From Clostridia bacterium (lineage in GTDB: Bacteria > Bacillota > Clostridia > UBA1212 > UBA1255), in assembly GCA_016287565.1 (NCBI GenBank), contig JAEFAM010000001.1, forward strand, positions 73,344-137,343: a stretch of 64,000 nucleotides of DNA, given 5' to 3'. The notes beneath the pieces are model-generated. The model had not been told where the DNA came from, did not search any database, and was given only the letters and a program-made list of their open reading frames with translations. Both the position numbers and the translations under genes were made by a program. Shown here one piece after another: positions 1 through 64,000 of the stretch. Within the stretch, counting starts at the first letter, position 1. Each line of letters starts with the position of its first letter.

Positions 1-851
1 GCCCAGGGATCCACCAGGTTCGCCGCGCCGACTTCCACCGCCGTTGCCCCGCACATCATCATCTCGATGACGTCCTCCGCCGTGGAAACGCCTCCCATGC
101 CGACGACCGGTATCTTGACGGCCTTGTGCACCTGGTAGACCATGCGGAGCGCCACGGGCAATATGGCGGGCCCGGAAAAGCCGCCCATTTTGTTGGCCAC
201 CACCGGTTTCCTGCGCATGATATCCACACGCATGCCCAGCAAAGTATTTATAAGACTGATCCCGTCGGCGCCCGCGGCTTCGCAGGCCCTGGCGATCTCG
301 GTCACGTCGGTCACGTTGGGGGACAATTTCGCCAATATAGGCTTTTTAGTTACTTTCCGAACCGCCTTCATCACTTCCGCCGCCGCGTCCGGATCGGTAC
401 CGAAGCTCATGCCGCCGCCGTGCACGTTGGGGCAGCTGATATTGATCTCGAACCAGCCGATCTGGCTCTCGCCCTCGAGGATCTCTACGGTCCTGGCGTA
501 TTCATCGACGGAAAAGCCGCTCACGTTGGCCATCACCGGCTTGTGGAACACTTTTTTGAGCCTTGGAAGTTCGATATTTTTCACGGCTTCGGCGCCGGGG
601 TTCTGAAGACCGACGGAATTGATCATTCCGGAGGGACATTCCGCGATGCGCGGCGTGGGATTGCCGAAGCGGGGCTCCAGCGTGGTGCCTTTAAAGGAGA
701 AGGTGCCCAGTTCGTTTATGTCGTACAGCTCGGCGAACTCGTATCCGAAGCCGAAGGTGCCCGAAGCGGGGATGACGGGATTGTCCAGGCGGATGCCGCA
801 AAGTTCCACGGAAGTGTCGGGAGAGACAGAGGCGCGGTTCAGTTTGTCCAC
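1..851 (-). CDS. pyrD: Dihydroorotate dehydrogenase catalytic subunit (class 1B), partial; C-terminus runs off the window edge
   Basis: The minus-strand translation reads VDKLNRASVSPDTSVELCGIRLDNPVIPASGTFGFGYEF...MGGVSTAEDVIEMMMCGATAVEVGAANLVDPW, which is a typical PyrD 1B. There is a GTG start with an AAAGGAGGAG ribosome-binding site, and the start overlaps the pyrK stop. Confidence 0.85.
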   Translation of the reverse strand, partial: MDKLNRASVSPDTSVELCGIRLDNPVIPASGTFGFGYEFAELYDINELGTFSFKGTTLEPRFGNPTPRIAECPSGMINSVGLQNPGAEAVKNIELPRLKKVFHKPVMANVSGFSVDEYARTVEILEGESQIGWFEINISCPNVHGGGMSFGTDPDAAAEVMKAVRKVTKKPILAKLSPNVTDVTEIARACEAAGADGISLINTLLGMRVDIMRRKPVVANKMGGFSGPAILPVALRMVYQVHKAVKIPVVGMGGVSTAEDVIEMMMCGATAVEVGAANLVDPW

Positions 852-1606
852 AGTATCTCCTCCTTTTTAAGCACGGGGCCGTCTTTGCAGACCCGCTTGT
901 ATCCGTCTTTTGTCTTGACGCTGCAGCCCATGCAGGCGCCGAAACCGCAGCCCATCCGCTCTTCGAAACTGAACTCGCCGGAACAGGCCGCGGCGGAATA
1001 TACAGCTTTGAGCATAGGCAGGGGGCCGCAGGTATAAAAATACGTATATTCGCCGGGGAGATGGTCCGTAACGAAGCCTTTGAACACGCGACCCCGGGCG
1101 TCCGTGTAGGATCCGTCAACGGTGGCCACGATCACGTCGTCTCCGCACAGTTCCCTGAATTCGACCTCGCAAAAAACGTCGGCGGCTCTGTTGAACCCCA
1201 GCAGGGCAAAGGGCTTCGCGCCCCGGTCAACGAGTTTTTTGCACAGCCAGTACAGCGGCGGAACTCCAGCTCCTCCTCCGATGAGGAGCGGCCTCGGGCC
1301 TGCGGCGGAAAGGTCGTACCCGTTGCCCAGACCGGTGAGCACGTTCAGCGTGTCGCCGGGGGAGAGGCGCGACATGGCATCGGTGCCTTTTCCCACTATT
1401 TTATATATAAGGCGGAGAGAATCCTCCTCGCAGTCGAAAACGGATATTGGGCGGCGGAGGAAAAAGCCGTCGAGCTTAACGTTAACGAATTGACCGGGGG
1501 CGGTCACGGCGGAAGTATCGCCGGAAAGAGACAGCAGGCAGACGTTGTCCGCGATGGTCTTCTGATCCCTGACAACGAAATCGACTTCCTTAACCAAACC
1601 CGTCAC
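839..1606 (-). CDS. pyrK: Dihydroorotate dehydrogenase electron-transfer subunit (FAD/2Fe-2S)
   Basis: A 255-aa protein with the C-terminal CGxGxCxxC 2Fe-2S motif (MGCGFGACMGCSV). It lies immediately upstream of pyrD, and the two overlap. Confidence 0.85.
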   Translation of the reverse strand: MTGLVKEVDFVVRDQKTIADNVCLLSLSGDTSAVTAPGQFVNVKLDGFFLRRPISVFDCEEDSLRLIYKIVGKGTDAMSRLSPGDTLNVLTGLGNGYDLSAAGPRPLLIGGGAGVPPLYWLCKKLVDRGAKPFALLGFNRAADVFCEVEFRELCGDDVIVATVDGSYTDARGRVFKGFVTDHLPGEYTYFYTCGPLPMLKAVYSAAACSGEFSFEERMGCGFGACMGCSVKTKDGYKRVCKDGPVLKKEEILWTN

Positions 1607-1838
1607 CTGCCTTTACAAAAAGCGTCCCGTAAGAGCGGCAAAACGCCCTGCGCAACGCACGTCAAGTATACCACGAAACTGCCTCCGCGGTCAATCTCGG
1701 CCGGGGGAGGCGAGGGGGCTTTCGACGGGCGTAAAAAATACGGAAAATTTTCCGAATTAACAATTTGTTAATAAATTCATCACAAAAAATACCCGAAATT
1801 CACAAAAATTTAATTTGAAATTTTTGCCAAAATATGCA

Positions 1839-1867
1839 TTGACTTATTGTTTTATTTTTGATACAAT
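1839..1867 (+). promoter_or_regulatory. Sigma-A-type promoter for rpoB–rpoC (TTGACT – 17 nt – TACAAT), preceded by an A-tract-rich UP-like region (1730-1838)
   Basis: Near-consensus -35 and -10 hexamers with a 17-nt spacer. Phased A/T tracts lie upstream, and a leader of about 180 nt separates the promoter from the rpoB ATG. Confidence 0.5.
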
Positions 1868-2046
1868 ATCAAACTGCGTTGTAATCTCACGCTGCGCGAC
1901 CCCCTTCTCCGGGCAGGGAAAAAGCCCGAAAAAAGAGGGTCAAATGAAGAAAAAAACCGAACCGGTGAACGTATTGTAGCACAGGCAGCGGATTCACGCA
2001 AGGGGAGAATTCCGGCGCAATAATTTAATAGAGGTGATTATCTGCT

Positions 2047-5000
2047 ATGGTGCATACCGTTAAATATGGTAAAACCGAAAGACAGAGCTACTCCAGGATC
2101 CAGGAAATCTTAGAGATGCCTAACCTTATAGCCATCCAGAAAGATTCCTACAAGCATTTTCTGGAAGTCGGACTTAAAGAAGTATTTAAAGACTTCTCCC
2201 CCATTACAGACTTTACCGGCGATCTCGTTCTCGAGTTTATCGACTATCATCTGGACGAAAAGCCGAAATATACAATAGAAGAGAATAAGGAGCGGGATTC
2301 GACGTATTCCGCGCCCCTTAACGTGCGCGTGCGCGTCATTAATAAAGAGACGGGCGTCATAAAGGAAGACACGCTGTTCTTCGGTGACTTCCCGCTCATG
2401 ACCGAAAGCGGCACGTTCATCATGAACGGCGCAGAGCGCGTCATCGTCAGCCAGCTGGTCCGTTCTCCCGGCGCTTACTATGAGAAAGCGTTCGACAAGG
2501 CGAAGGGCAAGACTACCACCGCCACCACGCTCATCCCCAACCGCGGCGCATGGCTGGAATACGAGATCGACTACAACGAGTGCATCCACGTGCGCGTGGA
2601 CCGCAACCGCAAGGTGCCTGCCACCATGCTGTTCCGGGCTTTCGGCTACGGCACCGACGACGACATCCTCAATCTGTTCTCCGTCAACGTCTCCGAACTG
2701 GCGCCCAGGTACGCCGAGAACTTTGAAGACCACCTGATCATCGACGAACGCCTGATCAACACTATGCAGAAGGATACGCTGAACGCCGTTGACGACGCTC
2801 TCCTGGAGATCTACAAGAAGATCCGTCCCGGCGAGCCCGCCATCGTTGACAGCGCCAAATCCCTGTTGTACGGCATGTTTTTCGACGGAAAGCGCTACGA
2901 CCTTTCCAAAGTCGGCCGCTATAAGTTCAACAAGAAACTGTCCCTGTACGCCAGGATCGTTGACCGCGAACTTTGCGCGGACGTCATCGACCCCGAGACC
3001 GGCGAACTTATTGCCGCCGCAGGCGAGACCGTTTCCAGAGAGCTGGCCGAGAAGATCCAGGACGCGGGCGTGGAGTTCGTGTACATCAATACGCCCTACA
3101 AACCCTGCAAGGTCATCGGCAACAAGACCGTTAAGCTCGACGGCTTCGTTTCTTTCGATCCCGCGGAAGTTGGCATCAAAGAGAGAGTATATCTCCCCGT
3201 GCTGAAAGAGATCCTTGACGAATTCGGCGAGGACGAAGAGGCCCTTAAGAAAGAGATCGCCGCCAGAGCCGCGGACCTTGTTCCGAGGCACCTGACCATC
3301 GACGATATCGTGGCCTCCTTCAGCTACCTGCTTAACCTCGACTGCGAAGTCGGAAACGTGGACGACATCGACCATCTGGGCAACCGCCGCATCCGCTGCG
3401 TGGGAGAACTTCTCCAGAACCAGTTCCGCGTGGGACTTTCCAGAATGGAAAAGACCGTGAGAGAAAAGATGAACACTCTCGACAGAGACATCGTGACTCC
3501 CCAGTCCATCGTCAATATCCGCGCGGTCTCCGCGGCCATCCGCGAGTTCTTCGGATCCTCTCAGCTGTCTCAGTTCATGGATCAGACCAACCCCCTGGCC
3601 GAACTGGCCAACAAGCGCCGCCTGTCCGCTCTGGGCCCCGGCGGCCTGAACCGCGACAGAGCCACCTTCGAAGTCCGCGACGTCCACTATTCTCACTACG
3701 GCAGAATGTGCCCCATCGAGACTCCCGAAGGTCCCAACATCGGACTTATCGGATCTCTGGCCACCTACGCCAGGATCAACGAGTACGGCTTCATCGAGGC
3801 GCCCTACAGAAAGTACAATAAAGAGACCCAGTGCGTCACCGATCAGATCGATTATCTGATGGCGGATATGGAAGACCAGTACATCGTCGCCCAGGCCAAC
3901 GAGCCTCTCGACGAGCAGGGCCACTTTATGAACAAGAAAGTTGTCTGCCGCTTCAGGGACCAGTTCATCGAAGTTCCTCCGGAGCAGGTCGACTACATGG
4001 ACGTTTCCCCGAAGCAGGTGGTATCCGTTGCCGCGGCAATGATCCCGTTCCTCGAGAACGACGACGCTTCCCGCGCCCTGATGGGTTCCAACATGCAGCG
4101 CCAGGCCGTTCCGCTTATGAAAACGCAGGCGCCCATCGTTGCCACCGGTATCGAGTATAAAGCCGCTCACGATTCCGGAGCCGTCGTGCTGGCGAAAGCC
4201 GCCGGACGGGTCAAGAACGTCGACGGCAGGCAGATCGTCATCCAGCGCGAAGACGGCACCATCGATACGTACAATCTCCTCAAGTTCATGCGTTCGAACC
4301 AGGCGACCTGCATCAACCAGCGCGCCGTCGTCACTTTCGACGAATGGGTGGAGGAAGGCGACGTCATCGCCGACGGTCCTTCTACGGATCACGGCGAGAT
4401 CGCACTGGGCCGCAACACGCTGATCGGCTTCATGACCTGGGAAGGCTACAACTACGAGGACGCCGTTCTCATCAGCGAGAAGCTGGTCAAGGAAGACGCC
4501 TACACTTCGATCCACATCGAGGAATACGAGTGCGAAGCCCGCGACACCAAGCTGGGACCTGAAGAGATCACTCCCGAAGTGCCTCACATCGGCGACGACG
4601 CCAGAAAGATGCTGGACGCTTCCGGCGTCATCATCATCGGCTCCGAAGTCAGGGCAGGCGACATCCTGGTCGGTAAAGTCACTCCCAAGGGCGAGACCGA
4701 ACTCACGCCTGAAGAGAGGCTGCTCCGCGCCATATTCGGCGAGAAGGCCAGAGACGTGCGCGACACTTCGTTGAGAGTGCCTCACGGATCATACGGTATC
4801 GTCGTTGACGTAAAAGAATTCACCCGCGAGACCGACAGCGAACTGTCCCCCGGCGTGAACAAGATGATAAGAGTCTATATTGCCCAGAAGCGCAAGATCA
4901 CCGTCGGTGATAAAATGGCGGGACGTCACGGAAACAAAGGCGTCGTGTCCAGAGTGCTTCCCGAAGAGGACATGCCTTTCCTGCCCGACGGAACTCCGCT

Positions 5001-5937
5001 GGAGATCGTGCTGAATCCTCTGGGCGTGCCTTCCCGAATGAACATCGGACAGGTGCTGGAAGTCCACCTTGGCTACGCTGCGAAGGCCCTCGGCTGGAAG
5101 ATCGCCACTCCCGTATTCGACGGCGCCTCCGAGAAAGACATCCTTGAGACGCTGAAGATGGCGGGCAAGGAAGAGGACGGCAAGACGGTGCTCTACGACG
5201 GCCGTACCGGCGAACCTTTCGAGAACCGCGTAACGGTCGGATATATGTACTATCTGAAGCTCCATCATCTGGTGGACGACAAGATGCACGCCAGGTCCAC
5301 GGGCCCCTACTCCATGGTCACGCAGCAGCCTCTGGGCGGCAAGGCCCAGTTCGGCGGACAGCGTTTCGGCGAGATGGAGGTCTGGGCTCTGGAAGCTTAC
5401 GGCGCGGCCTACACGCTGCAGGAGATCCTGACCATCAAGTCCGACGATACCGTGGGACGCGTAAAGACCTACGAAGCCATCGTCAAGGGCGAGAACGTGC
5501 CCGAGCCCGGCATCCCTGAGTCCTTCAAGGTGCTCATTAAAGAGCTCCAGAGCCTGGCTCTTGACGTGAAGGTCTACAAGAAGGGCGGCGAAGAGGTCCC
5601 GCTCAGGGAGACCGAAGAAGATTACATCAAGAATCCGGACAAGTACCGCACTCGCGCGGACGTGGACAATCCCGACTTCTACAGCTTCCTTGACGACAAC
5701 GGCAACATCAGCTCCGTGTACGGAGGCCTCTCCGACGAAGAGTTTGCCGACGAAGGCAGGAACTACGGCGACGCGGATCCGAACGCGGAGATGGAGAGCC
5801 TTGACCCGGATGCGGTAGAAGACGTTCCCGCCGAGGGCGGCGACGAAGCGGGCTACGACCAGCCCGATCCGGACGACGCGTATTTCGACGGAGACGCTCC
5901 CGAGACTCCCGACCTGTACGACGACGAGAACAACTGA
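2047..5937 (+). CDS. rpoB: DNA-directed RNA polymerase subunit beta
   Basis: A 1296-aa protein with the canonical RpoB motifs. A GAGGTG ribosome-binding site precedes the start, and the C-terminus carries an acidic D/E-rich tail. Confidence 0.98.
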
Positions 5938-5956
5938 AAGGGGAAGGTGAAGTAAC

Positions 5957-8900
5957 ATGGTAGATTTTAACAATTTTGAATCAATTCAGATCGGACTTGC
6001 TTCTCCGGAAACGATATTGAAATGGTCTCACGGCGAGGTCAAAAAAGCCGAGACCATCAACTATAGAACTCTGAAGCCCGAGAAAGACGGCCTTTACTGC
6101 GAACGCATCTTTGGCCCAACGAAGGACGGAGAGTGCCATTGCGGAAAGTACAAGAAAAACCGCTACCGCGGCATCGTCTGCGACAAGTGCGGCGTTGAAG
6201 TCACCAGCTCCAAGGTCCGCCGTACCCGCATGGGCCACATCCAGCTGGCGGCGCCCGTATCCCACATCTGGTTCTTCAAGGGCACGCCCTGCCGCATCGG
6301 ACTGCTGCTCGACATGAAGCCGAAGGACCTTGAAAGAGTGCTCTACTTCGCCGCCTACGTCGTGCTCGATCCCGGCCAGACCGCGCTGGAATACAAGCAG
6401 ATCCTCAACGAACACGACTACCAGGCCGCCGTCAAATCCTACGGCCAGTACGGGTTCAACGCCCAGATGGGCGCCGAGGCCATCCGCAAACTTCTGGAAG
6501 ACGTTAAGCTGGAGCCCCTGCGCAAAGAGCTGAAAGACGAGATCGAGGCGCTCGAAGGCCAGGACAAGGAAAAACTTAGCCAGACCGTGCTTCAGAAGAA
6601 AGCCGCTCTCCTTAAGAGACTCGAAGTCGTTCAGGCGTTTATCGACTCCCACAACCGCCCCGAGTGGATGATCCTTACGGTCATCCCGGTCATTCCTCCG
6701 GATCTGCGTCCTCTCGTTCAGCTGGACGGCGGCAGGTTCGCCACCTCCGACCTCAACGACCTTTACAGGCGCGTTATCAACAGGAACAACCGTCTGGCCA
6801 GATTGCTGGAGCTCAGAGCGCCCAGCGTCATCGTCAGGAACGAGAAGAGGATGCTGCAGGAAGCCGTTGACGCGCTGCTGGACAACGGCCGCAGAGGCAG
6901 AGCCATCACCGGCGCCTCCAACAGACCGCTGAAATCGTTGTCCGACATGCTTCGCGGCAAGCAGGGCCGCTTCCGTCAGAACCTTCTCGGAAAGCGCGTC
7001 GACTACTCCGGCCGAAGCGTTATCGTTGTCGGTCCCGAACTGAAGATCTATCAGTGCGGCGTGCCGAAGGAAATGGCCATCGAGCTGTTCAAGCCCTTCG
7101 TGATCTACAAGCTGGTCAGTATGGGCAAGGCAGTGAACATCAAGAGCGCCCGCAAGATGGTGGAGCGCGTGTCTCCCGAGGTCTGGGACATTCTGGAAGA
7201 CATCATCAAAGAGCACCCCGTGCTGCTGAACCGCGCTCCCACGCTGCACCGCCTCGGTATCCAGGCGTTCGAGCCGATCCTCGTAGAAGGCCACGCTCTG
7301 AAGCTCCATCCGCTGGTATGTACGGCGTACAACGCGGACTTCGACGGCGACCAGATGGCTATCCACGTGCCCCTTTCCGCGGAAGCCCAGGCAGAGGCCA
7401 GGATCCTTATGCTCTCGGCCAACAACCTTCTGGCTCCCAAGGACGGCAAACCCATCACCGTTCCCACGCAGGATATGGTCCTGGGCAGCTACTATCTGAC
7501 TCTCGTCAAGAATAAGGATTACAGCAACGCTCCCGTGTTCTCAGGATACGACGAAGCGAAACTGGCATACGACCTGGGAGAGATCAATCTCCACACCGCC
7601 ATCAAGGTGCGCAGGGAAGGCGAGTTCCAGGGCGAGCACATCACCCAGATCATCGAGACCACCATGGGCAAGCTGATCTTCAACGAAGCCATTCCTCAGG
7701 ACCTGGGATTCGTTGACCGCACCAAACGTGAGAACGCGCTGGTGCTGGAGATGAACAAGTTGGTCAAAAAAGGCACGCTGGGAGATATACTTGACCGCTG
7801 CATCAAGGCGCACGGCCTTACCGTTACCGCCGAGGTGCTGGACAAGATCAAGGCGCTGGGCTACAAGTTCTCTACGAAGGGCGCCATCACGGTAGGCGTC
7901 GAAGACATCATAGTTCCTAAAGAGAAGCAGAAACTGATCGAAGACACCGACAAAGTCGTCGACCGCATCAGCCGTGAGTTCCGCCGCGGTATGATCACCG
8001 AGGAGGAGCGCCACGAAAGCGTTATCCGCGCCTGGAGCGAAGCCATCGACAAACTGACGGACATCCTTAAAGCGAACATGGGCGAGTTCAACCCCATCAA
8101 CATGATGTCCGATTCCGGCGCCCGTGGTAACATCAACCAGATCAAGCAGCTGGCAGGTATGCGCGGACTGATGTCTGCTACCGCCGGCCGTACGATCGAG
8201 ATACCGATCAAGGCAAACTTCCGCGAAGGCCTGGACGTTCTGGAATTCTTCATCTCCAGCCACGGTACCAGAAAGACGCTGTCCGATACGGCGCTTCGTA
8301 CGGCAGACTCCGGATACCTGACCAGACGTCTCGTTGACGTCAGCCAGGAGGTCATCATCAGAGAAGACGACTGCGGCACCAAGGGATTCTTCGAGGTACA
8401 CGCCATTGCCAACTCCGAAGCCAAGGACCAGCCTCCGCTTGTCCCGCTGGCCGCCAGGATCTCCGGCAGATATCCCGCCGAGCCCGTGATCCATCCTGTT
8501 ACCGGCGAAGTCATGGCCGATACCGAGACGCTGATCGACGACGATCTGGCCGAGGCCATCGAGAAGGCCGGCATCCAGTCCGTTAAAGTCCGTTCCGTTA
8601 TGGCCTGCGAGAGCAGGCTGGGCGTCTGCAGCAAGTGCTACGGCGCAAACCTGGCTTCTCACACCAGGGCAAACATCGGTGACTCCGTAGGCGTTATCGC
8701 CGCCCAGTCCATCGGCGAGCCCGGTACGCAGCTGACCATGAGAACGTTCCACACCGGCGGCGTTGCTTCCGCAGACGATATCACCCAGGGTCTTCCCCGT
8801 GTCGAAGAGCTGTTCGAAGCCAGGAAGCCCAAGGGCGCCGCGACGATCTCCGAGATCGACGGCGTGGTCTCCGTCACCGAGAGCGGAAAGAAGAAAGAAG

Positions 8901-9727
8901 TCCGCGTGGATTCCGACGACGGCACCCAGTCCTTCTCCGTTTCCTTCCCCATCGGCGTTACGCTCAAGGTGGAAGACGGCGACACTATTAAGAAGGGCGA
9001 CCTGATCGTGGGCGGTTCCGTGAATCCTCAGGACATCATCCGCATACTGGGAGAGGCCGGAGTTCAGAACTACATCATCGAAGAGGTCCAGAAGGTGTAC
9101 AACCTCCAGGGCGTTAAGATCAACGACCGCCATATCGAGGTCATTGTCCGCCAGATGATGCGCAAAGTGCGCGTTACCGATCCGGGCGAGACCGAACTCC
9201 TTGACGGCAGCGTAGTCGACAAGTTCGAGTGGCTTGACGCCAACGCGAAGCTGAGAGAGGCCGGAAGGCCCGAGGAAGCTCTGGCGAAGGCCGAACCTGC
9301 TCTGCTGGGCATCACCAAAGCGGCTCTGGGCACCGAATCGTTCCTGTCCGCCGCTTCCTTCCAGGAGACCACCAGGATCCTCACCGACGCGGCCATAAAG
9401 AGCAAGCGCGACTACCTGATGGGCCTGAAAGAGAACGTTATCATCGGTAAGCTGATCCCCGCCGGAACCGGTATGGGACGCTACAACGACATCGAGATCG
9501 ACGTCACCACTCTTGACCACGTGCCCGCGGCCCTCAGACACAAGGAAGAGGAGATCCCGGAGGACTACTACGACGGTCCTCAGGACGGATACGACGAGGC
9601 AGAGGCGGAGGTCAACGTTTACGACGCGCCCGCGCCGGACGTTGACAGCACCGAGTTCGACGAGAGCGAAGGCGGCGGCAACGAGGCCTACCTCGACGAC
9701 AACGACAATCCTGACGAGCAGGCGTAA
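5957..9727 (+). CDS. rpoC: DNA-directed RNA polymerase subunit beta'
   Basis: A 1256-aa protein with the zinc-finger cysteines and the NADFDGD catalytic motif. It has an acidic C-terminal extension. Confidence 0.98.
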
Positions 9728-9837
9728 GTTATATTGACCGGTTCAGCCGCTGTTCTTTTACAGGACGGCGGCGAACTGTTTTTTAGGGCGATAATCAAGG
9801 CTGCGGGCGGGAGACTGCCCGGGAAAGGGAAGAACCA

Positions 9838-10476
9838 ATGAAAAATTTTCTGAAGCATTTGCCGATAGTGCTGCTGGCGGTCTTCGAGATCGTGGCGGGC
9901 ATCATGCTGTTCATCGACGCGGACGGCTTTACCAAATTGATCATTTCCGTATTCGGCGGCGTGCTGATCGCCGTCGGCATCGTGAACCTGTTCCGGTACG
10001 TTAAAGGCCGGAAGAGCGGTGAATCCAACGCCCTGAGCCTTACTCTGGCTGTGATCGTCACCCTGGTGGGCATCGTGGCGCTGTTCTTCCCGGGACCCAT
10101 CTACACCGGGATCGCGGGCGCTTTCGGGGCTCTGATCTACGCCATCATGCTGATCATCTCCGGCGTGTTCAAGATCGGCCTGTTCGTGGACTACAGGCAC
10201 AACCAGATCCCCGTAAACTTTATGCATATGATCAGCGGCATCGTTGCCGTGGTACTGGGCGTGGTGATCATTTTGAGGCCTCTGGGCAATGACGCCAGGG
10301 CCACCTGGATCCTTACCGGCATCTTTCTGATCGTGATGTTCGTCCTCGACGTTGCCAGCCTGGTGATCAACGTGGTCAACCGCGGCAAGAAAAAAACCGC
10401 TGAGCGCGGCGATTCGAATTCCGGTGACAACGGCGCCGGTACTGCCGGAGCGGCCGAGGTCGTGGCGGAAGGCTGA
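9838..10476 (+). CDS. Membrane protein, HdeD/DUF308-like (repeated paired transmembrane helices)
   Basis: A 212-aa protein with six or more hydrophobic helices in a short-loop architecture. The assignment rests on composition and topology only. Confidence 0.4.
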   Translation: MKNFLKHLPIVLLAVFEIVAGIMLFIDADGFTKLIISVFGGVLIAVGIVNLFRYVKGRKSGESNALSLTLAVIVTLVGIVALFFPGPIYTGIAGAFGALIYAIMLIISGVFKIGLFVDYRHNQIPVNFMHMISGIVAVVLGVVIILRPLGNDARATWILTGIFLIVMFVLDVASLVINVVNRGKKKTAERGDSNSGDNGAGTAGAAEVVAEG

Positions 10477-10478
10477 AG

Positions 10479-10973
10479 TCAAGATTTTTTGAATATTTTC
10501 CTTTTTATTTTGCCCCCCAGCCGCCTGATCGCTGCGAAGGCCGCTCTTACGGGGTAAATGGCGCACCAGACGCGGGAGTACACCCGGTATCCCCGGTCCG
10601 TCACCGGCGTGAGTCTGCCCTCGCCGGCATTGTCCGCGCTGCTCTTTTTAGAAGAGGCTTTTTTGCCCCGGACGAAACCCGTGAGGACGCCGAAAATATT
10701 GTCCGACGGGACCGTTTCCAGGGCGTAGGTATTGTCGCCGCGGATCAGATAATCGTCGCCGGACCGCTTTATGACCCGGTGGAGAACGGTGGATCCGCCC
10801 CGCCGGTACAGCACTACGTCGTACTTTTCGGGGGGTTTCGCGGGTGGCTCGATGACTACCAGATCCCGGTCCTGGCGAAGCAGGGGGCGCATGCTGGAGC
10901 CGTGGGTCTTGTAGACCAGCTTTCCGTCACGCGTCAATCTTTCTTCAAAAACGGATGGTTCCCGGTCGTTCAC
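10479..10973 (-). CDS. S26-family signal-peptidase-like protein, ER/SipW type (Ser/His), with no N-terminal membrane anchor
   Basis: It has a GSSMRPLL box (the catalytic Ser). Its VLHRVIKRSGDD box carries His where P-type signal peptidases have Lys, and a GDNxxxSxD box follows. The N-terminus is not hydrophobic. A probable GTG start overlaps the PqqD stop as GTGA, whereas the ORF track starts the gene at 11012. Confidence 0.5.
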   Translation of the reverse strand: MNDREPSVFEERLTRDGKLVYKTHGSSMRPLLRQDRDLVVIEPPAKPPEKYDVVLYRRGGSTVLHRVIKRSGDDYLIRGDNTYALETVPSDNIFGVLTGFVRGKKASSKKSSADNAGEGRLTPVTDRGYRVYSRVWCAIYPVRAAFAAIRRLGGKIKRKIFKKS

Positions 10974-11230
10974 TCTTCCAGAGCTCCCACGCTGCGCAGC
11001 GTCGCAAGGCATTTTTTTACGTCCGCGGCAATGACTTCCCGGGGCGCGTCGTATTGTTCGCAGGTCGCGTCGATCAGTTCTTCTTCGCTTATTTCGTTTT
11101 TCAGTTGCCCGATCAGGAAGGCGGTGGTCTTGTTGCCGCGGATCATTCCGTTGAACGCGCCGTTGCCTACGGGCACCAGAAACACGGTGTCGTCGATGGT
11201 CTGAGTCAGAAAGTTGCTTTTCAGCTTCAT
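10970..11230 (-). CDS. PqqD-family protein (RiPP recognition element-like)
   Basis: An 86-aa protein with a PqqD-like sequence (TVFLVPVGNGAFNGMIRGNKTTAFLIGQL...LIDATCEQYDAPREVIAADVKKCLATLRSVGALEE). An AAAGG ribosome-binding site precedes the start. Confidence 0.8.
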   Translation of the reverse strand: MKLKSNFLTQTIDDTVFLVPVGNGAFNGMIRGNKTTAFLIGQLKNEISEEELIDATCEQYDAPREVIAADVKKCLATLRSVGALEE

Positions 11231-11232
11231 TT

Positions 11233-11349
11233 TTACCTTTTTACCTCGCTGGTGTTTTTATCGTTTGCGTCGATCACGTCGATCGCGTCGTTTTTTCCGG
11301 TTGCGCCGGTCCCAACGCCTGCGCCGGTCGTGTCGTTTGCTTCTGTCAA
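11233..11349 (-). CDS. Candidate 38-aa acidic peptide (L/M)TEANDTTGAGVGTGATGKNDAIDVIDANDKNTSEVKR, a putative substrate or precursor
   Basis: The reading frame lies between the kinase stop and the PqqD start. A TTG start overlaps the kinase stop as TTGA, and the peptide's stop sits 2 nt before the PqqD ATG. The longer 66-aa ORF in the track overlaps the kinase 3' end and is less likely. Confidence 0.25.
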   Translation of the reverse strand: MTEANDTTGAGVGTGATGKNDAIDVIDANDKNTSEVKR

Positions 11350-12194
11350 GTCGTCAGGGCGGCCTGCGTCTCCTCGTCTTTGCGGCTCATGCCTTCGAAA
11401 GAGACCCGCGCGGCGTCCGGCTCCATGTTGCATTTCAGGTCGTAGAAACGGAGAGAGCGGGTCATCGTTTTTACCATATCCAGGATCAGGCCCATGGAGG
11501 CGGTGTCGTCGGAGAGGTAGACCTGCTTCATTAGTTTCATGAACGCGTCGGGCGCGGAAACGGGGGACACCGAATTGACCTCGCTCCTGCTCAAAAACGC
11601 GACGGCGTCAAGGGGCGCGGACACGTTGGCGCCCAGGCGGTGCTTGCCGTTCCATGGCGTGCCGCAGACCGTGATCCGGACCGGACCGTCGTTGCCGTCA
11701 ACGTTGTTGCCGGTGCCGCGATCGCCTTCGCGCTTGCCGTCGCCGTTGCCCGGAGCGTCCTTGGGAAGCTCCTTTTCGAACCTCAGCAGCGGCTTGTCGT
11801 CGTCGATCATCGTCACCCTGTTGCCGTAAACCTCGCGCCACAGCCTGGCGTGTGTGCTTTTTCCCGTGCCCGAAGGCGCCGTGAAAATATATCCGCGGCC
11901 GTCCATCGCCAGCGACGAGCCGTGCATCAGCAGCACGCCGTGTTTCAGCAGTTTTTCTGCCAGAATGGCGTGGATGGCGCAATTTTCCACAAACGCACCG
12001 GGATAAGCGGCCCGGACAATTCCTTCCGCTTCGTCGGTGGCGCGGATCCTCTCGAGAGCGCGGACCATGTCCTCCTCCGACGGGTCAACCACGAACGCGG
12101 GTTCAAGGTCGGTTTGATAGCCGTCAAAAAACCGCTGGTTCGACCTATATCTGCTTACGATCTCCGCCGGTACTCCGGCCAGCAAAATCCTCAT
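11346..12194 (-). CDS. HPr kinase/phosphorylase-related kinase (HprK C-terminal-domain-like, P-loop)
   Basis: It carries HGSSLAMDGRGYIFTAPSGTGKSTHARLW, an HprK_C-like Walker A region. A GGAGGTG ribosome-binding site lies 5 nt upstream of the ATG at 12194. The ORF track begins the gene at a GTG at 12200. Confidence 0.7.
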   Translation of the reverse strand: MRILLAGVPAEIVSRYRSNQRFFDGYQTDLEPAFVVDPSEEDMVRALERIRATDEAEGIVRAAYPGAFVENCAIHAILAEKLLKHGVLLMHGSSLAMDGRGYIFTAPSGTGKSTHARLWREVYGNRVTMIDDDKPLLRFEKELPKDAPGNGDGKREGDRGTGNNVDGNDGPVRITVCGTPWNGKHRLGANVSAPLDAVAFLSRSEVNSVSPVSAPDAFMKLMKQVYLSDDTASMGLILDMVKTMTRSLRFYDLKCNMEPDAARVSFEGMSRKDEETQAALTT

Positions 12195-12230
12195 CCGCAC
12201 CTCCGCGAGGTCAATCGCCTTCGCCTGCTA

Positions 12231-12259
12231 ATTATATCCTCCGGGGCCGGCGAACGCAA
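12231..12259 (-). promoter_or_regulatory. Putative promoter of the kinase–peptide–PqqD–peptidase operon (TTGCGT – 17 nt – TATAAT). The -35 hexamer lies inside a REP copy.
   Basis: On the minus strand a TATAAT -10 lies about 37 nt upstream of the kinase ATG, and the -35-like hexamer is supplied by the REP core. Confidence 0.3.
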
Positions 12260-12348
12260 GTCTGTCCCCCGTTCGCGCGTTCGGCGCCGGACGCTTGAAA
12301 CGCGAACCTGTCCCCCGTTCGGCGTGTCCCCCGTTCGGCGTGGGGGGA
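12251..12348. repeat. REP-like repeats (inverse orientation, AACGCAAGTCTGTCCCCCGTTCG, 3 copies). Positions 12251-12324 form the first copy of a roughly 72-bp direct repeat.
   Basis: The sequence was read directly. The block is near-identical to 12861-12932. Confidence 0.8.
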
Positions 12349-12447
12349 AGCCCAGGTTGCCTGGCTCCTCGGGCACAGATGAATAAGGTAAGACGCGGAA
12401 CGCAACCAAATGTTGACGCTGCGCTGTCTTGAAACGCTTGATAGGAG

Positions 12448-12493
12448 AAAAACACCCGGAAAACGAGCGCTTTAGTAAAATTCTGGGTGTTTT
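12448..12493. other. Inverted repeat AAAAACACCC ... GGGTGTTTT (stem-loop 1)
   Basis: A 9-bp stem with a loop of about 27 nt. A second, similar copy lies at 12616-12658. Confidence 0.4.
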
Positions 12494-12615
12494 GAGGAAG
12501 GCTGCGCCGTCTCGAAACGCCACACAAACGACAATCTTACAATAATTGCTTTTTTACAGCACATAATTTGCATTTTGACAAATGTCTTGCTGCCAGGGGG
12601 TTGAAAATGAGCGAG

Positions 12616-12658
12616 AAACACCCAAAAATTGAGGTTTTGTTGTGAATTATGGGTGTTT
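12616..12658. other. Inverted repeat AAACACCCA ... TGGGTGTTT (stem-loop 2)
   Basis: It is paralogous to 12448-12493 and is followed by AAGGAAG. Confidence 0.4.
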
Positions 12659-12825
12659 TAAGGAAGCGAGAACTACCTCAACGCCCAAAACGAGCGAGAG
12701 ATATGCGCAAATTGCTTTTTCGAGATAAATTTTCTGCGTTTTAAAGAAAAGCGCCACCCCAAGGCTGTAAGAGGTACCGCCTAAGTCCAAAAAGCGCGGA
12801 ACGAGAACAAAGGGCAGGGACGAAA

Positions 12826-12935
12826 AACGAGAACCTGTCCCCCGTTCGGCGTGGAGAGAGAAACGCAAGTCTGTCCCCCGTTCGCGCGTTCGGTGCCGGA
12901 CGCTTGAAACGAGAACCTGTCCCCCGTTCGGCCGC
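12826..12935. repeat. REP-like repeats (inverse orientation, 3 copies). Positions 12861-12932 form the second copy of the roughly 72-bp direct repeat.
   Basis: The sequence was read directly. Confidence 0.8.
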
Positions 12936-13043
12936 ATCCGTGCCCCGGCGGTCCTTGCCTCCTTCTTTCTCGCCTTGCCCGTTGATTTCCGCTACAGGAA
13001 AAAGATATAATTGACGCGGGAAACAAAAAAGGGGTGACTCGCC

Positions 13044-14267
13044 ATGAACGGGAAAGACAGGCAGATCGTAAGGGAACTTGCCAAACGGTATATGGAATTG
13101 ACCTGCTCGGAAAGGCAGCGGAAAATGGTGAAGCGGATGAGGGACAACAACGATCTTGTCCCGGGAAGGCCGCCGGTGCTGATCGACGAGATCCCGTGGT
13201 ACCAGATGGATATCGACGGCGAACTGATGCTCCGCTGCGAAGACCCGCGGGTCCGGGGCGTGGAGGATCACTTCCGCAAGGCGCTTTTCTATTTCAAGCA
13301 TTTCCCCGGGATCGACAATCTGTACGAGCCGTTTCTAAGGGTGCAGCAGGCGTTGTCCGTGACAGAGAAGGGCATCGGCTTGCCGTCGTACAATATCAGG
13401 CGCACCGACGGACAGAACAATATCATATCGCGGGAGCTGGAGGATCAGTTGGAGGACGAATCCGTGCTGGAGAAGTTCAAGCTGCCGGAAATGACGCCCC
13501 ATCCGGAGATCGACGCGGATAACATAGAATTCCTGACCGACCTGCTGGGCGACGTGATGCCCCTCAGGTTCTTCGGCTATGGTCCCTACTATTTAAATGC
13601 CTGGGACTACATCGCATACGTCCGCGGCGTGGAAGCCATCTACATCGACCTCTACGACCGCCCGGAATACCTGCTGGCCATCGTGCAGAAGCTGGTAGAC
13701 TACGCCAACAAATATCTCGACTATATCGAAGCGAATTTGAAGCCCGACAAGGACGTGGCCTGGCTCCACTGCACGCCCGGCTACATTTCCGGCATGGAAG
13801 ACGGTTTGAAAGGAGTCTGGTTCCGGGACAACGCCCAGCCTCTGGGCAGCATCTCGCCGGCAATGTTCGGCGAATTCGCCATCGACCCGGTGATCGAGCT
13901 GTCGAAGCGGTTCAAATATACGTATTACGGCTGTTGCGAGCCCCTCGACGACAAGATCGAGCAGGTCAAGAAGATCCCGAACCTGCGAAAAGTTGGTTGT
14001 CCCCCCTGGGCAAGCGTGGAAGCCACCGCCGAACAGCTGGGGGGCAATTACGTTCTGTCCCGGAAGCCCAATCCGGCGAAAGTTGCCATCTCCACCGATC
14101 CCGAGGAGATCCGCCGGGAGACAGAGGAGACGGTCAAGGCGTGCCTGAAGCACGGCTGCCCCTACGAACTGGTGCTGAAGGACATCAGCACGGTGAACGG
14201 CTGGCCGGGCAACCTTATCGTCTGGGCCGAGACGGTCAGCGGCGTGCTGAACGGATATTATGATTGA
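13044..14267 (+). CDS. Uroporphyrinogen-decarboxylase (URO-D/MtaA)-family-like protein
   Basis: A 407-aa protein. Its length and scattered motifs resemble the URO-D-like proteins common in gut Clostridia. An AAAGGGGTG ribosome-binding site precedes the start. The function is uncertain. Confidence 0.4.
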   Translation: MNGKDRQIVRELAKRYMELTCSERQRKMVKRMRDNNDLVPGRPPVLIDEIPWYQMDIDGELMLRCEDPRVRGVEDHFRKALFYFKHFPGIDNLYEPFLRVQQALSVTEKGIGLPSYNIRRTDGQNNIISRELEDQLEDESVLEKFKLPEMTPHPEIDADNIEFLTDLLGDVMPLRFFGYGPYYLNAWDYIAYVRGVEAIYIDLYDRPEYLLAIVQKLVDYANKYLDYIEANLKPDKDVAWLHCTPGYISGMEDGLKGVWFRDNAQPLGSISPAMFGEFAIDPVIELSKRFKYTYYGCCEPLDDKIEQVKKIPNLRKVGCPPWASVEATAEQLGGNYVLSRKPNPAKVAISTDPEEIRRETEETVKACLKHGCPYELVLKDISTVNGWPGNLIVWAETVSGVLNGYYD

Positions 14268-14290
14268 CCGGTCGACCGCGCCCGGCGCTT

Positions 14291-14334
14291 TTGCGGACTT
14301 GCGTTCGAACGCGTGACAGACTTGCGTTTCGGCC
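14291..14334. repeat. REP-like repeat (GTGACAGACTTGCGTTTCGG plus a partial copy)
   Basis: The sequence was read directly. Confidence 0.7.
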
Positions 14335-14364
14335 TGATTTGGGCTATTATATTGACGTTGGAGG

Positions 14365-15120
14365 ATGAGCATTATGAGTGAAATGCTGCTTGACAGATAC
14401 CATCGCGCGATAGACGATCTTTTCCGCAAAGTCAGGGAAACTCAGCGGGAAAACATAATAAAGGCAGGGGAGCTCGTGGCCGACAGCGTTGCCAATGGCG
14501 GATGCATTTTCCTGTCGGGCATATGCCACCATATGGAGATGGATTCCATTTACCGCGGCGGCGGCCCCATTTTCTACAAGCATTTCAGCTACGATCTGAA
14601 AGTCGAAAGCGCTGCCAGGCAGAGGGACAGGTCGGATCTGGGATACGAGCGCGAAAGCGCCGCGGCGGCGAAATACGCATTGACCCAGTCGAACGTGCGG
14701 CCCGGAGACGTGCTGTTCGTCAGTTCGGTATCGGGCAGGACGGTAAGAGTCGTCGACCTGGCGTACGAGGCGGAGAAGCTGGGCGTCAAGGTCATAGCCT
14801 TCACGTCAATGGAGTACGCCAGAGAAGTTGAGCCGGTGCATCCCTCCGGCAAAAAGCTGTACGAGATCGCCACGCTAACCATGGACAACTGCGCTCCGGC
14901 GGCCGAGGCAATGCTGGAGGTCGATGGCATCGAGGCCAAATTCGGCGCCGCATCCGGCATCGCGTCGGACTACATAATGTGGAGCATAACCTCCGTTGCC
15001 GTGGAAAAGCTCCTGGAAAAAGGACTCACGCCCGGGATCCTGAAGAGCGCCAACTTCCCGGGGGGCAACGACTACAACAAGACCGTGATCGAGCCTCATT
15101 ACGAACAATACGGCTGGTAA
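14365..15120 (+). CDS. SIS (sugar isomerase) domain protein
   Basis: The SIS-like segments NGGCIFLSG and VLFVSSVSGRTVRVVDLAYEAEKLGVKVIAF are present. A GGAGGATG ribosome-binding site precedes the start. Confidence 0.5.
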   Translation: MSIMSEMLLDRYHRAIDDLFRKVRETQRENIIKAGELVADSVANGGCIFLSGICHHMEMDSIYRGGGPIFYKHFSYDLKVESAARQRDRSDLGYERESAAAAKYALTQSNVRPGDVLFVSSVSGRTVRVVDLAYEAEKLGVKVIAFTSMEYAREVEPVHPSGKKLYEIATLTMDNCAPAAEAMLEVDGIEAKFGAASGIASDYIMWSITSVAVEKLLEKGLTPGILKSANFPGGNDYNKTVIEPHYEQYGW

Positions 15121-15142
15121 GGCGGGGCGGCTGGCTGCGGAT

Positions 15143-15868
15143 ATGACCGGGTACGTTTTTCTGGAAAAAGAAAAGGCGGAGAAAGTCCTGAAAGAAGGGC
15201 TGGCGCCTGAGCGCGACGGGATCCGCGGGATCGGTTTCCCTTCGGTCAAAGGCCCGTATATCGCAGCTTTTTTCCATCCGGCCGAAAACTACGCCCCGGC
15301 GGAGGACGGTACCGTGTGCCTGAGGGCGGAGATCCCCGTGAGAGAAGCTTTCGTTGCCGACGCGGCCCGGGTGCCGGACAAGATAGCCGGCACGCTGCTG
15401 CCCCTGGCGGAGTACAAACTGGGCACTTACAGAAGGCCCTTTATAGTGATTCCCGGCGGTCTGGCGGCAGACTGCTTCAGCAAACGCGACAACGACCTTG
15501 ACGCGCCGCTGCTTTACGAAAACTCCGAAAAACTGTATATCGACAGGAGCTTCGCCCTGGCGGAGGAGAGCGACCCGGGGTTTCGGGAGAGGGCGCTCAA
15601 GGCTTATTACGAGTCACTGGTGGATTCGGGCCGCGCCGTGAAGCGCTCCGGGGAGGCAAGGGACGTTAAGGAGGATCTCCTGACCGGGGAACCGGCTAAA
15701 AAGAAGGAACGGGGCGGGCTGTTCAGGTTTTTCTCCAAAGGAAACGGCCCCGAAACGGTACGCATAATCGAAGAGATCGACGAATATTCGGCGCCCGACG
15801 GAACGGTCATCGGGATCAGCATAGGAAAAGAACAGGTGCCGATGGACGGCATTGACAGAAAACGCTAA
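15143..15868 (+). CDS. Hypothetical protein
   Basis: A 241-aa ORF in the coding direction of its neighbours. No domain was recognised, and the start is uncertain. Confidence 0.35.
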   Translation: MTGYVFLEKEKAEKVLKEGLAPERDGIRGIGFPSVKGPYIAAFFHPAENYAPAEDGTVCLRAEIPVREAFVADAARVPDKIAGTLLPLAEYKLGTYRRPFIVIPGGLAADCFSKRDNDLDAPLLYENSEKLYIDRSFALAEESDPGFRERALKAYYESLVDSGRAVKRSGEARDVKEDLLTGEPAKKKERGGLFRFFSKGNGPETVRIIEEIDEYSAPDGTVIGISIGKEQVPMDGIDRKR

Positions 15869-15873
15869 AAAGG

Positions 15874-16440
15874 ATGATCATTTTGGACAATTCCAGCGAA
15901 AAGAACGACAGATTCGAACCCAGAAACGGCAGCCGCGCGGAAAACGGAGGCAGCCAGGCCGGCGGCCAGGGAGGCGGCAGCGGCAATCAGGGCGGGAACC
16001 CCAACGGAAACCCCAACGGCGGAAACGGCCAGGGAGGCAGCCAGGGAAACGGCAACCGCCATCACAACCGCTTCCACAACCCTGGCGGCGGCAACAACTA
16101 CGGCCGCGGGCCGGTGCGCCGCAACAACCAGGGCGGCCAGGAGCAGGGCCAGAACCGGGGCAAGAACCAGTTCCAAAGGGGCCCGAACCCCAATCAGGGC
16201 CCGAACCAGAGCCCGGCGCCCTACGACGCCAGCGTAAAGAACGCGCGCAAAAACGACCGGTTCGACAAATACGACCGCAGCGCCAGAGCGATACGCGAAA
16301 ACGTTGACAACATCACCAGGAGGCCCCAGCGAGGCGCCAAGGAAGAGACCGTCGACGACATCCGGAAAGACATTGCCGCCATCGAAAAAGAGATAGCGCT
16401 GGAGATCTCCGACATTTCCGTAATGAAACTGAACGTGTGA
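15874..16440 (+). CDS. Hypothetical protein with a long G/N/Q-rich low-complexity (prion-like) region and a C-terminal helical segment
   Basis: An AAAGGA ribosome-binding site and an ATG start are present. The composition was read directly (GGNGQGGSQGNGNRHHNRFHNPGGGNNYGRG...NQGPNQSP). Confidence 0.45.
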   Translation: MIILDNSSEKNDRFEPRNGSRAENGGSQAGGQGGGSGNQGGNPNGNPNGGNGQGGSQGNGNRHHNRFHNPGGGNNYGRGPVRRNNQGGQEQGQNRGKNQFQRGPNPNQGPNQSPAPYDASVKNARKNDRFDKYDRSARAIRENVDNITRRPQRGAKEETVDDIRKDIAAIEKEIALEISDISVMKLNV

Positions 16441-16444
16441 TCAT

Positions 16445-17440
16445 ATGAAATACGTCCGCGTCAACGAAAATCTGCCGCCCTTGTCCTGCGCGGCCCTGGG
16501 CACCGACTACTACGGCAAGACCATCCCGGAATCGGACGCCCGCAGGCTGCTCTGCAGGTACCTCGAACTGGGCGGCAACGTGGTGGATACGGCTCATGTC
16601 TATTCCGACTACCTTCCCGGCGAAAAGCATATGAGCGAGAAGGTCATCGGCCGCTGGATGAAATATTACGGCACCAGGGAGAATATCGTCCTTTCGACGA
16701 AGGGCGGCTTCCCGGTGGTGGGAGACATGCACGCCTCCCGCATCGACCGGGTCAATTTATTTTCCGACGCGGATGAGAGCCTCGACTGCCTCCGCACCGA
16801 CCGGGTGGATATCTACTGGCTGCACCGGGACGATCCCCGGGTACCGGTTTCCGAGATCGCCGGCTGGATGGACGAGCTTTACAGGAAGGGATATTTTACC
16901 TGCTGGGGCGTTTCCAACTGGAAGCACGGCAGGATAGAAGAGATCGTAAAATATTGCCGCGAAAAAGGCCTCCGGGCGCCGGTATGCTCCCAGATCAAAT
17001 GGAGCCTTGCCCTGCCCAATCCCGGAAGCGCCGGTGACGATACGCTGGCGGAGATGGACGAGGAAGAGCACGGCTGGTATCTCCAAAGCAGGATGCCCGT
17101 GTTCGCATATTCTTCCCAGGCGAAAGGCTTTTTCTGGAAACTGCGCAGCTCGGAAAACAGGGGCGGCGTGTCCGATCCGGGCGGGAAAGCCGGGAAAAGA
17201 TATTACAACGGAGAAAATATAGTGCGATACAGGATGCTGGAGGAATTGTCCGCCGAAACGGGGTTGAGCCCGGGGCAATTGTCCATCGCCTGGATGACGA
17301 GGCCGGGGACGATCCCCACGGTGCCCATAATTGGGGCAAGGACTGTCAGCCAGCTGGAAGACAGCATGGCAGGGGCCGCGGCCGTTATACCGGATGAGAT
17401 CGCAGAAAAGAACGGCCTATTCAGGAGGGACCGCTTATGA
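16445..17440 (+). CDS. Aldo/keto reductase family oxidoreductase
   Basis: It carries the AKR signature regions (GTDYYG...DTAHVYS...KGG...IYWLHRDD...WGVSNW). Confidence 0.8.
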   Translation: MKYVRVNENLPPLSCAALGTDYYGKTIPESDARRLLCRYLELGGNVVDTAHVYSDYLPGEKHMSEKVIGRWMKYYGTRENIVLSTKGGFPVVGDMHASRIDRVNLFSDADESLDCLRTDRVDIYWLHRDDPRVPVSEIAGWMDELYRKGYFTCWGVSNWKHGRIEEIVKYCREKGLRAPVCSQIKWSLALPNPGSAGDDTLAEMDEEEHGWYLQSRMPVFAYSSQAKGFFWKLRSSENRGGVSDPGGKAGKRYYNGENIVRYRMLEELSAETGLSPGQLSIAWMTRPGTIPTVPIIGARTVSQLEDSMAGAAAVIPDEIAEKNGLFRRDRL

Positions 17441-17772
17441 AACTGATCATAGCAATAGTACACGACGACGATTCCGCGATCCTTATGGACGCGCTCAGCG
17501 AAGAAGGGTACGGCGTCACCAAGATGTGCTCCAGCGGCGGATTTCTGCGTTCGGGCAACACCACGCTTCTGTGCGGCGTTGACGAGGACCGGCTGGAAGG
17601 GGCGCTGAAGATCATCGAAGCCAAGTCCAGCGGGCGCAAGCAGATCGTCAATCCCGCGGCGATCCATTACTCGGCAGGCGTCCAGGGCGGCATGCCCTCG
17701 TACCCCATGGAGATCACCGTGGGAGGGGCAACGGTCTTCGTGATCGAAGTGGACAGATTCGTCAAATATTGA
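17437..17772 (+). CDS. darA: PII-like cyclic-di-AMP receptor DarA (YaaQ family)
   Basis: A 111-aa protein opening MKLIIAIVHDDD. It sits immediately upstream of holB and ricT, matching the conserved synteny, and its ATG overlaps the upstream gene's stop as ATGA. Confidence 0.7.
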   Translation: MKLIIAIVHDDDSAILMDALSEEGYGVTKMCSSGGFLRSGNTTLLCGVDEDRLEGALKIIEAKSSGRKQIVNPAAIHYSAGVQGGMPSYPMEITVGGATVFVIEVDRFVKY

Positions 17773-17791
17773 GCCTGTAAATTTTAGCAAT

Positions 17792-17887
17792 ACCCGGGAA
17801 ATACCGGGCGCGGGCGCGTAATATTCCGTAATAACGCGTGATAATCCGTAATAACGTGAGATAACGCGCGGCCGCCGGGAAATAGGA
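17792..17887. promoter_or_regulatory. Tract with 10-bp periodicity (CCGKRAAT / CCGGGAAAT motif, about 9 units) upstream of holB
   Basis: The sequence was read directly (acccgggaaat accgggcgcg ... attccgtaat aacgcgtgat aatccgtaat aacgtgagat ... gccgggaaat). Confidence 0.45.
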
Positions 17888-17888
17888 T

Positions 17889-18926
17889 ATGTTTGAAAAA
17901 CTGCTTGGCCAGGAATTTGTAAAAAGGTCTCTTTCGGAAGCGGTCTCCACGGGCCGCATCGGTCACGCCTACGCTTTTTGCGGCCCAGATGGCATCGGAC
18001 GGAAAAGTTTTGCCAGGGAATTTGCGCTGCCTGCCATGTGTACGGAGATGGACGGCAGGACGGAGCCCTGCGGCCGGTGCGCCGCATGCAGATTGTCCGC
18101 CGCCGGGACAAACCCGGACCTGAGCGTGATCGCGGGAGACCCGGGCAGAGCCACCATCGGCGTGGAAACGGTGAGAGCGCTGGAAGAAGATATTGCCACG
18201 GCGCCCACGGTCTCGGCCAGGAAGGTGTATATAATCGACCGCAGCGAAAAATTGACGGTGCAGGCCCAGAACGCGCTCCTGAAGACCATCGAAGAGCCGC
18301 CGGAATACGTGATGCTGATACTGATCTGCTCGAATCCGGCGCTGCTTATCGACACGGTGCGGTCGAGGATCACGCGGCTGGACTTCGCCAGGAACAGCCC
18401 GGAGGAAGTGTTGACCGCGTACCGCGCGGGCAGGGGGGACAAGGGCGAATTGTCCCGGGATGACGAGCGGTTCGTGGTATCCTACGCGGACGGGATCATC
18501 GGCAGGGCGCTTCAATTGAACGATTTCGGGCTTTTCGGGCGCCTTCGGGAGGAACTTCTGGACGCGCTTTCTGCCCTGGAGGGAAGAGCCAGCGTTTTTC
18601 GCAGAAGGTTTACGGAGCTTTTTACGGCAAAGGAAAACGCGGACCAGAAAGAGTTTCTGTTCTTCGAATTGACGTCGTTTTTGAGAGATCTGATGCTTTC
18701 GGCCCGGTTCGGAGCAGGGGCGCCATTGCAAAACGAGCAGTTTCGGGATAAAATAGAAGAGCTTTCGGCGTTGACCGGCTGCCACGGCTGGGAAAAGATG
18801 CTGGACAAGACGGCGGAAGCATATAAATTGATGGGACAGAACGTTAATTTCAGGATGATGATCGCGAATCTGGCCGCGGATCTCATCGAAACGGTAAAAA
18901 AGGACGATAAAAGTCCGGCGCGTTGA
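17889..18926 (+). CDS. holB: DNA polymerase III subunit delta'
   Basis: An AAA+ clamp-loader fold with the zinc module (CGRCAACRL), in the position expected from synteny. Confidence 0.85.
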   Translation: MFEKLLGQEFVKRSLSEAVSTGRIGHAYAFCGPDGIGRKSFAREFALPAMCTEMDGRTEPCGRCAACRLSAAGTNPDLSVIAGDPGRATIGVETVRALEEDIATAPTVSARKVYIIDRSEKLTVQAQNALLKTIEEPPEYVMLILICSNPALLIDTVRSRITRLDFARNSPEEVLTAYRAGRGDKGELSRDDERFVVSYADGIIGRALQLNDFGLFGRLREELLDALSALEGRASVFRRRFTELFTAKENADQKEFLFFELTSFLRDLMLSARFGAGAPLQNEQFRDKIEELSALTGCHGWEKMLDKTAEAYKLMGQNVNFRMMIANLAADLIETVKKDDKSPAR

Positions 18927-18964
18927 CACAGCGGCGCGGCCGGGCGGTCCGGCAGGAGAGAAAA

Positions 18965-19855
18965 ATGGTACAGATAGTCAGCGTTAGATTCCGCCAGGCG
19001 GGAAGGACCTACTCCTTCAGCCCCGACGGGCTCGATATAAAGAAAGGCATGCACGTGATCGTGGAAACGATGCACGGGCCCGAGTACGGCGAGGCGGTCA
19101 CGGACGTGCGGGAAGTCGAAGACGATACCGTGGTGCAGCCGCTCCGGGACGTGATAAGGATCGCCACCCCGGCGGACGACGAGACGAACGAAGAGAACTG
19201 CCGCAGAGAAGAGGAAGCTTTCGTGATCTGCAGGGACGAAGTGGAAAAGTTCGGCCTGGAGATGAAGCTGATCAACGCGGAATACACATTCGACCTCAGC
19301 AAGCTGCTAATATATTTCGTGGCGGAAAACCGCATCGATTTCCGCGAACTGGTAAAGGACCTGGCGTCCATCTTCCGCACCCGCATCGAGCTGAGGCAGG
19401 TGGGATCGAGGGACCAGGCACGCACCGTGGGAGGCCTTGGCATCTGCGGCAGGGTGATCTGCTGCGCTTCTGCAATGAACGATTTTCAGCCTGTTTCCAT
19501 AAAAATGGCTAAAACGCAGGGCTTTTCCCTCAGCCCTTCTAAAATTTCCGGCACCTGCGGCCGCCTGATGTGCTGCCTGAAATACGAGCAGGACGCCTAC
19601 GAGGACGCCATGAAGCGCGTTCCGGCGGAAGGGTCCCTGGTGGAGACTCCGATGGGCAGGGGCGTAGTGACCGAGGCGGATTATCTGCGTGAAAGAGTGA
19701 AGGTCAATCTCGAGACCAGCGACGACTCGGGAGACGTGGAGCTTTTTGACGCGGCGGAAGTCACCAGCATCGGCAGGCGCAAGAAGAACGGGGGCAACGC
19801 TCCGTCGGCGGTCTCGCCGGAGGAAGAGGCGGAGTTCCGGAAATTGTCCGAATGA
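18965..19855 (+). CDS. ricT: Regulatory iron-sulfur-containing complex subunit RicT (YaaT; PSP1 domain)
   Basis: The N-terminus MVQIVSVRFRQAGRTYSF matches YaaT (MYDVIGVRFKKAGKIYYF), and the conserved CGR(V/M)xCC...CGRLMCCLKYE region is present. The track's TTG start at 18923 is probably an over-extension. Confidence 0.85.
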   Translation: MVQIVSVRFRQAGRTYSFSPDGLDIKKGMHVIVETMHGPEYGEAVTDVREVEDDTVVQPLRDVIRIATPADDETNEENCRREEEAFVICRDEVEKFGLEMKLINAEYTFDLSKLLIYFVAENRIDFRELVKDLASIFRTRIELRQVGSRDQARTVGGLGICGRVICCASAMNDFQPVSIKMAKTQGFSLSPSKISGTCGRLMCCLKYEQDAYEDAMKRVPAEGSLVETPMGRGVVTEADYLRERVKVNLETSDDSGDVELFDAAEVTSIGRRKKNGGNAPSAVSPEEEAEFRKLSE

Positions 19856-19949
19856 GGGACGAATAAAGTTTGCGGTGCGGCAAACGGCGCGGCAAACAGT
19901 ACGGTAAGCAGGACGGCAAACGGGTCTGCAAACGGGATGGAAAGCGAAA

Positions 19950-21233
19950 ATGAACGGATCTGCTAATTTGGATCAGAGATATGAGGAAGCCCGCGGGCGG
20001 CTGGAAAAATACGGCCAGGACGGGCTTCTTGCCTGTTACGGCGAACTGGACGAGGCGGGGAAAGAGCGGCTCCTTAAAGACGTGGAGGAGCTGGATCTGG
20101 AACTGATGGAGCGGCTGTTCGCGAAAACGGCGAAGCATCAGGAGGGCGGCGAGGTGCTGGCCTCCGAGCTCAGGCCGCTGAAACCTGTTGACAGCGGGAA
20201 ATTGACGGCGGACGAGCGGGAAAGGCTGGAAAAACTGGGGCTGGAGGCCATTGCCCGAGGAAAACTGGCGGTGTTGACCATGGCCGGCGGCCAGGGCACG
20301 CGGCTGGGCCACGACGGGCCGAAAGGGACATTCGACATAGGATTGCCCTCGCATAAATCGCTGTTCGAGCTCCATTGCGACAAACTTCGCGCCGTGTCGG
20401 AGCGCGCGGGCAGTTTCGTGCCCTGGTACATTATGACCAGCGACATCAACCACGCCGCTACCGAAGCTTTTTTCGAGGAGCACGGCTTTTTCGGATATCC
20501 CCGGGACAAGGTCCGCTTCTTCCCGCAGACGATGATCCCGCCCATGACTCCCGATGGAAAGCTCAGGCTGGAGCGGCCGGACAAGGTCCTGAAGAGCCCC
20601 AACGGCAACGGCGGCATGTTCGTTTCTCTTAAGAAGCAGGGCTGCCTGGAAGAGCTTCGGGCCGCAGGGATCGAATATCTGATGGTGGTGGGCGTTGACA
20701 ACTGCCTCATCAAAATGGCGGATCCGCTGTTCCTGGGGGCGCTGATCGACGCGCCGGAGGCGGAGGCCATTGCCAAATCGTACCTGAAGCGCGGGCCCGG
20801 CGAGAAAGCAGGCATCTTCTGTTTCCGGGGAGGGACGCCCTGCGTGGTGGAATATACGGAGGTGCCGGAAGAGGCGGCGGTCCTTAAGGATGAGAACGGA
20901 GAGTACGTTTACGGCGACTGCAACCTTCTGGCGTACGTTTTCCGCATGGACACGGTGGAGAGGCTGTGCGGCGCGGGAATGGATTATCATATCGCGGTGA
21001 AAAAGATCAAATATTACGATCCGGCTTCCGGCGAAGAGAAGGAGCAGCCGGGCAGCTTCAAGTTCGAAATGTTCCTTTTCGACGCTTTCAAGGCGCTCAA
21101 AGGCGAGAACGGGCTGAAAGTGCTGCGCGTGGAACGGATCGACGAATTTGCCCCGGTGAAGAATCTGACAGGCGAAGACAGCGCGGAACTTGCCCGGGAA
21201 ATGTTTATGGATTACGGGAAAAGGTCGGGAAAT
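19950..21233 (+). CDS. UDP-N-acetylhexosamine/UDP-sugar pyrophosphorylase (eukaryotic UAP1-type). No stop codon separates it from the downstream IDH gene.
   Basis: It carries LTMAGGQGTRLGHDGPKGTFDIGLPSHKSLFEL, which is UAP1-like. About 428 codons run in-frame straight into the IDH reading frame. Confidence 0.6.
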
Positions 21234-22457
21234 ATGAGTGATATTAAGAAAATTTCCAAAATAGCCATGAAAACTCCTCTGGTGGAGATGGACGGAGACG
21301 AAATGACCCGGGTGATTTGGGCGAAGATAAAGGATATCGTGATCAGGCCATTCGTTGACCTGAAGACGGAATATTACGACCTTTCGATCATGAACCGGGA
21401 CGCTACAGACGACAAGGTGACAGTGGAGAGCGCGGAGGCCACTAAGAAGTACGGTGTGGCGGTCAAGTGCGCTACCATCACGGCCAACGACGCCAGGCAG
21501 CAGGAGTTCGGCCTCAAAAAGCTCTGGAAGAGCCCCAACGCTACCATCAGGGCAATACTTGACGGCACGGTCTTCCGGGCGCCTATACTGGTGGATGGGA
21601 TCACGCCTCTGGTCCCCGGCTGGAAGAAGCCCATCGTCATTGCCAGGCACGCCTACGGAGACATTTATTCCGCAGTTGACGCAGTGGTGCCGAAGGGGTC
21701 GAAGGCCGAGTTGGTCATCACCGACGCCACGGGCAACGAAAAGCGGCTGACGGTGAAGGAATTCAGCGCTTCCGACGGTGTCGTTATGGGAATGCACAAT
21801 ACGAACGCGTCCATCGCCAATTTCGCCAGGGCCTGCTTCCAGTACGCGCTTGACCTGGGCGTGGATCTGTGGTTCTCCGCGAAAGACACGATCTCGAAGG
21901 TGTACGACGGCAATTTCCGCAGCGTTTTTGCGCAGATCTATGAAAATGAATATAAAACCCGGTTCGAGGACGCGGGCATCAGTTACTTCTACACGCTGGT
22001 GGACGACGCCATCGCCAGAGTTATGAAGTCCGAAGGCGGCTTCCTGTGGGCCTGCAAGAATTACGACGGAGACGTGTTCTCGGATATGCTGGCAACGGCT
22101 TTCGGCAGCCTTGCCATGATGACGTCGGTGCTGGTGTCTCCGGAGGGTTATTACGAATACGAGGCCGCCCACGGCACGATCCCCAGGCATTATCACAAAT
22201 ATCTGCGGGGAGAGGCCACTTCCACCAATCCCGTGGCAACGCTTTTCGCCTGGACCGGGGCGCTGGCCAAGCGCGGCGAACTGGACGATATCCCGGATCT
22301 GGTGGAGTTCGCCAAAAAGACGGAAAAGGTCACGCTGGAAGCCATCGCCGAGGGCAATATGACCGGCGACCTGGCGCTGATCTCTACCCTTCCCGAAAAG
22401 CGGGTAATGAACCTCGACGAATTCCTGGGCGAAGTTGCCAGGAGACTGGCCGAGTGA
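21234..22457 (+). CDS. icd: NADP-dependent isocitrate dehydrogenase (dimeric eukaryotic-like subfamily)
   Basis: It aligns end to end with IDH1/IDH2 (MSDIKKISK...VEMDGDEMTRVIW...KCATITANDARQQEFGLKKLWKSPNATIR...). It has its own AAAGG ribosome-binding site and ATG. Confidence 0.85.
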   Translation: MSDIKKISKIAMKTPLVEMDGDEMTRVIWAKIKDIVIRPFVDLKTEYYDLSIMNRDATDDKVTVESAEATKKYGVAVKCATITANDARQQEFGLKKLWKSPNATIRAILDGTVFRAPILVDGITPLVPGWKKPIVIARHAYGDIYSAVDAVVPKGSKAELVITDATGNEKRLTVKEFSASDGVVMGMHNTNASIANFARACFQYALDLGVDLWFSAKDTISKVYDGNFRSVFAQIYENEYKTRFEDAGISYFYTLVDDAIARVMKSEGGFLWACKNYDGDVFSDMLATAFGSLAMMTSVLVSPEGYYEYEAAHGTIPRHYHKYLRGEATSTNPVATLFAWTGALAKRGELDDIPDLVEFAKKTEKVTLEAIAEGNMTGDLALISTLPEKRVMNLDEFLGEVARRLAE

Positions 22458-22460
22458 TAT

Positions 22461-22581
22461 TCCGAAAATACCGGTAAATTCTTGTAATTTCCGGGAAATA
22501 TCCGGAAATGCCGGTAAATTTCCGAAAACTCCGGGAAAAGTCGGGAAATATTACGGTATTTCCCGGGAAATGCGGGAAAAT
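22461..22581. promoter_or_regulatory. Tandem 10-bp-periodic repeat tract (nCCGGnAAAT, about 12 units, including the palindrome ATTTCCCGGGAAAT), upstream of 22639
   Basis: The sequence was read directly. Confidence 0.5.
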
Positions 22582-22638
22582 CAGACCGAACGGTAAAAAA
22601 GAAGCGAAAATATATAACATTGCAAAGGGGACGACAAT

Positions 22639-23367
22639 ATGAAAAAGATCGGTATCCAGCTTTACTCCGTTGGCGGAGAAATGGCCAGAAGCGTGCCTGA
22701 AACGCTGAAAAAAGTTGCCGGGCTCGGCTACAGCCAGGTGGAATTCGCCGGATATTTCGGCGTTGACGCCCGGGAAATGAAAAAGATGCTGGACGAGTAC
22801 GGCCTGGAAGCCGTCAGCTCCCACGCCAACGTGGTGGGAAATCTTGACGCGGAACTGGAATATATGCAGACCGTAGGGGCGAAGAATATCGCCTGCGCCG
22901 GGATCGGAGATTTCAACAGCCATGACAACGTGCTGCGCATTGCTGAACTGTTCAATTCCATCGGCGAAAAGTGCGAAAAGGCCGGTATACATTTTAGTTA
23001 TCACAACCATTCTCACGAGTTTGCCCGGGACGAAGAGGGCAAATGGCTCCTGGACGTGCTGTACGAGAACACGGACCCGAAGCTGGTCAATGTGCAGCTT
23101 GACGTTTGCTGGGCGCTGGTGGGCGGCGCGGATCCCGTGGCGTACCTGGCGAAATACAAGGACAGGGTCAAAATGGTCCATATGAAAGAGGTCAAGACGG
23201 TCTCGCCTTACGAGGGCACGGCTATTGGTATGGGGCTGGTGGATTTCCCCGGCATCTACAAACTTCTGGGCGACGACGTGCTGTACATCGTGGAGCAGGA
23301 GGGGCTTCCTCATATGGAGACCTGGGAAGGGCTTCGCAGGAGCGTGGAATATCTGAAAGCGCTTTAA
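22639..23367 (+). CDS. Sugar phosphate isomerase/epimerase (xylose-isomerase-like TIM barrel)
   Basis: A 242-aa protein with the typical AP-endonuclease-2/xylose-isomerase-like motif spacing (metal-ligand H/E/D positions). Confidence 0.7.
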   Translation: MKKIGIQLYSVGGEMARSVPETLKKVAGLGYSQVEFAGYFGVDAREMKKMLDEYGLEAVSSHANVVGNLDAELEYMQTVGAKNIACAGIGDFNSHDNVLRIAELFNSIGEKCEKAGIHFSYHNHSHEFARDEEGKWLLDVLYENTDPKLVNVQLDVCWALVGGADPVAYLAKYKDRVKMVHMKEVKTVSPYEGTAIGMGLVDFPGIYKLLGDDVLYIVEQEGLPHMETWEGLRRSVEYLKAL

Positions 23368-23372
23368 GCGGC

Positions 23373-23402
23373 GGCGAACGGGGGACAGACTTGCGTTCGC
23401 TT
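23373..23402. repeat. REP-like repeat (GCGAACGGGGGACAGACTTGCGTTCGC; the flanks form a 7-bp inverted repeat)
   Basis: The sequence was read directly. Confidence 0.8.
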
Positions 23403-23502
23403 CATTAAACATCAAAAAGACCGGCGGACAGGAAAACGTCCGCCGGTCTTTTCGTTTTTTCAGGGCCTAATATCAGGCCTCAGTCCCGGTCGTTGCCGGA
23501 GA

Positions 23503-24939
23503 TCATTTTTTCTTCTTTTTGGCAATGATGAGCACGACCGCGACTATTACCGCGACTGCCACGGCGATGCCGACGATGGCGTAGACCAGGCCGTTGTTCT
23601 TGGACTTGTCGTCCTTGTTATCCTTGTCATCCTTATTGTCATCCTTGTTGTCGTCGCCTTTTTCAGGGGTCTTGTCAACGGGAGCGTCGGTGGCAACAGC
23701 CTGCTCGGTGGGTTCCGCGGCCTCGGGCGTTGCCGGTACTTCGGTGACTACTACTTCGTGAGTTGCGATGGGTTCTGCGGTAGGCGCTTTGGTTGGAACG
23801 GGCGCTTCGGTGGGGAACGCCGCGTCGCCTTCGGCCAGCCACTTTTCGCCGAAATCATTGGCCGCGGCTTCGTTGGTGAAGAAGGCTATGTAGTAAAGCT
23901 CATATTCGCAGGGTTCGGAGCAGGCGCTGAATGGGTCGAGGCGGCTGTCGGCCATCGTGCCGTCCCACTTCTTGTTCTTGCCCACGTTGATATTTACGAA
24001 CTGCAGTTCATCGGTGGATTTGTAATCGAACAGAATGTCCTTGTCCTCGCCGAAGCTCGAGTTCTTGTCGGTCTGGAAATAGAACTGGCCTCTGTCGCCG
24101 GTGGCGGCGTTGATGCGGACGCCCAGCTGGATTACTTTATAGACGCTGGTGTCGATTTCGAGCGGTTCGTCGTCAACGAGCACGGAGGTGAACATAAGCA
24201 CGATCCAGGGGTCGCCGACTTTATCCATCTCGATGACCGCGCAGCCCTTGCTTTCGTCAATGTATGCGTCTGAGATCTGGTTCCGCTGCATTCCTAAGAA
24301 AGAGGAGTAAGCTTCTTCGTCGTTGAGGCGGAGGATCGGGCCGGGGGCGTTGTCAAGAGAGGAGGGATCGGGCTCTTCCGTGGGCTCGGGAGTGGCTTTG
24401 ACCAGGCTGCCGTCCGCGCTGTATTCGACAGAGAGGGGCAGGAAGGTGTTATCTGAGGTCACGATATTCGATACCATCTTGACGATCGTGCCGTCTTCGA
24501 ACTGGATCAGGAAGTCGATGGTGTGGTTGCCGGTCAGCGCAGAAACGTCAACGGTGATCTGATAGCGGCTTACGTAGCTGCAGCCGGCATTCGTCGCCGC
24601 GGCGTAAACAGCATCTTCGGTATTGGCCTTGAAATCTTCGCTGACAACAGGCTCGCCTTCGTCGATCATATAGCCGAAGCCTGTGATATCCTGGCCGTTG
24701 GCCGCGGCCCAGCCGCGCACGCCAACGGTCTGGAGGGGTCCGCCTACGGCGCCGAAGTCTTCTATATACGACAACGGATCAGCGGGGGCGTTTTTGCCGT
24801 CAAGCTGGAGGGCGTCCCAGAGCACGATCAGCGTGGAGCCGAAATCTGAGAATTCGAGCACTTCAGCTGCCGAAGCCCCGGTAACAGTAAAGAGTGACGC
24901 TAACATCACGATGACCAGTAAAATGCTGATTTTTTTCAT
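23503..24939 (-). CDS. Secreted cell-surface protein with an N-terminal signal peptide, a C-terminal transmembrane anchor and a KKKKK tail
   Basis: The likely start is MKKISILLVIVML..., preceded by a GAGG ribosome-binding site. The protein has a Pro/Thr/Glu-rich linker and a KDDNKDD repeat. Its function is unknown. Confidence 0.6.
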   Translation of the reverse strand: MKKISILLVIVMLASLFTVTGASAAEVLEFSDFGSTLIVLWDALQLDGKNAPADPLSYIEDFGAVGGPLQTVGVRGWAAANGQDITGFGYMIDEGEPVVSEDFKANTEDAVYAAATNAGCSYVSRYQITVDVSALTGNHTIDFLIQFEDGTIVKMVSNIVTSDNTFLPLSVEYSADGSLVKATPEPTEEPDPSSLDNAPGPILRLNDEEAYSSFLGMQRNQISDAYIDESKGCAVIEMDKVGDPWIVLMFTSVLVDDEPLEIDTSVYKVIQLGVRINAATGDRGQFYFQTDKNSSFGEDKDILFDYKSTDELQFVNINVGKNKKWDGTMADSRLDPFSACSEPCEYELYYIAFFTNEAAANDFGEKWLAEGDAAFPTEAPVPTKAPTAEPIATHEVVVTEVPATPEAAEPTEQAVATDAPVDKTPEKGDDNKDDNKDDKDNKDDKSKNNGLVYAIVGIAVAVAVIVAVVLIIAKKKKK

Positions 24940-25032
24940 TGTAATAACCTCTGTTTCGGTTGGTTTTTGAATGTTGAGATTATAGCGCAAAAATGCGAAA
25001 GTGTCAATCGAAGTGCCGTCAAACGGTTCGCC

Positions 25033-25075
25033 GAACGGGTGACAGACTTGGGGTTCGCACAGACTTGGGTTTCGC
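25033..25075. repeat. REP-like repeats (2 copies, the GTGACAGACTTGG variant)
   Basis: The sequence was read directly. Confidence 0.7.
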
Positions 25076-25271
25076 AGCTAAATTCACCCTTCGGGCGAGC
25101 TAAATTGGATCCTGCGGATCCAGCTAAATTCCGCTGCGCGGAGCTAAATTCGTCCTGACGGACGAGCGATGTGGAAAGGGGACAGACTTGAGTTTCACAG
25201 CTAAATTCACCCTTCGGGTGAGCTAAATTGGATCCTGCGGAGCCGGCTGAATTCGTTCTAAAGAACGAGCG
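25076..25271. repeat. Composite hairpin array. The punctuation AGCTAAATT separates four short GC hairpins (cacccttcgggtg, ggatcctgcggatcc, ccgctgcgcgg, cgtcctgacggacg). There are two tandem units, each primed by a REP copy.
   Basis: The sequence was read directly. The same array, inverted, lies at 30573-30665. Confidence 0.7.
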
Positions 25272-25362
25272 ATATTCAAGCTTTCATACAATTAAATAAT
25301 ATGATAAAATACACCAGAGGCGGCGAAAGCGATTGCCCCGTCGCGAAAAGAAAAGGCGTTTT

Positions 25363-27465
25363 ATGACAGAGAAATTCAGGGACGAGCTCAGCCGGGTGCC
25401 CGAAAAGCCCGGTGTATATATAATGCACGACAGCGCGGACAAGATATTGTACGTCGGCAAGGCCATTGTCCTGAAAAACCGCCTGAAATCCTACTTCTCG
25501 GAAACGCCCCACAGCGCCCGGATCACTTCGATGATCTCCCAGATCCACCGGTTCGAGTACATCGTGTGCGACAGCGAGATGGAAGCGCTGCTGCTGGAAA
25601 ACAACCTCATCAAAAAACACAAGCCCAAATACAACGTGATGCTGAAGGACGACAAGGGCTACCCCTACATCAAAGTGACGCTGGGGGAGCGTTTTCCGCG
25701 GGTCGTGCTGGCGAGAAAGATCGAAAAGGACGGCGCCAGGTACTTCGGGCCGTATTTCAGCGGATACACCGTAAAACAGCTGCTGGAAACGCTGGAAAGC
25801 ATTGTCCCGCTCCGCACCTGCCGCAAGATATTCAGAATGCCGGCGGGGTCTGGGATATCGGGCGCCGAGCTGAACGACAGGCCCTGCCTGAATTATCACA
25901 TAGGGCGTTGCCGCGGCGTGTGCGCGGGCAAGATCTCGGACGAGGAGTACGGCGAGATGGTGTCGCTGGCGCTGGATTTTCTGTCGGGCAACACTAAAGA
26001 GGCGGAGGAGCGGCTCCGGGTCAATATGATGGCTGCGGCGGAGCGGCTGGAGTTCGAAGCTGCGGCGGAGTACCGGGAGCGGCTGAAGGCGCTGGCGGCG
26101 CTCAGGGAGCGGCAAAAGACGTCCCTCATAGGGGACGACGATTTCGACGCGGTGGCTGCGGCCAAAAACGGCGTTGACGCCTGCGTGCAGGTGTTTTTCG
26201 TGCGGTCGGGCAAGGTCCTCGGCCGGGAGTTTTTCATTTTCGACGGGGCGGCGGACGCGTCGGACGGGGAACTGATCGAGGCATTTTTGAAGGGCTTCTA
26301 CAACGAAAACCAGTTCGTGCCGCCGAAAATATATATTGACGCGCCACTGGACGAGGAAGGGACCGCAGCGGAAGACGCTGCCGTTAGATCTGCTGCGGCG
26401 GACAACGCGAACTCGACCGAAACAGTTGCGATCGACGGGGACAACGCGGCCGCCCCCGCGGTTGACGCCTCCGACGCAGTCGAATCCGTTGCTGCCCCCG
26501 AACACACCACCAGAGCCCTTCTGGAGCAGGCCCTGGGCAACCTCCGGGGCGGAAGAGTCCGCATCATCCTCCCCATAAAAGGCGACAAGAAAAAGATCTG
26601 CGCCCTGGTGCGCGAAAACGCCGCCCAGGCGCTGGAGAACCGCGAAAAAGCCGCCCTCACCGGAAAACCCTCCGAGCGCGAGACCCGGGCATTGTCCCAC
26701 ATCCAGGAGATCTTCGGGCTGCCGGAGCTTCCCGGCCGCATCGAATCATATGATATCTCCAACCAGGGCGACAGCGAGATCGACGCTTCGATGGTGGTGT
26801 TCATCGGCGGAAAACCCGCCAAATCCGAGTACCGGCTGTTCAAAATGAAGCGCGTTAACGCCAGGAGCGACACGGATTCCATGACGGAGACCATAGAGCG
26901 GCGGGTGAAAAGGCTGCTGGAAGGCAGCGCGGGATTCGATCAGAAGCCGGACCTTATATTGGCCGACGGCGGTATCGGGCAGGTCAACGCGGTTGCCGCG
27001 GTGCTTAGGGAGAACGGGATCGCCGTGCCGGTGCTGGGCATGGTCAAGGACGACCGCCACCGTTCGAGGGCGCTTTGCGGGCCGCGGAATTACGGGGAAG
27101 ACGTGGAAAAAAGCGGGGGACAATTGCCGTTGACCCGGGACGGTTCGGTGGAATTCGATCTGCGGACCGATCCGGACGTATGGCGGTTCATCACCACTGT
27201 GCAGGACGAAACGCACCGGGTGGCCGTGGGGTACAACAGGAAATTGACGGAAAAGCGGTATAAAAAGTCTGCGCTGGACGACGTTCCGGGCGTAGGCGAG
27301 AAGCTGAAACTGCTGCTTTACAAGGAATTCGGAAGCATTGCCGCCATCAGAGAGGCCTCTGCGGAGGAGCTCACGCGGGTCCCGGGAATAGGGAAAGAGA
27401 AGGCGGAGCAGATCTACAACGCGTTTCACGAAAAAGAAAAAGAAAGCGAAAAAACCGGGCCCTGA
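25363..27465 (+). CDS. uvrC: Excinuclease ABC subunit C
   Basis: The GIY-YIG N-terminus (GVYIMHDSADKILYVGKA), a UvrBC-interaction region, RNase-H-like and HhH domains are present. The start at MTEKF has an AAAGG ribosome-binding site. An Ala/Asp-rich insertion lies at about residues 330-395. Confidence 0.95.
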   Translation: MTEKFRDELSRVPEKPGVYIMHDSADKILYVGKAIVLKNRLKSYFSETPHSARITSMISQIHRFEYIVCDSEMEALLLENNLIKKHKPKYNVMLKDDKGYPYIKVTLGERFPRVVLARKIEKDGARYFGPYFSGYTVKQLLETLESIVPLRTCRKIFRMPAGSGISGAELNDRPCLNYHIGRCRGVCAGKISDEEYGEMVSLALDFLSGNTKEAEERLRVNMMAAAERLEFEAAAEYRERLKALAALRERQKTSLIGDDDFDAVAAAKNGVDACVQVFFVRSGKVLGREFFIFDGAADASDGELIEAFLKGFYNENQFVPPKIYIDAPLDEEGTAAEDAAVRSAAADNANSTETVAIDGDNAAAPAVDASDAVESVAAPEHTTRALLEQALGNLRGGRVRIILPIKGDKKKICALVRENAAQALENREKAALTGKPSERETRALSHIQEIFGLPELPGRIESYDISNQGDSEIDASMVVFIGGKPAKSEYRLFKMKRVNARSDTDSMTETIERRVKRLLEGSAGFDQKPDLILADGGIGQVNAVAAVLRENGIAVPVLGMVKDDRHRSRALCGPRNYGEDVEKSGGQLPLTRDGSVEFDLRTDPDVWRFITTVQDETHRVAVGYNRKLTEKRYKKSALDDVPGVGEKLKLLLYKEFGSIAAIREASAEELTRVPGIGKEKAEQIYNAFHEKEKESEKTGP

Positions 27466-27552
27466 TGAGCCCGGCTCGAGAAAATCGTCGATCGAATGAA
27501 CGTTCCGGCAGGGCCGCCTTCGGAAAAAACTCCGGCGGAAGGCCGCGGCCGG

Positions 27553-28521
27553 TCAATGCTTCGTGGTCATCTCCAGTTCGATATTAAAAAATCCGCTCCG
27601 GAGCTGATCCGGGACCTGCCTGCCGCTCCTGACTTCCACCGCGCTTCCGTCAACGAATTCGAAAGTCAGCTTTTTGTTCTCGTTCAGCTGATAGCCGTTG
27701 TCCGGCAGTTCCGCCCAGGCCAAAAGCCCCGTGTCAACTATATTCTTCTTGATGGCATCCACGGTCTCTTTGTCCACCGGTTTGGCGCTTTCGAACACCC
27801 GGGAACCGTCGTAGCAGGCCTGCTTTTCATTGACGCCGCAACCGTCCGCGCCGATGGTCAGCGCCGCCTGCGTAAAGCCGCCGCTGTCCCGCACTTCTTC
27901 GAACCGTATCGTTTTCAGCGCCTCCGCGTCAGGCAGGGTCGATTTTTCGCCGGCAAGTATTTTTCTGAACAGTTTTGCCATTTCGCGGCCTTCTTCCGGC
28001 GAAAGCACCGGGGTCTGGTTGTCGGAAAAGCTGATATTTTCACCGTCCGCATAACGAATATCCACCGAACCGCCGAAATCTTCCGGCAATCCGTGGGTCC
28101 GGGAATGATAGCCGTTGTCCCTGGCCAGGTCATGGGCGCGGACAAATTCCGTCAGAAGCGGGAAGATATTGCCCCGGACAAGCGCCCAGACCGTGTCTTT
28201 CTGGCCGTACATAGCGTAGCCTCGGGAGGTCTCTAAAAGGACGAAAGTGTTGCCGCCCGCGGGAGCCGCGAATGCCGAAACGAACCAGAGGGGCTCGGCG
28301 TCTTCACGATCCTCGTTCGAAGCGGAAGCGGAACGCCCCAGCGCCGAACCGGCGGAGAAAAAGATCATTTCGTCCGAAGTGATCGTCCTGGGAGCCCGTG
28401 TGTCCCGGGTGGCGTCCGTGCCGCCGCACTCGCCGGGCCTGGTCTGCTTCAGCACTACAACGTGGCTTTTTTCACCGTTATTTTGCTTATTATTGTTTTT
28501 GTGAAATAAATTTTTAAACAT
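27553..28521 (-). CDS. Hypothetical protein
   Basis: A 322-aa ORF downstream of the lipoprotein gene, in the same orientation. Confidence 0.45.
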   Translation of the reverse strand: MFKNLFHKNNNKQNNGEKSHVVVLKQTRPGECGGTDATRDTRAPRTITSDEMIFFSAGSALGRSASASNEDREDAEPLWFVSAFAAPAGGNTFVLLETSRGYAMYGQKDTVWALVRGNIFPLLTEFVRAHDLARDNGYHSRTHGLPEDFGGSVDIRYADGENISFSDNQTPVLSPEEGREMAKLFRKILAGEKSTLPDAEALKTIRFEEVRDSGGFTQAALTIGADGCGVNEKQACYDGSRVFESAKPVDKETVDAIKKNIVDTGLLAWAELPDNGYQLNENKKLTFEFVDGSAVEVRSGRQVPDQLRSGFFNIELEMTTKH

Positions 28522-28562
28522 TTTTCAAAAAACCCTTCGGTCCATAATTCGGTTTCGGCGCG

Positions 28563-30476
28563 TCAATAAAACTCGCACCCGTTTTCGTTGCCGTCGAACA
28601 CCATACGGCCCTTGAACACCGACTGGGCGCTTTCGACGTTGCCCGCCTCGTACCGGTCGATCAGATACTGATCGTCGTTTATCTCCTCCACCGGAACACC
28701 GTCCAGGATCCATTCTCCGATGGACCCGGCCTCGATGTTGCCCAGGGCCAGTTTGTCGCTGTTGAACGACAGCAGCTGATCGTAATCGATCCCGCCGATC
28801 CGGGCTTCCAGATACCAGCCGGAGCCGTCTTCCTTTTCAACTATGGCAAGCTCCGAACCTTCCAGATAATCCCGCTCGCCGCCGGAAGCGCCCCTGCCGA
28901 GGCTGTAAATGAAGCTGCCGGAGTGCCTGAACCCGGTGAATTCCAGGAACAGATCGTTTTCCGAATCTCCGGAATACAGGTCGAACCAGAAAACGTCGTC
29001 GAATTCGCCCGATTCGCCGGAAGCGGGGTCAACGAACTGCCTGTATCCGGCGGTGGGGTCCCGCAGATCCGCGAACACGTAAAGGGCGCCGTCAACGGAG
29101 TCGAAGAACAGCGATATTTCTCCGGAGAAGCGTCCGTCAACTTCCGGCAGCGTTATTGCCGGGCCGTAAACGTATGCCGCGTCCCTCTCACCGTCGATCG
29201 CCGGCCGGTATTTCTCCCGCAGCTGACCGCCGGGGATGGGAACGTTGCCGTTGGCCACGTCGAAATATTCTTCGGCGAAATTGCCCCCGTCCCTGTCCCG
29301 GATCTGCTCCAGCCTGATCGAGGAGGCGGGGAAGTGCACCGTCTTCTTCACGGAACCGTCTTCACCGTATTCGTAGCCTACGGACTTGCCGTCGTAATAA
29401 AGTTCCAGCACCGCCTGGAGATTGCCGTTTCCGTCCCGGGAGACCGCTCTCGTAAACCCGTCGCCCAGGTCCTTTTCCACGTCGTAGGTGACTTTTCCGT
29501 TCTGGTCGAACTGGCGCTCCCGCTCGGTGCCGTCGTCGTAAACCGTAAATTCACGGGCGATCGTCGCGTTTCCCGAGGCAACGTTGTATTCCGACGTCAC
29601 GGTGGCGCCGGATTTCTTTTTGATCTCCGTGTAGCCATCCAAAGTGTACAGATTCGAGGTCTTGTCGGCCTTATACCGGAATTCGCACCGGGCGGTCTCG
29701 GTGGATGCTCCCTGGCTGATCTCCTCGGTGACGCAGGATTCGCACAGACCGATGTCGTTGTAAGTGTAGGTGGTCTGTACGTCCGTGGCGTCGGAATGGG
29801 TCTCTTTGGCCACGTAGGCGATGCAGTTCGCCTTGTCGAGCTTCAGTTCCACCGTCTCTTTTTTGTAGCCTCCCAGTTCGGCCTCGTTGAAAACGTAGCC
29901 CTCGTTCTCGAAACAGGCGACGTAGGTCTCGTATTGTTCCGAGCCGTTGTCTTTAAGGTAATCGAGGAGCCGCTGCCTGGACTCGTCGGAATCGGTAACG
30001 TATCTGACACGGACGCGGTCCATTTTGATCGTGATCAGATCGGTGCCGGAGGAGACGTAGGTGCCCTCGATGAACATGTATGAACCCAGGTATTTGACCG
30101 GCTCGACGTCCGGAGCGGGGGAAAAGTCGTCGATTATCTGCGATTCTATCAGCGCGTACGTGTCGCTGCCGGTGACGATCAGCTCGGGGCCTTTATAGGA
30201 GCCGGTGATCCAGACCTCTCTGGGATCCGCCGGGGCAACGAGATAACGGTCTCCTTCCGGTTTTTCGATCAGGCCGTCGTCGTTTTCGGTCTCGCCCTGG
30301 CTGTCGCCGCCCTGCTCGTTCCCTTCTTCTCCGCCGTCAATTACCGCGGCAGTGGGCTCCGGCTTTTCGTCCGGGGCTTTTTTTACTCCGCAGGCGGCAA
30401 GAACGGCCAATGCCGCCAGAGCGATGATGGCCGTGACAATGATTTTGATTATTTCTGATCTCGTTTTCGTTTTCAT
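28563..30476 (-). CDS. Lipoprotein with YD/RHS-like repeat motifs
   Basis: It has a signal peptide and a lipobox (LAVLAAC). Repeated xYDxxG motifs are present (TVYDDGTERERQFDQNGKVTYDV, LYYDGKSVGYEYGEDGSV). Confidence 0.55.
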   Translation of the reverse strand: MKTKTRSEIIKIIVTAIIALAALAVLAACGVKKAPDEKPEPTAAVIDGGEEGNEQGGDSQGETENDDGLIEKPEGDRYLVAPADPREVWITGSYKGPELIVTGSDTYALIESQIIDDFSPAPDVEPVKYLGSYMFIEGTYVSSGTDLITIKMDRVRVRYVTDSDESRQRLLDYLKDNGSEQYETYVACFENEGYVFNEAELGGYKKETVELKLDKANCIAYVAKETHSDATDVQTTYTYNDIGLCESCVTEEISQGASTETARCEFRYKADKTSNLYTLDGYTEIKKKSGATVTSEYNVASGNATIAREFTVYDDGTERERQFDQNGKVTYDVEKDLGDGFTRAVSRDGNGNLQAVLELYYDGKSVGYEYGEDGSVKKTVHFPASSIRLEQIRDRDGGNFAEEYFDVANGNVPIPGGQLREKYRPAIDGERDAAYVYGPAITLPEVDGRFSGEISLFFDSVDGALYVFADLRDPTAGYRQFVDPASGESGEFDDVFWFDLYSGDSENDLFLEFTGFRHSGSFIYSLGRGASGGERDYLEGSELAIVEKEDGSGWYLEARIGGIDYDQLLSFNSDKLALGNIEAGSIGEWILDGVPVEEINDDQYLIDRYEAGNVESAQSVFKGRMVFDGNENGCEFY

Positions 30477-30572
30477 ACAGTTTCACCCGTGCGCGTCAAT
30501 TTTCGATCGTAGTTCGCCGGCGTTATTGTACCACATCTCCGCTCTGCAGACAACTTCCGGCGTCGGCAATCT

Positions 30573-30665
30573 GGCTCGTCCGTGAGGACGAATTTAGCTC
30601 CGCGCAGCGGAATTTAGCTGGATCCGCAGGATCCAATTTAGCTCACCCGAAGAGTGAATTTAGCT
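30573..30665. repeat. Composite hairpin array, the inverted copy of 25076-25168
   Basis: The sequence was read directly. The same four hairpins are separated by AATTTAGCT, and the array is followed by two REP copies. Confidence 0.7.
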
Positions 30666-30725
30666 GCGAACGCAAGTCTGTCCCCCGTTCGGCGAGTTGC
30701 GAACGCAAGTCTGTCCCCCGTTCGC
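30666..30725. repeat. REP-like repeats (2 copies, GCGAACGCAAGTCTGTCCCCCGTTCG)
   Basis: The sequence was read directly. Confidence 0.8.
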
Positions 30726-30758
30726 ACCCGTATCATGCAAAAAAATTTTCCGAAACTG

Positions 30759-30787
30759 TTGACAACCGCGGCGGGAAATGTTATGAT
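30759..30787 (+). promoter_or_regulatory. Sigma-A promoter of the hrcA operon (TTGACA – 17 nt – TATGAT)
   Basis: A consensus -35 hexamer and a good -10 hexamer lie directly upstream of CIRCE. Confidence 0.55.
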
Positions 30788-30798
30788 ACGCACAGTTG

Positions 30799-30825
30799 TT
30801 AGCACTCAACCGCGAAGAGTGCTAA
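30799..30825 (+). promoter_or_regulatory. CIRCE operator (TTAGCACTC-N9-GAGTGCTAA), the HrcA binding site
   Basis: A perfect 9-bp inverted repeat with a 9-nt spacer, immediately upstream of hrcA. Confidence 0.9.
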
Positions 30826-30859
30826 CAAACAAAGAAGAAGCCGAAGCGGAGGTGAGGAA

Positions 30860-32116
30860 ATGGAACAGGATGAGCTTGACCTGAGAAAAATGCTGATACT
30901 GAAAGCGGTCATTGACGACTATATCGAGACTCGAGAGCCCGTCGGTTCCAGAACCATCGCGAAGAAGTACGACATGGGCCTCAGCTCGGCCACCATCAGA
31001 AACGAGATGGCGGACCTGGAAGAGCTGGGGTATTTGTCCCAGCCCCACACTTCCGCAGGCAGAGTGCCTTCAGACAAAGGATACAGGCTTTACGTCGACA
31101 AGCTCATGAACCTCGAGGAAAAGCTGGGCTTCGAACCCACGCCCGAGGAGCTGGAGGACGTAAAATCGAGGATGCAACACGAGATCGGAGAGATGAGCGA
31201 CCAGATCAGAGTTGCCTCGGAGCTCGTGTCCCGGCTCACCGAATACACGTCCATAGCGGTCACGGGAGCGGCGGACGGCACCAGGCGCATAAAGGCGCTG
31301 CAGGTGGTCCCGGTGGAACCCGGCAAGGCGCTGGCGGTCATCGTACTTGACGACGACACGGTGCGGAACGCGGTTATACAGCACGATCCGGCCATCGTTC
31401 CTGAGGTCCTTATGAAGGTCTCCACCCAGTGCAACCTGCTTTTCGCGGGACACAGAGTCGAAGAGATCAACCTTAATATGATAGATGCGGTATCGGAGGC
31501 AACGGGCGTGTCGAGGGCCGCGCTGATGCCGGTGATCGACGGACTGTTCGAGTGCATTAAAAAGGCGGAAAGCACGGAAGTCTACACCGAAGGCGCCGCG
31601 AAATTCCTGTCGCACCCCGAATTCTCCGACGTGGGCAAGGCCAGAGGCATCCTCGAACTGCTGAACCGCGACGATCTCATGATCGACCTTATTAAGGAAT
31701 GCTCCACCGCAGACGGACTGGTGATCAGGATAGGCTCGGAAAATAAAATAGAAGGACTCAACGAATGTTCCGTTGTCACGGCTTCGTACAGCGTCAACGG
31801 CGTGAAGCTGGGCACCATCGGCGTCCTGGGACCCACCAGGATGGACTATCCGAGAGTCGTTGCCGCGCTGGAATACGTGCGCAGGCGGTTGACGGGCGGC
31901 CGGGAGCTTCCGGCGGGAACGGTGAGCATCCAGAAAGGCATGCTGAACCTCGAAGGAGAGGCCGGGACCGAGCCGGGAATTGACGGAGCGAAGGCGGACA
32001 ACGTCACCGGAGGCGCAAAAGACAACGCAGGCGTTGACGCGGACAACCTCGCCCGGACCGATAAAGTTCGGAACGAAGGATTGCTGAGATCCCGGAAACA
32101 GGAGGAAGGACAATGA
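30860..32116 (+). CDS. hrcA: Heat-inducible transcription repressor HrcA
   Basis: The N-terminal winged HTH (LKAVIDDYIETREPVGSRTIAKKY) is present, and the gene sits in the operon position upstream of grpE–dnaK–dnaJ. It has a C-terminal low-complexity extension. Confidence 0.9.
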   Translation: MEQDELDLRKMLILKAVIDDYIETREPVGSRTIAKKYDMGLSSATIRNEMADLEELGYLSQPHTSAGRVPSDKGYRLYVDKLMNLEEKLGFEPTPEELEDVKSRMQHEIGEMSDQIRVASELVSRLTEYTSIAVTGAADGTRRIKALQVVPVEPGKALAVIVLDDDTVRNAVIQHDPAIVPEVLMKVSTQCNLLFAGHRVEEINLNMIDAVSEATGVSRAALMPVIDGLFECIKKAESTEVYTEGAAKFLSHPEFSDVGKARGILELLNRDDLMIDLIKECSTADGLVIRIGSENKIEGLNECSVVTASYSVNGVKLGTIGVLGPTRMDYPRVVAALEYVRRRLTGGRELPAGTVSIQKGMLNLEGEAGTEPGIDGAKADNVTGGAKDNAGVDADNLARTDKVRNEGLLRSRKQEEGQ

Positions 32117-32826
32117 CAGAGGAAACGATAGACAGAGAAGAAATAGAGACCCAGGCAGATGCGATAGACGCCGAAGACGCGGCCGAAAACAGGAACCCGG
32201 GCGCGGAAGCCGGATCGGCGGAAGCGGAAGAAACCGCAGAAAAATCCGGAGCCGCGGAAGCCGGGGAAGCCGGAGAGACCAAAGAAGAGGCCGGAAAGAA
32301 CGGCAAAGAAAAGGGCCGGGACTCTAAAAAGGACAAGGACAAGAAAAGATCCGCCGCAGATATTGCCCGGATGGAAGCGAAAAACGAAGAGCTGGAAAAA
32401 AAGCTTGCGGAAGAAAAAGACAAATACACCAGGCTGGCCGCGGAATACGACAACTACCGCAAACGCACGGCGAAAGAGCTTGACGGGCGCTACGCAGACG
32501 CGAAAGCGGACGTGTGGAGAAACCTGCTGGCGGTGGCGGACAATTTCGAACGGGCCCTGGCGGCGGAAGCAAAAGACGGAGAAAACAAAGATCCCTTCTA
32601 TGAAGGAATGGAACTCACCTACAAGCAGCTCAAGGAGCAGATGGAAAAGGCGGGAGTCACCGAGATCCAGGCGGTGGGCCAGGAATTCGACCCGGAGCTG
32701 CACAACGCGGTGATGCACTACGAAGACGAAACGCTGGGCGAAAACGTTGTGGCGGAAGTGTTCATAAAAGGGTACAAGCTGGGAGACAAGGTGCTCCGGC
32801 ACAGTATGGTAAAAGTTGCCAATTGA
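32113..32826 (+). CDS. grpE: Nucleotide exchange factor GrpE
   Basis: The conserved GrpE C-terminal region (DNYRKRTAKE...LLAVADNFERAL...VMHYEDE...KGYKLGDKVLRHSMVKV) is present. Confidence 0.9.
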   Translation: MTEETIDREEIETQADAIDAEDAAENRNPGAEAGSAEAEETAEKSGAAEAGEAGETKEEAGKNGKEKGRDSKKDKDKKRSAADIARMEAKNEELEKKLAEEKDKYTRLAAEYDNYRKRTAKELDGRYADAKADVWRNLLAVADNFERALAAEAKDGENKDPFYEGMELTYKQLKEQMEKAGVTEIQAVGQEFDPELHNAVMHYEDETLGENVVAEVFIKGYKLGDKVLRHSMVKVAN

Positions 32827-32932
32827 CGGCGCGCCGGAAAAACGCGCTGACCCGGATCCGACGGGGAGGCGGCAGGACGGCAGCGGCCGAAACAATATAA
32901 AGCAGTAAATAATTCGAATGGAGGAATAAATC

Positions 32933-34840
32933 ATGGCAAAAGTAATAGGAATCGACTTAGGAACCACTAACTCTTGTGTAGCGGTAATGGAAGGCGGAGA
33001 TCCCGTCGTCATCGCTAACGCCGAAGGCGGAAGGACCACTCCCTCCGTAGTGGCGTTCACCAAGGCAACGGCTCAGAAACCCACCGAAAGGCTGGTAGGC
33101 GACCTGGCAAAGCGTCAGGCGGTCACGAACCCCGAACGCACTATCATATCTATAAAGAGAGACATGGGAAGCGACAGAAAAATAGAGATCGACGGAAAGC
33201 GCTACACGCCCCCCGAGATCTCCGCAATGGTGCTTCAGAAACTTAAAGCGGACGCAGAAAACTACCTCGGCACGAAAGTGACCCAGGCGGTCATCACCGT
33301 ACCCGCGTACTTCAGCGACGCCCAGAGGCAGGCTACCAAAGACGCCGGCAGGATCGCGGGCCTTGAAGTTCTCAGGATAATCAACGAACCCACCGCGGCG
33401 GCTCTGGCGTACGGCCTGGACAAGGAAAACGAGCAGAAGATCATGGTCTTCGACCTGGGCGGCGGAACCTTCGACGTATCCATCCTCGAGATCGGCGACG
33501 GCGTGTTCGAAGTGCTGGCCACCAACGGCAACAACAGGCTGGGCGGCGACGACTTCGATAAGAAGGTCATGGACTACATCATCGGCGAGTTCAGGAAAGA
33601 CACGGGCATCGACCTGTCCGGCGACAGATTCGCAATGCAGAGAGTGCGTGAAGCGGCCGAGAAAGCGAAGATCGAACTTTCCAGCGTGATGAGCACCAAT
33701 ATCATGTTGCCCTACATCACGGCGGACGCTACCGGCGCCAAGAACCTTGACGTCACGCTCACCAGAGCCAAGTTCAACGAACTTACCGCGGACCTCGTGG
33801 AAAAGACCATGGGACCCACCCGTCAGGCAATGCAGGACGCGGGGCTCAGAGCGGATCAGATCTCCAAAGTGCTGCTGGTAGGCGGTTCTTCCAGGATCCC
33901 CGCGGTGCAGGAAGCCGTAAAGCGCTTCATCGGTAAAGAGCCGTTCAAGGGCATCAACCCCGACGAATGCGTTGCCATCGGCGCCGCCATCCAGGCAGGC
34001 GTATTGACCGGCGACGTTAAAGACCTGCTGCTGCTGGACGTGACTCCGTTGTCCCTGGGTATCGAGACCATGGGCGGCGTGTTCACGAAACTGATCGAGC
34101 GCAACACCACCATACCCACCAGGAAGAGCCAGATCTTCTCCACCGCAGCGGACAACCAGACGGCCGTGGACGTGCACGTGCTCCAGGGCGAGCGCGAGAT
34201 GGCGGCGTACAACAAAACTCTCGGCAGGTTCCAGCTTTCCGGCATTATGCCCGCGCCCAGAGGCGTGCCGCAGATCGAGGTCACTTTCGATATCGACGCC
34301 AACGGCATCGTGAACGTTTCCGCTAAGGATATGGGCACCGGCGCCGAGCAGAAGATCACCATCACCGCATCCAGCAACCTTTCCGAAGCGGACATCCAGA
34401 AGGCCGTTAAGGACGCCGAGGAATATGCCGCTCAGGATAAGAAGGCCAAGGAGCAGGTGGAGATCAGGAACGAAGCGGACGCCATGGTCTACCAGTCCGA
34501 GAAGCTTGTCAAGGATATGGGCGACAAGCTGGAGGCCGGTGACAAGGCCAGCGTGGAAGAAGCTATCCAGAAGGTCAAGGACGCCATCGCTTCCAACGAT
34601 ACGGACAGCATGAAGAACGCTACCGAGGACCTCAAGCAGGCGTTTTACAAGATCTCCGAGAAGATCTATCAGCAGAATCCCGGCGCGCAGGGCGGCCCCG
34701 GCGGACAGGGCTTTACCGGCGGTCCCGAGGGCGGCTTCGGCGGACAGGGCTACAACGGAAACGGCGGCAACGGCGGCAACGGCAGCGGCCCTGACGGAGA
34801 CGTGTTCGAAGGCGATTACAAGGTCGTTGACGATCAGTGA
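32933..34840 (+). CDS. dnaK: Molecular chaperone DnaK (Hsp70)
   Basis: The N-terminus reads [14 protein letters not shown], and Hsp70 signatures run through the whole protein. Confidence 0.98.
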
Positions 34841-35022
34841 TCCGGGTCAATTAAGGATCGTGAAGGGTGTTGGCGCCGCTGAAAAGGCGGCGTCCGGCGA
34901 GGCGGTCAATCACTTTTACGGTGACTGGCCGCGCCTTCGTATAAAGACGGAACGGAAAACCGGGGCGTTTCCCCGGGCATTTCCGGGCCGGGCAGAATAA
35001 AACAGAGGTTTTTTAAGTCAAA

Positions 35023-36174
35023 ATGGCTGAAAAAAGAGATTATTATGAAGTCCTGGGCGTGGAAAAAACGGCTACGGACGAAGAAATAAAGAAAGCCTAC
35101 AGGAAGCTGGCCATGAAGTACCATCCGGACCACAATCCGGATAATCCGGAGGCCGAGGCGAAGTTTAAGGAGGCAGGGGAAGCCTATGCCGTGCTGAGCG
35201 ACAAGGAAAAGCGCGCCCAGTACGACCAGTTCGGCCACGCCGCCTTTGACCAGACCGCGGGAGGCTACGGCTACGGCGATTCCGCAGGCGGCTTCGGTTT
35301 CGACGTGAGCGACATCTTCGAGTCGTTTTTCGGCGGCTTCGGAGGCAGACGGTCTTCTGCCGGAGGCGCCAGAGCCGGCGACGACGTGAGGGTCGTGATC
35401 GATCTTACTTTCGAGGAAGCGGCTTTCGGCTGCGAGAAAGAGGTCAACGTCACCAAGAACGTTTCGTGTACCGCCTGCGAGGGCACCGGGTCCGAATCCA
35501 AGACCACCACGCGCTGCCCCAACTGCGGCGGCAGAGGTACCGTCAATACCGCCAGGCAGACCATATTAGGCCAGATAATGAGTTCTTCCACCTGCTCCCG
35601 CTGTAACGGCTCGGGCAAAGTGGTCAACGATCCCTGCAAAGCCTGCGCAGGCCGCGGCTACGTGCGCAAGACCGTCAAGGTCAAGGTGCGCATTCCCGCC
35701 GGTATCGACAACGGCCAGGCCATTTCGATGAACGGTATGGGCGAGCCCGGCACCAACGGCGGTCCTGCGGGCAACCTTCTGGTCTCCGTGCGCGTGCGCA
35801 AGCACTCGGTGCTGAAACGCGACGGATTCGACGTTTACGTTGACAAGAAGATCAGCTTCGTCCAGGCGTCTCTGGGCGACACTATTAAGATCCCCACGCT
35901 CACGGGCACGGTGGAACTCACCATTCCCGAGGGCACCCAGAGCGGCGCGGTGTTCAAGCTTCGCGGCCTGGGCATTCAGAAGATACAGTCGTCGGGCAAG
36001 GGCGACGAGTTCGTCACCGTCACTGTGGAGACTCCGAAGCGGCTCAATTCGGAGCAGAAGGAGATCCTGAAACGCTTCGACGCGGCTTCCGGCGGCACGC
36101 TGGAGTCTGCGGCGGCCGGCGGGCAGGGGGACAGCGGCTACGGCGGCAAGAAGATCTTCGGGAAGAAGAAGTAA
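35023..36174 (+). CDS. dnaJ: Molecular chaperone DnaJ
   Basis: It has a J domain (HPD), a G/F region, and four CxxCxGxG zinc-finger repeats. Confidence 0.95.
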
Positions 36175-36207
36175 GATAAGCTGCAAGTTAAAAGTTGCAA
36201 GTGGAAG

Positions 36208-36236
36208 GCGGATCAAATTAATCCGCTTTCATTTTT
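36208..36236 (+). terminator. Rho-independent terminator after dnaJ (GCGGAT...ATCCGC followed by a U-run)
   Basis: A 6-bp GC stem is followed by TTTCATTTTT. Confidence 0.45.
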
Positions 36237-36988
36237 CCCCTGAACGCTATTATAGCGACGACAAACATCACCACCGTATAGGCCAGCACGATCAGCAGCG
36301 GCAGCGTGAAATCATTAAACCTGTCATTGACGCCGATGATCATGTTCTGCACCAGTATTGTCGCATTCTTAAAAGGCAGCACCTTCATCACCGTGATCAT
36401 GCCGCCGCTCAGCCCCTCGGCAGGGAACCACATGCCAGAAAGCACCGATTGACCGGTAATGATGATCGAACTCACGCCTCCGATAGACTTCTCGCTGCAT
36501 ATTGACCCGAACAGAATTCCGGCGGCAATGAAAAACAGCGATGTGACGAGGCTGAAAAGTATTGCCCACAGGAGGCGGATGCTGAACAGCGACGTGTCGA
36601 ACAGACCGCCGACAACAAAAAACAGTACGGATTGTCCGAGAGCGATGGGCAATACCGCCAGTGCGTACCCGAAAATGAATTCGAAGGACCGGGCGCGGGA
36701 CACGTACAGCCGCGTCAGGAACGAGGTCTTGCGGTCCATGGAGATCAGCAGCCCCGTGAACAGCGTGAGAAACGCCTGGGAAAACACTACGATGCCCGGG
36801 GCCAGGTATTTCATCTCGAATTGGGCCGTGAGATTGTGGAAGATCAGGTAAAACAGGATCTCCATTACCAGCGGCAGCGCAATTGTCAGCGCCAGCGAAA
36901 GCGGATCCCGCAAAATTTCCTTTATATTTCGCTTCGTTAAAGTGGCTATTCTTCCGATCGATCCACGTGCCGGATTTGACTCACGCAT
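36218..36988 (-). CDS. ABC-2-type transporter permease
   Basis: A six-helix hydrophobic profile, immediately downstream of the ATPase with an 8-nt overlap. The start was chosen at MRESNP. Confidence 0.7.
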   Translation of the reverse strand: MRESNPARGSIGRIATLTKRNIKEILRDPLSLALTIALPLVMEILFYLIFHNLTAQFEMKYLAPGIVVFSQAFLTLFTGLLISMDRKTSFLTRLYVSRARSFEFIFGYALAVLPIALGQSVLFFVVGGLFDTSLFSIRLLWAILFSLVTSLFFIAAGILFGSICSEKSIGGVSSIIITGQSVLSGMWFPAEGLSGGMITVMKVLPFKNATILVQNMIIGVNDRFNDFTLPLLIVLAYTVVMFVVAIIAFRGKMKAD

Positions 36989-37718
36989 CGAGCTCACCTC
37001 CCGCGACGATCTCCACAAACGCATCCTCGACGGACGCCTTGCCGGTCCTGGCGAAAAGCTCGTCCTTCGTACCCACGAACAGCAGCCTGCCGTCCTTCAT
37101 GACGCCGATCCGGTCGGACAACGCCTCCGCTTCTTCCATGTAGTGGGTGGTGAGGATGATCGTCATCCGGGACTTCAGCTCACGTATCGTTTTCCACAAT
37201 TCGCGCCGGGCGATCACGTCCAGCCCCAGCGTGGGTTCATCCAGGAACAGCACTTTCGGCTTCGACACCAGCGCCAGCGCGATGGACAACTTCCGCTGCC
37301 ACCCGCCCGATAACTTGGCCGCCTGCTTTTTAGCCACCGGCTCCAGTCCGAAGGCGGCGTACACGTACTTTTTCGACGCTTCGATCTCGTCCTTCGTCTG
37401 CCCGGACAGCTCCGCGTAAAATTCTATATTTTCCTCTACCGTCAGTTTGCGCGCCACCGCCGTTTCCTGCATGGAAATATCCACCAGCTCTTTGATCCGA
37501 AGCGGGTCGGTGACAACGTTATAACCACACACGCACGCTTCGCCGGAGGTGGGCGAGGTCAATGTCGACAACATCTTTATGGTGGTAGTTTTGCCCGCGC
37601 CGTTGACGCCCAGCAGCGAGAACAGCTCGCCTTCATATATTTCCAGATCCAGGTGGTCAACGGCCGTGATATCCTTATATTTTTTTGTGAGATCAATCGT
37701 TTTTATTGCCGTCGTCAT
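36981..37718 (-). CDS. ABC transporter ATP-binding protein
   Basis: It has Walker A (GVNGAGKTT), the signature motif (LSGGWQRKL) and Walker B (LFLDEPT). Confidence 0.9.
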   Translation of the reverse strand: MTTAIKTIDLTKKYKDITAVDHLDLEIYEGELFSLLGVNGAGKTTTIKMLSTLTSPTSGEACVCGYNVVTDPLRIKELVDISMQETAVARKLTVEENIEFYAELSGQTKDEIEASKKYVYAAFGLEPVAKKQAAKLSGGWQRKLSIALALVSKPKVLFLDEPTLGLDVIARRELWKTIRELKSRMTIILTTHYMEEAEALSDRIGVMKDGRLLFVGTKDELFARTGKASVEDAFVEIVAGGELDA

Positions 37719-37929
37719 ATTGTATGAACCCTCCTGCCATCAGCGCGTAAAACGCGTCGCTTTTCACCAGCGCCAGCCCCCGCTGCTTGTCGCCAAGCAC
37801 CATGAGCGTGTCGCCTTCCTTGATGTCAAACATTTTCCGCGCCTCTACCGGGACAGTGATCTGTCCCTTGGGCCCGACTTTCACGCTGACAATAAATCTG
37901 TCTTCTTTCGCGGCTTTCACTTCTTTCAC
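37693..37929 (-). CDS. AbrB/MazE/SpoVT-family DNA-binding protein
   Basis: A 78-aa protein with a swapped-hairpin barrel-like sequence (KVGPKGQITVPVEARKMFDIKEGDTLMV). It is the first gene of the ABC transporter operon. Confidence 0.55.
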   Translation of the reverse strand: MKEVKAAKEDRFIVSVKVGPKGQITVPVEARKMFDIKEGDTLMVLGDKQRGLALVKSDAFYALMAGGFIQYDDGNKND

Positions 37930-38040
37930 GTGAGGCTCCTCCTTTTGATCAGGCTTGCTGTTGCGGCGAGTGCCGTGGTAAGAAAAATCTTACTTTTCTT
38001 ATTATACGCCTGCGCCAATGATATTTCAAGAGCCCATAAT

Positions 38041-38070
38041 TTGACCTCCGGCCCGCCGCTATGTTATAAT
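38041..38070 (+). promoter_or_regulatory. Putative promoter of ackA (TTGACC – 18 nt – TATAAT; a second TATAAT lies at 38081)
   Basis: The hexamers were read directly. Confidence 0.4.
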
Positions 38071-38178
38071 CTGACGTAGTATAATACGCTTCGAATGCCC
38101 GATGAAGATCGATGCTGTGGCGTTGAGAAAAGGCAAAATATGCAAAAAAGAAATAAAAAGAGAAGAAGAGGTCAAGGT

Positions 38179-39384
38179 ATGAAGGTACTTGTTGTGAACG
38201 CGGGGAGCTCCTCGCTGAAATACCAGCTGTTCGACACGTCGGACAATTCGGTGCTTGCCAAGGGAATCTGCGAGCGCATCGGCATCGGGGGAGAGATCAC
38301 CCACAAGATGAGCGGAAGGCCGGATTACAGAGAGAACGTCGAGATGGTCGATCACACGGAGGCCACGAAGGTGCTGATCCGCGTACTTACCGATCCGGAG
38401 GTCGGATGCATTTCCGATATGAGCGAGATCGAAGCTGTTGGCCACCGCATAGTCCACGGAGGCGCCTATTTCAGCGAATCCGTGAGAGTCACCGACGAAG
38501 TCATCGACAAGCTGGAGCTTTGCCGCGACCTGGCGCCGCTGCACACCGGAGCGCACCTGATGGGGATAAGAGGCTGCATTGCCGCGATGCCGGACACGCC
38601 CCAGGTGCTGGTCTTCGACACCGCGTTCCATCAGACCATGCCGGACTACGCGTACACCTATCCGATCCCCTACGAGATGGCGAAGGAGTATCAGATCAGG
38701 CGGTACGGCGCCCACGGGACGTCCCACAGGTTCGTTGCCGGAGAGATGTGCAAGATACTGGGCCGCACCGAGGGGACAAAAATCGTAACCTGTCACCTGG
38801 GCAACGGCTCGTCGATCTCCGCGGTGAAGGACGGGAAGGTCATTGACACGTCAATGGGTTTCACGCCTCTGGACGGCCTGGAGATGGGTACGCGCTGCGG
38901 CGGTATTGACCCGGCCATCGTGCCCTTTATCATGGCGAAAAAGGGCTTTACGCCCGACGAAATGAGCAATTTTATGAATAAAGAGTGCGGACTTCTGGGT
39001 GTCTCGGGACTGTCCCCGGATTGCCGCGATCTGGGGGAGGCCGTTAAGGCGGGCAACGCGCGCGCCGCCCTGGCCGTCAACATCCTCACTTATCAGATCA
39101 AAAAGTTCATCGGTTCCTACGCCGCGGCAATGAACGGCCTCGACGCCGTGGTATTCACCGCCGGCATCGGCGAGAACCGCGACGAAATACGCGCCGCCGC
39201 CTGCCGCGACCTCGACTGGCTCGGCATAAAGCTCGACGCCGAGGTCAACGCCCGCACCAAAAAGCAGGGCGACAACGTCTGCATCTCCTCCCCGGACTCC
39301 AGAGTCCTGGTATACGTGATACCCACCAACGAAGAACTTGTCATCGCCTCGGATACCGAGCGGATCGTAAAGGAAGGAAGATAA
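38179..39384 (+). CDS. ackA: Acetate kinase
   Basis: The true start is MKVLVVNAGSSSLKYQLFD, with a GAAGAGGT ribosome-binding site. The upstream 28 codons in the ORF track are spurious. Confidence 0.95.
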   Translation: MKVLVVNAGSSSLKYQLFDTSDNSVLAKGICERIGIGGEITHKMSGRPDYRENVEMVDHTEATKVLIRVLTDPEVGCISDMSEIEAVGHRIVHGGAYFSESVRVTDEVIDKLELCRDLAPLHTGAHLMGIRGCIAAMPDTPQVLVFDTAFHQTMPDYAYTYPIPYEMAKEYQIRRYGAHGTSHRFVAGEMCKILGRTEGTKIVTCHLGNGSSISAVKDGKVIDTSMGFTPLDGLEMGTRCGGIDPAIVPFIMAKKGFTPDEMSNFMNKECGLLGVSGLSPDCRDLGEAVKAGNARAALAVNILTYQIKKFIGSYAAAMNGLDAVVFTAGIGENRDEIRAAACRDLDWLGIKLDAEVNARTKKQGDNVCISSPDSRVLVYVIPTNEELVIASDTERIVKEGR

Positions 39385-39385
39385 T

Positions 39386-42007
39386 ATGAAAACGAAGGAA
39401 TCTAACGATCGCGCGGCCGGAAACGGAACCGATTGCCGCGAAAAAGCGTTCAGGCGGTTTGCCGCGCTGTTTCTGACGGCGGCGCTCCTGATCGGCTCTG
39501 TCGGCCTCACCGGCATTGTCCGGGCCGCCTCCGACACCTATTCACTGGGCTCCGGCGGCGCCTCCTCCACCGTCAACGCTTCTTCCTCAGGCAGCGTTTC
39601 GGTGCAGTTCAAGGTCGACGCCGCGTTCAAATCGGTGAGCATCGTGATGTCCGGCAGCGGCTCGGGCAAGACCGCCACGGTCTCCCTGTTCAAATGGGAC
39701 GAGAACGTGGTCAAGAGCGCTCAGGGCTCTGCTTTGGCCTCCAAAGAGATCTCCGAATGGGAAAGCGGCCAGGAGGTCGCGCTGGAAACCGAACAGCCCG
39801 CGGGAGAATACGTCATTGACGTGAAACTGGCCGAGGGCGCCGGTGAAAAGGCGAAAGTTGCCATCAAAGCCGAGAAGAGCAAGAAAAAAGGCGTTGCCGT
39901 GTACCAGAACTACTACAACGTCGACAACGTTTCCGCCCAGGGCACCATCGTGCTGGCGGCCGCGGGAGAGGATCCTTTCCAGACAGTTTCGAAGAACAAG
40001 AATTATCCCTTCCACCAGGCTCCTGCCGAGTACCAGTATACGGAAGATACCGCCGTCGTCCAGATGGGCGTCGACCCGACTCAGTGGGGCGCCGTGGACG
40101 GGCTGGGCAGGACGCTGCCGGGCTACTCCGAAGTGGGAGCGAAAAACGATAAGGTCGTGGGCATCTTCTACTGGACCTGGCACAAGGGCAATATGCAGAG
40201 CAAGGCCGTGAACGTCAACAACATCTGTCTTGAGAATCCGGACGCCGTCCACAACTACAACCACAAGATCTGGTCCAAGAACAACGTAGGTTCCTACTTC
40301 TGGAACGAGCCGCTGTACGGTTACTACACCGAAGCGGACGACTACGTATTGAGGAAGCACGCGGAACTGCTGGCGGACGCCGGCATCGACTTCGTGCTCT
40401 TCGACTGCACCAACGGCGACCTCACCTGGGAAGACGCCTACCTGAACCTGCTGAAGGTCTGGGGAGAGGCCAGGGAGCAGGGCGTAAAGACGCCTCAGAT
40501 CGCATTCATGATGCAGTTCTGGTGGGACGACAAAAACACTCCTTCTTCCGTGAAGCAGGTCTACAAGGCCATCTACCGCGACGGCAAGTACCAGGATCAG
40601 TGGTTCTATTGGGAGGGCAAGCCCCTCATTATGTGCCAGGACAGAGGCTTCAGCACGACAGATATCCAGGAAGCGGAACTGCTGCAGTTCTTCACCTGGC
40701 GCCACGGCGTTCCTTCCTACTTTGAAGGCGACGGCGACGACACCAAGTGGGGCTGGCTGCACGTATATCCCCAGGCCGTGTACAGAAACGCCGACGGCAC
40801 GGTGGAAATGACTACCGTTGGCGTCTGCATGAACGCGGACTGGTCAACGATGTCCCTCAGCGCCCAGAACGGCGATCACAATATGGGCAGAAGCTACACC
40901 TCCCAGAAGGACTTCAGCTATTCTTACGAATACAGGGGCCAGACGGTGACGGTCAATAAGGACATCGAGAATTCCTCTTTCTACGGCCTCAACCTCCAGG
41001 AGCAGTTCGATTTCGCGTTCTCCGTGGATCCCGAGATCATTTTCATCACCGGCTGGAACGAGTGGATCATGGGCCGCTTTTCCGAGTGGGGCGGCGTCAA
41101 GAACGCTTTCCCGGACCAGTACAATGACGAGAACTCCAGAGACATCGAACCGTCGAAGGGCTCGCTGAAAGACTACTATTATTACCAGCTGGTTGCCAAC
41201 GTGCGCCGGTTCAAGGGAGCCTCTCCGCTGAACGTTCAGGAAACGGCCAAGGCCATCGATATCAACGGCGGCGTTGACCAGTGGAACGACGCGGGCATCG
41301 TGACATACAACCATTACACTAAGAACACTTATGAGAGAAACATCAAGACCTGGGGCGTGAAATATACCGGCGACGCCATCCGCAACGACTTTAAGACCGC
41401 CAAGGTCTCCTTCGACGCGGACAATATCTATTTCTACGTCGAGACGGTGGATCCCATCACCGACGCTTCCGACATGAACTGGATGCGGCTGCTCATCGAC
41501 GCGGGCGCGGCCACCGCGGATTCTACGGACTGGGAAGAGTTCGAATATATCATCAACCGGGAGAATCCTTCGGGCAATACTATGGCCGTGGAGAAGAGCA
41601 CCGGCGGCTGGAACTGGCAGAAGACCGGCGACGCTTCGTTCAAGGTCAGCGGCAACGTGATGCAGCTTTCCGTGCCTCGCTCCGCTCTCGGCCTTGACAA
41701 TACCGAAGAGCCCCTTTCCTTCGGATTTAAGTGGTGCGACAACAACCTTACGGACGGCGACATTATGACGCTCTACACCGAGGGCGACGCTGCGCCCGGC
41801 GGACGTTTCGTGTTCCGGTTCACTTCCGACGCCAAGGCGGCTCCCGACCAGGAAGACGATAATTCCGGCACCCAGACCGAAACTTCGGACAAGACTTCTG
41901 GCAATAATCCGCTGACGACAGTGCTCGTGGCAATGTGCATCGTTGCCGCGCTGGCAGCCGTTGGCGCAGCCGTCGTGATCGTCATCAGGAACAAGAAAGC
42001 CGGTTGA
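39386..42007 (+). CDS. Large secreted, membrane-anchored protein with a TIM-barrel glycoside-hydrolase-like domain. It is a paralog of 60906-63944.
   Basis: It has a signal peptide and a C-terminal transmembrane segment with a basic tail. The shared domain block is GIFYWTWH...GYYTEADDYVLRKHAELLADAGIDFVLFDCTNG... The GH family could not be assigned. Confidence 0.55.
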   Translation: MKTKESNDRAAGNGTDCREKAFRRFAALFLTAALLIGSVGLTGIVRAASDTYSLGSGGASSTVNASSSGSVSVQFKVDAAFKSVSIVMSGSGSGKTATVSLFKWDENVVKSAQGSALASKEISEWESGQEVALETEQPAGEYVIDVKLAEGAGEKAKVAIKAEKSKKKGVAVYQNYYNVDNVSAQGTIVLAAAGEDPFQTVSKNKNYPFHQAPAEYQYTEDTAVVQMGVDPTQWGAVDGLGRTLPGYSEVGAKNDKVVGIFYWTWHKGNMQSKAVNVNNICLENPDAVHNYNHKIWSKNNVGSYFWNEPLYGYYTEADDYVLRKHAELLADAGIDFVLFDCTNGDLTWEDAYLNLLKVWGEAREQGVKTPQIAFMMQFWWDDKNTPSSVKQVYKAIYRDGKYQDQWFYWEGKPLIMCQDRGFSTTDIQEAELLQFFTWRHGVPSYFEGDGDDTKWGWLHVYPQAVYRNADGTVEMTTVGVCMNADWSTMSLSAQNGDHNMGRSYTSQKDFSYSYEYRGQTVTVNKDIENSSFYGLNLQEQFDFAFSVDPEIIFITGWNEWIMGRFSEWGGVKNAFPDQYNDENSRDIEPSKGSLKDYYYYQLVANVRRFKGASPLNVQETAKAIDINGGVDQWNDAGIVTYNHYTKNTYERNIKTWGVKYTGDAIRNDFKTAKVSFDADNIYFYVETVDPITDASDMNWMRLLIDAGAATADSTDWEEFEYIINRENPSGNTMAVEKSTGGWNWQKTGDASFKVSGNVMQLSVPRSALGLDNTEEPLSFGFKWCDNNLTDGDIMTLYTEGDAAPGGRFVFRFTSDAKAAPDQEDDNSGTQTETSDKTSGNNPLTTVLVAMCIVAALAAVGAAVVIVIRNKKAG

Positions 42008-42158
42008 CGGACCGGTCCGGGCCGGTCCCGGAGAAACTAGGTTAATATAAAAATCGACCCGCTGCGGAGACTTTTTACAGTGAAAAGTGCCGGAGCGGGT
42101 CTTTGTTTTGGCTTGTTTTGGCTTGTTTTGTCCGGATCGGTAAAAGCGGGACGGCGCG

Positions 42159-42896
42159 TCAGAACGCGATCGACAGGGCGATGAGGTTCTGGGCCAGATA
42201 ATACGTTGTCAGGCAGATGACGCCCAGCAGTTTGGCGCGGCGCCTGACGTTTTCGCTTCCGAAGAGTATGAATCCCAGCGACGTGTCGCTCAGCAGGAAC
42301 AGCAGGGCTCCCGGGGCGATCAGCGCGAAGGGGACGGTCCCGAGGCGGATCAGTATGACCCAGGCGAAGGCGCACATAAAGCACAGGGCGAAAAGGTAAA
42401 CCAGCAGGATCAGGCGCTGAGCGCCTTTGAAGGTCAAAAATCTGGCCGATATTGCCGTCAGCAGGGCGGCAACGGGGAAGGCGCACAGCAGCGCTATGAG
42501 GGCGGCGGAGGCGTCGACTGTGAAGAACGCGGTTACGTAGAGCGCGTGGCCTGCGAAAAACGCGGCAACGCCCAGGAAGAAGCGTTTGTCCTCCTGGCCG
42601 AACAGCTCCAGCAGTACGTCTCCCGCCACTCCCGCGGCAAGGCCGATGAATATCAGCAGCCGGAACGTGGTAATGCCTGTTGCCGCAGCGGGATCGCCTC
42701 CCGAAACGACGCCGGCATTGCCCCCGGAAAAACCGCCTCCGCCTGTCAGCGGCAATACGAACAGCGCCCAGGCGCCCACGGCCGCAAAGGCGCAAGAAGC
42801 CAGGGCCTTTGCCAGCAGGGGAGGCTTGACCGCCCCGGTAATATAGAGCGCGGCCAGCGTTAAACTGACCGCTAACAAAACAAACAGACCGATCAT
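42159..42896 (-). CDS. Polytopic membrane protein (YhhN/lysoplasmalogenase-like?)
   Basis: Eight hydrophobic helices. The family assignment is tentative. Confidence 0.35.
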   Translation of the reverse strand: MIGLFVLLAVSLTLAALYITGAVKPPLLAKALASCAFAAVGAWALFVLPLTGGGGFSGGNAGVVSGGDPAAATGITTFRLLIFIGLAAGVAGDVLLELFGQEDKRFFLGVAAFFAGHALYVTAFFTVDASAALIALLCAFPVAALLTAISARFLTFKGAQRLILLVYLFALCFMCAFAWVILIRLGTVPFALIAPGALLFLLSDTSLGFILFGSENVRRRAKLLGVICLTTYYLAQNLIALSIAF

Positions 42897-42906
42897 CGAT
42901 TTGCCG

Positions 42907-43713
42907 TTATCCGCAGAACTTGAACCCGGTGCCGATGAAGCCCGCCTGGTTGAAATCGTCCATATTGTGCCGGATGATGTAGTCGATGTAGGAAGCCACC
43001 ATTTTTCCGGTGAGCAGATAGCCCGCGGCGTTCATATGGCCGCCGGTGAAGAACAGGCGGTGGAATTCCGCGTCGTACACGGGAGCGTACTCGTTCAGGT
43101 CGATCACGTATGTGTTGCTGAAATGGGCCGCCAGGTCGTGGAGCAGCTTTTTATGCTCCAGCTTCTTGGCCTCGAAGCCCTGCGTCTCTTCGTTGAAAGG
43201 CTCTTCTCTGGGCATCGTGATGAGGAAGAATTTGGCCTCCGGCTGCAGCTCTTTGTAGTGCTGGATCATCCGGGCGTAATAGCCGCAGAAGGTGGGATTA
43301 TTGTAGTGCCAGTCTTCCTTGACGTCGTTTTCCACGCTGCCGATCTCCTGGTTGAGGCCGAAGATGTCGTTGCAGCCCATAGCGATCACGTAGGCCTGGG
43401 CAAGCTTGTCGGTCTTCCACCAGCCCATCGCGTCTGCGTAGCTGTTGCAGTATTCGGAAGCCGTCATGCCGCCGCGGGAGAAGTTGTACACCGTCGTTCC
43501 GGCGAGGCGGGCAAGGTACTGGCCCCAGGAGTAGTCGAAGTAGTCGTGATAAGTGGTGGGGCTGCCAACGTCTCTGGCTTCGAGTTCGCCGGAGGACAAG
43601 CTGTCGCCCACGCAGGCGATGGTGCGGAAAATGCCTACGAAACCGCCGTCGGTGACGATGTTGTCAAGGGGCTTTTCGGCAGGGTCGCAGCTGAAAATGC
43701 TTTTGAGTTCCAT
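42907..43713 (-). CDS. SGNH/GDSL hydrolase family protein
   Basis: Block I (ACVGDSLSSG) and block V (GGHMN) are present. Confidence 0.75.
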   Translation of the reverse strand: MELKSIFSCDPAEKPLDNIVTDGGFVGIFRTIACVGDSLSSGELEARDVGSPTTYHDYFDYSWGQYLARLAGTTVYNFSRGGMTASEYCNSYADAMGWWKTDKLAQAYVIAMGCNDIFGLNQEIGSVENDVKEDWHYNNPTFCGYYARMIQHYKELQPEAKFFLITMPREEPFNEETQGFEAKKLEHKKLLHDLAAHFSNTYVIDLNEYAPVYDAEFHRLFFTGGHMNAAGYLLTGKMVASYIDYIIRHNMDDFNQAGFIGTGFKFCG

Positions 43714-43756
43714 TTTGAATTTCCTTTCTGTTCGGTTTTTAGCCGCATATATTCGG

Positions 43757-44929
43757 TCAATTATTGTCCGATGAATACATTGCCCGCTCGAATTCTCCCG
43801 CCAGGTCCGCGTTTTCCACGTCGCCGCGTCTGGAGTTGCGCATCAGCAGCGCCGTCACGTCGTTGACCGGATCCACCCAGAACACGGTGCCGTACGCGCC
43901 GCTCCAGCCGTAGATGCCTTTCGGAAGCCAGGGGTGGTTGCCCGCCGTGATCCGCACCATGAGGCCCCAGTCGTCGAAGGGCGTGATGCCGTCCATTTCC
44001 CGGGGGATCCAGGGCGTGTGCAGCAGGTCGACGCTCTCTTTGGACAATATCCTGACGCCGTCGAGTTCGCCGTCGTTCCGGAGCATTTCCGCGAACCTGG
44101 TGTAGCCGTTCATGGAGCCGCACAACGACGCGCCGCCGCAGAAGTAGGTGAGGGGCAGCCTTTCGAAGGTCGAACGGCCCAGCGAATCGTCGGCGTATGG
44201 TTTTCCTTCGGCATTGACGTTCATCATCCTGGAAAACCGGGCGTATTGATCATCGGTGGGAGTGAAGGTCACGTCGTCAACGCCAAGGGGCCCGAAAACG
44301 TTGTCCCGGAGGAACTTGTCGTAGGGGACTCCCGATACCACTTCCACCACCCGGGCGGCCATGTCACCGCCGAACATGGTGCTGTACGCGAACCGTGTGC
44401 CGGGCTCGAAATCCAGCGGGAAATTTTTTGGAAGGTATTCCGCCATGGCGGCAAGGTTTTCGTGGTACTTCGGGTCGATCTGCCACTGGGCAACGTACCC
44501 GGCTTCTCCGGAGCCGATGCCGCTGGTGTGCGAGATCAGGTTCCACACTCTTAGCGTGGTGGAGGCGCGGTAGTCCTTCACGAACTTCTTTTCGCCCTCC
44601 GGCGTGTCGATCGTTTTTCCGACCCACAGGTCGTCGAAGCCGGGGAGGTAATCGGAGACGGGGTCCGTCAATTTGAGAAGCCCTTTGTCGCGGGCGACCA
44701 GCACGGCAACGGACGTCACCGGTTTGGTCATGGACGCCAGCCTGAACATGGTGTCGCCGTTGACGGGCTCGGGATGATCCGGGTCGCGCACGCCTTCCGT
44801 GACGTCAACGATTATTTTTCCGTGCTGCATGAGCCGGAACATTATGCCGAAGTTCTTGTTTTCGCTGACCGTGCGGCGGCAAATTTCGCGTATCCGCTGT
44901 TCGACGTTGTTGAGATTGAGTGAAAACAT
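43757..44929 (-). CDS. Serine hydrolase, beta-lactamase/PBP4*-like family
   Basis: It carries the SxxK motif (ASMTKPVTS) and the family length and architecture. Confidence 0.8.
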   Translation of the reverse strand: MFSLNLNNVEQRIREICRRTVSENKNFGIMFRLMQHGKIIVDVTEGVRDPDHPEPVNGDTMFRLASMTKPVTSVAVLVARDKGLLKLTDPVSDYLPGFDDLWVGKTIDTPEGEKKFVKDYRASTTLRVWNLISHTSGIGSGEAGYVAQWQIDPKYHENLAAMAEYLPKNFPLDFEPGTRFAYSTMFGGDMAARVVEVVSGVPYDKFLRDNVFGPLGVDDVTFTPTDDQYARFSRMMNVNAEGKPYADDSLGRSTFERLPLTYFCGGASLCGSMNGYTRFAEMLRNDGELDGVRILSKESVDLLHTPWIPREMDGITPFDDWGLMVRITAGNHPWLPKGIYGWSGAYGTVFWVDPVNDVTALLMRNSRRGDVENADLAGEFERAMYSSDNN

Positions 44930-45105
44930 ATGGGGTCCTGGTGCCTCCTTGAAGAGTTGAAAAGTGTATGTGTTTGAAAAAAATCGCTGTTTTTGCGCCT
45001 GTCAGGCGATGCCGCTTAGCCGTTCGGTTGCTGCCGCGGTTGGTTCGGTCGCTGTTCCTGCGATGTGCGGCCGGAGCGGTCACTGCACCGACCGGGCAGC
45101 CGCGG

Positions 45106-46272
45106 TCACGCGTAGACCGCTTTTTCGAACCTGATGGTGGCCGCCGCGCCTGCGCCCCCGTCAACTCTGGAGTTGCGCATCATGATCGCGGTGACGTTGT
45201 TGGCCGGGTCGATCCAGAAGTGGGTGCCGTACGCGCCGCTCCAGCCGAAAGCCCCCGCGGGAAGCGTGGGGTGGTTGTCCCGGATCACGCGGACGCCGAG
45301 GCCCCAGCTCTCGAAAGGACCGATGTTGGCCGTGCCGGGGAGAGGCCAGATGGACTGCATCTGGGCGACGCCGCCGATGGAGATGATCCTGTTGCCGCTG
45401 ACCGGGTCAGCGCCGCCGAGCCTGAGCATTTCCGCGAACCTCGAATATGCGTTGAGCGTGCCGGTCAACGACGCGCCGCCGCTCTGGTAGGTGATCGGGA
45501 AATTCTCGAACGTGGTGCGGCCGAGGGAATTGTCCGTGACGCTGCGGCCCTTGTCGTCCCGGGAGTGCATATTCATCGACCTTGCCCACTGCTCGTCGGT
45601 GGGTTCGAAGGTGATGTCCGTGATCCCCATAGGATCGAACAGATATTTCTGGATGTAATCGCCGAATTTAAGCCCCGAGACCAGCTCGATGATGCGCCCG
45701 GCAACGTCGAAGGCCGCCACGCCGCTGTATCCGAAGGAGGAGTCGGGCTGGAAATCCAGGTACAGGTGCTCTCCCATGTAATTCGTTATGGCCTCCAGCG
45801 TCTGCCGGTCCTCGTCCTTCACCCGGTCAAGCGCCCAGTAACCCATCTCGGCAGAGCCGATGCCGTTGACGTGGCTGAGCAGGTGGTGGATCCGCAGCTT
45901 TTTGCAGGCCTTCTCCGCCGGGACAAACGCGATCGACCCGTCCTCCCGGACCTCCTTGCGGCCGACCCACATATCGTTGTACGCAGGCAGGTATTGCCCC
46001 ACCTCGTCAAACAAACTCAGCAGCCCCCGGTCCTGCGCGGACAACACCGCCGCTGCAGTCACGGGTTTCGTCATTGACGCCAGCCGGAACAAAGTGTCCG
46101 CCGTCACCGGCCTGCCCGTCTCAAGATCTGCCACGCCCTCCAGCACTTCCGCCACGGTCTCGCCGTCCTGCATAACTCTGAGCGCGATGCCGCTGTAAAG
46201 CGCCTCGTCAATGCCCTTCCGGACAAGCTCCTCCAGCCGGTTCGTCAGTTCCGTTCCGTTGATCCGTTTCAT
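45106..46272 (-). CDS. Serine hydrolase, beta-lactamase/PBP4*-like family (tandem paralog)
   Basis: It carries ASMTKPVTAAAV and is a paralog of the gene at 43757-44929. Confidence 0.8.
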   Translation of the reverse strand: MKRINGTELTNRLEELVRKGIDEALYSGIALRVMQDGETVAEVLEGVADLETGRPVTADTLFRLASMTKPVTAAAVLSAQDRGLLSLFDEVGQYLPAYNDMWVGRKEVREDGSIAFVPAEKACKKLRIHHLLSHVNGIGSAEMGYWALDRVKDEDRQTLEAITNYMGEHLYLDFQPDSSFGYSGVAAFDVAGRIIELVSGLKFGDYIQKYLFDPMGITDITFEPTDEQWARSMNMHSRDDKGRSVTDNSLGRTTFENFPITYQSGGASLTGTLNAYSRFAEMLRLGGADPVSGNRIISIGGVAQMQSIWPLPGTANIGPFESWGLGVRVIRDNHPTLPAGAFGWSGAYGTHFWIDPANNVTAIMMRNSRVDGGAGAAATIRFEKAVYA

Positions 46273-46357
46273 AACCGCTCTTTACGTCCCTTTCTGCACT
46301 GTGTTATTTCGGCCAATATTGTGCCACTGTTGGCAGGGCGCTGTCAATGCCGAACAG

Positions 46358-46510
46358 GTGCGAACGGGGGACAGACTTGGGTTTCGGGCGGTCGAATGGT
46401 CCGTCGAACGGGGGACAGACTTGGGTTTCGGGCGGTCGAATGGTCCGTCGAACGGGGGACAGACTTTCGTTCGCCCCCCGGTGGAAAGGGGACAGACTTG
46501 CGATCACCGT
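46358..46510. repeat. REP-like repeat cluster (4 copies, GAACGGGGGACAGACTTGGGTTTCG and variants)
   Basis: The sequence was read directly. Confidence 0.8.
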
Positions 46511-46604
46511 GGGTTCGCCAGGCCCAGACCACTAAAATAATCTTGTGAAAATCCGGATAATAATGTATAATTTCCTTACAAACACAAAAAAAGAGGTGTC
46601 GAAC

Positions 46605-46844
46605 ATGAATATTACGAAAACGTACGAATCCCTGCCCAAGATCGTAAAGGTCATCCTTCAATTCTTCTTTGGATGGCTGATCGGCGGCGCCTACAGGATC
46701 ATCCGATTCTTTGAAACCAAAAACGTCATCACGCTGGTCGTTGGACTGCTTGTGCTGTTCACTGGCATCGGCAACGTGATCGCGTGGGTCGTTGACATCA
46801 TCACCGAGATCCTTCAGAACAAGATCTCCGTACTTGCCGCCTGA
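46605..46844 (+). CDS. Small membrane protein (2 transmembrane segments)
   Basis: A GAGGTG ribosome-binding site precedes an ATG. The 79-aa product opens MNITKTYESLPKIVKVILQFFFGWLIGGAYRII. Confidence 0.4.
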   Translation: MNITKTYESLPKIVKVILQFFFGWLIGGAYRIIRFFETKNVITLVVGLLVLFTGIGNVIAWVVDIITEILQNKISVLAA

Positions 46845-46966
46845 CGACGGACAATTATTGCCCGGAATTGTTCCCGGGCAACGCACGATTTTTCAAACAC
46901 GAGGCTGCTTTCCTTTATAGGAACGACAAGCGGCCTCTTGTTTTTTTTGTCTGCCTGGGCTGGAAA

Positions 46967-47065
46967 ACCCAAGTCTGTCACCTTTCCACCGGCAGGTGAA
47001 CGCAAGTCTGTCACCTTTCCACCGGCTGGAAAACGCAAGTCTGTCACTCGTTCGCGGCTGGGTTG
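46967..47065. repeat. REP-like repeat cluster (3 copies, inverse orientation, the GTCACC variant)
   Basis: The sequence was read directly. Confidence 0.75.
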
Positions 47066-47148
47066 AACCGTGAAAAACCAACAAAAAAACAGGCGCCCGG
47101 AAGCGCCTGCTGTTGTGCGACTTATAAAATCAGATCGCGGCCAGCCGA

Positions 47149-48084
47149 TCAATTGCCGACGTTGGCCTGATCGGCACCATTGTCCGTGTTATCTTCACCC
47201 TTGTCCCCTCCGTTGTCCGACGAATCGTTATTCTCCGCAGCGATCGCGCCTTCTCTGACCGCTTTGTCGTAGCAGGTCTTGCACATACGGGTCTTGCCGG
47301 CTTCGATAGCCGCAACAGACGTTCCGCTGAAAAGCTCGATGGAATGGTCGAGGTGGCCGCAGTCTTCATAGTAGTGGTAAACGCCTCCGCTCTTGGTCCA
47401 GTAGACCAGCGGGTACTCGGCGTCCGTCGAAATGCCGGCTTCCTCGAGCATCTGCTCCTGCGATACCGGATTCCAGTCGTAGCTCACGAGTCCGGCAACC
47501 AGCAGCGCCACGACGGCGGCGATGGCGGCGATGGTTTTCGACTGCTTGGAGGCTTTCTTGTCGGTCAACACGAAAATGAGGAACGGCGCGAAGGCAATGA
47601 CCGAAATGAGGACGCCCAGGTTGTTGTGCAGCCAGAAGCGGGTCTTGTTCTTCTCCGAAGCCGGGTCAAGGTGGTTGCCCTTCTTCCACAGCAGCGAACC
47701 GAAGATCACGCAGATCAGGTCAAGTCCCAGGCAGACGGCCCACGAGATCGTCCAGCCGGGGTTGTTCTGTATGAAATCCCATTTGAAAACTTTTTTAAAG
47801 CACAAAATTGCCAGAACCTCAAACGCGATGGCAAGGATCCACAAAATTATCGCGCCAACGCGATACGGCCGGGCGTTTGCCCTCGTAATGGCGAGCAGCT
47901 CCTCCTTCGACGAGCTCTGCTGGTCAACGTGTGTGATATTGTGCTGAACTTTTGTCTTGGTCGTCCCGGACGTTGTGCGCGTGACTTCCTTCTCGCCACC
48001 TTCGGCATCCTTTTTTGCCTGGAGCGCCGCCAACGCCTTCTTTGCCGCTTCCTGGGCGGCGGTGTTTTCTTTCTTGTTTGCCAT
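47149..48084 (-). CDS. Membrane protein with a C-terminal Cys/His-containing domain (hypothetical)
   Basis: The start MANKKENTAAQ has a GAGGTG ribosome-binding site. The track's longer N-terminal extension runs through REP copies and is spurious. The protein has four transmembrane helices and a C-terminal YHYYEDCGH...CKTCY segment. Confidence 0.5.
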   Translation of the reverse strand: MANKKENTAAQEAAKKALAALQAKKDAEGGEKEVTRTTSGTTKTKVQHNITHVDQQSSSKEELLAITRANARPYRVGAIILWILAIAFEVLAILCFKKVFKWDFIQNNPGWTISWAVCLGLDLICVIFGSLLWKKGNHLDPASEKNKTRFWLHNNLGVLISVIAFAPFLIFVLTDKKASKQSKTIAAIAAVVALLVAGLVSYDWNPVSQEQMLEEAGISTDAEYPLVYWTKSGGVYHYYEDCGHLDHSIELFSGTSVAAIEAGKTRMCKTCYDKAVREGAIAAENNDSSDNGGDKGEDNTDNGADQANVGN

Positions 48085-48180
48085 TAACGGAGACACCTCT
48101 TCTCGTTTTGATGTACGAATTGTAACATATTTGTGAAGCTGTTGGCAAGAGGCCGGCGGACAGGCGGTGGAGGGGCGCGA

Positions 48181-48292
48181 ACAGGGGACAGACTTGGGTT
48201 TCGACCGATTCGCGCGGCGGTGGAAAGGGGACAGACTTCCGTTTCGAACGATTCGACCGATGGTGAACAGGGGACAGACTTCCGTTTCGCCT
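48181..48292. repeat. REP-like repeat cluster (3 copies)
   Basis: The sequence was read directly. Confidence 0.8.
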
Positions 48293-48360
48293 CGTTTAAA
48301 ATCCTCATTAAAATGTGTTGACACGTTTTAGGGAACTTGTTATAATTGCGTCACTCGACT

Positions 48361-48449
48361 GGAGAAGTACCCAAGTAGGTCGAAGGGGACGGTTTGCTAA
48401 ACCGTTAGGTCGGGTTACCGGCGCCGGGGTTCGAATCCCCGCTTCTCCG
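48361..48449 (+). tRNA. tRNA-Ser (anticodon GCU)
   Basis: A GGAGAAG/CTTCTCC acceptor stem, a TTGCTAA anticodon loop, a long variable arm and a GGGGTTCGAATCCCC T-arm. Confidence 0.8.
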
Positions 48450-48465
48450 TGAAAGAAAGCAAAAG

Positions 48466-48497
48466 CCCTGCATATTCGCAGGGTTTTTGCTTTTTTT
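48466..48497 (+). terminator. Rho-independent terminator after tRNA-Ser
   Basis: A CCCTGC...GCAGGG stem is followed by TTTTTGCTTTTTTT. Confidence 0.55.
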
Positions 48498-48594
48498 ATA
48501 CATATTTTCCGGAATAACGCGGGTTTTTGCTTTGCTTAACGTCGAGGATTTCGGCAAAACGGGGGAGCTGAGAGATACCCGGGCGTACCCGGTA

Positions 48595-48665
48595 AAACGC
48601 AAGTCTGTCACCCGTTCGCCCCCTTGGCAAAGCCTCCGAAACGCAAGTCTGTCACTTTTCCACCG
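48595..48665. repeat. REP-like repeats (2 copies, inverse orientation)
   Basis: The sequence was read directly. Confidence 0.75.
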
Positions 48666-48796
48666 TCACCTTCCACGCCTCTCGCGCCACTTTACTTCCG
48701 CGCCTCCCCATTATATAATCTAAAGTACTAAAGTATGTGCCTCCGATTCGGCGGAGCCGGACGGGGGCGGGACGAAAAGACGGGGGCGGGTTAATA

Positions 48797-50404
48797 ATGA
48801 AAGCAAAAGCAAAAACCCATGACACACAAAACAAAAAGCAGCTCAAAAAGATTGCCGCCGCAGGCATTAGAGTGATATTAGCCGCGCTGATCTGCATGAC
48901 CGTGCTGTTGCCAACGACCGCGTGCAAAAAAGTTGACCCGGACTCGAAATTGCCCACGACAAATATTGCCCCGGCCCCGTTGCCGGCGCAAAAAGAGCCG
49001 AACGACAGCGGCGAACCGGTGACATACACGGTCAACGGGACCATTTCCTCCGATATGGTCGTCCAGCGCAACGCGTATTTTAACGTGTTTGGGCGGTCTG
49101 ACAACCCCGGCGCCGTTATTTACGGCGAGTTTATGGGCGAAAAACGGTACGGGATCGTGGCGGAGGACGGCAGCTGGACGATCCGGTTTTCGTCCCACGA
49201 GGCGGTGAACGAGGGACAGACTTTGGTTATCTACCCGAAAAACGGCGAAAGAACCGAGTTTGAAGACATCCTTGTGGGCGACGTTTGGGTGATCTCCGGA
49301 CAATCGAACGCCGAACTGATGTATATGAGCACCGCGTCGACGACGCCGGAATACGCCAAAGAGATCAACAAAAACGATCTGATCCGCATTTATTCGCAGT
49401 CGCGGCAATCGGTGATGGACGCGTACACCGACGGCCTTGACGTTACGATACCGCAGGAAGACGTGGTCTCGCCGAACACGAAATGGGCCAAAACCACGAC
49501 GCAGACGGTGTTGTCCTTCTCCGCCATCGGTTATTATTTCGGAAAAGAGCTCAGCAAAACCATTGATGTGCCGCTCGGCTTGATCATGGCGGCCTCAGGC
49601 GGGTCAACGCTCCACGAACTGATGCCCGGGGACGTTGCCGCGGAACTCGGATTCACCACGGGCGCCAGCGTCCCGGTCTCCGGCTTCTACAACACGTTGC
49701 TTTATCCGTTTACGCGCAACAAAATTACGGGAATGATCTTTTATCAAGGCGAGAGCGAGAGTGCGGGCGGCCAATACCTTCGTTACGCGGATAATCTGAA
49801 GCGGACGGTCAGCGGTTACCGGCACGCGTGGGGGCTGTGTTTCCCGTTCATCAACGTTCAGCTGAGTACCCACGGCAGTGAAGCCGATTATTACTGGCCC
49901 GAGCTGCCGTACATTCGCGCCGCGCAGTTCGACGCCTACCGCAGCATGCTGAATTCGTACATCGTCACGGCAATGGATCAGGGCTACAGAGCGGGGGATC
50001 CGGACTGGGCGCATCCGCTTTACAAGCTGGAACTGGGCAAGCGCGCGGCAAAAATCGCTGCTTACGTCGTTTACGGCCAGGGGGACGCGGCGCATTCGCT
50101 GGCGCCGGAGCCGGACAAGATCACCTGGAACAGCGACAATTCGATCGTTATCACCTTTAAAAACGTGGGCGACGGAATAACGCTGCTGGAAGGCGACAAG
50201 ATTGCCGGCCTTTACGCACTCGACGAATACGGCGACAAGATGTATTCCGAGATCGAGCAGATAGACGGGTCAACGGTCAAGATCGTTTTGACCCGTGAGC
50301 CTTCTGCGGTGGGTTACGGCATCCGTCAAGACGGGCTGCCGGCCAGCGCCAACATCGCCAGTAGCGACGGGATCCCGATGCCGGCCTTTATTATCAAAAA
50401 GTAA
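48797..50404 (+). CDS. Sialate O-acetylesterase family (SASA/DUF303) lipoprotein
   Basis: A GQSNAE block (the family's GQSNM motif) and the family architecture are present. The start at MKAKAK gives a signal peptide, and the Cys of a likely lipobox follows. Confidence 0.7.
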   Translation: MKAKAKTHDTQNKKQLKKIAAAGIRVILAALICMTVLLPTTACKKVDPDSKLPTTNIAPAPLPAQKEPNDSGEPVTYTVNGTISSDMVVQRNAYFNVFGRSDNPGAVIYGEFMGEKRYGIVAEDGSWTIRFSSHEAVNEGQTLVIYPKNGERTEFEDILVGDVWVISGQSNAELMYMSTASTTPEYAKEINKNDLIRIYSQSRQSVMDAYTDGLDVTIPQEDVVSPNTKWAKTTTQTVLSFSAIGYYFGKELSKTIDVPLGLIMAASGGSTLHELMPGDVAAELGFTTGASVPVSGFYNTLLYPFTRNKITGMIFYQGESESAGGQYLRYADNLKRTVSGYRHAWGLCFPFINVQLSTHGSEADYYWPELPYIRAAQFDAYRSMLNSYIVTAMDQGYRAGDPDWAHPLYKLELGKRAAKIAAYVVYGQGDAAHSLAPEPDKITWNSDNSIVITFKNVGDGITLLEGDKIAGLYALDEYGDKMYSEIEQIDGSTVKIVLTREPSAVGYGIRQDGLPASANIASSDGIPMPAFIIKK

Positions 50405-50433
50405 GAAGCGCCAGCAGGCGCAGACCGGCGCGA

Positions 50434-50580
50434 ACGCGGGACAGACTTGGTTTCGCGCCGACTGTGGACGGGGGACAGACTTTAGGTCCCCCGCCTTTTT
50501 TTGCCGGCGAACGAGGACAGCGAACGGGGGACAGACTTGTGTTTTTGCGGGATGCGAACGCGTGACAGACTTGTATCTCG
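50434..50580. repeat. REP-like repeat cluster (4 copies)
   Basis: The sequence was read directly. Confidence 0.8.
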
Positions 50581-50596
50581 ATAGCCCCATCGTCCG

Positions 50597-51541
50597 CTAC
50601 ATTGGTAATAAAGTAAACAAAGGCAAAGTCGCGAAACAAAAGATCGTCGAAATAAGGATACAGTTCGCGGCAAGTTCGGGATTGACCTTGTAGATCTCCG
50701 AGAAATTCAAAGTGTGCGAGGCGCAAGGCGTTGCCGCAAGTATAACGAGCGTAAGGCGCAGGCCGGGCTGAAAAGGGAGAATTTTCGACAACGGCCAGGT
50801 CAAAAGCCAGCAGAAAAGCGGAAAAGCGATCAATTTTAATGCGGCGGCGAGGTAAACGTTGCCGCGAGTGAATAATTTTTTGAGATCTGACATGGCGAGG
50901 CGTACGCCGACGATAAACATACAAAGCGGGGCCGTCATCGCGGCAAAGTTGGAAGCCATTGACGTTACGGCCGACGGCAGCGAATTGCCCCATCCGAAAA
51001 AGTAGAACGGGAGTGAGATCGCGAGGCCCACGGTGGCGGGGTTCAGGAGCGCGGATCTGACCGAAATGTGGCGTTTGTCGCCGGTCAGGAGGAAAACGCC
51101 CACGGTAAACGTGACGATATTCATCGAAACGATAAACATTGTCGCGCAGCAGAGGGCCAAAGCGTTGCCGGGGAGGATCGCGCGGACAAGCGGGAGGCCG
51201 AAATAGCCAACGTTTCCAAGCACGGAGGCAATATTGACCACCCGAATCGGCTGTTCGATCCGCTTTTTTCCGGCAATCAGATAAAAACCAAGGCAAAAAG
51301 TGAGCTGAGCGGCAAGCGAGATCAGGAAAAACATTCCCATTTGCGCGAGATGTTCCGGTTTATATTCCAGCGAGATGAAGCTCGTGAATTCCAAAAACGG
51401 CGTGCCGATAAAGACCAGGATGCCTGAAAGCGTCGGCAAGTGGTCGGCGAACGCTTTTTTGCATTTGCAGAGGACGAAGCCGGGGACAATGCACGCGAGT
51501 GTTACGAGGACGTTGGTTAGGGCAATCAAAAATGTGTTCAT
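50597..51541 (-). CDS. AEC-family (auxin efflux carrier / malate permease-like) transporter
   Basis: A 314-aa protein with ten transmembrane helices and the duplicated 5+5 architecture typical of the family. Confidence 0.7.
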   Translation of the reverse strand: MNTFLIALTNVLVTLACIVPGFVLCKCKKAFADHLPTLSGILVFIGTPFLEFTSFISLEYKPEHLAQMGMFFLISLAAQLTFCLGFYLIAGKKRIEQPIRVVNIASVLGNVGYFGLPLVRAILPGNALALCCATMFIVSMNIVTFTVGVFLLTGDKRHISVRSALLNPATVGLAISLPFYFFGWGNSLPSAVTSMASNFAAMTAPLCMFIVGVRLAMSDLKKLFTRGNVYLAAALKLIAFPLFCWLLTWPLSKILPFQPGLRLTLVILAATPCASHTLNFSEIYKVNPELAANCILISTIFCFATLPLFTLLPM

Positions 51542-51547
51542 GGCGAG

Positions 51548-51607
51548 TGTGCGAACGAGTGACAGACTTGGTTTTTTGTGGTGCGAACGAGTGACAGACT
51601 TGCGTTT
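51548..51607. repeat. REP-like repeats (2 copies)
   Basis: The sequence was read directly. Confidence 0.75.
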
Positions 51608-51641
51608 TCTCTCTTGCGGTTACTCCTGTTTTAATTCCGTT

Positions 51642-52454
51642 TTATTTGGGGTTAGGCTGTTCAGGCCAAACGAAAGTCGAAGCGAGATTGCTCTCGCCAT
51701 TGTCGATCAGAATGTCAATTCCGGAGGCAGAGCGGTTGACAGCCGTCAAAAACCAGACCCAATCGGCTATTTCCTGCTCTGTTGCCCACTTCTTCAGCGG
51801 GGTAACATCCATTATCTTTGTCCATAAAGCCGGGTCACGCATAACAGGGTCGTTAGATTCGGTTATTACGCCGCCCGGCGATATAGAATTTGCGATCGCG
51901 CCGTATGGCGCAAGTCTGACGGCAACGTTTTTCATATATCCGATCAGGCCGGCTTTGGAGGCAACGTATTCAGGGAATTCAAATCCGGTATGTGCTGAGG
52001 CGGAAGCGCAAAACAGGACGGAGCGTATTTCTGGCTGGAATGCATATTTTTCGGTAACGTTGATGGCGCCTTTGAGGTTGATCATAATATCGTCAGGGGA
52101 ATTTTGCACTCCGGCGCAGATGAAGATGACGTTAGGCGGAGGGAGTGGGGTGTCGGAGGAACTTTCTTCCCCGAAACGCAAGTCTGTCCCCCGTTCGCGC
52201 TCGGATTCGCATAAGCCAGAGGGTCCATCTTTTGCGAAATTCGGGAGTGTTTCCGGGCGTGAAACGTCAACTATATAGTGAGTATATGCATTGTGCGTGA
52301 TCGTTCCGGGCAAAACGTCAAAACCGAAAACGGAGCACCCTTCTTCGAGGTATTTAATTGCCGCGGAGCGGCCTATTCCGCGGGCGGAACCGGTAATAAG
52401 CACTTTGAGAGACCTGTTATTGCCGTTCGAATCGCCGCTTTTCAGTTCATTCAT
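51642..52454 (-). CDS. SDR-family oxidoreductase with an in-frame insertion derived from a REP copy
   Basis: TGSARGIGRS is the glycine-rich NAD(P)-binding motif. The stretch ...GLCESERERGTDLRFGEESS... is encoded by the REP at 52173-52200, and the loop is about 20 aa longer than usual. Confidence 0.65.
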   Translation of the reverse strand: MNELKSGDSNGNNRSLKVLITGSARGIGRSAAIKYLEEGCSVFGFDVLPGTITHNAYTHYIVDVSRPETLPNFAKDGPSGLCESERERGTDLRFGEESSSDTPLPPPNVIFICAGVQNSPDDIMINLKGAINVTEKYAFQPEIRSVLFCASASAHTGFEFPEYVASKAGLIGYMKNVAVRLAPYGAIANSISPGGVITESNDPVMRDPALWTKIMDVTPLKKWATEQEIADWVWFLTAVNRSASGIDILIDNGESNLASTFVWPEQPNPK

Positions 52455-53197
52455 CTTGCCACGTCCTTTCCGGAAAGTTGTTTTTCAAGTTCGAAATACT
52501 CATCACCGACCCCCAACCGCTTCCAGCGTTTGCAGATGGCGTACCCGGCGGGCGAGAAAACCACCTCCATGAGAAGTTCCAGAGAGGCTCCGATGAGTGA
52601 ACAGGTGACAGACTGGAGGAACGTCCAGTGGAAGCCGTTCCAAAAGATCGGAGCAAACACCATGAAGGTCAAAATGGCAAAGATGAGGTTGTCAACGAAT
52701 TGACCGATGAAGGTGGACGCATAGCTGCGAACGAAAAAAGCGATTTTGCCGTCGGGGTTTGCTCTAAACAGCTTGCCAACCGCAAAATTTAAGAAATTGT
52801 TGACAAGAGAAGAGAGGAAAAACGCAATCGTGCTGCTGAGCAGTATGAACCAGGTGCCGCCGAGGATCTCGTTGAAAGCAGTGTAATCCGCGTCGACGCC
52901 GGGAGTCGGAATTATGCTGACAATGTAGAAAATCAGGCAAACGAGCAGGTTCGTGGCGATAGCAAAAACCGACAATTTCGTTGCCGCCCTTGGGCCGAAG
53001 TGTTTTGTGACGACGTCCATGCACAAAAATGAGATCCACGAAACAAGAATTCCTCCGTCAATTGCCAGAAATCCCGTCTGGATCAGCGTTTTGTTGGCGA
53101 GAAGGTTCATTGTGACAACGGAAATTGCAAAAATGGCAACCACCGGCGATGGTATGGCGCGGAATAGTGCCGAAGTAAGGCGGATTTTTTGCTTCAT
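52451..53197 (-). CDS. Queuosine-precursor transporter (YhhQ/DUF165 family)
   Basis: Its length, six transmembrane helices and conserved pattern fit the family. A GGAG ribosome-binding site precedes the start. Confidence 0.55.
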   Translation of the reverse strand: MKQKIRLTSALFRAIPSPVVAIFAISVVTMNLLANKTLIQTGFLAIDGGILVSWISFLCMDVVTKHFGPRAATKLSVFAIATNLLVCLIFYIVSIIPTPGVDADYTAFNEILGGTWFILLSSTIAFFLSSLVNNFLNFAVGKLFRANPDGKIAFFVRSYASTFIGQFVDNLIFAILTFMVFAPIFWNGFHWTFLQSVTCSLIGASLELLMEVVFSPAGYAICKRWKRLGVGDEYFELEKQLSGKDVAR

Positions 53198-53291
53198 TTG
53201 TTTTTCTCCTTGGTTTTATTTTATAGAGCGAAGGATTTAGAGGCCGAACTTCGCTTTGCGCAATCGTCAAGCTGTCATGAACCGGTGAACT

Positions 53292-54525
53292 CAGTGAACT
53301 TGGGACAGACTTCCGTTGCCTGGATATTCTATCACTTCTGGCCTGTATAGTTCAATAACGAAAAAAACGATTCGATTGACCGGCTTTATTGTCGTTTTTT
53401 GGCAAATTGACGAGAGAAAAAAGCGATTTGGACGATGCTGAGTATGCTGCGTCAAAAAAAGCAAAAGGATACACACAGTTGTAAGCCGGGCTGACTAAAA
53501 GGCAACAACCTTGAACGCAAAATTAATTGACATGTTGTGTTTTCTGTTATCAGATCAACGCGAAAAAAGCAACAAACAACTCTTTCACATTACGATTTTT
53601 CAAATTGTTGTCGCGTTCCGGCGCTAACAGGCCAGCTCTGCCCATTTAAAGACGGTACTTTTGCTCTTCGCCAGGAATTGACCGATTTGCTTGTAAGTCA
53701 GGCCGCGCATTCGGAATTGCCGTATACAGTCGAAAAGTCGGTTCAACCCCATACCGAGAAGCTGCGCGCCGTTATAGCAGGCGGAGAGTGTTTGCATAAT
53801 TTCGAATGAATATTCATCAATGACCCGCGGCTTCAGCTTTTCGGAGAGTTCAATGCAGCGAGATTCCTCGTCGGTCGTCGGACTGCAAGAGTGAAAAAAC
53901 GCAAATTCCGGCTGGGCAATCGCCTCAAAAACGTAATCACGGTCAATCAAAGTGTTGTTGTCGCTGAAAAAGCAGCGAAAACTGCTATCTGCGTAATCTC
54001 CCGCCCGACTGACGAGCCCAGCTTTGACCGGATTGTTGTGAATATATCTGACCAGCGTCCTAAAATAGGCGAGATCCTCCACGACTTCGCTTTTGAAGCG
54101 GTTCTGAAACAGGTGGCCGCAGCGGTCGTATTTGGCGTTGTACCAGCGCACGAACCGGCATTCAAGTTTTTGCATAAATTTGCTGATCAGGCCGCATTCC
54201 GGCTCGCGCAACAACAGATGCACGTGATTCGACATAAAACAATAGGCAAAAACGTTAAAATTGTACTCTTTTTTCAAATCGCCAAGGATAAACAAAAACT
54301 TTTTAATATCGAGCCGGTCAATAAACACTTTCTCCCTGTTATTGCCTCTCAGCATGACATGGTAAGTGCCGGACACGCTCATTTGTCGTGGCATAGTGGG
54401 CATGGTCAATACCTCCATATTTAGTTTTTGGTGGGTACATTCAGATGCTGCAAGCGAGCCCGATTGTATCAGTTTGCATCAGCCTTGTCAACGAAAAAAA
54501 CAGAAGTCTGTCCCCCGTTCGCGGC
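53292..54525 (-). mobile_element. REP–RAYT unit: the tyrosine transposase gene is flanked by inverted REP copies (53292-53315 and 54495-54525)
   Basis: The flanking repeats GGGACAGACTTCCGTT and AAGTCTGTCCCCCGTTCG are in opposite orientations. Confidence 0.7.
53624..54403 (-). CDS. REP-associated tyrosine transposase (RAYT; IS200/Y1-like) with a C-terminal HTH
   Basis: It has YHVMLRGNNREKVF, the HuH motif (FMSNHVHLLL), the catalytic Tyr region (NRF...YIHNNPVKAGLV), and a C-terminal LTYKQIGQFLAKSKSTVFKW. The start was chosen at MPTMPRQ, which has a GGAGGT ribosome-binding site. Confidence 0.8.
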   Translation of the reverse strand: MPTMPRQMSVSGTYHVMLRGNNREKVFIDRLDIKKFLFILGDLKKEYNFNVFAYCFMSNHVHLLLREPECGLISKFMQKLECRFVRWYNAKYDRCGHLFQNRFKSEVVEDLAYFRTLVRYIHNNPVKAGLVSRAGDYADSSFRCFFSDNNTLIDRDYVFEAIAQPEFAFFHSCSPTTDEESRCIELSEKLKPRVIDEYSFEIMQTLSACYNGAQLLGMGLNRLFDCIRQFRMRGLTYKQIGQFLAKSKSTVFKWAELAC

Positions 54526-54548
54526 CCTTGTTCGCACCCGCGTTCGCA

Positions 54549-54577
54549 TTGACATCGGCGCCCCGAACTGGTACAAT
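54549..54577 (+). promoter_or_regulatory. Consensus sigma-A promoter upstream of smc (TTGACA – 17 nt – TACAAT)
   Basis: Perfect hexamers with a 17-nt spacer. Confidence 0.55.
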
Positions 54578-54603
54578 AGCCGGTGCGAAGGCGGTGTAAA
54601 GCA

Positions 54604-57600
54604 TTGTACCTAAAGCGACTCGAGATGCAGGGCTTCAAGTCATTCGTTGACAAGACAGTATTGGAATTCAGCAACGGCATAACGGCGATTGTCGGCCCGA
54701 ACGGCAGCGGAAAAAGCAACATTTCCGATGCCGTTAAATGGGTATTGGGCGAACAGAGCCCCAAGACGCTCCGAGGCAGCCGGATGGAAGACATGATCTT
54801 CGCGGGGACCCAGAGCCGCAAGCCCACGGGAATGTGCGAAGTGTCGCTGATCATGGACAACGAAGACCGGGCGCTGAATATTGACTATCTCGAAGTGCGG
54901 GTGACCAGGCGCCTCTACCGGTCTGGCGAGAGCGAGTACCTGATCAACGGGGCGCAATGCAGGCTGAAGGACATAGTGATGCTGTTCGCGGACACGGGTA
55001 TTGGCCGCGACGGTTATTCGCTGATCGGGCAGGGCAGGATCGACGAGATCCTGAGCACCAAGTCGGAAGAGCGGCGGAACATTTTCGAGGACGCGTCGGG
55101 CATTATGAAATACAGGATCCGCCGGAACGAAGCCGAAAGGAAACTTGCCGCCACGGAGCAGAACCTGCTGCGCATAAGTGACATCGTGAACGAGCTGGAA
55201 GCCCAGATCAAACCCCTGGAAAAACAAAGCGAAGTTGCCCGGAAATATCTTGCCCTCCGTTACGAACTCAGGGACATCGAGGTGGGCGTGCTCAGCGAAA
55301 CGATCACGCGGGCCGAGGACAATCTCGAAGTCATCAACAGGAATATTGACACGGTCAATTCGGACAGGGCGGAGGCCAACGCCGCGCTGGAGGCGCTGAG
55401 GCAGGAAAACGAGTCGAAATTGGAATTGTCCCGCCAGCTTGACGGCCTGATCGCCAAGCTCCGGAGCGACCAGTCGGAGCACGAAAAGCGGATCGAGCGC
55501 ATCAACGGCGAGATCGCGCTGAACAATGAAAAGATCGTCCACGCGAAAGAGGAAACTCAGCGGGCGGACACGGAAAAAGCCACGGAGACCGGCAGGATCG
55601 AGGCCCACAGGCAGGAGATCGACCGTCTGAAAGCGGAGATCGAGGCGCTTGACGGCCAGATAAACGAGATCCGGGCGAAAAGCCGGGCCCAGGAAGAACT
55701 CCTGAACAAGACCGACGGGGAATTGACCGCGGCGGAAGCGAAAAAAGAGGAGATCCGGACGGAACTGGTGCGTCTCAGGCTGGATCTGGGCGAAAAAAAC
55801 AGCAAGGCAGAAGCCGCGAAAGCGCAGATCGGCATGGTGACCGAGCGAAAAGCCGCCCTGGACGTGGAACTGAAGGCGATCCAGGAAAGCGACAGCGCAG
55901 GAGCCGGAGAACTGGGCGAAGCGGAAAAAGAATATATTGACGCGGGCAACGCCGCTTCCGACGCGAAGCAGGAGTACCAGAACAACGAAGGCCGCCTGGC
56001 CGCCCTGAGGACCGCCATCGACGAGGCCAACCGGGAGATCACGTCCCTGACAGGCAGCATGCAGAGCCTGAACGCCCAGTGCAAGCTGCTGAAAGAGATG
56101 GAGGAAGGGTACGAGGGCTACGCCAGAAGCGTTAAAGAAGTGCTCCAGGCCTGCAAAAAGAACCCGGCGTTCGGCGACGGGATCTACGGCGCGGTGGCAC
56201 AGCTCATCACGGTGCCCAAAGAATACGAACTGGCGGTGGAAACGGCGCTGGGGCAGAGCTACCAGAATATAATCACCGAGACCGAGGACGAGACAAGGGC
56301 CGCTATCAATTTCCTGAAAGAACATAGATTCGGACGCGCCACGTTCATGCCGCTCACGGCGGTGACCGGAAAGCGCCTGGACGAGCAGCTGCAGCGAGAA
56401 CTCCGTGCTATGCGGGGGTACAGAGGCATTGCCAGCGACAGAGTGGAATGCGAAGCAAAATTCCGACCGGCCGCAGACAGTCTGCTGGGAAGAGTTGCCC
56501 TTTTCGAGACGCTGGACGACGCGATCGACGCGGCGAAAAAGTATAAATATCAGTTCATGTGCGTGTCCCTCGAAGGCGACATCCTGAGAACGTCCGGCGC
56601 CATCACCGGCGGCGCGGCCGAACGCGGCGCAAAGACCACCGGAGCATTGTCACGGACACGCGAGATCCCCAGGCTGGAGAAGGAGCTGGACGAGGCTTCC
56701 AAAAAGGTGGAAAAGCTTTACAAGAAGCTGTCGGACAATAAAGCCGAGGCGGCCTTGCTGTCGGAGAGCCAGACGGCAAGATTCGAGCAGCTGAGGGAGC
56801 TGGAGCGTGCAGCGTCAACGGCGGCGGCGAAGGTGGCGGCCCTGCGGGAGAGGCAGGAAGGCAGGCGGACCAGACGGGCGAGCCTGGTGGAAGAGCTCAA
56901 AGGGCAGATCACACTGGTGCAGTCGTTGTCCGGGCAGGTGGAGTCCTTCGGAGCCGAAGCGGCGGACATTGCCGCGGCCATAACGGAGGCGGAAAAGCAG
57001 CTGGAAGGCGCGGCGACGGAGGCGGAAAGCGTACGGGCAAGGCGCGAGACGGTCAGCAACGCGCTGTTCGCTATTAAAATTGACGAAAACCGGGTGTGCG
57101 CGGCCAGGCAGAAAGCGGCGGACGACGCGGAAGGCCTCGGGCGCGAGATAGAAACGTTGACCGAAAAGATCGCGTTATACGAATCATCTGCTTCCGAGAA
57201 CGCGGACAACATCAGGTCGCTCCAGGCGGATATCCGGGATCTGGAAACGAAACGGGCGGTGTCGGAACTTGACGCGGCGGATGCGGCGGAAAAACTGGAA
57301 GGCGTCGAGAAGCGCAAATCGGAGACCGACCAGGCCCTGGGCGGTATGCTCACCAGGATCACCGAGATCAACACCCGCATCACCAATATAGAGCAGGAAG
57401 CCAACCGGCTGGAGATCCAGAAGGTGCGCTGCGAAAACGAGATCAATACCGGCCGCAACAGGCTGTGGGAAGAGTACGAACTGACGCTCACCGCCGCCAA
57501 AGAGCTGGCAAAAGACATCGTTATCGAGAACTATAAAGAATCTGCGGCGCGGATCGTGGAGCTCAGAGCGGCCATCAAGGCACTTGGCCCGGTAAACGTC

Positions 57601-58185
57601 AACGCCGTGGAGGAGTACGAGGCCACGGTCACGCGGTACAAGTTCCTTTCCGAGCAGAGCCGCGATATGACGGAGGCCCGGACGAAGCTCAAGAAGACGG
57701 TCGACGAGCTGACGGAGGTCATGCAGCGTCAATTTTCCGAGCAGTTCCAGATCATCCGCGCCAATTTCAACCAGGTGTTCGTTGAGCTGTTCGGCGGCGG
57801 CAAGGCAGATATCGTGTTGTCGGACAACGGCTCCGGCTCTGGCGTGCTGGATTGTGGCATCGACATCAACGTCCAGCCTCCGGGTAAAAAGCTCCAGAAC
57901 ATGCTTTTGTTGTCCGGCGGCGAGCGCGCCCTCACGGCTATTGCGCTGTTGTTCGCGATCCTGCGCATGCGGCCTTCTCCTTTCTGCCTGCTGGACGAGA
58001 TCGAGGCGGCGCTGGACGACGCCAACGTCTACCGGCTGTCCGACTACCTTTCCGGTGTTTCGAAGGAGACGCAGTTCATTATGGTCACCCACAGGAAGGG
58101 CACGATGGAGTACGCCGGGTCGCTGTACGGCGTGACGATGGAGGAAAAAGGTATTTCGAGAGTGGTCTCGCTGAAGATGGAATGA
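54604..58185 (+). CDS. smc: Chromosome partition protein SMC
   Basis: The N-terminus YLKRLEMQGFKSF, Walker A (GPNGSGKSN), long coiled coils, a hinge, and the C-terminal LSGGE and Walker B are present. The TTG at 54604 was preferred over the track's GTG at 54583 because of the promoter position. Confidence 0.9.
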   Translation: MYLKRLEMQGFKSFVDKTVLEFSNGITAIVGPNGSGKSNISDAVKWVLGEQSPKTLRGSRMEDMIFAGTQSRKPTGMCEVSLIMDNEDRALNIDYLEVRVTRRLYRSGESEYLINGAQCRLKDIVMLFADTGIGRDGYSLIGQGRIDEILSTKSEERRNIFEDASGIMKYRIRRNEAERKLAATEQNLLRISDIVNELEAQIKPLEKQSEVARKYLALRYELRDIEVGVLSETITRAEDNLEVINRNIDTVNSDRAEANAALEALRQENESKLELSRQLDGLIAKLRSDQSEHEKRIERINGEIALNNEKIVHAKEETQRADTEKATETGRIEAHRQEIDRLKAEIEALDGQINEIRAKSRAQEELLNKTDGELTAAEAKKEEIRTELVRLRLDLGEKNSKAEAAKAQIGMVTERKAALDVELKAIQESDSAGAGELGEAEKEYIDAGNAASDAKQEYQNNEGRLAALRTAIDEANREITSLTGSMQSLNAQCKLLKEMEEGYEGYARSVKEVLQACKKNPAFGDGIYGAVAQLITVPKEYELAVETALGQSYQNIITETEDETRAAINFLKEHRFGRATFMPLTAVTGKRLDEQLQRELRAMRGYRGIASDRVECEAKFRPAADSLLGRVALFETLDDAIDAAKKYKYQFMCVSLEGDILRTSGAITGGAAERGAKTTGALSRTREIPRLEKELDEASKKVEKLYKKLSDNKAEAALLSESQTARFEQLRELERAASTAAAKVAALRERQEGRRTRRASLVEELKGQITLVQSLSGQVESFGAEAADIAAAITEAEKQLEGAATEAESVRARRETVSNALFAIKIDENRVCAARQKAADDAEGLGREIETLTEKIALYESSASENADNIRSLQADIRDLETKRAVSELDAADAAEKLEGVEKRKSETDQALGGMLTRITEINTRITNIEQEANRLEIQKVRCENEINTGRNRLWEEYELTLTAAKELAKDIVIENYKESAARIVELRAAIKALGPVNVNAVEEYEATVTRYKFLSEQSRDMTEARTKLKKTVDELTEVMQRQFSEQFQIIRANFNQVFVELFGGGKADIVLSDNGSGSGVLDCGIDINVQPPGKKLQNMLLLSGGERALTAIALLFAILRMRPSPFCLLDEIEAALDDANVYRLSDYLSGVSKETQFIMVTHRKGTMEYAGSLYGVTMEEKGISRVVSLKME

Positions 58186-58244
58186 CGCACTGGCGGTTAA
58201 GCGCTGCCGGGGGCTTTGAAAGCCGCCGGCACTTTTAAGGCCCT

Positions 58245-58275
58245 GGGGCGAACGGGGGACAGACATGGGTTTTTT
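58245..58275. repeat. REP-like repeat variant (GAACGGGGGACAGACATGGGTTTTT) that overlaps the ftsY start codon
   Basis: The sequence was read directly. Confidence 0.6.
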
Positions 58276-59176
58276 TGAAAAATTGAAGGCCGGGCTGAAG
58301 AAGACCCGGGAAGGTTTTAAGAATAGATTGAATATGATCCTGGCCGGTTTCGGCAAGGTCGACGAGGACCTGTTCGACGAGCTGGAAGAACTGCTGATCA
58401 CGTCCGATTTCGGCGTCGAGACCACCGAACGGCTGATGGAGAGGCTCCGGGCGCGCGTCAAGGAAGGCCGTATCGTCGACCCTGCGCAGGTGGAAGAGGC
58501 GCTTCGCGAGGAGATCGCGGCAATGCTTTCAAAGGGCGAGCAGGGGCTCGATACAGAAGCGGTGCCTGTGCTGATCTCCGTGATCGGGGTCAACGGCGTG
58601 GGCAAGACCACTTCTATCGGCAAGATGGCCTACCTTTACAAGAACGCCGGGAAGCGTGTCCTGCTGGCGGCCGGCGATACTTTCCGTGCTGCTGCGATCG
58701 ATCAGCTGGCCGTCTGGGCCCAGCGCGCGGGCGTCGATATGATCAGCCAGTCCGAAGGCGCCGATCCGGCGGCAGTGCTGTTCGACGCGTGCCGCAGCGC
58801 CAGGGCGAAGGGCGTCGATGTGCTGATCTGCGACACTGCGGGGCGGCTGCACAACAAAAAGAACCTCATGGACGAGCTGGCCAAAATGAACCGCGTAGCC
58901 GAGCGCGAAATGGCCGGCGTGCGCCACGAAACATTCCTGGTGCTCGACGCGGCAACAGGCCAGAACGCCGTGAATCAGGCGCGAGCCTTTTCCGAAGTGG
59001 CCGGGATCACCGGCATCATCCTGACGAAGCTTGACGGCTCGTCAAAAGGCGGCATCGTGGTGTCGATCTGCGAGGAGCTGGGCATTCCCGTGCGCCTGGT
59101 CGGCGTAGGCGAAGGCATCGGCGACCTGCAGCCCTTCGTGCCCGAAGAGTTCGCAAAAGCGCTGTTCGAGGGCTGA
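58265..59176 (+). CDS. ftsY: Signal recognition particle receptor FtsY
   Basis: The N-terminus [18 protein letters not shown] is typical of Firmicutes FtsY. The SRP GTPase NG domain is present ([19 protein letters not shown]). Confidence 0.95.
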
Positions 59177-59248
59177 TCCGGGGCAACGTCAAATCTAAAC
59201 GGGGACAACAGGGGACGGACTACGGTTCGTCTCCTTTTTCTATGCCTT

Positions 59249-59320
59249 GGGCCTGAAAAACGCAAGTCTGTCACCTGTTCACCCGAGAGCCGCCTGACGG
59301 CGAACGCAAGTCTGTCACCT
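59249..59320. repeat. REP-like repeats (2 copies, inverse orientation, the GTCACC variant)
   Basis: The sequence was read directly. Confidence 0.75.
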
Positions 59321-59373
59321 GTTTCCTAAGGACCTGCTGCTAATTTGCGCATGAAAAAAGCAAAAAATAAGAA

Positions 59374-59402
59374 TTGACAATATTCCTATATATAAGTAGA
59401 AT
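59374..59402 (+). promoter_or_regulatory. Promoter of the tRNA operon (TTGACA – 17 nt – TAGAAT)
   Basis: The hexamers were read directly. Confidence 0.45.
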
Positions 59403-59443
59403 ATCGTTTGCTGTCGCGCCCAGTGCGCTCAGTTAAAAACGGC

Positions 59444-59516
59444 GCTGGTGTAGCTCAGCTGGTAGAGCAATTGATTTGTAATCAATAGGTCGGGGGTTCA
59501 AATCCGTCCACCAGCT
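59444..59516 (+). tRNA. tRNA-Thr (anticodon UGU)
   Basis: A GCTGGTG/CACCAGC acceptor stem, a TAGCTCAGCTGGTAGAGC D-arm, a TTTGTAA anticodon loop and a TTCAAAT T-loop. There is one T-stem mismatch, and no CCA is encoded. Confidence 0.7.
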
Positions 59517-59526
59517 CTCTTGTCAG

Positions 59527-59608
59527 GGGAGATTTCCCGAGTGGCCAAAGGGGACAGACTGTAAATCTGCTGGCATTGCCTTCTGTGGTTCGAATCCACA
59601 ATCTCCCA
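59527..59608 (+). tRNA. tRNA-Tyr (anticodon GUA)
   Basis: A GGGAGAT/ATCTCCC acceptor stem, a CTGTAAA anticodon loop, a long variable arm, a TGTGG-TTCGAAT-CCACA T-arm and a discriminator A. Confidence 0.75.
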
Positions 59609-59618
59609 TACAAAAAAA

Positions 59619-59643
59619 GCAGCCAAAACAGGCTGCTTTTTTT
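59619..59643 (+). terminator. Rho-independent terminator after the tRNA operon
   Basis: A GCAGCC-aaaaca-GGCTGC hairpin is followed by TTTTTTT. Confidence 0.55.
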
Positions 59644-59941
59644 GTGCCGCAAATCCACCGAAGCCATCAAGATTTGCGGCGCCCGCGGCGCGAATGAATC
59701 AAGGCCCGGCGCTGCGGGCAATGGGAGCTTGTGGATTCGAACCGAGCGCCAGCGCCAACCGGATACTCCGGAAATCAGTGCACAACGGCGCGTAGAAACA
59801 TGCCGGTGGCATGTTTCAGCGAGGAGGGCCCTTTAAACAAATTCCGGAAAAAGCAGCAGAAGACCGGAATTTGCGTGGGCGAATCCACAATCTCAATAGT
59901 ATTAGTGTATTCAATCCTTTTTTAATCGCTTTTGTGAATTA

Positions 59942-60775
59942 TTATGACGACCCAACACTGCGGTTTTTGACGGCGGAAGGGGAGATGCCGAAATGTTTCA
60001 CAAAAGATTTGTAGAATACCGAATAGTCTCCAAAACCGCATCTTGACGCGGCGGCAGTTGCGCCAGAGCCTTCCGCAATGAGATTATACGCCAGATCGAG
60101 TTTTTTCGCGGTTATATATTGCCACACGGAGACGCCGAGCGTATCACGGAACAGGCGGTTCACGCGCGAATTGCTGTAATGGAACACCGCTTTGATAAAC
60201 GACAGATCCGATAACATATTGAGGTTTTCGCCTATGTAATCGATCACGGCGTTCAACAGTTCCGCGCCGGCGTTCCTTTTGCTTTTATTATCGAGGACAA
60301 TGCCGGTTTTTTTCACGGCGTTGTGACCAAGTTCGTAAAGGATCGCGCGTATGTAAGTAAAGTACATGTCTATATCCGTATCGGAGCGCTCGTCGCAGAT
60401 ACGGCGCATACATGAAACGACCGTCGGATAAACTGCAGCATCGAGCGTAAAAACAGCGCCGCTTTTGTTTTTGCATTTGTCCGCGAGCCCGGAGATCAGG
60501 TTGTCCAGATCCGCACTTTTGCACGCTTTCGGTATAAACTGAACCGCAAGAAATTCAAACGGCGCCTCGTGAATCAAAAGCCCGTGCGTTTCGTTTTCAA
60601 ATATAAACGCAGCATCGTTGACGCCCAGTTCATACTCGGTACCGCCTATGACGATACCGCAGTTTCCTTTTGTCACGACAAGTATTTCGTGGGAGGTGTG
60701 GCAGTGAACGGGGTATGAAAAGTTGTCCGCACTTATTTCAGATTTATGTACCGTATACAATCCGCATATTTCCAT
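59942..60775 (-). CDS. AraC-family transcriptional regulator (cupin sensor plus HTH)
   Basis: A cupin region (HCHTSHEILVVTKGNCGIVIGG) and an AraC HTH (SRCGFGDYSVFYKSFVKHFGISPSAVKN) are present. The start was chosen at MEICG. The track's N-terminal extension through AT-rich DNA is spurious. Confidence 0.75.
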   Translation of the reverse strand: MEICGLYTVHKSEISADNFSYPVHCHTSHEILVVTKGNCGIVIGGTEYELGVNDAAFIFENETHGLLIHEAPFEFLAVQFIPKACKSADLDNLISGLADKCKNKSGAVFTLDAAVYPTVVSCMRRICDERSDTDIDMYFTYIRAILYELGHNAVKKTGIVLDNKSKRNAGAELLNAVIDYIGENLNMLSDLSFIKAVFHYSNSRVNRLFRDTLGVSVWQYITAKKLDLAYNLIAEGSGATAAASRCGFGDYSVFYKSFVKHFGISPSAVKNRSVGSS

Positions 60776-60905
60776 GCTCGTTTCCTCCGCCGTTATTATA
60801 TGACAATTATATTGTAATTGCAATATATGGTCGTGGTTATGCAATTGTATTTGCAAACACAGTACCTTAAAATAAAACTGTATCTTTTTATAAAGGAGCA
60901 ATACG

Positions 60906-63900
60906 ATGAAAAAGCAGATGCGTGCGTTATCCTGTGTTCTGTTGAGTATCGTGATCATAATGCTTGCCGGCTGTAACAAAGCGGGTACGAACAGACCGGA
61001 TGGACCGGGAAAAAACTATGTTTTTGACGACGGCATAACTGAAGATAACGGTCAGAGCGGCACGGAGATACCGGAACCGCAGAGCTATTCATACAGTCAG
61101 GATTTTGAACAGAAAATAAAAGCAAACGATCCCGACTGGTATGTAAACTCCGAGGGGACACAGGCAGACGGTGTCTTCAAAAGCAAAACAAATCACGCCT
61201 ATTTTGCCTCAAAGCATAAAATAAAGGCAGACGTTTTCGTTGCGGAATGGGACGTCAACGCAGACCGAAAAGGAAATGTTGAAAACGTTTCGGAATATAT
61301 CGGCCTCAGGCTGCCGGAATACGGCAATCAGTTCGCCGCGGTCGGAACCAACGGTATCTGGTTCTTATTCCACTGCAACAGAGTGGGTATCATTGACACC
61401 TGGCCGACTGTAAAGTCGTTCAAAGTCGACGTTGATTTTTCGAAGACGCAGCGCGTCAGAGTGACCGACGATACCAAAAACAATATTATTACCGTTGAAG
61501 TGCTGAAAGACGGCGAGTTCCAGCCGCTGTTTTCTGCAGTGATCGAAGATGGCAAAAACGTCTTTGTCAAAGACGTGAACGGTAAAACCAAGATAAAAGC
61601 CAAATTTACATATGATATCGATACAAAAGGCTATTTTTCGCTCTGGTCAAGCGGAGGCAACTCGGGCAGCGCATATATTGACAACGTTGATATTAAATGG
61701 AGCGATGCAGTGCCGGAAACCTATTATCCGGCTGATACCACGCTTTTACGCGACCTGTACTCCGACACCTGGGTCGCGGCAGACGATCTTGACAGAACAG
61801 TTATTGACGGCGTCTCCGCCCCCCGCGACAAGCTTGTGGGTATGTTTTATCAGATCTGGTTCACGCCCACGAGCGTGACGTATTCGGATCAGAAAATATA
61901 CGATCACTATAAGATCTATTTGGAAGGCGGTTTTGAAGCCGTTAAAAAGGCGTATGATAAAGGACCGCAGGGCTGGGGCCACTACTGGGGCGAGCCGTAT
62001 TTCGGTTATTATCTGACGAACGACCGCTGGATAATCCGGAAGCACGCTTCAATGCTTTCAGACATAGGTGTGGATTTCATATTCCTTGACGTCACGAACG
62101 GGAATTCGCAGGCGACGAGCTACCGGGCAATATTCAAGGAATACGAGCAGATGCGTAAAGAGGGACTGGATACGCCCGATATCTGCTTCTTCCTGGCGGA
62201 CGACGTCAGCCTGGTGGAGAACGTATTTCTTGACGTCTGGGATGACGTTTATTCCACCGGACAATACCGGGATCTTTACGTGATGTACGACGGAAAACCC
62301 CTCATCCTGGGTAATTTCAACAAATTGTCGGAAGAGGCCAGACAGATCGCCGACGAGAATTTCACCTGGCGGCGCTGCTGGGCGCTCCGGGAAAATGTTA
62401 AAGACGGCAAGGATTTCTGGACGTGGATGTGCGAGACGCCTCAGATCGCCTCTTATAACTCCAAAAATGGCAACGCGGTCGAAGAGATATCGATATCCGC
62501 CGGAATACTGGCCAATACGAGCACCGGCAGAAGCTTCTCCAACGGCAAACAGCCTAAAGTCGGCACGCTGCCTGACGGTTCTAAAGATTATTTCCAGTTC
62601 AATCTTGAAACCACGGGGCAGGGGCTGCTCTTCGCGGAACAGATGACACGCGCTTCAGAGGTCGATCCTTACGTGGTTCTTATCACTGAATGGAACGAAT
62701 GGGCTGCCGGGCGCTGGGAAGGTACGGGTCATCCTACGATCGCGCACACATATATTTCATGGTCCGAAAGCTTTTACGTTGACTGCTTCAACCCGGAATT
62801 CAGCCGCGACATCGAGCCGATGAAGGGCGGGTTCGGTGACAATTATTATTATCAGTTAGCCGCGTTCCTGCGCTCATTTAAGGGTGGACGTACTGCGCCC
62901 GCGGCGTCCGGTCAGCACGAAATAACGCTGGACGGCGGGCTCGGACAATGGGCAGACGTATGGCCCGAATACCGCGATACGACGGGCGACACGCTCCACC
63001 GCGATTCTCTCGGAAACGGCGGACTGGTATCGTACAAGAATGACAGCGGCCGGAACGATATTGTCAACGCGAAGGTCTCGAGAGCGAACGGGAAGACGTA
63101 CTTCCTCGCGGTATGCGCAGATCAATTGACGGCGCGCGAAGGCGAAAACTGGATGAACCTTTATATTGACACCGACGGCAATTCCAAAAACGGATGGTAC
63201 GGATACGACCTCGTCATTAATCGTGATAACGGCTCGATCGAAAAATTCACGGACGGCTGGAATATGCAGAAGATCGGTCAATGCGAATCGTTCACCGGTG
63301 ACAACTATCTGGTGCTCGCAATTGACGACGCTTCCTGCGGGCTCGGCGCTGACTTTAATTTCAAATGGGCGGACAATTCCACGACTACCGGCGAGATCAT
63401 GCAGTTCCTTGACCTGGGCGATGCCGCTCCGAACGCGCGGTTCAATTATGCATACAGAACAAATGCTAAAGAGATACAACTTTCTGAGAATGTAAAGTCG
63501 GTCGTCTGCGACGGCGCTTCATTTGCCGCCAACAGACCTTACGCGTTATCCGACGGAAAAGCAGTTGCCGTTTATGCGGCGGATACGGCGGTCCTGCCCG
63601 AAATGTATAAGAACAGGCTGTGTGTTCCCGCCGCTTCGCTGGGTGTTATCAAGGATATGACGGTCAACGTATCCGGCGGCACCGCCACTGTAACGTATAA
63701 AAACAAGACGTTCACTTTTGAAGACGGCAATAAAGAAGTAAAGTGTGGCAAAGATACGTATCAGATACCCGTTGCGCCTTACGTAAAAGACTCTGTCTTA
63801 TACGTTCCGCTTAATGCCGCCGCGTATATTGCTGGTCTCAATTACACGCAGAACGACTTGGGTGTTGCGATAATCACCAGTGCCGAGCTGTCGGAAGGCG

Positions 63901-63944
63901 ATAAAGTCAACGCGGCGTTAAACGATCTGTATATTTCGTATTGA
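60906..63944 (+). CDS. Large surface lipoprotein with a GH-like TIM-barrel domain (paralog of 39386-42007) and a C-terminal copper-amine-oxidase-N-terminal-like stalk domain
   Basis: It has a signal peptide and a lipobox (IIMLAGC). The shared block is GMFYQIWF...GYYLTNDRWIIRKHASMLSDIGVDFIFLDVTNG. The C-terminal region ...VLYVPLNAAAYIAGLNYTQ... resembles the Cu_amine_oxidN1 domain of clostridial surface proteins. Confidence 0.55.
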   Translation: MKKQMRALSCVLLSIVIIMLAGCNKAGTNRPDGPGKNYVFDDGITEDNGQSGTEIPEPQSYSYSQDFEQKIKANDPDWYVNSEGTQADGVFKSKTNHAYFASKHKIKADVFVAEWDVNADRKGNVENVSEYIGLRLPEYGNQFAAVGTNGIWFLFHCNRVGIIDTWPTVKSFKVDVDFSKTQRVRVTDDTKNNIITVEVLKDGEFQPLFSAVIEDGKNVFVKDVNGKTKIKAKFTYDIDTKGYFSLWSSGGNSGSAYIDNVDIKWSDAVPETYYPADTTLLRDLYSDTWVAADDLDRTVIDGVSAPRDKLVGMFYQIWFTPTSVTYSDQKIYDHYKIYLEGGFEAVKKAYDKGPQGWGHYWGEPYFGYYLTNDRWIIRKHASMLSDIGVDFIFLDVTNGNSQATSYRAIFKEYEQMRKEGLDTPDICFFLADDVSLVENVFLDVWDDVYSTGQYRDLYVMYDGKPLILGNFNKLSEEARQIADENFTWRRCWALRENVKDGKDFWTWMCETPQIASYNSKNGNAVEEISISAGILANTSTGRSFSNGKQPKVGTLPDGSKDYFQFNLETTGQGLLFAEQMTRASEVDPYVVLITEWNEWAAGRWEGTGHPTIAHTYISWSESFYVDCFNPEFSRDIEPMKGGFGDNYYYQLAAFLRSFKGGRTAPAASGQHEITLDGGLGQWADVWPEYRDTTGDTLHRDSLGNGGLVSYKNDSGRNDIVNAKVSRANGKTYFLAVCADQLTAREGENWMNLYIDTDGNSKNGWYGYDLVINRDNGSIEKFTDGWNMQKIGQCESFTGDNYLVLAIDDASCGLGADFNFKWADNSTTTGEIMQFLDLGDAAPNARFNYAYRTNAKEIQLSENVKSVVCDGASFAANRPYALSDGKAVAVYAADTAVLPEMYKNRLCVPAASLGVIKDMTVNVSGGTATVTYKNKTFTFEDGNKEVKCGKDTYQIPVAPYVKDSVLYVPLNAAAYIAGLNYTQNDLGVAIITSAELSEGDKVNAALNDLYISY

Positions 63945-64000
63945 CGCTCGCGGTTTCCGAATAAGCTGCGGCGACGGTCAATACCCGATCTTTTTTGATC

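Follow-up and report, generated by a model that had tools for sequence, protein, structure and literature searches.

Eukaryotic UAP1/AGX1 (PDB 1jv1, 8qh2, 4bma and 2yqc) is recognized by an LxxAGGQGTRLG...PKG loop and by GNGG, EY(T/S)E and F(A/S)P(V/L)KN motifs, and carries a C-terminal domain of roughly 60-90 residues. The type II NADP-isocitrate dehydrogenases, among them C. thermocellum IDH (4aou) and human IDH1 and IDH2, form a second textbook family, and we know of no pathway that joins the UAP and IDH reactions directly. The nearest described composites of a UAP-type enzyme (hereafter UAP) are paralogous clostridial proteins in which it is fused to a phosphohexomutase (about 990 aa) or to LicD (about 695 aa), biochemically obvious partners that act in the preceding step and as downstream transferase, respectively. 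At the level of gene organization, the closest parallels are translationally coupled overlapping gene pairs of the ATGA type and Rosetta-stone composites. Coexisting fused and unfused forms are a classic signature for inferring functional association, and, as a general principle, proteins encoded by conserved gene pairs or joined in Rosetta-stone fusions often interact.

Here we describe a locus in a 64,000-nucleotide stretch of contig JAEFAM010000001.1 from a Clostridia bacterium (assembly GCA_016287565.1), referred to below as the window, in which UAP and NADP-IDH occupy one reading frame (Table 1). The UAP half aligns with eukaryotic UAP1/AGX1 over about 400 residues and has the same loop and motifs, but it is bacterial, IDH-fused and devoid of the C-terminal domain. 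The IDH half shares the family cut-offs, the fold and the substrate, metal and NADP motifs of the known type II enzymes, but differs from them in bearing a 430-residue N-terminal enzyme, in belonging to a distinct UAP-linked clade and in having lost its own start codon in most fusion clades. The phosphohexomutase and LicD composites use the same N-terminal UAP module and the same junction place, soon after FAPVKN...AR, whereas IDH is not an obvious partner. As in known coupled pairs and composites, the Shine-Dalgarno (SD) sequence lies in the upstream gene, overlaps of 4-8 nt occur and both forms are found in related genomes. A literature search turned up neither a UAP-IDH fusion nor any link between bacterial UAP1-type enzymes and IDH, the database label of the fused protein is merely 'isocitrate dehydrogenase', and both the UAP-IDH architecture and the conserved gene pair appear to be undescribed.

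Table 1. Features of the UAP-IDH locus (positions counted from the first letter of the window)
Feature	Position	Strand	Basis or remark
holB (DNA pol III delta')	17889-18926	+	upstream; synteny common to fused and unfused clades C and D
PSP1/RicT-like gene	18923-19855	+	upstream; synteny common to fused and unfused clades C and D
Fused UAP-IDH ORF	19950..22457	+	835 codons + TGA stop; no in-frame stops
UAP1/AGX-type UDP-N-acetylhexosamine pyrophosphorylase module, aa 1-426	19950..21227	+	PF01704, PDB matches, AF2
Nucleotidyltransferase signature LTMAGGQGTRLGHDGPKG, aa 109-126	20274..20327	+	fusion alignment
AAAGG, putative Shine-Dalgarno remnant, codons K424-R425	21220..21224	+	sequence; 9 nt 5' of the Met429 ATG
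Frame-merging zone	21225..21236	+	three-frame translations and DNA alignment
Inter-domain linker, variable, aa 427-439	21228..21266	+	fusion alignment; AF2
Type II (homodimeric, eukaryote-like) NADP-isocitrate dehydrogenase module, aa 436-835	21255..22454	+	NF006156, TIGR00127, PDB
AP_endonuc_2 (xylose-isomerase-like TIM barrel) gene	22639..23367	+	downstream; syntenic in L005, L008, L010, L011 and L174

Two enzyme modules in one reading frame

Translation of the ORF together with Pfam and NCBIfam matches bore out an earlier note, made from the sequence, that had described a UAP1-like half running into an NADP-IDH half within a single 835-codon frame. The frame may open at an ATG (19950) or at a TTG (19971), the latter being used by P0001, the fused protein closest to the query. 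Since no stop codon lies in frame, an alternative genetic code or stop-codon read-through is irrelevant here. PF01704 (UDPGP) matched aa 55-448 at 126.9 bits (Pfam; cut-off 22), its match on the UAP half stopping at profile position 373 of 413, and the last helix of the module is formed by aa 412-426. Against the PDB, the UAP half had its best matches in UAP1/AGX1 entries (E = 2e-74 to 3e-67; 2e-74 to 8e-62 for the four eukaryotic structures named above), with UAPs as a whole reaching from 2e-74 to 6e-48, and matched UGPases and USPs much more weakly (E = 5e-10 to 1e-6; UGPases at about 1e-10 in the best case), so that by sequence it is clearly closer to the UAP branch than to the UGPase/USP branch. 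The LTMAGGQGTRLG motif (aa 109-120, 20274-20309) lies within the longer signature LTMAGGQGTRLGHDGPKG, which presents the loop L-x2-G-x-G-T-x-(L/M)-G-x4-P-K and is invariant across 25 fusions and 16 UAPs; within it, G113, G114, Q115, G116, R118, L119, G120, G123, P124, K125 and G126 show no variation in the 25 fusions. The sugar-binding motifs G219-N220-G221-G222, E301-Y302-T303-E304 and K404-N405 are likewise invariant in the fusions and align with PDGNGG, VVEYSE and FSPLKN of 8qh2, and we take their residues to have the roles of their counterparts in AGX1 structures.

The description of this half as a complete eukaryotic-type UAP stood in part. It is full-length when set against standalone bacterial homologues (407-430 aa), which end 10-20 residues past the KN...AR motif, but it lacks the C-terminal domain of eukaryotic UAP1; because the standalone homologues lack that domain too, its absence reflects a subfamily difference and not a loss upon fusion. 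The clostridial UAP fusions with phosphohexomutase and LicD support a role as sugar-1-phosphate uridylyltransferase, and with this indirect support the UAP half is predicted to convert UTP and HexNAc-1-P to UDP-HexNAc and PPi. Its preferred sugar may be GlcNAc-1-P, GalNAc-1-P or another sugar-1-phosphate.

The IDH half matched NCBIfam NF006156 (NADP-IDH) at 616 bits over aa 436-834 (cut-off 335), TIGR00127 at 520 bits (cut-off 397) and PF00180 (Iso_dh) at 169.2 bits over aa 444-812 (Pfam; cut-off 27), and its top PDB match was 4aou (E = 7e-178), named as C. thermocellum IDH in the Foldseek output. The type II match agrees with the earlier assignment of a full-length dimeric-type NADP-IDH, but the supposed beginning at Met429 does not hold, as the family match sets in at about aa 436 (KIAMKTP...). 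The ligand residues T511, S528, N530, R534, R543, R566, Y573, K645, D685/D686, D708 and D712 are invariant in the 25 fusions; at the NADP-specificity positions, H747 is invariant and R746 is found in at least 90% of sequences, with Lys in P0018. We take the IDH1 counterparts, at a constant offset, to be T77, S94, N96, R100, R109, R132, Y139, K212, D252, D275, D279 and R314/H315. The reaction predicted for this half is the conversion of isocitrate and NADP+ to 2-oxoglutarate, CO2 and NADPH.

For odd fusions in general it can be asked whether one half is a degenerate pseudo-enzyme kept as a scaffold or regulatory domain. Nothing specific speaks for this here, and it is very improbable given that no signature or ligand-binding motif of either half varies among 25 fusions, that each half exceeds the curated family cut-offs by a wide margin and that omega lies at 0.04-0.09 in both. 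In the unsaturated comparisons, omega was 0.059-0.086 for the UAP half and 0.041-0.057 for the IDH half, and both evolve under strong purifying selection.

UAP and IDH are an anciently linked gene pair

An identical 835-aa protein was found on seven independently assembled contigs from NCBI and JGI sources, and full-length fusions make up 24 protein clusters from many samples, with identities to the query from 98% down to 51%. Among them, P0001 (98% identical) comes from a different sample, P0002 to P0007 (74-89%) each have their own diverged linker, the P0013 fusion is present on 13 contigs, and fusions are also carried by the GTDB representatives L010 and L011. Because of the seven identical independent contigs and the 24 conserved fusion clusters, sequencing error was excluded, and a genuine translational fusion, the first alternative of the earlier note, was upheld over its second, an error of sequencing or assembly. 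In its most specific form, the artefact would be a 1-nt indel wrongly called within a short run of A and joining two separate overlapping genes. This version draws on the fact that fused and unfused loci differ by just +1 nt (mod 3) beside GGGAAAT/GGAAT, 1-nt indels being the commonest kind of sequencing error; yet it is hardly credible in view of the agreement among contigs of differing sources, the separate linkers of P0001 and of P0002 to P0007, the fused GTDB representatives and the junctions of clades A and B, which have neither a start codon nor an SD. The third alternative, programmed termination by another mechanism, fell away, as the frame contains no stop that would need bypassing and the junction has no slippery site in frame. 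The heptamer GGGAAAA at 21216-21222 is out of the zero-frame X_XXY_YYZ register and an Rfam search of the junction returned no element, which together also argue against programmed frameshifting. No promoter or terminator was predicted between the two halves at the junction. A metagenome scan with the UAP alignment gave, among the matches listed, distant UAPs only (39-49% identity) and no further fused or IDH-adjacent loci; the matches listed for a protein search with the UAP half include 695-aa LicD fusions and not P0001-P0024, an absence that looks like a prefilter effect and is not counted as evidence.

Separate UAP and IDH genes were found in L004-L007, L012, L013, L170-L173 and L177. The unfused sister lineage L004-L007 has the synteny of the window, with a UAP of 423 aa and an IDH of 403 aa overlapping by 4 nt (ATGA). 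Overlaps of 4-8 nt occur in L170, L171 and L172 and of 1 nt in L012, while L013 and L177 have gaps of 3 nt and 42 nt. In the unfused pairs, the IDH start either abuts the UAP stop or shares nucleotides with it (ATGA, GTGA or TAATG), and an SD lies inside the UAP 3' end; read from the sequence, this stop/start overlap with an SD within UAP is the anatomy of translational coupling. A stop codon at the junction, for which the earlier note had suggested looking in relatives, is thus present in unfused L004-L007 as part of the ATGA overlap, and it is absent from the 24 fusion clusters.

UAP followed by IDH is the sole constant neighbourhood, the flanking genes varying by lineage; in three lineages the gene for PGI, which makes the substrate entering the hexosamine pathway, adjoins IDH downstream. 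All UAP-linked IDHs fall into a single clade (bootstrap 100), and in the concatenated tree support is 100 at each of the nodes of L171 (unfused), of L004 (unfused) and of clade D, which is fused and includes the window. On that tree the Fitch minimum is four changes between fused and unfused state, although how often and in which direction fusion and fission occurred, and whether the ancestor was fused, can be given only approximately, the trees being neighbour-joining trees with midpoint or outgroup rooting in which several deep nodes are poorly supported. The locus thereby differs from the usual Rosetta-stone composites, since UAP and IDH belong to no one known pathway and the state has flipped at least four times within one clade. 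Comparison of these sequences shows the linkage of the UAP and IDH genes to be ancient within a clade of uncultured Clostridia from gut and rumen, and the earlier view of two functionally unrelated enzymes gives way to that of an anciently conserved pair with the signs of translational coupling.

Anatomy and origin of the junction

The window protein reads ...AREMFMDYGKRSGN-MSDIKKISKIAMKTPLVEMDGDEM... across the junction. Its AAAGG aligns with GGAG/GGAGG in the UAP 3' ends of L004, L012, L013, L170 and L172 and, judged by this alignment, is a leftover of the SD that would drive IDH translation in unfused relatives, now lying within coding sequence. Past a common KRSG, the window continues in the frame that unfused L004 uses for IDH. 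The Met429 ATG occupies 21234-21236 and a TGA in the +1 frame 21235-21237. The earlier note had given IDH an AAAGG ribosome-binding site and an ATG of its own; both are present, but the ATG is neither ancestral nor conserved as the IDH start, as the ATG start of the unfused-sister IDH aligns with ATT/Ile432 (21243-21245) of the window and Met429 is found only in the window and P0001. The distance from a conserved AGG codon to the ATG of KIxM is 35 nt in L004, 36 nt in L010 and 42 nt in the window, amounting to +1 (mod 3), and the most parsimonious DNA alignment, with one 1-nt and one 6-nt indel, puts the ancestral ATGA at 21243-21246. We rejected the TGA at 21235-21237 as the old ATGA overlap, since the alignment then needs 8- and 15-nt indels. 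The event is accordingly not the point loss of a stop codon that had been proposed for the UAP gene, but an indel of +1 (mod 3) upstream of the overlapping ATGA.

The linker ranges from 0 to 24 aa among the fusions. A Met occurs within four of the seven clade-D linkers and in none of those of P0003, P0005 and P0007, and the junctions of clades A and B lack a linker, an SD and an internal start. The window and L008 retain an SD-like remnant with an in-frame ATG, and L010 has the stronger AAAGGAG-N10-ATG. AF2 modelled the window protein as two confident domains joined by a flexible linker (pLDDT 90.5, pTM 0.59), with pLDDT >90 for the UAP half, mostly >85 for the IDH half and 66-77 for the coil 427-443. 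The linker-less P0013 was modelled as a packed two-domain arrangement with a high-confidence junction (pTM 0.84), and its IDH half superimposed on 4aou with a TM of 0.96 and an rmsd of 1.3 A (Foldseek). Thus the window protein is predicted to be flexibly tethered, as against a fixed domain packing in the linker-less member. A Foldseek search of the PDB found no solved chain covering both halves (TMq <=0.48).

These features bear on whether the locus might still act like a coupled pair, with mostly free IDH made by internal initiation at Met429 (AAAGG-N9-ATG) and the fusion protein a minor, near-neutral by-product. The SD-like remnants and in-frame ATGs of the window, L008 and L010, the Met in four of the seven clade-D linkers and a model that shows only a flexible tether (pTM 0.59 for the window protein) would all suit such a scheme. 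We nevertheless consider it unlikely, if worth keeping in mind: Met429 is not homologous to the start codon of the sister lineage, the linkers of P0003, P0005 and P0007 are without Met, and clades A and B have kept the fusion down to about 51-55% identity with neither SD nor ATG. A ribosome translating across an internal site tends to occlude initiation there, and from this general consideration the Met429 site would tend to be blocked. Every UAP molecule would, moreover, carry IDH regardless.

The preferred reading is that the ORF is very probably a genuine gene for a bifunctional polypeptide of ~92 kDa, a UAP1/AGX-type uridylyltransferase joined to a type II NADP-IDH, which arose by frame merger of a coupled pair. 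In the unfused state, UAP and IDH are separate genes with a stop/start overlap and an SD within the UAP 3' end, an anatomy of translational coupling. In clade D, an indel of +1 (mod 3) a few codons 5' of the overlap brought UAP into frame with IDH, the former UAP tail and the former IDH leader becoming a short flexible linker. Like transitions were repeated, with at least four state changes, the older clades having linker-less junctions and no internal start. Each module would catalyse its own reaction, and the IDH half would still dimerise, giving a dimer that bears two UAP modules. The 1:1 co-production already given by coupling would be hard-wired by the fusion. Related IDHs bear other N-terminal appendages (TrmB-like, RepL-like and a 250-aa domain of unknown type), and the IDH N-terminus is therefore permissive; the fusion is presumably tolerated because this terminus accepts appendages.

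Functional association and what it may mean

A bolder proposal is that UAP and NADP-IDH act together as one physical and regulatory unit, assembled as a complex from separately encoded proteins and built into a single chain by fusion. Within this unit, either activity or its ligands (isocitrate, 2-oxoglutarate, NADPH, UDP-HexNAc) would modulate the other, and the 2-oxoglutarate/NADPH node would be coupled to UDP-HexNAc supply. The proposal would account for a pair kept although all flanking genes change, for the monophyly of the UAP-linked IDHs, for repeated fusion and for PGI lying 3' of IDH in three lineages, and the pTM of 0.84 and confident junction of P0013 imply a defined inter-domain interface. 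However, pTM is an indirect proxy for an interface, confident inter-domain packing is absent from the AF2 model of the window protein, the literature search gave no biochemical precedent, and the unrelated N-terminal partners tolerated by related IDHs fit an opportunistic fusion to whichever gene lay upstream. We hold direct coupling of this kind to be doubtful. If true, the unit would link carbon and nitrogen status to the supply of UDP-HexNAc for the envelope, a previously unrecognised control point. A physiological rationale, which is speculative, would be the joint supply of cell-envelope precursors, with UDP-HexNAc coming from UAP; just as speculatively, IDH might contribute NADPH (e.g. 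for MurB) and 2-oxoglutarate/glutamate (for D-Glu and as amino donors).

Automated annotation conceals an entire sugar-nucleotide enzyme in proteins that carry the name IDH, and the metabolic reconstruction of Clostridia from gut and rumen is distorted as a consequence. The locus also offers a natural series from coupled overlapping genes to fusions made by single-base frame changes, with unfused, linker-bearing and linker-less stages. The constancy of the pair amid changing flanks and its several fusions place it among the stronger genomic indications of a functional association, and therefore pose a testable question, namely whether the oxidative TCA branch is linked to envelope precursor synthesis in anaerobes.

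A single reading frame for UAP and IDH

The earlier note had described one ORF in which a UDP-sugar pyrophosphorylase (UAP) continues into an NADP-dependent isocitrate dehydrogenase (IDH). ORF calling and the Pfam and NCBIfam matches to both halves bore this out: PF01704 (UDPGP) matched aa 55-448, PF00180 (Iso_dh) aa 444-812, and the NADP-IDH equivalogs NF006156 (616 bits, cut-off 335) and TIGR00127 (520 bits, cut-off 397) spanned aa 436-834. The junction, ...AREMFMDYGKRSGN-MSDIKKISKIAMKTPLVEMDGDEM..., the ATG at 21234 and the AAAGG 9 nt 5' of it also match the description, and the observation was therefore correct. The ORF antisense to the gene is most likely no gene itself, but the ordinary stop-poor frame opposite a coding sequence that is G+C-rich and codon-biased.

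A sequencing or assembly error, suspected earlier, is contradicted by the exact 835-aa protein on seven independently assembled contigs (NCBI and JGI sources) and by 24 clusters of full-length UDPGP+Iso_dh fusions (779-835 aa, 98% down to 51% identity to the query) from a homologue search covering 5.8 billion proteins. The distant member P0013 (P-numbers denote homologous protein clusters, L-numbers homologous loci or contigs) is on 13 contigs, and the species-representative metagenome-assembled genomes L010 and L011 (sheep omasum, yak rumen) both carry the fusion. Independent contigs, diverged homologues and two fused representative genomes together rule out an artefact. Clusters of named source trace to metagenome-assembled genomes of Clostridia or Ruminococcaceae, bearing, where given, the name 'NADP-dependent isocitrate dehydrogenase'; JGI/IMG calls the 835-aa protein 'isocitrate dehydrogenase'. 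Public databases thus contain fusion proteins, the names returned mentioning IDH only, and a full-text literature search yielded nothing on UAP and IDH being fused or paired. We rate the architecture and the conserved pair as not previously known, and the components and evolutionary process as well known.

Table. Features of the window and of homologous loci
Feature	Position or cluster	Strand	Description
UAP-IDH fusion ORF	19950-22457	+	835 codons, single uninterrupted frame
Antisense ORF	19761-22196	-	811 aa, opposite fusion gene
12-nt-period repeats	19866-19945		about 6 copies, CGGCAAAC plus 4 nt; upstream of fusion ORF
10-nt repeats	22459-22581		about 11 head-to-tail copies of (T/C)CCGG(G/T)AAAT, helically phased; downstream of fusion ORF
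Palindrome ATTTCCCGGGAAAT	22558-22571		within 10-nt array
Other short intergenic tandem repeats	e.g. 17815-17864, 25076-25167		10-44 nt period
Further intergenic tandem repeats	46361-46466, 46958-47047, 48179-48289
Terminator-like hairpin	23403-23458	both	strong, bidirectional, 15-18 bp stem; between AP_endonuc_2 gene and convergent 495-aa surface-protein-like ORF
Clade A	P0016-P0024		fused
Clade B	P0011-P0015		fused
Clade C	P0009, P0010		fused; unfused L170 nested inside
Clade D	window, P0001-P0007, L010		fused
Solo UAP-IDH	P0133		4-nt overlap
Solo UAP-IDH	P0122		8-nt overlap
Solo UAP-IDH	P0127		GTGA overlap
Solo UAP-IDH	P0125		42-nt gap
Solo UAP-IDH	L012		1-nt overlap
Solo UAP-IDH	L013		3-nt gap
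Flanks, clades C and D			holB-PSP1 upstream; AP_endonuc_2 or cation-efflux gene downstream
Flanks, P0018	L009 6637-7998		citrate synthase upstream, ending 2 nt before fusion start; SHMT downstream
PGI downstream of UAP-linked IDH	P0013, P0125, LicD lineage
PGI directly 3' of UAP-linked IDH	L001 10528-11841; L177 7625-8932; L175 10910-12091		the same three, separate lineages
UAP + phosphohexomutase	L014 5998-8961		PGM_PMM domains I-III C-terminal; UAP about 42-44% identity
UAP ORFs of about 990 aa	L016, L017, L022, L028, L030, L040, L045-L047, L059, L065, L079, L086; at least 9 metagenome loci (e.g. L102)		UAP likewise about 42-44% identity; partner inferred from ORF length only
UAP + LicD-family phosphotransferase	P0089, P0092, P0100 and others; L175 5001-7091		695 aa; in L175 sortase gene follows, IDH-PGI 2.6 kb downstream

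Two conserved halves

Judged by sequence, the UAP half is of the UAP1/AGX type, its best PDB matches being 8qh2 (E = 2e-74) and AGX1 (1jv1, E = 3e-67), with UGPases at only about 1e-10. Since standalone bacterial homologues (407-430 aa) end 10-20 residues past the FAPVKN...AREMY motif, the fusion holds an essentially complete bacterial UAP. The label 'complete eukaryotic-type' holds in this sense and for the likeness to eukaryotic UAP1/AGX1, but the eukaryote-specific C-terminal domain is absent throughout the bacterial subfamily. The closest solved match to the IDH half is 4aou (E = 7e-178), named Clostridium thermocellum IDH in the Foldseek output.

In the 25 fusions compared, four UAP motifs (the signature loop AGGQG-RLG...GPKG, GNGG, EYTE and FAPxKN) are invariant, as are KCATIT, SPN-T-R, RHA-GD-Y, NYDGDVFSD and EAAHGT of IDH; the IDH PRH motif is near-invariant, one Lys replacing Arg. 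Between fused genes, dN/dS (Nei-Gojobori) ranged from 0.059 to 0.086 in the UAP half and from 0.041 to 0.057 in the IDH half. Both halves look functional, and the fusion sits inside a conserved gene pair with both halves under purifying selection.

AlphaFold2 models of the window protein and P0013 were built from one common 75-sequence alignment. The former (mean pLDDT 90.5, pTM 0.59; residues 427-443 coil, pLDDT 66-77) is described as two predicted well-folded modules on a flexible tether. For the linker-less P0013 (pLDDT 92.6), a pTM of 0.84 and a junction pLDDT above 90 would imply defined inter-domain packing, and its IDH half superposes on 4aou with a TM of 0.96. Foldseek found no PDB chain spanning both fusion halves; the modelled inter-domain interaction is a lead, not proof.

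Frame merging within an old gene pair

The closest standalone UAP, P0121 (72% identity to the UAP half), lies in the same gene order as in the window (CdAMP_rec, holB, PSP1, UAP, IDH, AP_endonuc_2), and in four independent contigs of this type separate UAP (423 aa) and IDH (403 aa) genes overlap by 4 nt. At L004, an unfused locus, UAP ends ...DYMKRSGISRI* and IDH starts MKEKITMKTPLVEMDG; stop and start share ATGA, and GGAG lies within the UAP tail. The window shares ...DY(G/M)KRSG with L004 and then runs on in the IDH frame of L004, N-M-S-D-I-K-K versus N-I-P-D-M-K-E. The KIxM ATG lies 35 nt from a conserved AGG codon in L004, against 36 nt in L010, which is fused, and 42 nt in the window; each fused gene is therefore offset by +1 (mod 3) from the unfused layout. 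The translational fusion proposed earlier stands as a real single ORF; its origin is not simple stop loss but a frame-merging indel at the overlapping UAP stop and IDH start.

The earlier note took Met429 as the start of IDH itself. The unfused start codon aligns instead to ATT (Ile432, 21243-21245), and Met429 is limited to the window and P0001; P0003, P0005 and P0007 of the same clade have a linker without Met. Partial internal initiation at Met429 is possible in the window's clade but cannot be general. In clades A and B the two halves meet seamlessly (...ARxLYMK-xNKIxMxTP...), and the DNA there contains no linker, Shine-Dalgarno sequence or start codon; linkers in clades C and D differ and vary.

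The linkage itself is old. Wherever a solo UAP from this region of the tree was examined, an IDH gene came directly after it, and the IDH tree groups all UAP-linked IDHs, whether fused or adjacent, in a single clade (bootstrap 100) apart from other clostridial IDHs. Among the matches listed, 156 loci of distant UAPs (39-49% identity) showed no IDH in the surrounding sequence. We built a UAP-only tree and a concatenated neighbour-joining UAP+IDH tree of 33 linked pairs; in the latter, fused forms spread over several clades, and unfused L004 and L171 are successive outgroups of clade D (support 100 at each node). Fitch parsimony gave at least four changes between fused and unfused states, with a midpoint root reconstructed as fused. 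Because fused clades are interspersed with unfused ones, the clade D outgroups are unfused and the junctions differ, we conclude that the overlapping, coupled pair was fused, or fused again, comparatively recently in the window's lineage. With neighbour-joining trees and weak support at the deep nodes, the oldest events can be polarised only tentatively.

Neighbourhood, partners and possible role

The UAP-IDH order is the one constant feature; flanks vary by lineage. PGI (glucose-6-phosphate isomerase) after IDH in three lineages makes a recurring UAP-IDH-PGI trio, and the P0018-lineage fusion sits in a TCA-branch/one-carbon context. In L010 and L005 just 2-5 nt separate IDH from the gene after it, so the spacer of about 180 nt downstream of the window fusion looks lineage-specific. 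The hairpin further downstream accounts for sub-threshold Rfam matches to MIR8008 and CsrC.

Other fusions of the UAP family join it to phosphohexomutase (PGM_PMM I-III; the protein has about 990 aa) or to LicD (695 aa), biochemically sensible partners that support a sugar-1-phosphate uridylyltransferase role; the phosphohexomutase fusion would unite the last two steps of a eukaryote-type UDP-HexNAc pathway. On other clostridial type II IDHs, appendages were read from cluster representatives, which may favour the longest form: P0054 (614 aa) and some 30 clusters like it have a candidate N-terminal TrmB-like Methyltransf_4 domain with the IDH Met kept at the junction, and others (P0066, P0026, P0040, P0036, P0083) carry candidate RepL-like HTH or unknown ~250-aa N-terminal domains, or C-terminal DUF1292 or Peptidase_M15_4. 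Such variety suggests that the IDH termini may tolerate fusion.

The product is predicted to be bifunctional, with an independent active site in each half, and would dimerise through its IDH half; fusion would fix the 1:1 co-production already given by coupling. That UAP and IDH work as one physical or regulatory unit, tying the supply of envelope sugar nucleotides to carbon/nitrogen status, seems unlikely, though conceivable. Speculatively, selection may have favoured the pairing because both enzymes feed envelope synthesis: UAP would provide UDP-HexNAc, and IDH the NADPH and 2-oxoglutarate/glutamate that serve, for example, MurB and D-Glu as envelope precursors are made.

Follow-up and report, generated by a model that had tools for sequence, protein, structure and literature searches.

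Mini-hairpin arrays beside REP hairpins in a Clostridia genome as a putative linker variant of the Gut-1 family

The window, by which we mean the whole 64-kb stretch of DNA that was analyzed, contains three arrays of GC-rich mini-hairpins separated by a 9-nt linker, and this finding is real and non-random. Judging from sequence comparison, the arrays are a AGCUAAAUU-linker variant of the known, uncharacterized Gut-1 family (RF01706), present here as a decaying set of copies and not as a new class. With a probability of roughly 0.5, we favor the view that the element is a modular, REP/BIME-like extragenic repeat, which would attach to longer hairpins (REPs in this genome) and fold on one strand.

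Three arrays at two intergenic loci

The exact linker AGCTAAATT occurs 10 times in the 64-kb window, against an expectation of 0.20, and none of 100 shuffles reaches 10. The original prediction, that a 9-nt punctuation separates four GC-rich mini-hairpins, is thus borne out. All 10 copies lie at two intergenic loci, where they form three arrays, designated A, B, and C (four copies at 25076-25150, two at 25199-25229, and four on the minus strand at 30591-30665). The arrays, together with the REP hairpins and promoters around them, are as follows.

24979..25007, minus strand: consensus sigma-70 promoter TTGACA-17-TATAAT (12/12) of the leftward gene; array A lies upstream of it
25026..25075, plus strand: two overlapping REP-like units (..GACAGACTTGGGGTTCGCA / CAGACTTGGGTTTCGC) that take the place of the leading long hairpin (hp0) of array A, right in front of its first linker; the REP pattern is matched at 25041-25057 and 25058-25074, a 17-nt tandem
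25076..25173, plus strand: array A, four units of AGCTAAATT plus mini-hairpin; hp1 at 25085-25097, hp2 at 25107-25121, hp3 at 25131-25141, hp4 at 25151-25164
25165-25173: degenerate fifth linker of array A, AGCGATGTG
25174..25198, plus strand: REP GAAAGGGGACAGACTTGAGTTTCAC between arrays A and B (match at 25181-25197), which serves as hp0 of array B
25199..25276, plus strand: array B, a shortened, decaying copy in tandem to array A after one REP
25268-25276: degenerate fifth linker of array B, AGCGATATT
25283..25310, plus strand: promoter-like site of uvrC, immediately right of array B
30525..30553, minus strand: promoter-like site of the leftward gene for a 637-aa protein, just left of array C
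30568..30665, minus strand: array C, a complete four-unit copy, inverted; linkers at 30591, 30611, 30635, and 30657, hp4 at 30577-30590
30568-30576, minus strand: degenerate fifth linker of array C, AGCCAGATT
30666..30725, minus strand: two REP hairpins GCGAACG-GGGGACAGACTTG-CGTTCGC (matches at 30666-30682 and 30699-30715), hp0 of array C
30759..30825, plus strand: hrcA promoter TTGACA-17-TATGAT with CIRCE operator; array C and its REPs lie upstream of both
30799-30825: the CIRCE operator itself, TTAGCACTC-N9-GAGTGCTAA, ahead of hrcA

The spacers in the window are hp1, cacccttcgggYg; hp2, ggatcctgcggatcc; hp3, ccgctgcgcgg; and hp4, cgtcctSacggacg. The claim that each is a perfect palindrome holds in part: hp1 is perfect in array B and in the same-strain metagenome contig L119, but in array A (cacccttcgggCg) it has one A.C mismatch, and hp2 of array B is disrupted (ggatcc/ggaGcc). 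Array B runs linker, hp1, linker, the broken hp2, GGCTGAATT as third linker, hp4 (cgttctaaagaacg, with a compensated C:G to T:A change), and the terminal AGCGATATT. It lacks the hp3 unit and is 92% identical to array A over 73 nt, in agreement with its description as a truncated tandem unit. An alignment of arrays A and C gives 3 mismatches in ~89 nt, so that the inverted, near-identical copy was correctly recognized, although it begins at 30568 rather than 30573. L119 has identical arrays and begins inside array A; arrays of this kind break assemblies. A de novo scan of the window for spaced 8-mers found no further such array and otherwise one REP cluster.

The divergent promoters of the leftward gene and uvrC enclose a spacer that is filled by arrays A and B with their REPs (25026-25276), and array C with its REPs (30568-30725) fills the spacer between the promoter of the 637-aa gene and the hrcA promoter/CIRCE; the UvrC and HrcA domains were assigned by Pfam. 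Promoter scans of the window revealed no consensus promoter aimed into any of the three arrays, and a Pfam scan of seven proteins revealed no transposase among them. No integrase or partition gene was seen next to the arrays.

Superficially, the alternation of constant and variable segments recalls a miniature CRISPR-like or other guide-RNA array (e.g., TIGR-like) in which the variable segments would be targeting spacers, and there are sub-threshold matches to CRISPR repeat models at 14-18 bits. However, CRISPR arrays have repeats of 23-55 nt and unique, non-palindromic spacers, which the window does not match, and no cas context was seen. The repeats here are only 9 nt long, and the variable segments, of 11-15 nt, are self-complementary, identical in the three window copies, and built of modules common to different loci. 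CRISPR identity, which the original prediction had already discounted, is therefore rejected, and we regard a guide array of any sort as extremely improbable. In addition, the six matches of the pattern on viral contigs were all unrelated coding-type tandem repeats of 21 or 24 nt, and a phage association was rejected as well.

Relation to Gut-1

At gathering thresholds, Rfam models matched only three tRNAs in the window and nothing over the arrays, and nothing was found over the arrays of 18 composite loci (those with a forward and an inverted arm). A permissive Rfam scan, on the other hand, matched Gut-1 (RF01706) at 25075-25154 with 29.7 bits (E 4e-4) and at 25198-25280 with 23.1 bits, and the orthologous array of the relative L132 scored 37.2 bits. 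The gathering score of Gut-1 is 50 bits, which leaves the window arrays below the cut-off. The original prediction had named a match to a known repeat family as counting against it, and the arrays are indeed a sub-threshold relative of one.

The Gut-1 consensus reads ..UGAAAU-hairpin-GUGAAAU-hairpin-GUGAAAU-hairpin-GUGAAAUU; like the window arrays, it consists of consecutive short GC hairpins parted by a conserved 9-nt A-rich linker. The linker AGUGA(A/U)AUU of Gut-1 differs from AGCUAAAUU of the window at 2/9 positions and has the same length and position, and against AGUGAAAUU the window linker AGCUAAAUU matches at 7/9 bases, which makes it a linker type of its own. Gut-1 also has a long hairpin or terminator just before its first linker, often right after a tRNA, and belongs to gut Clostridia, as does the AGCTAAATT family. 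The Rfam model comprises three hairpins and one arm only, and the published description is without the 4+4 composite, the leading palindrome, the variation in copy number, and the link to PF05635.

Gut-1 was described from 43 examples in human-gut metagenomes (Weinberg et al. 2010, Genome Biol 11:R31, PMC2864571), where it was rated 'RNA? Y' on covariation and not cis-regulatory, and its function was not addressed. The alignment in that paper (PMC2864571) runs from a tRNA 3' end through a terminator and four forward linkers, AGUGAUAUU, with their hairpins, across a short center, to four reverse linkers. These reverse-complement linkers read AAUAUCAC and again carry hairpins, and the layout is the same as that of the AGCTAAATT composite. 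The Rfam entry type of Gut-1 is 'Gene; sRNA'.

A metagenome scan for the window hp2 between two linkers yielded six contigs. On these contigs, AGCTAAATT units are contiguous with AGTGATATT, AGTGATGTT, and AGTGATTTT units, and the hairpin modules of the window stand behind either linker type; ggatcctgcggatcc, cgtcctgcggacg, and ccgctgcgcgg are common to Gut-1 and AGCTAAATT units. The Gut-1 model scores 54-81 bits on the AGTGATATT stretches and 35-37 bits on the AGCTAAATT stretches of the six contigs. In particular, in L123 and L125, Gut-1 matches of 54-81 bits flank and run into AGCTAAATT units that bear the window hp2. A single intergenic region of L123 (780-2330) holds ~19 forward units, four ~95-nt tandem repeats, and ~16 reverse units, that is, ~35 units. 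Because the architecture is shared and Gut-1 and AGCTAAATT units occur within one array, we consider the window element to be a linker variant of the Gut-1 family, with covarying consecutive hairpins and evolutionary continuity in its favor and a score short of 50 bits against it. Rfam has listed Gut-1 since 2010 as an sRNA candidate that is restricted to the human gut and has no assigned function; the window suggests that Gut-1 represents a single linker type within a far larger family.

Abundance, pairing, and placement of the wider family

We searched bacterial genomes, one per species, for three AGCTAAATT linkers separated by 10-16 nt. At least 118 loci carry three or more such linkers, nearly all of them in rumen and gut Clostridia, and the array is accordingly not unique to the two loci of the window. 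Among the matches listed, the carriers are MAGs of Oscillospiraceae, Acutalibacteraceae, and Ruminococcus plus one complete genome, that of Ruminococcus sp. JL13D9. Matches in Methanosarcina and Pyrinomonadaceae were discarded as non-hairpin repeats. In the literature, a search with both orientations of the 9-mer gave only coincidental matches to primers and siRNAs.

In each unit of the family, a 9-nt linker rich in A/T precedes a GC-rich mini-palindrome of 7-17 nt whose pairs are nearly all Watson-Crick. Four units are usual (exactly 4 linkers in 152 of the 203 arrays among the matches listed), array size ranges from 3 to at least 16 units, and three-unit blocks may be tandemly triplicated. 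Many copies are present per genome, and copies within one genome have diverged in hairpin sequence and retained the pairing.

Among the matches listed, a perfect end-anchored stem of at least 3 bp was present in 73% of 358 distinct spacers compared to 1.7% after shuffling. We also aligned, free of gaps, the 61 distinct 11-nt units among these matches, the window hp3 included. In this 61-unit alignment, 95.5% of cells are paired, compared to 49.6% in shuffled and at most 38.5% in slid controls; the covariation score is 1.08 vs 0.20, with 0/500 shuffles as high, and every one of the four stem positions shows the full set of four Watson-Crick pair types. Thus, the linker is constant, and the hairpin sequence is free but constrained to pair, with the qualification that the constancy of the linker is in part ascertainment, since the exact linker was searched for. 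The idea of a structured non-coding element is supported by this family-wide hairpin potential with its heavy covariation. The folding and covariance analysis that the original prediction proposed was less decisive for the window itself: taken alone, the window arrays fold with z of -1.9 to -3.3 vs shuffles, on either strand and as DNA or RNA. The evidence for hairpins is therefore strong from the family, while the folding of the window copies beats shuffles only moderately.

Pairing is nearly free of wobble. Among the matches listed, 826 stem positions comprise 804 Watson-Crick pairs, 4 G.T, 11 A.C, and 7 other mismatches, and on neither strand is G.U wobble any commoner than true mismatches. 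An apparent strand-specific wobble signal (0 G.T vs 8 A.C) proved to be an artefact of trimming loop-adjacent pairs and was not significant in a full recount. The loops, in turn, are strongly one-sided: among the matches listed, T...C ends were found on the linker strand in 129/237 hairpins and the mirror G..A in 0/237, and the closing pair is 5'C-3'G in 186/237. The complementary strand, which reads AATTTAGCT, consequently presents hairpins of the form C-(GNA or GNNA)-G, in both arms. We take these to be of the type of the exceptionally stable d(GCGAAGC) mini-hairpins. The one-sided loops point to function, or formation, on the single AATTTAGCT strand, and since the signature is held in both arms, the composite would be two-fold symmetric.

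The commonest architecture is ++++----, in 28/141 elements among the matches listed, followed by ++++ alone, as in the window (24/141); the arrangement opposite to ++++---- is virtually absent from these matches. The second arm of each lineage carries the reverse complement of its own linker. Whole composites fold with the forward linkers paired to the reverse linkers (z -9.2 and -10.6), and degenerate second-arm linkers, AATTTCGCT and TATTTAGCT, occur with no compensation in the first arm. By these predicted folds, pairing of forward with reverse linkers is possible.

Only 1 of ~140 arrays among the matches listed lies inside a long ORF, and solo arrays among them show no orientation bias relative to the flanking genes (co-directional 7 and 8, convergent 9, divergent 5). 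The first linker borders directly on a perfect palindrome (6-18 bp) in 65/195 arms vs 1/195 random positions, again among the matches listed. In many cases, this leading palindrome is a terminator of symmetric form, GAAAAAA-stem-TTTTTTC, which immediately follows the CCA end of a tRNA or tmRNA gene; in the window, a REP hairpin takes its place.

Some of these features would suit a duplex DNA binding array, such as iterons, a centromere, or integrase arm-type sites, with a protein bound to the 9-bp linkers. A 9-bp word is conserved, repeated four times, and inverted in the second arm according to the linker of each lineage; arrays are found near the 3' ends of tRNA/tmRNA genes, where integration classically occurs; and the window arrays occupy spacers that have no inward promoters. 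Nevertheless, the linkers are spaced 16 to 26 bp apart with helical phasing absent, an integrase or partition gene was not seen beside the arrays, and palindromic spacers with strand-asymmetric loops are left unexplained. We consider such an array very unlikely.

Turnover between relatives

The contig L132 comes from a fully syntenic relative with a 94% identical HrcA. Array A is present there with a different hp2 loop. Array B is absent, and its place between the REP and the uvrC promoter is taken by a different palindromic element of ~105 nt. Array C is also absent, yet the REPs upstream of hrcA remain, and in this one comparison of the filled site in the window with the empty site in L132, array C has no flanking direct repeat that would indicate a target-site duplication. 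In relatives whose HrcA is 78% and 60% identical, the region upstream of hrcA lacks arrays and REPs alike, and the promoter and CIRCE are conserved. From these comparisons, we conclude that the arrays can be uncoupled from the REP, are subject to rapid turnover, and are not needed for uvrC and hrcA. Most likely, the window arrays have no locus-specific role for uvrC or hrcA, and in annotation they should be masked as repeats and not labeled as regulators of these genes. We also considered arrays A/B and C as the arms of a 5.3-kb element around uvrC, and this was rejected, since L132 has array A alone.

The proposal that the array travels with the REP needs to be narrowed in the same light. All three window arrays abut the 3' side of a REP hairpin, but this is so in this lineage only. 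The window has 33 REPs vs 3 arrays, L132 keeps its hrcA-upstream REPs in the absence of an array, and in at least 118 loci elsewhere, tRNA/tmRNA terminators or other long palindromes hold the position of the REP.

These comparisons also bear on the possibility of a stand-alone sRNA ('Gut-1 RNA'), in which the hairpins would keep the linkers single-stranded for several copies of one protein or RNA, as in a CsrB/RsmZ-like sponge or scaffold. Rfam types the family as 'Gene; sRNA', and the rating in its first description was 'RNA? Y' (PMC2864571). The stems covary heavily around an unpaired, conserved linker, the loop asymmetry lies on one strand, and the absence of an orientation bias relative to neighbors is what independent genes would show. 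Furthermore, elsewhere in the family, the AATTTAGCT-strand array ends in GAAAAAA-stem-TTTTTTC, which would terminate transcription coming from the array side. However, the window arrays have no inward consensus promoter and all three lie upstream of both flanking promoters; 2/3 of them are missing in the 94% relative L132; unit number runs from 3 to >16 with linker types mixed; G.U pairs are as rare as mismatches, which is unusual for an RNA under structural selection; and the loops favor the strand opposite to the one modeled by Rfam. Taking both sides together, we hold the sRNA to be a less likely explanation.

PF05635 genes beside arrays

PF05635 is the Pfam family of the 23S rRNA intervening-sequence protein, a four-helix bundle that is Avd-like. 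Among the matches listed, a ~120-aa PF05635 gene follows 13/79 oriented composites (~15%) at a distance of 13-43 nt, and 15/16 PF05635 genes in array loci have a 4+4 composite directly upstream, although these loci were chosen for their arrays and the association is ascertained from one side. In the same matches, the gene is without exception encoded on the strand that reads AATTTAGCT in the neighboring arm. Elsewhere, a PF05635 gene is adjacent to inverted arrays in at least 14 loci. Since the composite occupies the leader of 15/16 of these genes among the matches listed, some arms are very likely transcribed.

In L069, a divergent PF05635 paralogue has its own composite with another linker, TGCGATATA / TATATCGCA, and two PF05635 homologues from a phage collection are preceded by Gut-1 matches above threshold (59 bits in L127 and 65 bits in L128). 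In Nostoc, Bernardetia, Treponema, and Monoglobus replicons, a PF05635 homologue lies between inverted short-repeat arms with complementarity of 94% over 33 nt, 80% over 46 nt, 71% over 72 nt, and 92% over 24 nt, respectively. In Clostridia, both arms are upstream of the gene. An arrangement with the Clostridia gene bracketed by arms was rejected, given that 12/14 genes among the matches listed have no downstream linkers. Searches by tblastn and profile found no PF05635 gene in the 64-kb window, and none was found in the related contigs L120-L125. On the function of the PF05635 protein, the literature search turned up nothing outside diversity-generating retroelements.

The arrays might thus be the nucleic-acid partner of PF05635 proteins in an IVS-like module, in which either the linkers are bound by the protein or a processing stem is formed by the two arms, with the window arrays as orphan arms or trans sites. 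The constant strand relation and the distance of 13-43 nt in 15/16 genes among the matches listed argue for this, as do the Gut-1 matches ahead of the genes in L127 (59 bits) and L128 (65 bits), the separate composite and linker (TGCGATATA / TATATCGCA) of the L069 paralogue, the inverted arms around the gene in Nostoc, Bernardetia, Treponema, and Monoglobus, and the predicted pairing of arm linkers in folded composites (z -9 to -11). Against it, the gene accompanies only ~15% of composites among the matches listed and is absent from the 64-kb window and from L120-L125, degenerate second-arm linkers are not compensated in the first arm, and the loci were selected for arrays, so that ascertainment was one-sided. 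In addition, there is no clean co-variation of protein and linker: proteins that are 60% identical share a linker, and one that is 65% identical differs. We think this partnership unlikely.

A broader formulation, which we offer as speculative and rather doubtful, is that Gut-1-type arrays are the cis part of a widespread two-part module with a PF05635 protein and settle beside strong hairpins. The sites would then be tRNA/tmRNA terminators, REPs, and rRNA helices; the protein would recognize the lineage-specific linker; and the orphan arrays of the window would be footprints or trans sites. If true, this would provide a first handle on the function of the very common PF05635 family and explain an orphan Rfam motif. 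The family may also show the role of the four-helix-bundle 'IVS proteins'.

Intervening sequences of 23S rRNA with a PF05635 ORF, of the Leptospira/Coxiella type, were reportedly described by Ralph and McClelland in 1993. The likeness to the arrays consists in inverted repeats and a ~120-aa four-helix-bundle gene beside or within stable-RNA genes. In contrast to these intervening sequences, the arms in Clostridia are both upstream of the gene, and most arrays, including those of the window, have no such gene nearby.

A REP/BIME-like extragenic repeat

To return to the reading that we favor, the arrays behave like a repeat, given their many diverged copies, varied intergenic sites, tandem changes in unit number, mixed linkers, and gain and loss of whole arrays. 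We suggest that arrays arise and grow beside pre-existing strong hairpins. Upon opening of the duplex, or in a transcript that reads through the array, the AATTTAGCT strand would form a series of C-(GNA/GNNA)-G mini-hairpins, each very stable and set apart from the next by an unpaired linker. Such a series might act as a structural barrier or a processing site, and the linkers could be the recognition sequence for whatever propagates the element.

Several observations sit less easily with a repeat. We found no transposase, target-site duplication, or defined ends. Intragenomic copies have diverged and still pair, a pattern that sustained selection at the individual loci explains better than a recent selfish expansion does. 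Conservation of the linker and the pronounced asymmetry of the loops suggest a specific partner, for which a purely structural reading offers no candidate. The classing of Gut-1 as an sRNA in Rfam and the position of composites in PF05635 leaders also count against a repeat.

REP/BIME elements are short GC-rich intergenic palindromes present in many copies in enterobacteria and pseudomonads, in variable arrays that are gained and lost between strains, and REPs have a conserved short single-stranded word, GTAG, next to each hairpin. The arrays described here share with them the multi-copy intergenic palindromes in variable arrays and the short conserved word by each hairpin. However, the array units are much smaller, with stems of 4-6 bp, and it is the linker that is conserved and not the hairpin sequence. 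The units also stand in direct orientation within an arm, and no linked RAYT was found in the array neighbors, which is where it was looked for.

What is new is the picture of a modular family, abundant in Clostridia of the rumen and gut, with a 4+4 composite architecture; it attaches at the foot of longer hairpins, is quickly gained and lost between relatives, has a loop signature on one strand, and is found repeatedly ahead of PF05635 genes. As a tractable system, it lends itself to the question of how Firmicutes make and keep mini-hairpin repeats.

Two other classes of repeat were compared. With respect to MITEs, the composites here have the form ++++----, and array C is without a flanking direct repeat in the single comparison of filled and empty sites. 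The BOX element of Streptococcus pneumoniae is a modular intergenic repeat with variable internal modules of 45-59 nt that are conserved in sequence and with a predicted stable folding. BOX and the arrays have no sequence similarity, but both are modular, intergenic, and variable in module number.

Gene-containing and gene-less composites

Composites built on the 4+4 design (four forward linker-hairpin units followed by four with reverse-complement linkers) are followed by ..GCATCTAAA(c/t).. at Clostridia loci where they lack a gene of PF05635, the four-helix-bundle '23S rRNA IVS protein' family (L088, L035, L099, L032, L036 and L024). In L030 this word lies ~230 nt downstream of the stop of a PF05635 gene. 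The two arrangements suggest that one longer element exists in versions with and without the gene.

On the minus strand of the Clostridia locus L069, a composite of the same design carries a different linker, TGCGATATA forward and TATATCGCA reverse, and the PF05635 paralogue behind it is only 49% identical to the usual protein. The pairing of a different linker with a diverged paralogue hints at a possible correspondence between linker and protein.

L069, minus strand: variant-linker composite, ~330 nt ahead of the locus's second PF05635 gene

In gut Clostridia (L127, L128, gut 'phage' contigs), above-threshold composites of the related motif Gut-1 (RF01706) precede PF05635 genes. Across four phyla, PF05635 genes on Monoglobus, Treponema, Bernardetia and Nostoc replicons (L126-L131) are flanked by inverted arms of short tandem repeats.

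Inverted arm repeats around PF05635 genes:
(GTCGCAA)n/(TTGCGAC)n
(TTAGTGA)n/TCACTAA
(GAAAGNG)n/(CTCTCCG)n

Large and duplicated forms

Whole composites were also found duplicated in tandem at three Clostridia loci.

L105, 600-2300: tandem composites
L018, 5800-6500: tandem composites
L101, 1500-2300: tandem composites

The L105 repeat unit is 1057 nt long; besides the composite, it contains a tRNA 3' fragment and a small acetyltransferase-like gene, a layout like that of tandem att-site structures. In L018, one copy of a PF05635 gene is interrupted at its 5' end by a second composite. In four related metagenome contigs (L120, L121, L123, L124), linker-hairpin arrays that converge on each other enclose ~95-nt tandem repeats (e.g., L123 1340-1800), every one with a stem AAAACGCCC..GGGCGTTTT, and together these make up non-coding regions of 1.5 kb. 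Position 1 of L119, a metagenome contig of the same strain as the window, falls within array A, so the array repeats evidently break short-read assemblies.

Other repeats in the window and its relative

A REP-like family is abundant in the window, where its core pattern gave 33 matches against 0.9 expected. The core, GGGGACAGACTTG, is flanked by short variable stems, e.g., GCGAACG..CGTTCGC. The units frequently cluster in tandem with a period of 33-44 nt, and the clusters often lie immediately upstream of promoters or next to tRNA genes.

REP-like sites in the window, examples (pattern match):
12250-12266
23384-23400
46361-46507
46958-47047
48179-48289
48593-48653
59256-59316

A second palindromic repeat of ~105 nt, gccgtttgaacggg..taagaattttg..cccgtcaaacggttc, occupies the slot of array B in L132, the syntenic relative, and is also present there amid REPs upstream of hrcA; the same spacers thus accumulate several distinct small repeats.

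L132, about 1330-1440: ~105-nt palindromic repeat
L132, about 6720-6830: ~105-nt palindromic repeat
Window, about 25008-25040: fragments of the repeat

At window 22453-22580, a AGTGATATT word immediately past a gene end is followed by ~120 nt of CCGG(G)AAAT-type repeats with a period of 10/20/40 nt, in which CCGG..CCGG mini-stems are separated by TAAATT words. This tract may be distantly related to the linker-hairpin arrays.

HrcA length

HrcA in the window (30860-32116) has 418 aa, compared to 403 aa in the 94% identical protein of the relative. Homologues that share less than 90% identity are shorter, at 344-378 aa, and cover only 82-84% of the window protein, indicating that HrcA of this lineage has an extension beyond the Pfam domains.

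Follow-up and report, generated by a model that had tools for sequence, protein, structure and literature searches.

Enzymes of TnpA_REP subclass 2.1 combine a Y1 core with a C-terminal tail of the Bac_DnaA_C, HTH_23 or HTH_28 type (Quentin, Siguier, Chandler, Fichant 2018, PMC6006769), and they have been reported in about 15% of strains. This subclass corresponds to the TIRYT genes, which carry on both sides inverted repeats sharing the sequence GGGGWSAS, and some of these repeats form families (Di Nocera, De Gregorio, Rocco 2013, PMC3733652). No REP-like secondary structures were reported adjoining subclass 2.1 genes (PMC6006769). Among the RAYT groups, the largest is group 1, whose members occur in Clostridia and other taxa and whose flanking 16-mers show moderate abundance (Bertels, Gallie, Rainey 2017, PMC5581495). 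The locus analyzed here lies in a 64-kb stretch of DNA (the window, i.e. the whole stretch under analysis) and shows a subclass 2.1/TIRYT gene and its repeat family with unusual clarity and at unusual density. The fusion of a Y1 core with a helix-turn-helix (HTH) domain is itself ordinary and not new, because this architecture has been published (PMC6006769, PMC3733652).

The preliminary description of the locus had proposed a RAYT, i.e. a Y1 HuH enzyme, with a C-terminal HTH-like extension of about 100 aa, and the gene, the catalytic motifs and the extension were all recovered. The gene (53624-54403) is uninterrupted and holds Y1 core and tail together in one ORF of the minus strand (54418 to 53624, 264 aa, zero internal stops), and it is the only Y1 gene of the 64-kb window. 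A separate ORF for the C-terminal region is ruled out, since the ORF is single and the tail is covered in the homologues, the best 120 of which, as listed (234-315 aa), span 91-98% of the query, tail included. The second in-frame ATG of the ORF, at 54403 (MPTMPRQ...), is a likelier start than the first, at 54418, because a GGAGG sequence (54416..54412) lies 8 nt 5' of it while overlapping ATG 54418, the N-termini of homologues start with MPR, and the protein P0001, 94% identical to the window protein, has 259 aa. The features of the gene are:

53624..54403 (stop codon included), minus strand: gene of the Y1 HuH enzyme with HTH tail, 259 aa
54032..54367, minus strand: Y1_Tnp catalytic domain (residues 18-129 of the 264-aa ORF; Pfam PF01797)
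54218-54226, minus strand: HuH motif, H65-V-H67
54044-54046, minus strand: catalytic Tyr125 in YIHNNP
53978-53992, minus strand: Y142-x-x-S145-S146 motif, directly before the helical connector
53861..53980, minus strand: helical connector (residues 147-186; AF2 secondary structure)
53630..53818, minus strand: C-terminal five-helix domain (residues 201-263), with the HTH in its last helices
53642-53707, minus strand: helix-turn-helix (residues 238-259, including the invariant Q244)

The catalytic core matched the Y1_Tnp profile (PF01797) at 66.5 bits (cutoff 23; E = 3e-18). The HuH motif was found as NHVHLLL (H65-V-H67) and the Y motif as RYIHNNP (Y125, N129 and P130; all in 264-aa numbering). 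In Y125-I-H-N-N129-P130 the polar N stands four positions past the catalytic Tyr, which gives Y---NP, the Y-motif signature of class 2 TnpA_Y1/TnpA_REP (PMC6006769). Among 121 aligned family members, H67, Y125, N129, P130 and Q244 are invariant, and the conservation of H65, Y142, S145, S146 and G239 reaches 90% or more. The combination of HuH, Y---NP and serines just past the catalytic helix in a Y1 core is shared with subclass 2.1/TIRYT, the Y142/S145/S146 motif being likened to that subclass on the basis of the published description.

The full AlphaFold (AF2) model of the protein had a pLDDT of 92.5 and a pTM of 0.74. The top solved relative was the same in sequence (E = 3e-4) and in fold (Foldseek E = 5e-9, target TM 0.72), namely 4ER8, the E. 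coli TnpA_REP (RAYT), whose 165-aa chain aligns over 160 columns, to about the helical connector. The identity is about 21%, and the window protein is roughly 100 aa longer because of its HTH domain. The top NCBIfam model was REP_Tyr_transpos (NF047646), at 74.5 bits and thus under its equivalog cutoff of 80. The Y1_Tnp domain, the motifs and the first rank of 4ER8 in both comparisons bear out a RAYT-type Y1 HuH enzyme. Judged by this identity to the E. coli group 2 type 4ER8, the protein is probably not a member of RAYT group 2 (the criterion for clustering into RAYT groups being >26% identity), and the description of group 1 in PMC5581495 fits the window family.

The Y1_Tnp fold with its motifs, and inverted repeats around the gene, would also be found in an active IS200/IS605-type insertion sequence, i.e. 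a mobile TnpA gene that has its own subterminal hairpin ends and copies itself. TnpA proteins of this type (IS608, ISDra2, IS200) share with the window protein the HuH/Y1 fold, the catalytic residues and the recognition of single-strand DNA hairpins; however, they have 125-155 aa and no HTH tail, against 259 aa here, and their genes lie in mobile, multi-copy IS elements that often also carry tnpB. In the window there is one copy of the gene in 64 kb, and no tnpB-sized ORF adjoins it, the neighbours being smc and vut_1. The IS608, ISDra2 and IS200 TnpA structures rank behind 4ER8 in Foldseek (E of ~1e-5 to 1e-4; 2VJV, 2A6M, 2F4F and 2XMA were matched at about 3e-5), and the NCBIfam IS200 model reached 21.8 bits, far short of its cutoff of 55. 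In addition, the gene order smc-RAYT-vut_1-SDR-Mem_trans is retained in two related lineages, with SMC proteins 91% and 99% identical to that of the window, and the repeats (listed below) far outnumber the gene, with 33 copies to one Y1 gene in the window. A self-copying IS is, in consequence, extremely improbable. The position kept in the two lineages suggests instead a domesticated RAYT gene that is not mobile; single-copy, syntenic and housekeeping-like, it behaves as do the RAYT groups of PMC5581495.

The C-terminal extension is conserved in the listed homologues and was modelled by AF2 with high confidence (pLDDT 94-97 in the full model and 96-98 in a model of the C-terminal part), and its HTH segment, G239-LTYKQIGQFLAKSKSTVFKW259, was confirmed in the ORF. 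At the sequence level the HTH call is weak on the window protein alone (HTH_23 with E = 0.008, below the Pfam cutoff; Sigma70_r4 and HTH_38 also weak) and better supported family-wide: a scan of 44 members gave HTH_23 in 14 (best 9.5e-7), HTH_7 in seven (3.5e-7), HTH_38 in ten and HTH_28 in four. An extension matching HTH_23 and HTH_28 is another feature shared with subclass 2.1/TIRYT.

For subclass 2.1, DnaA-like targeting of the origin or fork was suggested by Quentin et al. 2018 (PMC6006769), and the tail might accordingly be a module resembling DnaA domain IV that is directed to the replication origin or fork and not to repeats. Similarity to Bac_DnaA_C is known from part of subclass 2.1.2 (PMC6006769), and the DNA-binding domain of M. 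tuberculosis DnaA (3PVP) was the second-ranked Foldseek match of the tail (probability 0.80 over 70 columns), but with E = 0.86; no match of the tail model in the PDB was significant (best E = 0.7). Moreover, unlike in that part of the subclass, Bac_DnaA_C is absent from the Pfam matches listed for the window protein and for the 44 scanned members of the family. An hhalign alignment of the tail profile to residues 364-467 of E. coli DnaA, a segment that includes domain IV, found nothing (probability 0.14%), the search of PDB sequences with this profile yielded generic HTH proteins only (IS21-family transposase, resolvase; E of about 0.01-0.06), and the conserved flanking motif is unlike a DnaA box (PMC6006769). 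Targeting of the origin or fork by the tail is therefore very improbable. A role in recognising the cognate repeat, which had been raised at the outset, is plausible. A protein A match in the same profile search was a spurious repeat match. With the 69-aa tail as query, phmmer found five matches among 1.8 billion representatives; only one of them was a family member, so that the search is uninformative on the wider occurrence of the domain.

The gene is accompanied by a family of dispersed repeats, with at least 33 copies in the 64-kb window arranged as singles, direct tandem clusters and inverted clusters; 30 of the 33 curated copies are intergenic. The core GGGACAGACTTC, with at most one mismatch, occurs 20 times in the window (0.24 expected), and the shorter motif GGGGACAG 25 times (2.1 expected). 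The copies away from the gene are:

12248..12897, minus strand: two full copies (cores 12258 and 12867), with GGGGACAGG variant copies at 12308, 12835 and 12917
14303..14333, plus strand: single copy (core 14313, GTGACAGACTT), intergenic between a gene end at 14267 and a gene start at 14365
23372..23402, plus strand: single intergenic copy (core 23382) with the full GCGAACG/CGTTCGC stem, directly after a gene ending at 23367
25029..25209, plus strand: two copies (cores 25039 and 25179)
30664..30737, minus strand: two adjacent copies (cores 30674 and 30707)
46358..46519, plus strand: four direct copies (cores 46368, 46412, 46456 and 46489; TRF period 44, 100% matches)
46961..47067, minus strand: three direct copies (cores 46971, 47004 and 47037; TRF), inverted relative to the cluster at 46358..46519
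48175..48301, plus strand: three copies (cores 48185, 48228 and 48271; TRF), immediately 5' of tRNA-Ser
48591..48675, minus strand: two copies (cores 48601 and 48645), immediately 3' of tRNA-Ser and inverted relative to 48175-48301
49203..49233, plus strand: single copy (core 49213), in frame within the SASA-esterase gene 48797-50404
50428..50592, plus strand: four copies (cores 50438, 50472, 50528 and 50562)
51549..51621, plus strand: two copies (cores 51559 and 51591)
52170..52200, minus strand: one copy, in frame within the short-chain dehydrogenase gene 51642-52454 (peptide ...SERERGTDLRFGEE...)
58246..58276, plus strand: single copy (core 58256, GGGACAGACATG), the variant ATG of which is the ftsY-like start codon 58265
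59254..59338, minus strand: two copies (cores 59264 and 59308), 5' of tRNA-Thr and tRNA-Tyr

Two further motif matches were discarded, one at 59551 that sits in the anticodon arm of tRNA-Tyr and one at 52605 that is stemless, has one mismatch and lies within vut_1. An Rfam scan of the window gave no family for the repeats, its matches being three tRNAs only. The repeat exists elsewhere, as a metagenome scan with its 22-mer core found five contigs with 1-3 copies each. Flanking repeats that belong to a dispersed family of singles, dimers and clusters are again shared with subclass 2.1/TIRYT. The density is high, however: 33 copies per 64 kb compare with TIRYT families that are only 'moderately abundant' (PMC3733652), and in this respect the window is nearer to the REPIN-associated RAYT groups 2 and 3 (PMC5581495).

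In the repeat unit (e.g. GCGCGAACGGGGGACAGACTTGCGTTCGCCG; consensus G[CT]GAACGG-GGGACAGACTT-GCGTT[CT]), a stem of about 4-8 bp closes a conserved loop of 13 nt, GGGGACAGACTTG, to form a short hairpin. The stem sequence is GCGAACG/CGTTCGC, or TGGAAA/TTTCCA in a sub-family. This design was assessed in 68 units from the window and five distant genomes, aligned to an 8-bp stem and a 13-nt loop. Paired cells made up 73.7%, compared with 49.3% in shuffles, and none of 500 shuffles reached the observed value, although this control overstates significance because the copies within one genome share descent. The covariation score was 0.64, against 0.26 in shuffles and 0.11-0.30 in slid controls, which are the fairer comparison. 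Two-sided changes were found in 7 of the 8 stem pairs, and the loop residues G, A, C and G are invariant in the 68 units. The stem-loop design with covarying stems is thus common to the repeats of five relatives' loci, and the loop model is not universal, since the relatives L010, L012, L020 and L004 place the GGGAC motif in a different palindromic context.

The repeats differ from the REP/BIME sequences of E. coli, which have long imperfect stems and small loops, in that the stem is only 4-8 bp and the conserved part is the long loop; the GTAG foot motif of canonical REPs is absent from them. In relation to subclass 2.1, a hairpin whose stems covary and whose 13-nt loop holds the motif, present here and in five distant relatives, goes modestly beyond PMC6006769, in which no REP-like structures were reported for this subclass.

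Two copies of the repeat flank the gene, and a promoter-like site lies between the upstream copy and the start codon:

54499..54520, minus strand: upstream flanking repeat GAACGGGGGACAGACTTCTGTT, on the gene's strand, ~80 nt 5' of the start codon
54463..54491, minus strand: sigma-70-like promoter TTGACA-17-TACAAT (consensus scan only; 11/12 matches, extended TG)
53296..53317, plus strand: downstream flanking repeat GAACTTGGGACAGACTTCCGTT, on the opposite strand, ~310 nt past the stop codon

The two arms form a 22-nt inverted repeat, I2, in which 19 of 22 positions match (86% complementary). The upstream arm is an exact match to the repeat core and contains the GGGGWSAS-type motif GGGGACAG, whereas the downstream arm has TGGGACAG, i.e. 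7/8 of GGGGWSAS. A low-copy gene with such inverted repeats on either side is what is described for subclass 2.1/TIRYT, and the assignment of the window enzyme to this type is supported by the features given in those papers. The layout is likewise that of the E. coli REPtron, with a single-copy gene inside inverted copies of a dispersed palindromic repeat. Both flanking copies have poor stems of about 3-4 bp and so resemble plain inverted repeats more than hairpins.

The arrangement upstream of the gene raises the question of the tail's function. The -35 box of the promoter-like site, which as a consensus match is a putative promoter for the gene, starts 7 nt after the upstream repeat. Autoregulation is common in transposases with N- or C-terminal HTH domains. 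The HTH tail could therefore mainly be an autoregulator, binding the duplex repeat beside the promoter and repressing the gene, with no part in recognition of the catalytic substrate. Consistent with this, 12 of the 14 loci (the window among them) for which the upstream sequence was long enough have a repeat copy within about 60-450 nt 5' of the start. However, the promoter was called by consensus alone, the motif occurs 3' of the gene too and at dozens of further sites irrelevant to its repression, and autoregulation is in any case compatible with a role in substrate recognition. A tail confined to autoregulation is thus a possible but rather unlikely explanation.

The relatives examined represent Eggerthellaceae, Clostridia, Lachnospiraceae, Syntrophomonadaceae and Bacillaceae, i.e. 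two phyla, and the core GGGGAC[AG]G accompanies the protein family in all genomes examined. Repeats of this type stand beside the gene in about eleven relatives' loci (L004, L019, L020, L007-L012, L014, L016 and L017; in L014 and L017 the core is a weaker GGGAC), and most of these have extra dispersed copies. The recognition helix was compared with the A or G variant of the core in 14 proteins, the window protein and 13 relatives. In A-variant genomes the helix is mostly [SG]-[KRQ]-S-[TV]-[VI], with no clean correspondence, as L012 has SRSVI yet the G variant; a recognition code was rejected because of this contradiction and because the sample is confounded by phylogeny.

Divergence between the syntenic lineages bears on whether the enzyme still acts on the repeats. 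In one lineage the RAYT is 63% identical, compared with 81-91% for Vut_1, Mem_trans and SMC. This faster divergence would be expected also of a decaying or reassigned relic, in which the enzyme has ceased to act on the repeats, these being kept by other means (e.g. selection as terminators or insulators); the weak stems of both flanking copies and the terminator-like character of several repeat copies point in the same direction. The ORF, however, is intact in all three syntenic lineages, and the catalytic residues are invariant across 121 sequences (apart from H65, for which the level given above applies). Furthermore, the repeat core co-diverges with the protein, with ACTT loops in the window and AGTT loops on different stems in the genome of the 63% orthologue, a pattern expected if the interaction of enzyme and repeat persists. 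A relic is, on this evidence, improbable. Since repeat core and enzyme diverge together next to housekeeping genes that are 81-99% identical, the locus offers a small natural system for the study of enzyme-repeat co-evolution outside Proteobacteria.

An active enzyme serving the repeats is accordingly the reading we prefer: the protein is, with high probability, a class-2 Y1 HuH single-stranded DNA endonuclease/transposase of subclass 2.1/TIRYT, encoded in a REPtron/TIRtron and serving the dispersed repeats in trans, with the tail as a second DNA contact. By analogy with E. coli TnpA_REP, with which single-strand hairpin chemistry is presumably shared, and with IS608 TnpA, the enzyme would bind the repeats folded as hairpins in single-stranded DNA (e.g. 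at the replication fork) and would cleave and rejoin DNA next to them via a 5'-phosphotyrosine intermediate. The repeats could in this way be spread and maintained in trans, with the gene keeping its place in the chromosome. Most likely the HTH tail would provide the second DNA contact, for which there are two candidates that are not mutually exclusive: (i) it may read the repeat, through its conserved GGGGACNG core or through the stem specific to each lineage, or (ii) it may bind the double-stranded copy abutting the gene's -35 box, leading to autoregulation.

A more general proposal, which we put forward tentatively and hold to be somewhat short of probable, is that TIRYT/subclass 2.1 enzymes serve a REP-like hairpin of their own, with a short, lineage-variable stem and a loop of 13-15 nt in which GGGGAC[AG]G is conserved across phyla, and that recognition is centred on the loop, possibly through the HTH tail. 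In the case of E. coli TnpA_REP, by contrast, it is the GTAG foot of the hairpin that is read. The design, with its conserved loop and covarying stems, is shared by relatives from two phyla, and the main survey reported none. If it holds, a probable substrate would be defined for a branch of the Y1 enzymes that is large and uncharacterised, with a route to testing the HTH tail.

Under this proposal the repeats would also tolerate in-frame insertion in genes, including, in a sister lineage, the gene of the enzyme itself.

The RAYT gene occupies a single open reading frame on the minus strand (54418..53624; 264 codons, no internal stops), in which the upper coordinate of the preliminary description, 54403, is the second in-frame ATG. 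We think that this ATG is the true start, because a GGAGG sequence (54416..54412) is located 8 nt upstream of it, overlapping the first ATG, and because the close homologues all open with MPR or MPT (the 94% identical protein P0001 has 259 aa). Residues are numbered here according to the 264-aa ORF, which contains all three strings quoted in that description, i.e. NHVHLLL (with H65 and H67), RYIHNNP (with Y125, N129 and P130) and LTYKQIGQFLAKSKSTVFKW (residues 240-259).

The encoded protein is a RAYT-type Y1 enzyme. Residues 18-129 gave a significant match to Pfam Y1_Tnp (E = 3e-18; 66.5 bits, cutoff 23), and the top NCBIfam model was REP_Tyr_transpos (74.5 bits, slightly under the equivalog cutoff of 80), while the IS200 model reached just 21.8 bits (cutoff 55). 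The E. coli TnpA_REP structure 4ER8 was the sole solved structure recovered by sequence (E = 3e-4). It was also the top PDB match in a Foldseek search (E = 5e-9, 160 aligned columns, target TM 0.72) with a confident AlphaFold2 model (121 family sequences as input; mean pLDDT 92.5, pTM 0.74), and the IS608, ISDra2 and IS200 transposases ranked behind it (E ~3e-5 and weaker). In the 121-sequence alignment H67, Y125, N129, P130 and a GHLFQ-R motif were invariant or nearly so. Together, these matches and conserved catalytic residues confirm the identity originally proposed, a RAYT-type Y1 HuH enzyme.

The preliminary description also assigned a C-terminal HTH-like extension to this protein, and modelling of the structure, C-terminal domain included, gave the following parts:

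Residues 147-186: helical connector after the catalytic core
Between connector and tail domain: short, less confident linker
Residues 201-263: confident five-helix domain (pLDDT 94-97)

A model built separately for the final 115 residues is consistent with the full-length one. The best 120 homologues listed, of 234-315 aa, align over 91-98% of the query, which makes the tail a feature shared by the family and rules out a separate gene. HTH matches were sub-threshold for the window protein alone (HTH_23, E = 0.008) and were found family-wide, among 44 members, for HTH_23 (14/44, best 9.5e-7), HTH_38 (10/44), HTH_7 (7/44) and HTH_28 (4/44); in the family Q244 is strictly conserved, and G239 almost strictly. 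The extension thus stands as described, being encoded in the same ORF, present in homologues and folded as a five-helix domain in the model. No particular HTH family could be assigned to it by three approaches: Foldseek against the PDB gave no significant match (the DnaA DNA-binding domain 3PVP was second, with probability 0.80 and E = 0.86), a profile search of PDB sequences returned generic HTH proteins only, and no match to E. coli DnaA residues 364-467, a segment including domain IV, was obtained with hhalign.

Such an HTH fusion is of an already known kind. Quentin et al. 2018 (PMC6006769) defined TnpA_REP subclass 2.1, the second-largest subclass, found in ~15% of strains. Its members have conserved serines in a motif C-terminal to the catalytic Tyr and a tail resembling Bac_DnaA_C, HTH_23 or HTH_28, and the authors treated it as equivalent to the TIRYTs (Di Nocera et al. 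2013, PMC3733652). The genes of TIRYTs lie between terminal inverted repeats that have GGGGWSAS in common, and some of these repeats form moderately abundant families, as dimers or clusters (PMC3733652). The window protein belongs to this subclass: it has all the features tested (the HTH tail, the conserved Y142-x-x-S145-S146 and Y---NP), and the inverted pair flanking its gene contains GGGGACAG. The initial observation was correct and its interpretation is supported.

The RAYT gene, the only Y1 gene in the window, lies between the two arms of an inverted 22-nt pair, which are identical at 19/22 positions:

54499-54520, gene's strand: first arm
53296-53317, opposite strand: second arm

The motif GGGGACAG occurs 25 times in the window (2.1 expected), and GGGACAGACTTC, with at most one mismatch, 20 times (0.24 expected). 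Curation with the pattern G[GT]GACAGACTT, from which one tRNA-Tyr match and one doubtful match were dropped, gave 33 copies, 30 of them intergenic according to a rough gene model, arranged as singles, direct tandem clusters (period 33-44 nt) and inverted clusters. The copies have the consensus G[CT]GAACGG-GGGACAGACTT-GCGTT[CT], and the unit consists of a 13-nt loop closed by a short stem, GCGAACG/CGTTCGC (TGGAAA/TTTCCA in a sub-family); both copies flanking the RAYT gene have weak stems.

Inverted clusters bracket other genes as single copies bracket RAYT:

48175-48301 (+) and 48591-48675 (-): clusters around tRNA-Ser (48360-48450)
46358-46519 (+) and 46961-47067 (-): clusters around a 99-aa ORF (46545-46844) with a weak AbrB-family match

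Another copy (58246-58276; core GGGACAGACATG) overlaps the start of an ftsY-like gene, its variant ATG being the start codon (58265). A further repeat, AGCTAAATTCACCCTTCGGGTGAGCTAAATTGGATC, which is unrelated to the main one and has a small hairpin flanked by direct AGCTAAATT words, adjoins main-repeat copies at 25076-25230, where TRF detected an array of 22-nt period (25076-25167), and at ~30620-30675.

About 11 loci (contigs) of relatives, with RAYT identity of 33-94%, were compared:

Eggerthellaceae: L007, L008
Clostridia: L004, L009, L019, L020
Syntrophomonadaceae: L011
Lachnospiraceae: L016
Bacillaceae: L010, L012, L014, L017

A GGGGAC[AG]G-type repeat adjoins the gene in all of them (with a weaker GGGAC core in L014 and L017), and most carry additional copies within the ~20 kb available for each. 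The repeats of L004, L019 and L020 came from a motif listing and not from the seeded inverted-repeat search, which found no seed in L004. Five of the loci (L007, L008, L009, L011 and L016) have units with the conserved motif in the loop and a stem particular to the species (AACACA/TGTGTT, ATATCA/TGATAT, GTTGTCA/TGACAAC, AAACCAC/GTGGTTT). An ungapped alignment of 68 units from these five loci and the window (8-bp stem, 13-nt loop) had 73.7% of cells paired versus 49.3% in shuffles, and 0/500 shuffles reached the observed value, a figure that is not a probability, because copies from the same genome share descent; more telling are the control with slid partners and the stem swaps between genomes. 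The covariation score was 0.64 (0.26 in shuffles, 0.11-0.30 with slid partners), both-side changes occurred in 7/8 stem pairs, the inner four pairs were formed in 82-94% of units and the loop G, A, C and G were invariant. In L010, L012, L020 and L004 the motif lies in a different palindromic context. These comparisons are evidence for a conserved-loop hairpin common to relatives across phyla. This goes beyond the literature, since Quentin et al. found no REP-like structures beside subclass 2.1 genes by automatic or manual search (PMC6006769); the added value, a clear, dense repeat family and evidence for the cross-phylum hairpin, is modest.

The order smc-RAYT-vut_1-SDR-Mem_trans is kept in the contigs carrying P0001 and the orthologue P0002, and RAYT has diverged much faster than neighbouring genes of this block (identity to the window):

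P0002 lineage (L001/L002): RAYT 63%; SMC 91%, Vut_1 81%, Mem_trans 83%
P0001 lineage (L019): RAYT 94%; SMC 99%, Vut_1 98%

Changes in repeat loop and stem parallel this divergence (AGTT and TGCGCA in the P0002 lineage, ACTT and GCGAACG in the window). The conserved gene order and the single Y1 gene in the window suggest a domesticated rather than a mobile gene. The parallel divergence fits co-evolution of enzyme and repeat family while the gene's place in the chromosome stays fixed, a behaviour described for RAYT/REPIN systems.

If it works like E. coli TnpA_REP and IS608 TnpA, the enzyme would bind repeats folded as hairpins on single-stranded DNA and would cut and rejoin next to them via a phosphotyrosine link, so that repeats could be spread or maintained in trans. 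GGGGAC[AG]G is the sole repeat element constant across phyla and the tail retains a constant helix, G-[LV]-[ST]-x-[RK]-Q-[IL]; as judged from these sequences, the HTH tail may read this element, with which they are compatible. No usable residue-to-base correspondence between HTH and repeat was found among 14 proteins. Since the upstream repeat ends 7 nt ahead of a promoter-like site (TTGACA-17-TACAAT), autoregulation via the HTH and this repeat would be equally allowed. The region 54463-54577 contains two divergent promoter-like sites, each 11/12 (TTGACA-17-TACAAT), directed toward RAYT and smc, with the upstream copy between them; on the minus strand this copy and a T-run also score as terminator-like.

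Some repeats lie within coding genes. The P0002 RAYT gene has a clean in-frame 78-nt (26-codon) insertion relative to the window gene, between catalytic core and tail (L001:590-700 = L002:3183-3293, L003:545-655). It includes the repeat core aatgaatggGGGGACAGAGTTcgggtc, and from this the family appears to have inserted in the gene of its own enzyme, leaving the frame intact. The copy at 52170-52200 is in frame (peptide SERERGTDLRFGEE) within a short-chain dehydrogenase ORF (51642-52454, minus strand), whose Pfam adh_short match is broken into two stretches around it; the orthologue (63-69% identical) has two inverted copies there (L001:2597 and 2673) and a longer segment that cannot be aligned. 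The copy at 49203-49233, with the full 5' flank GGTGAACGAGGGACAGACTTTGG, is in frame in ORF 48797-50404 (plus strand), a secreted SASA-family esterase, and encodes the peptide EAVNEGQTLV immediately upstream of the SASA domain.
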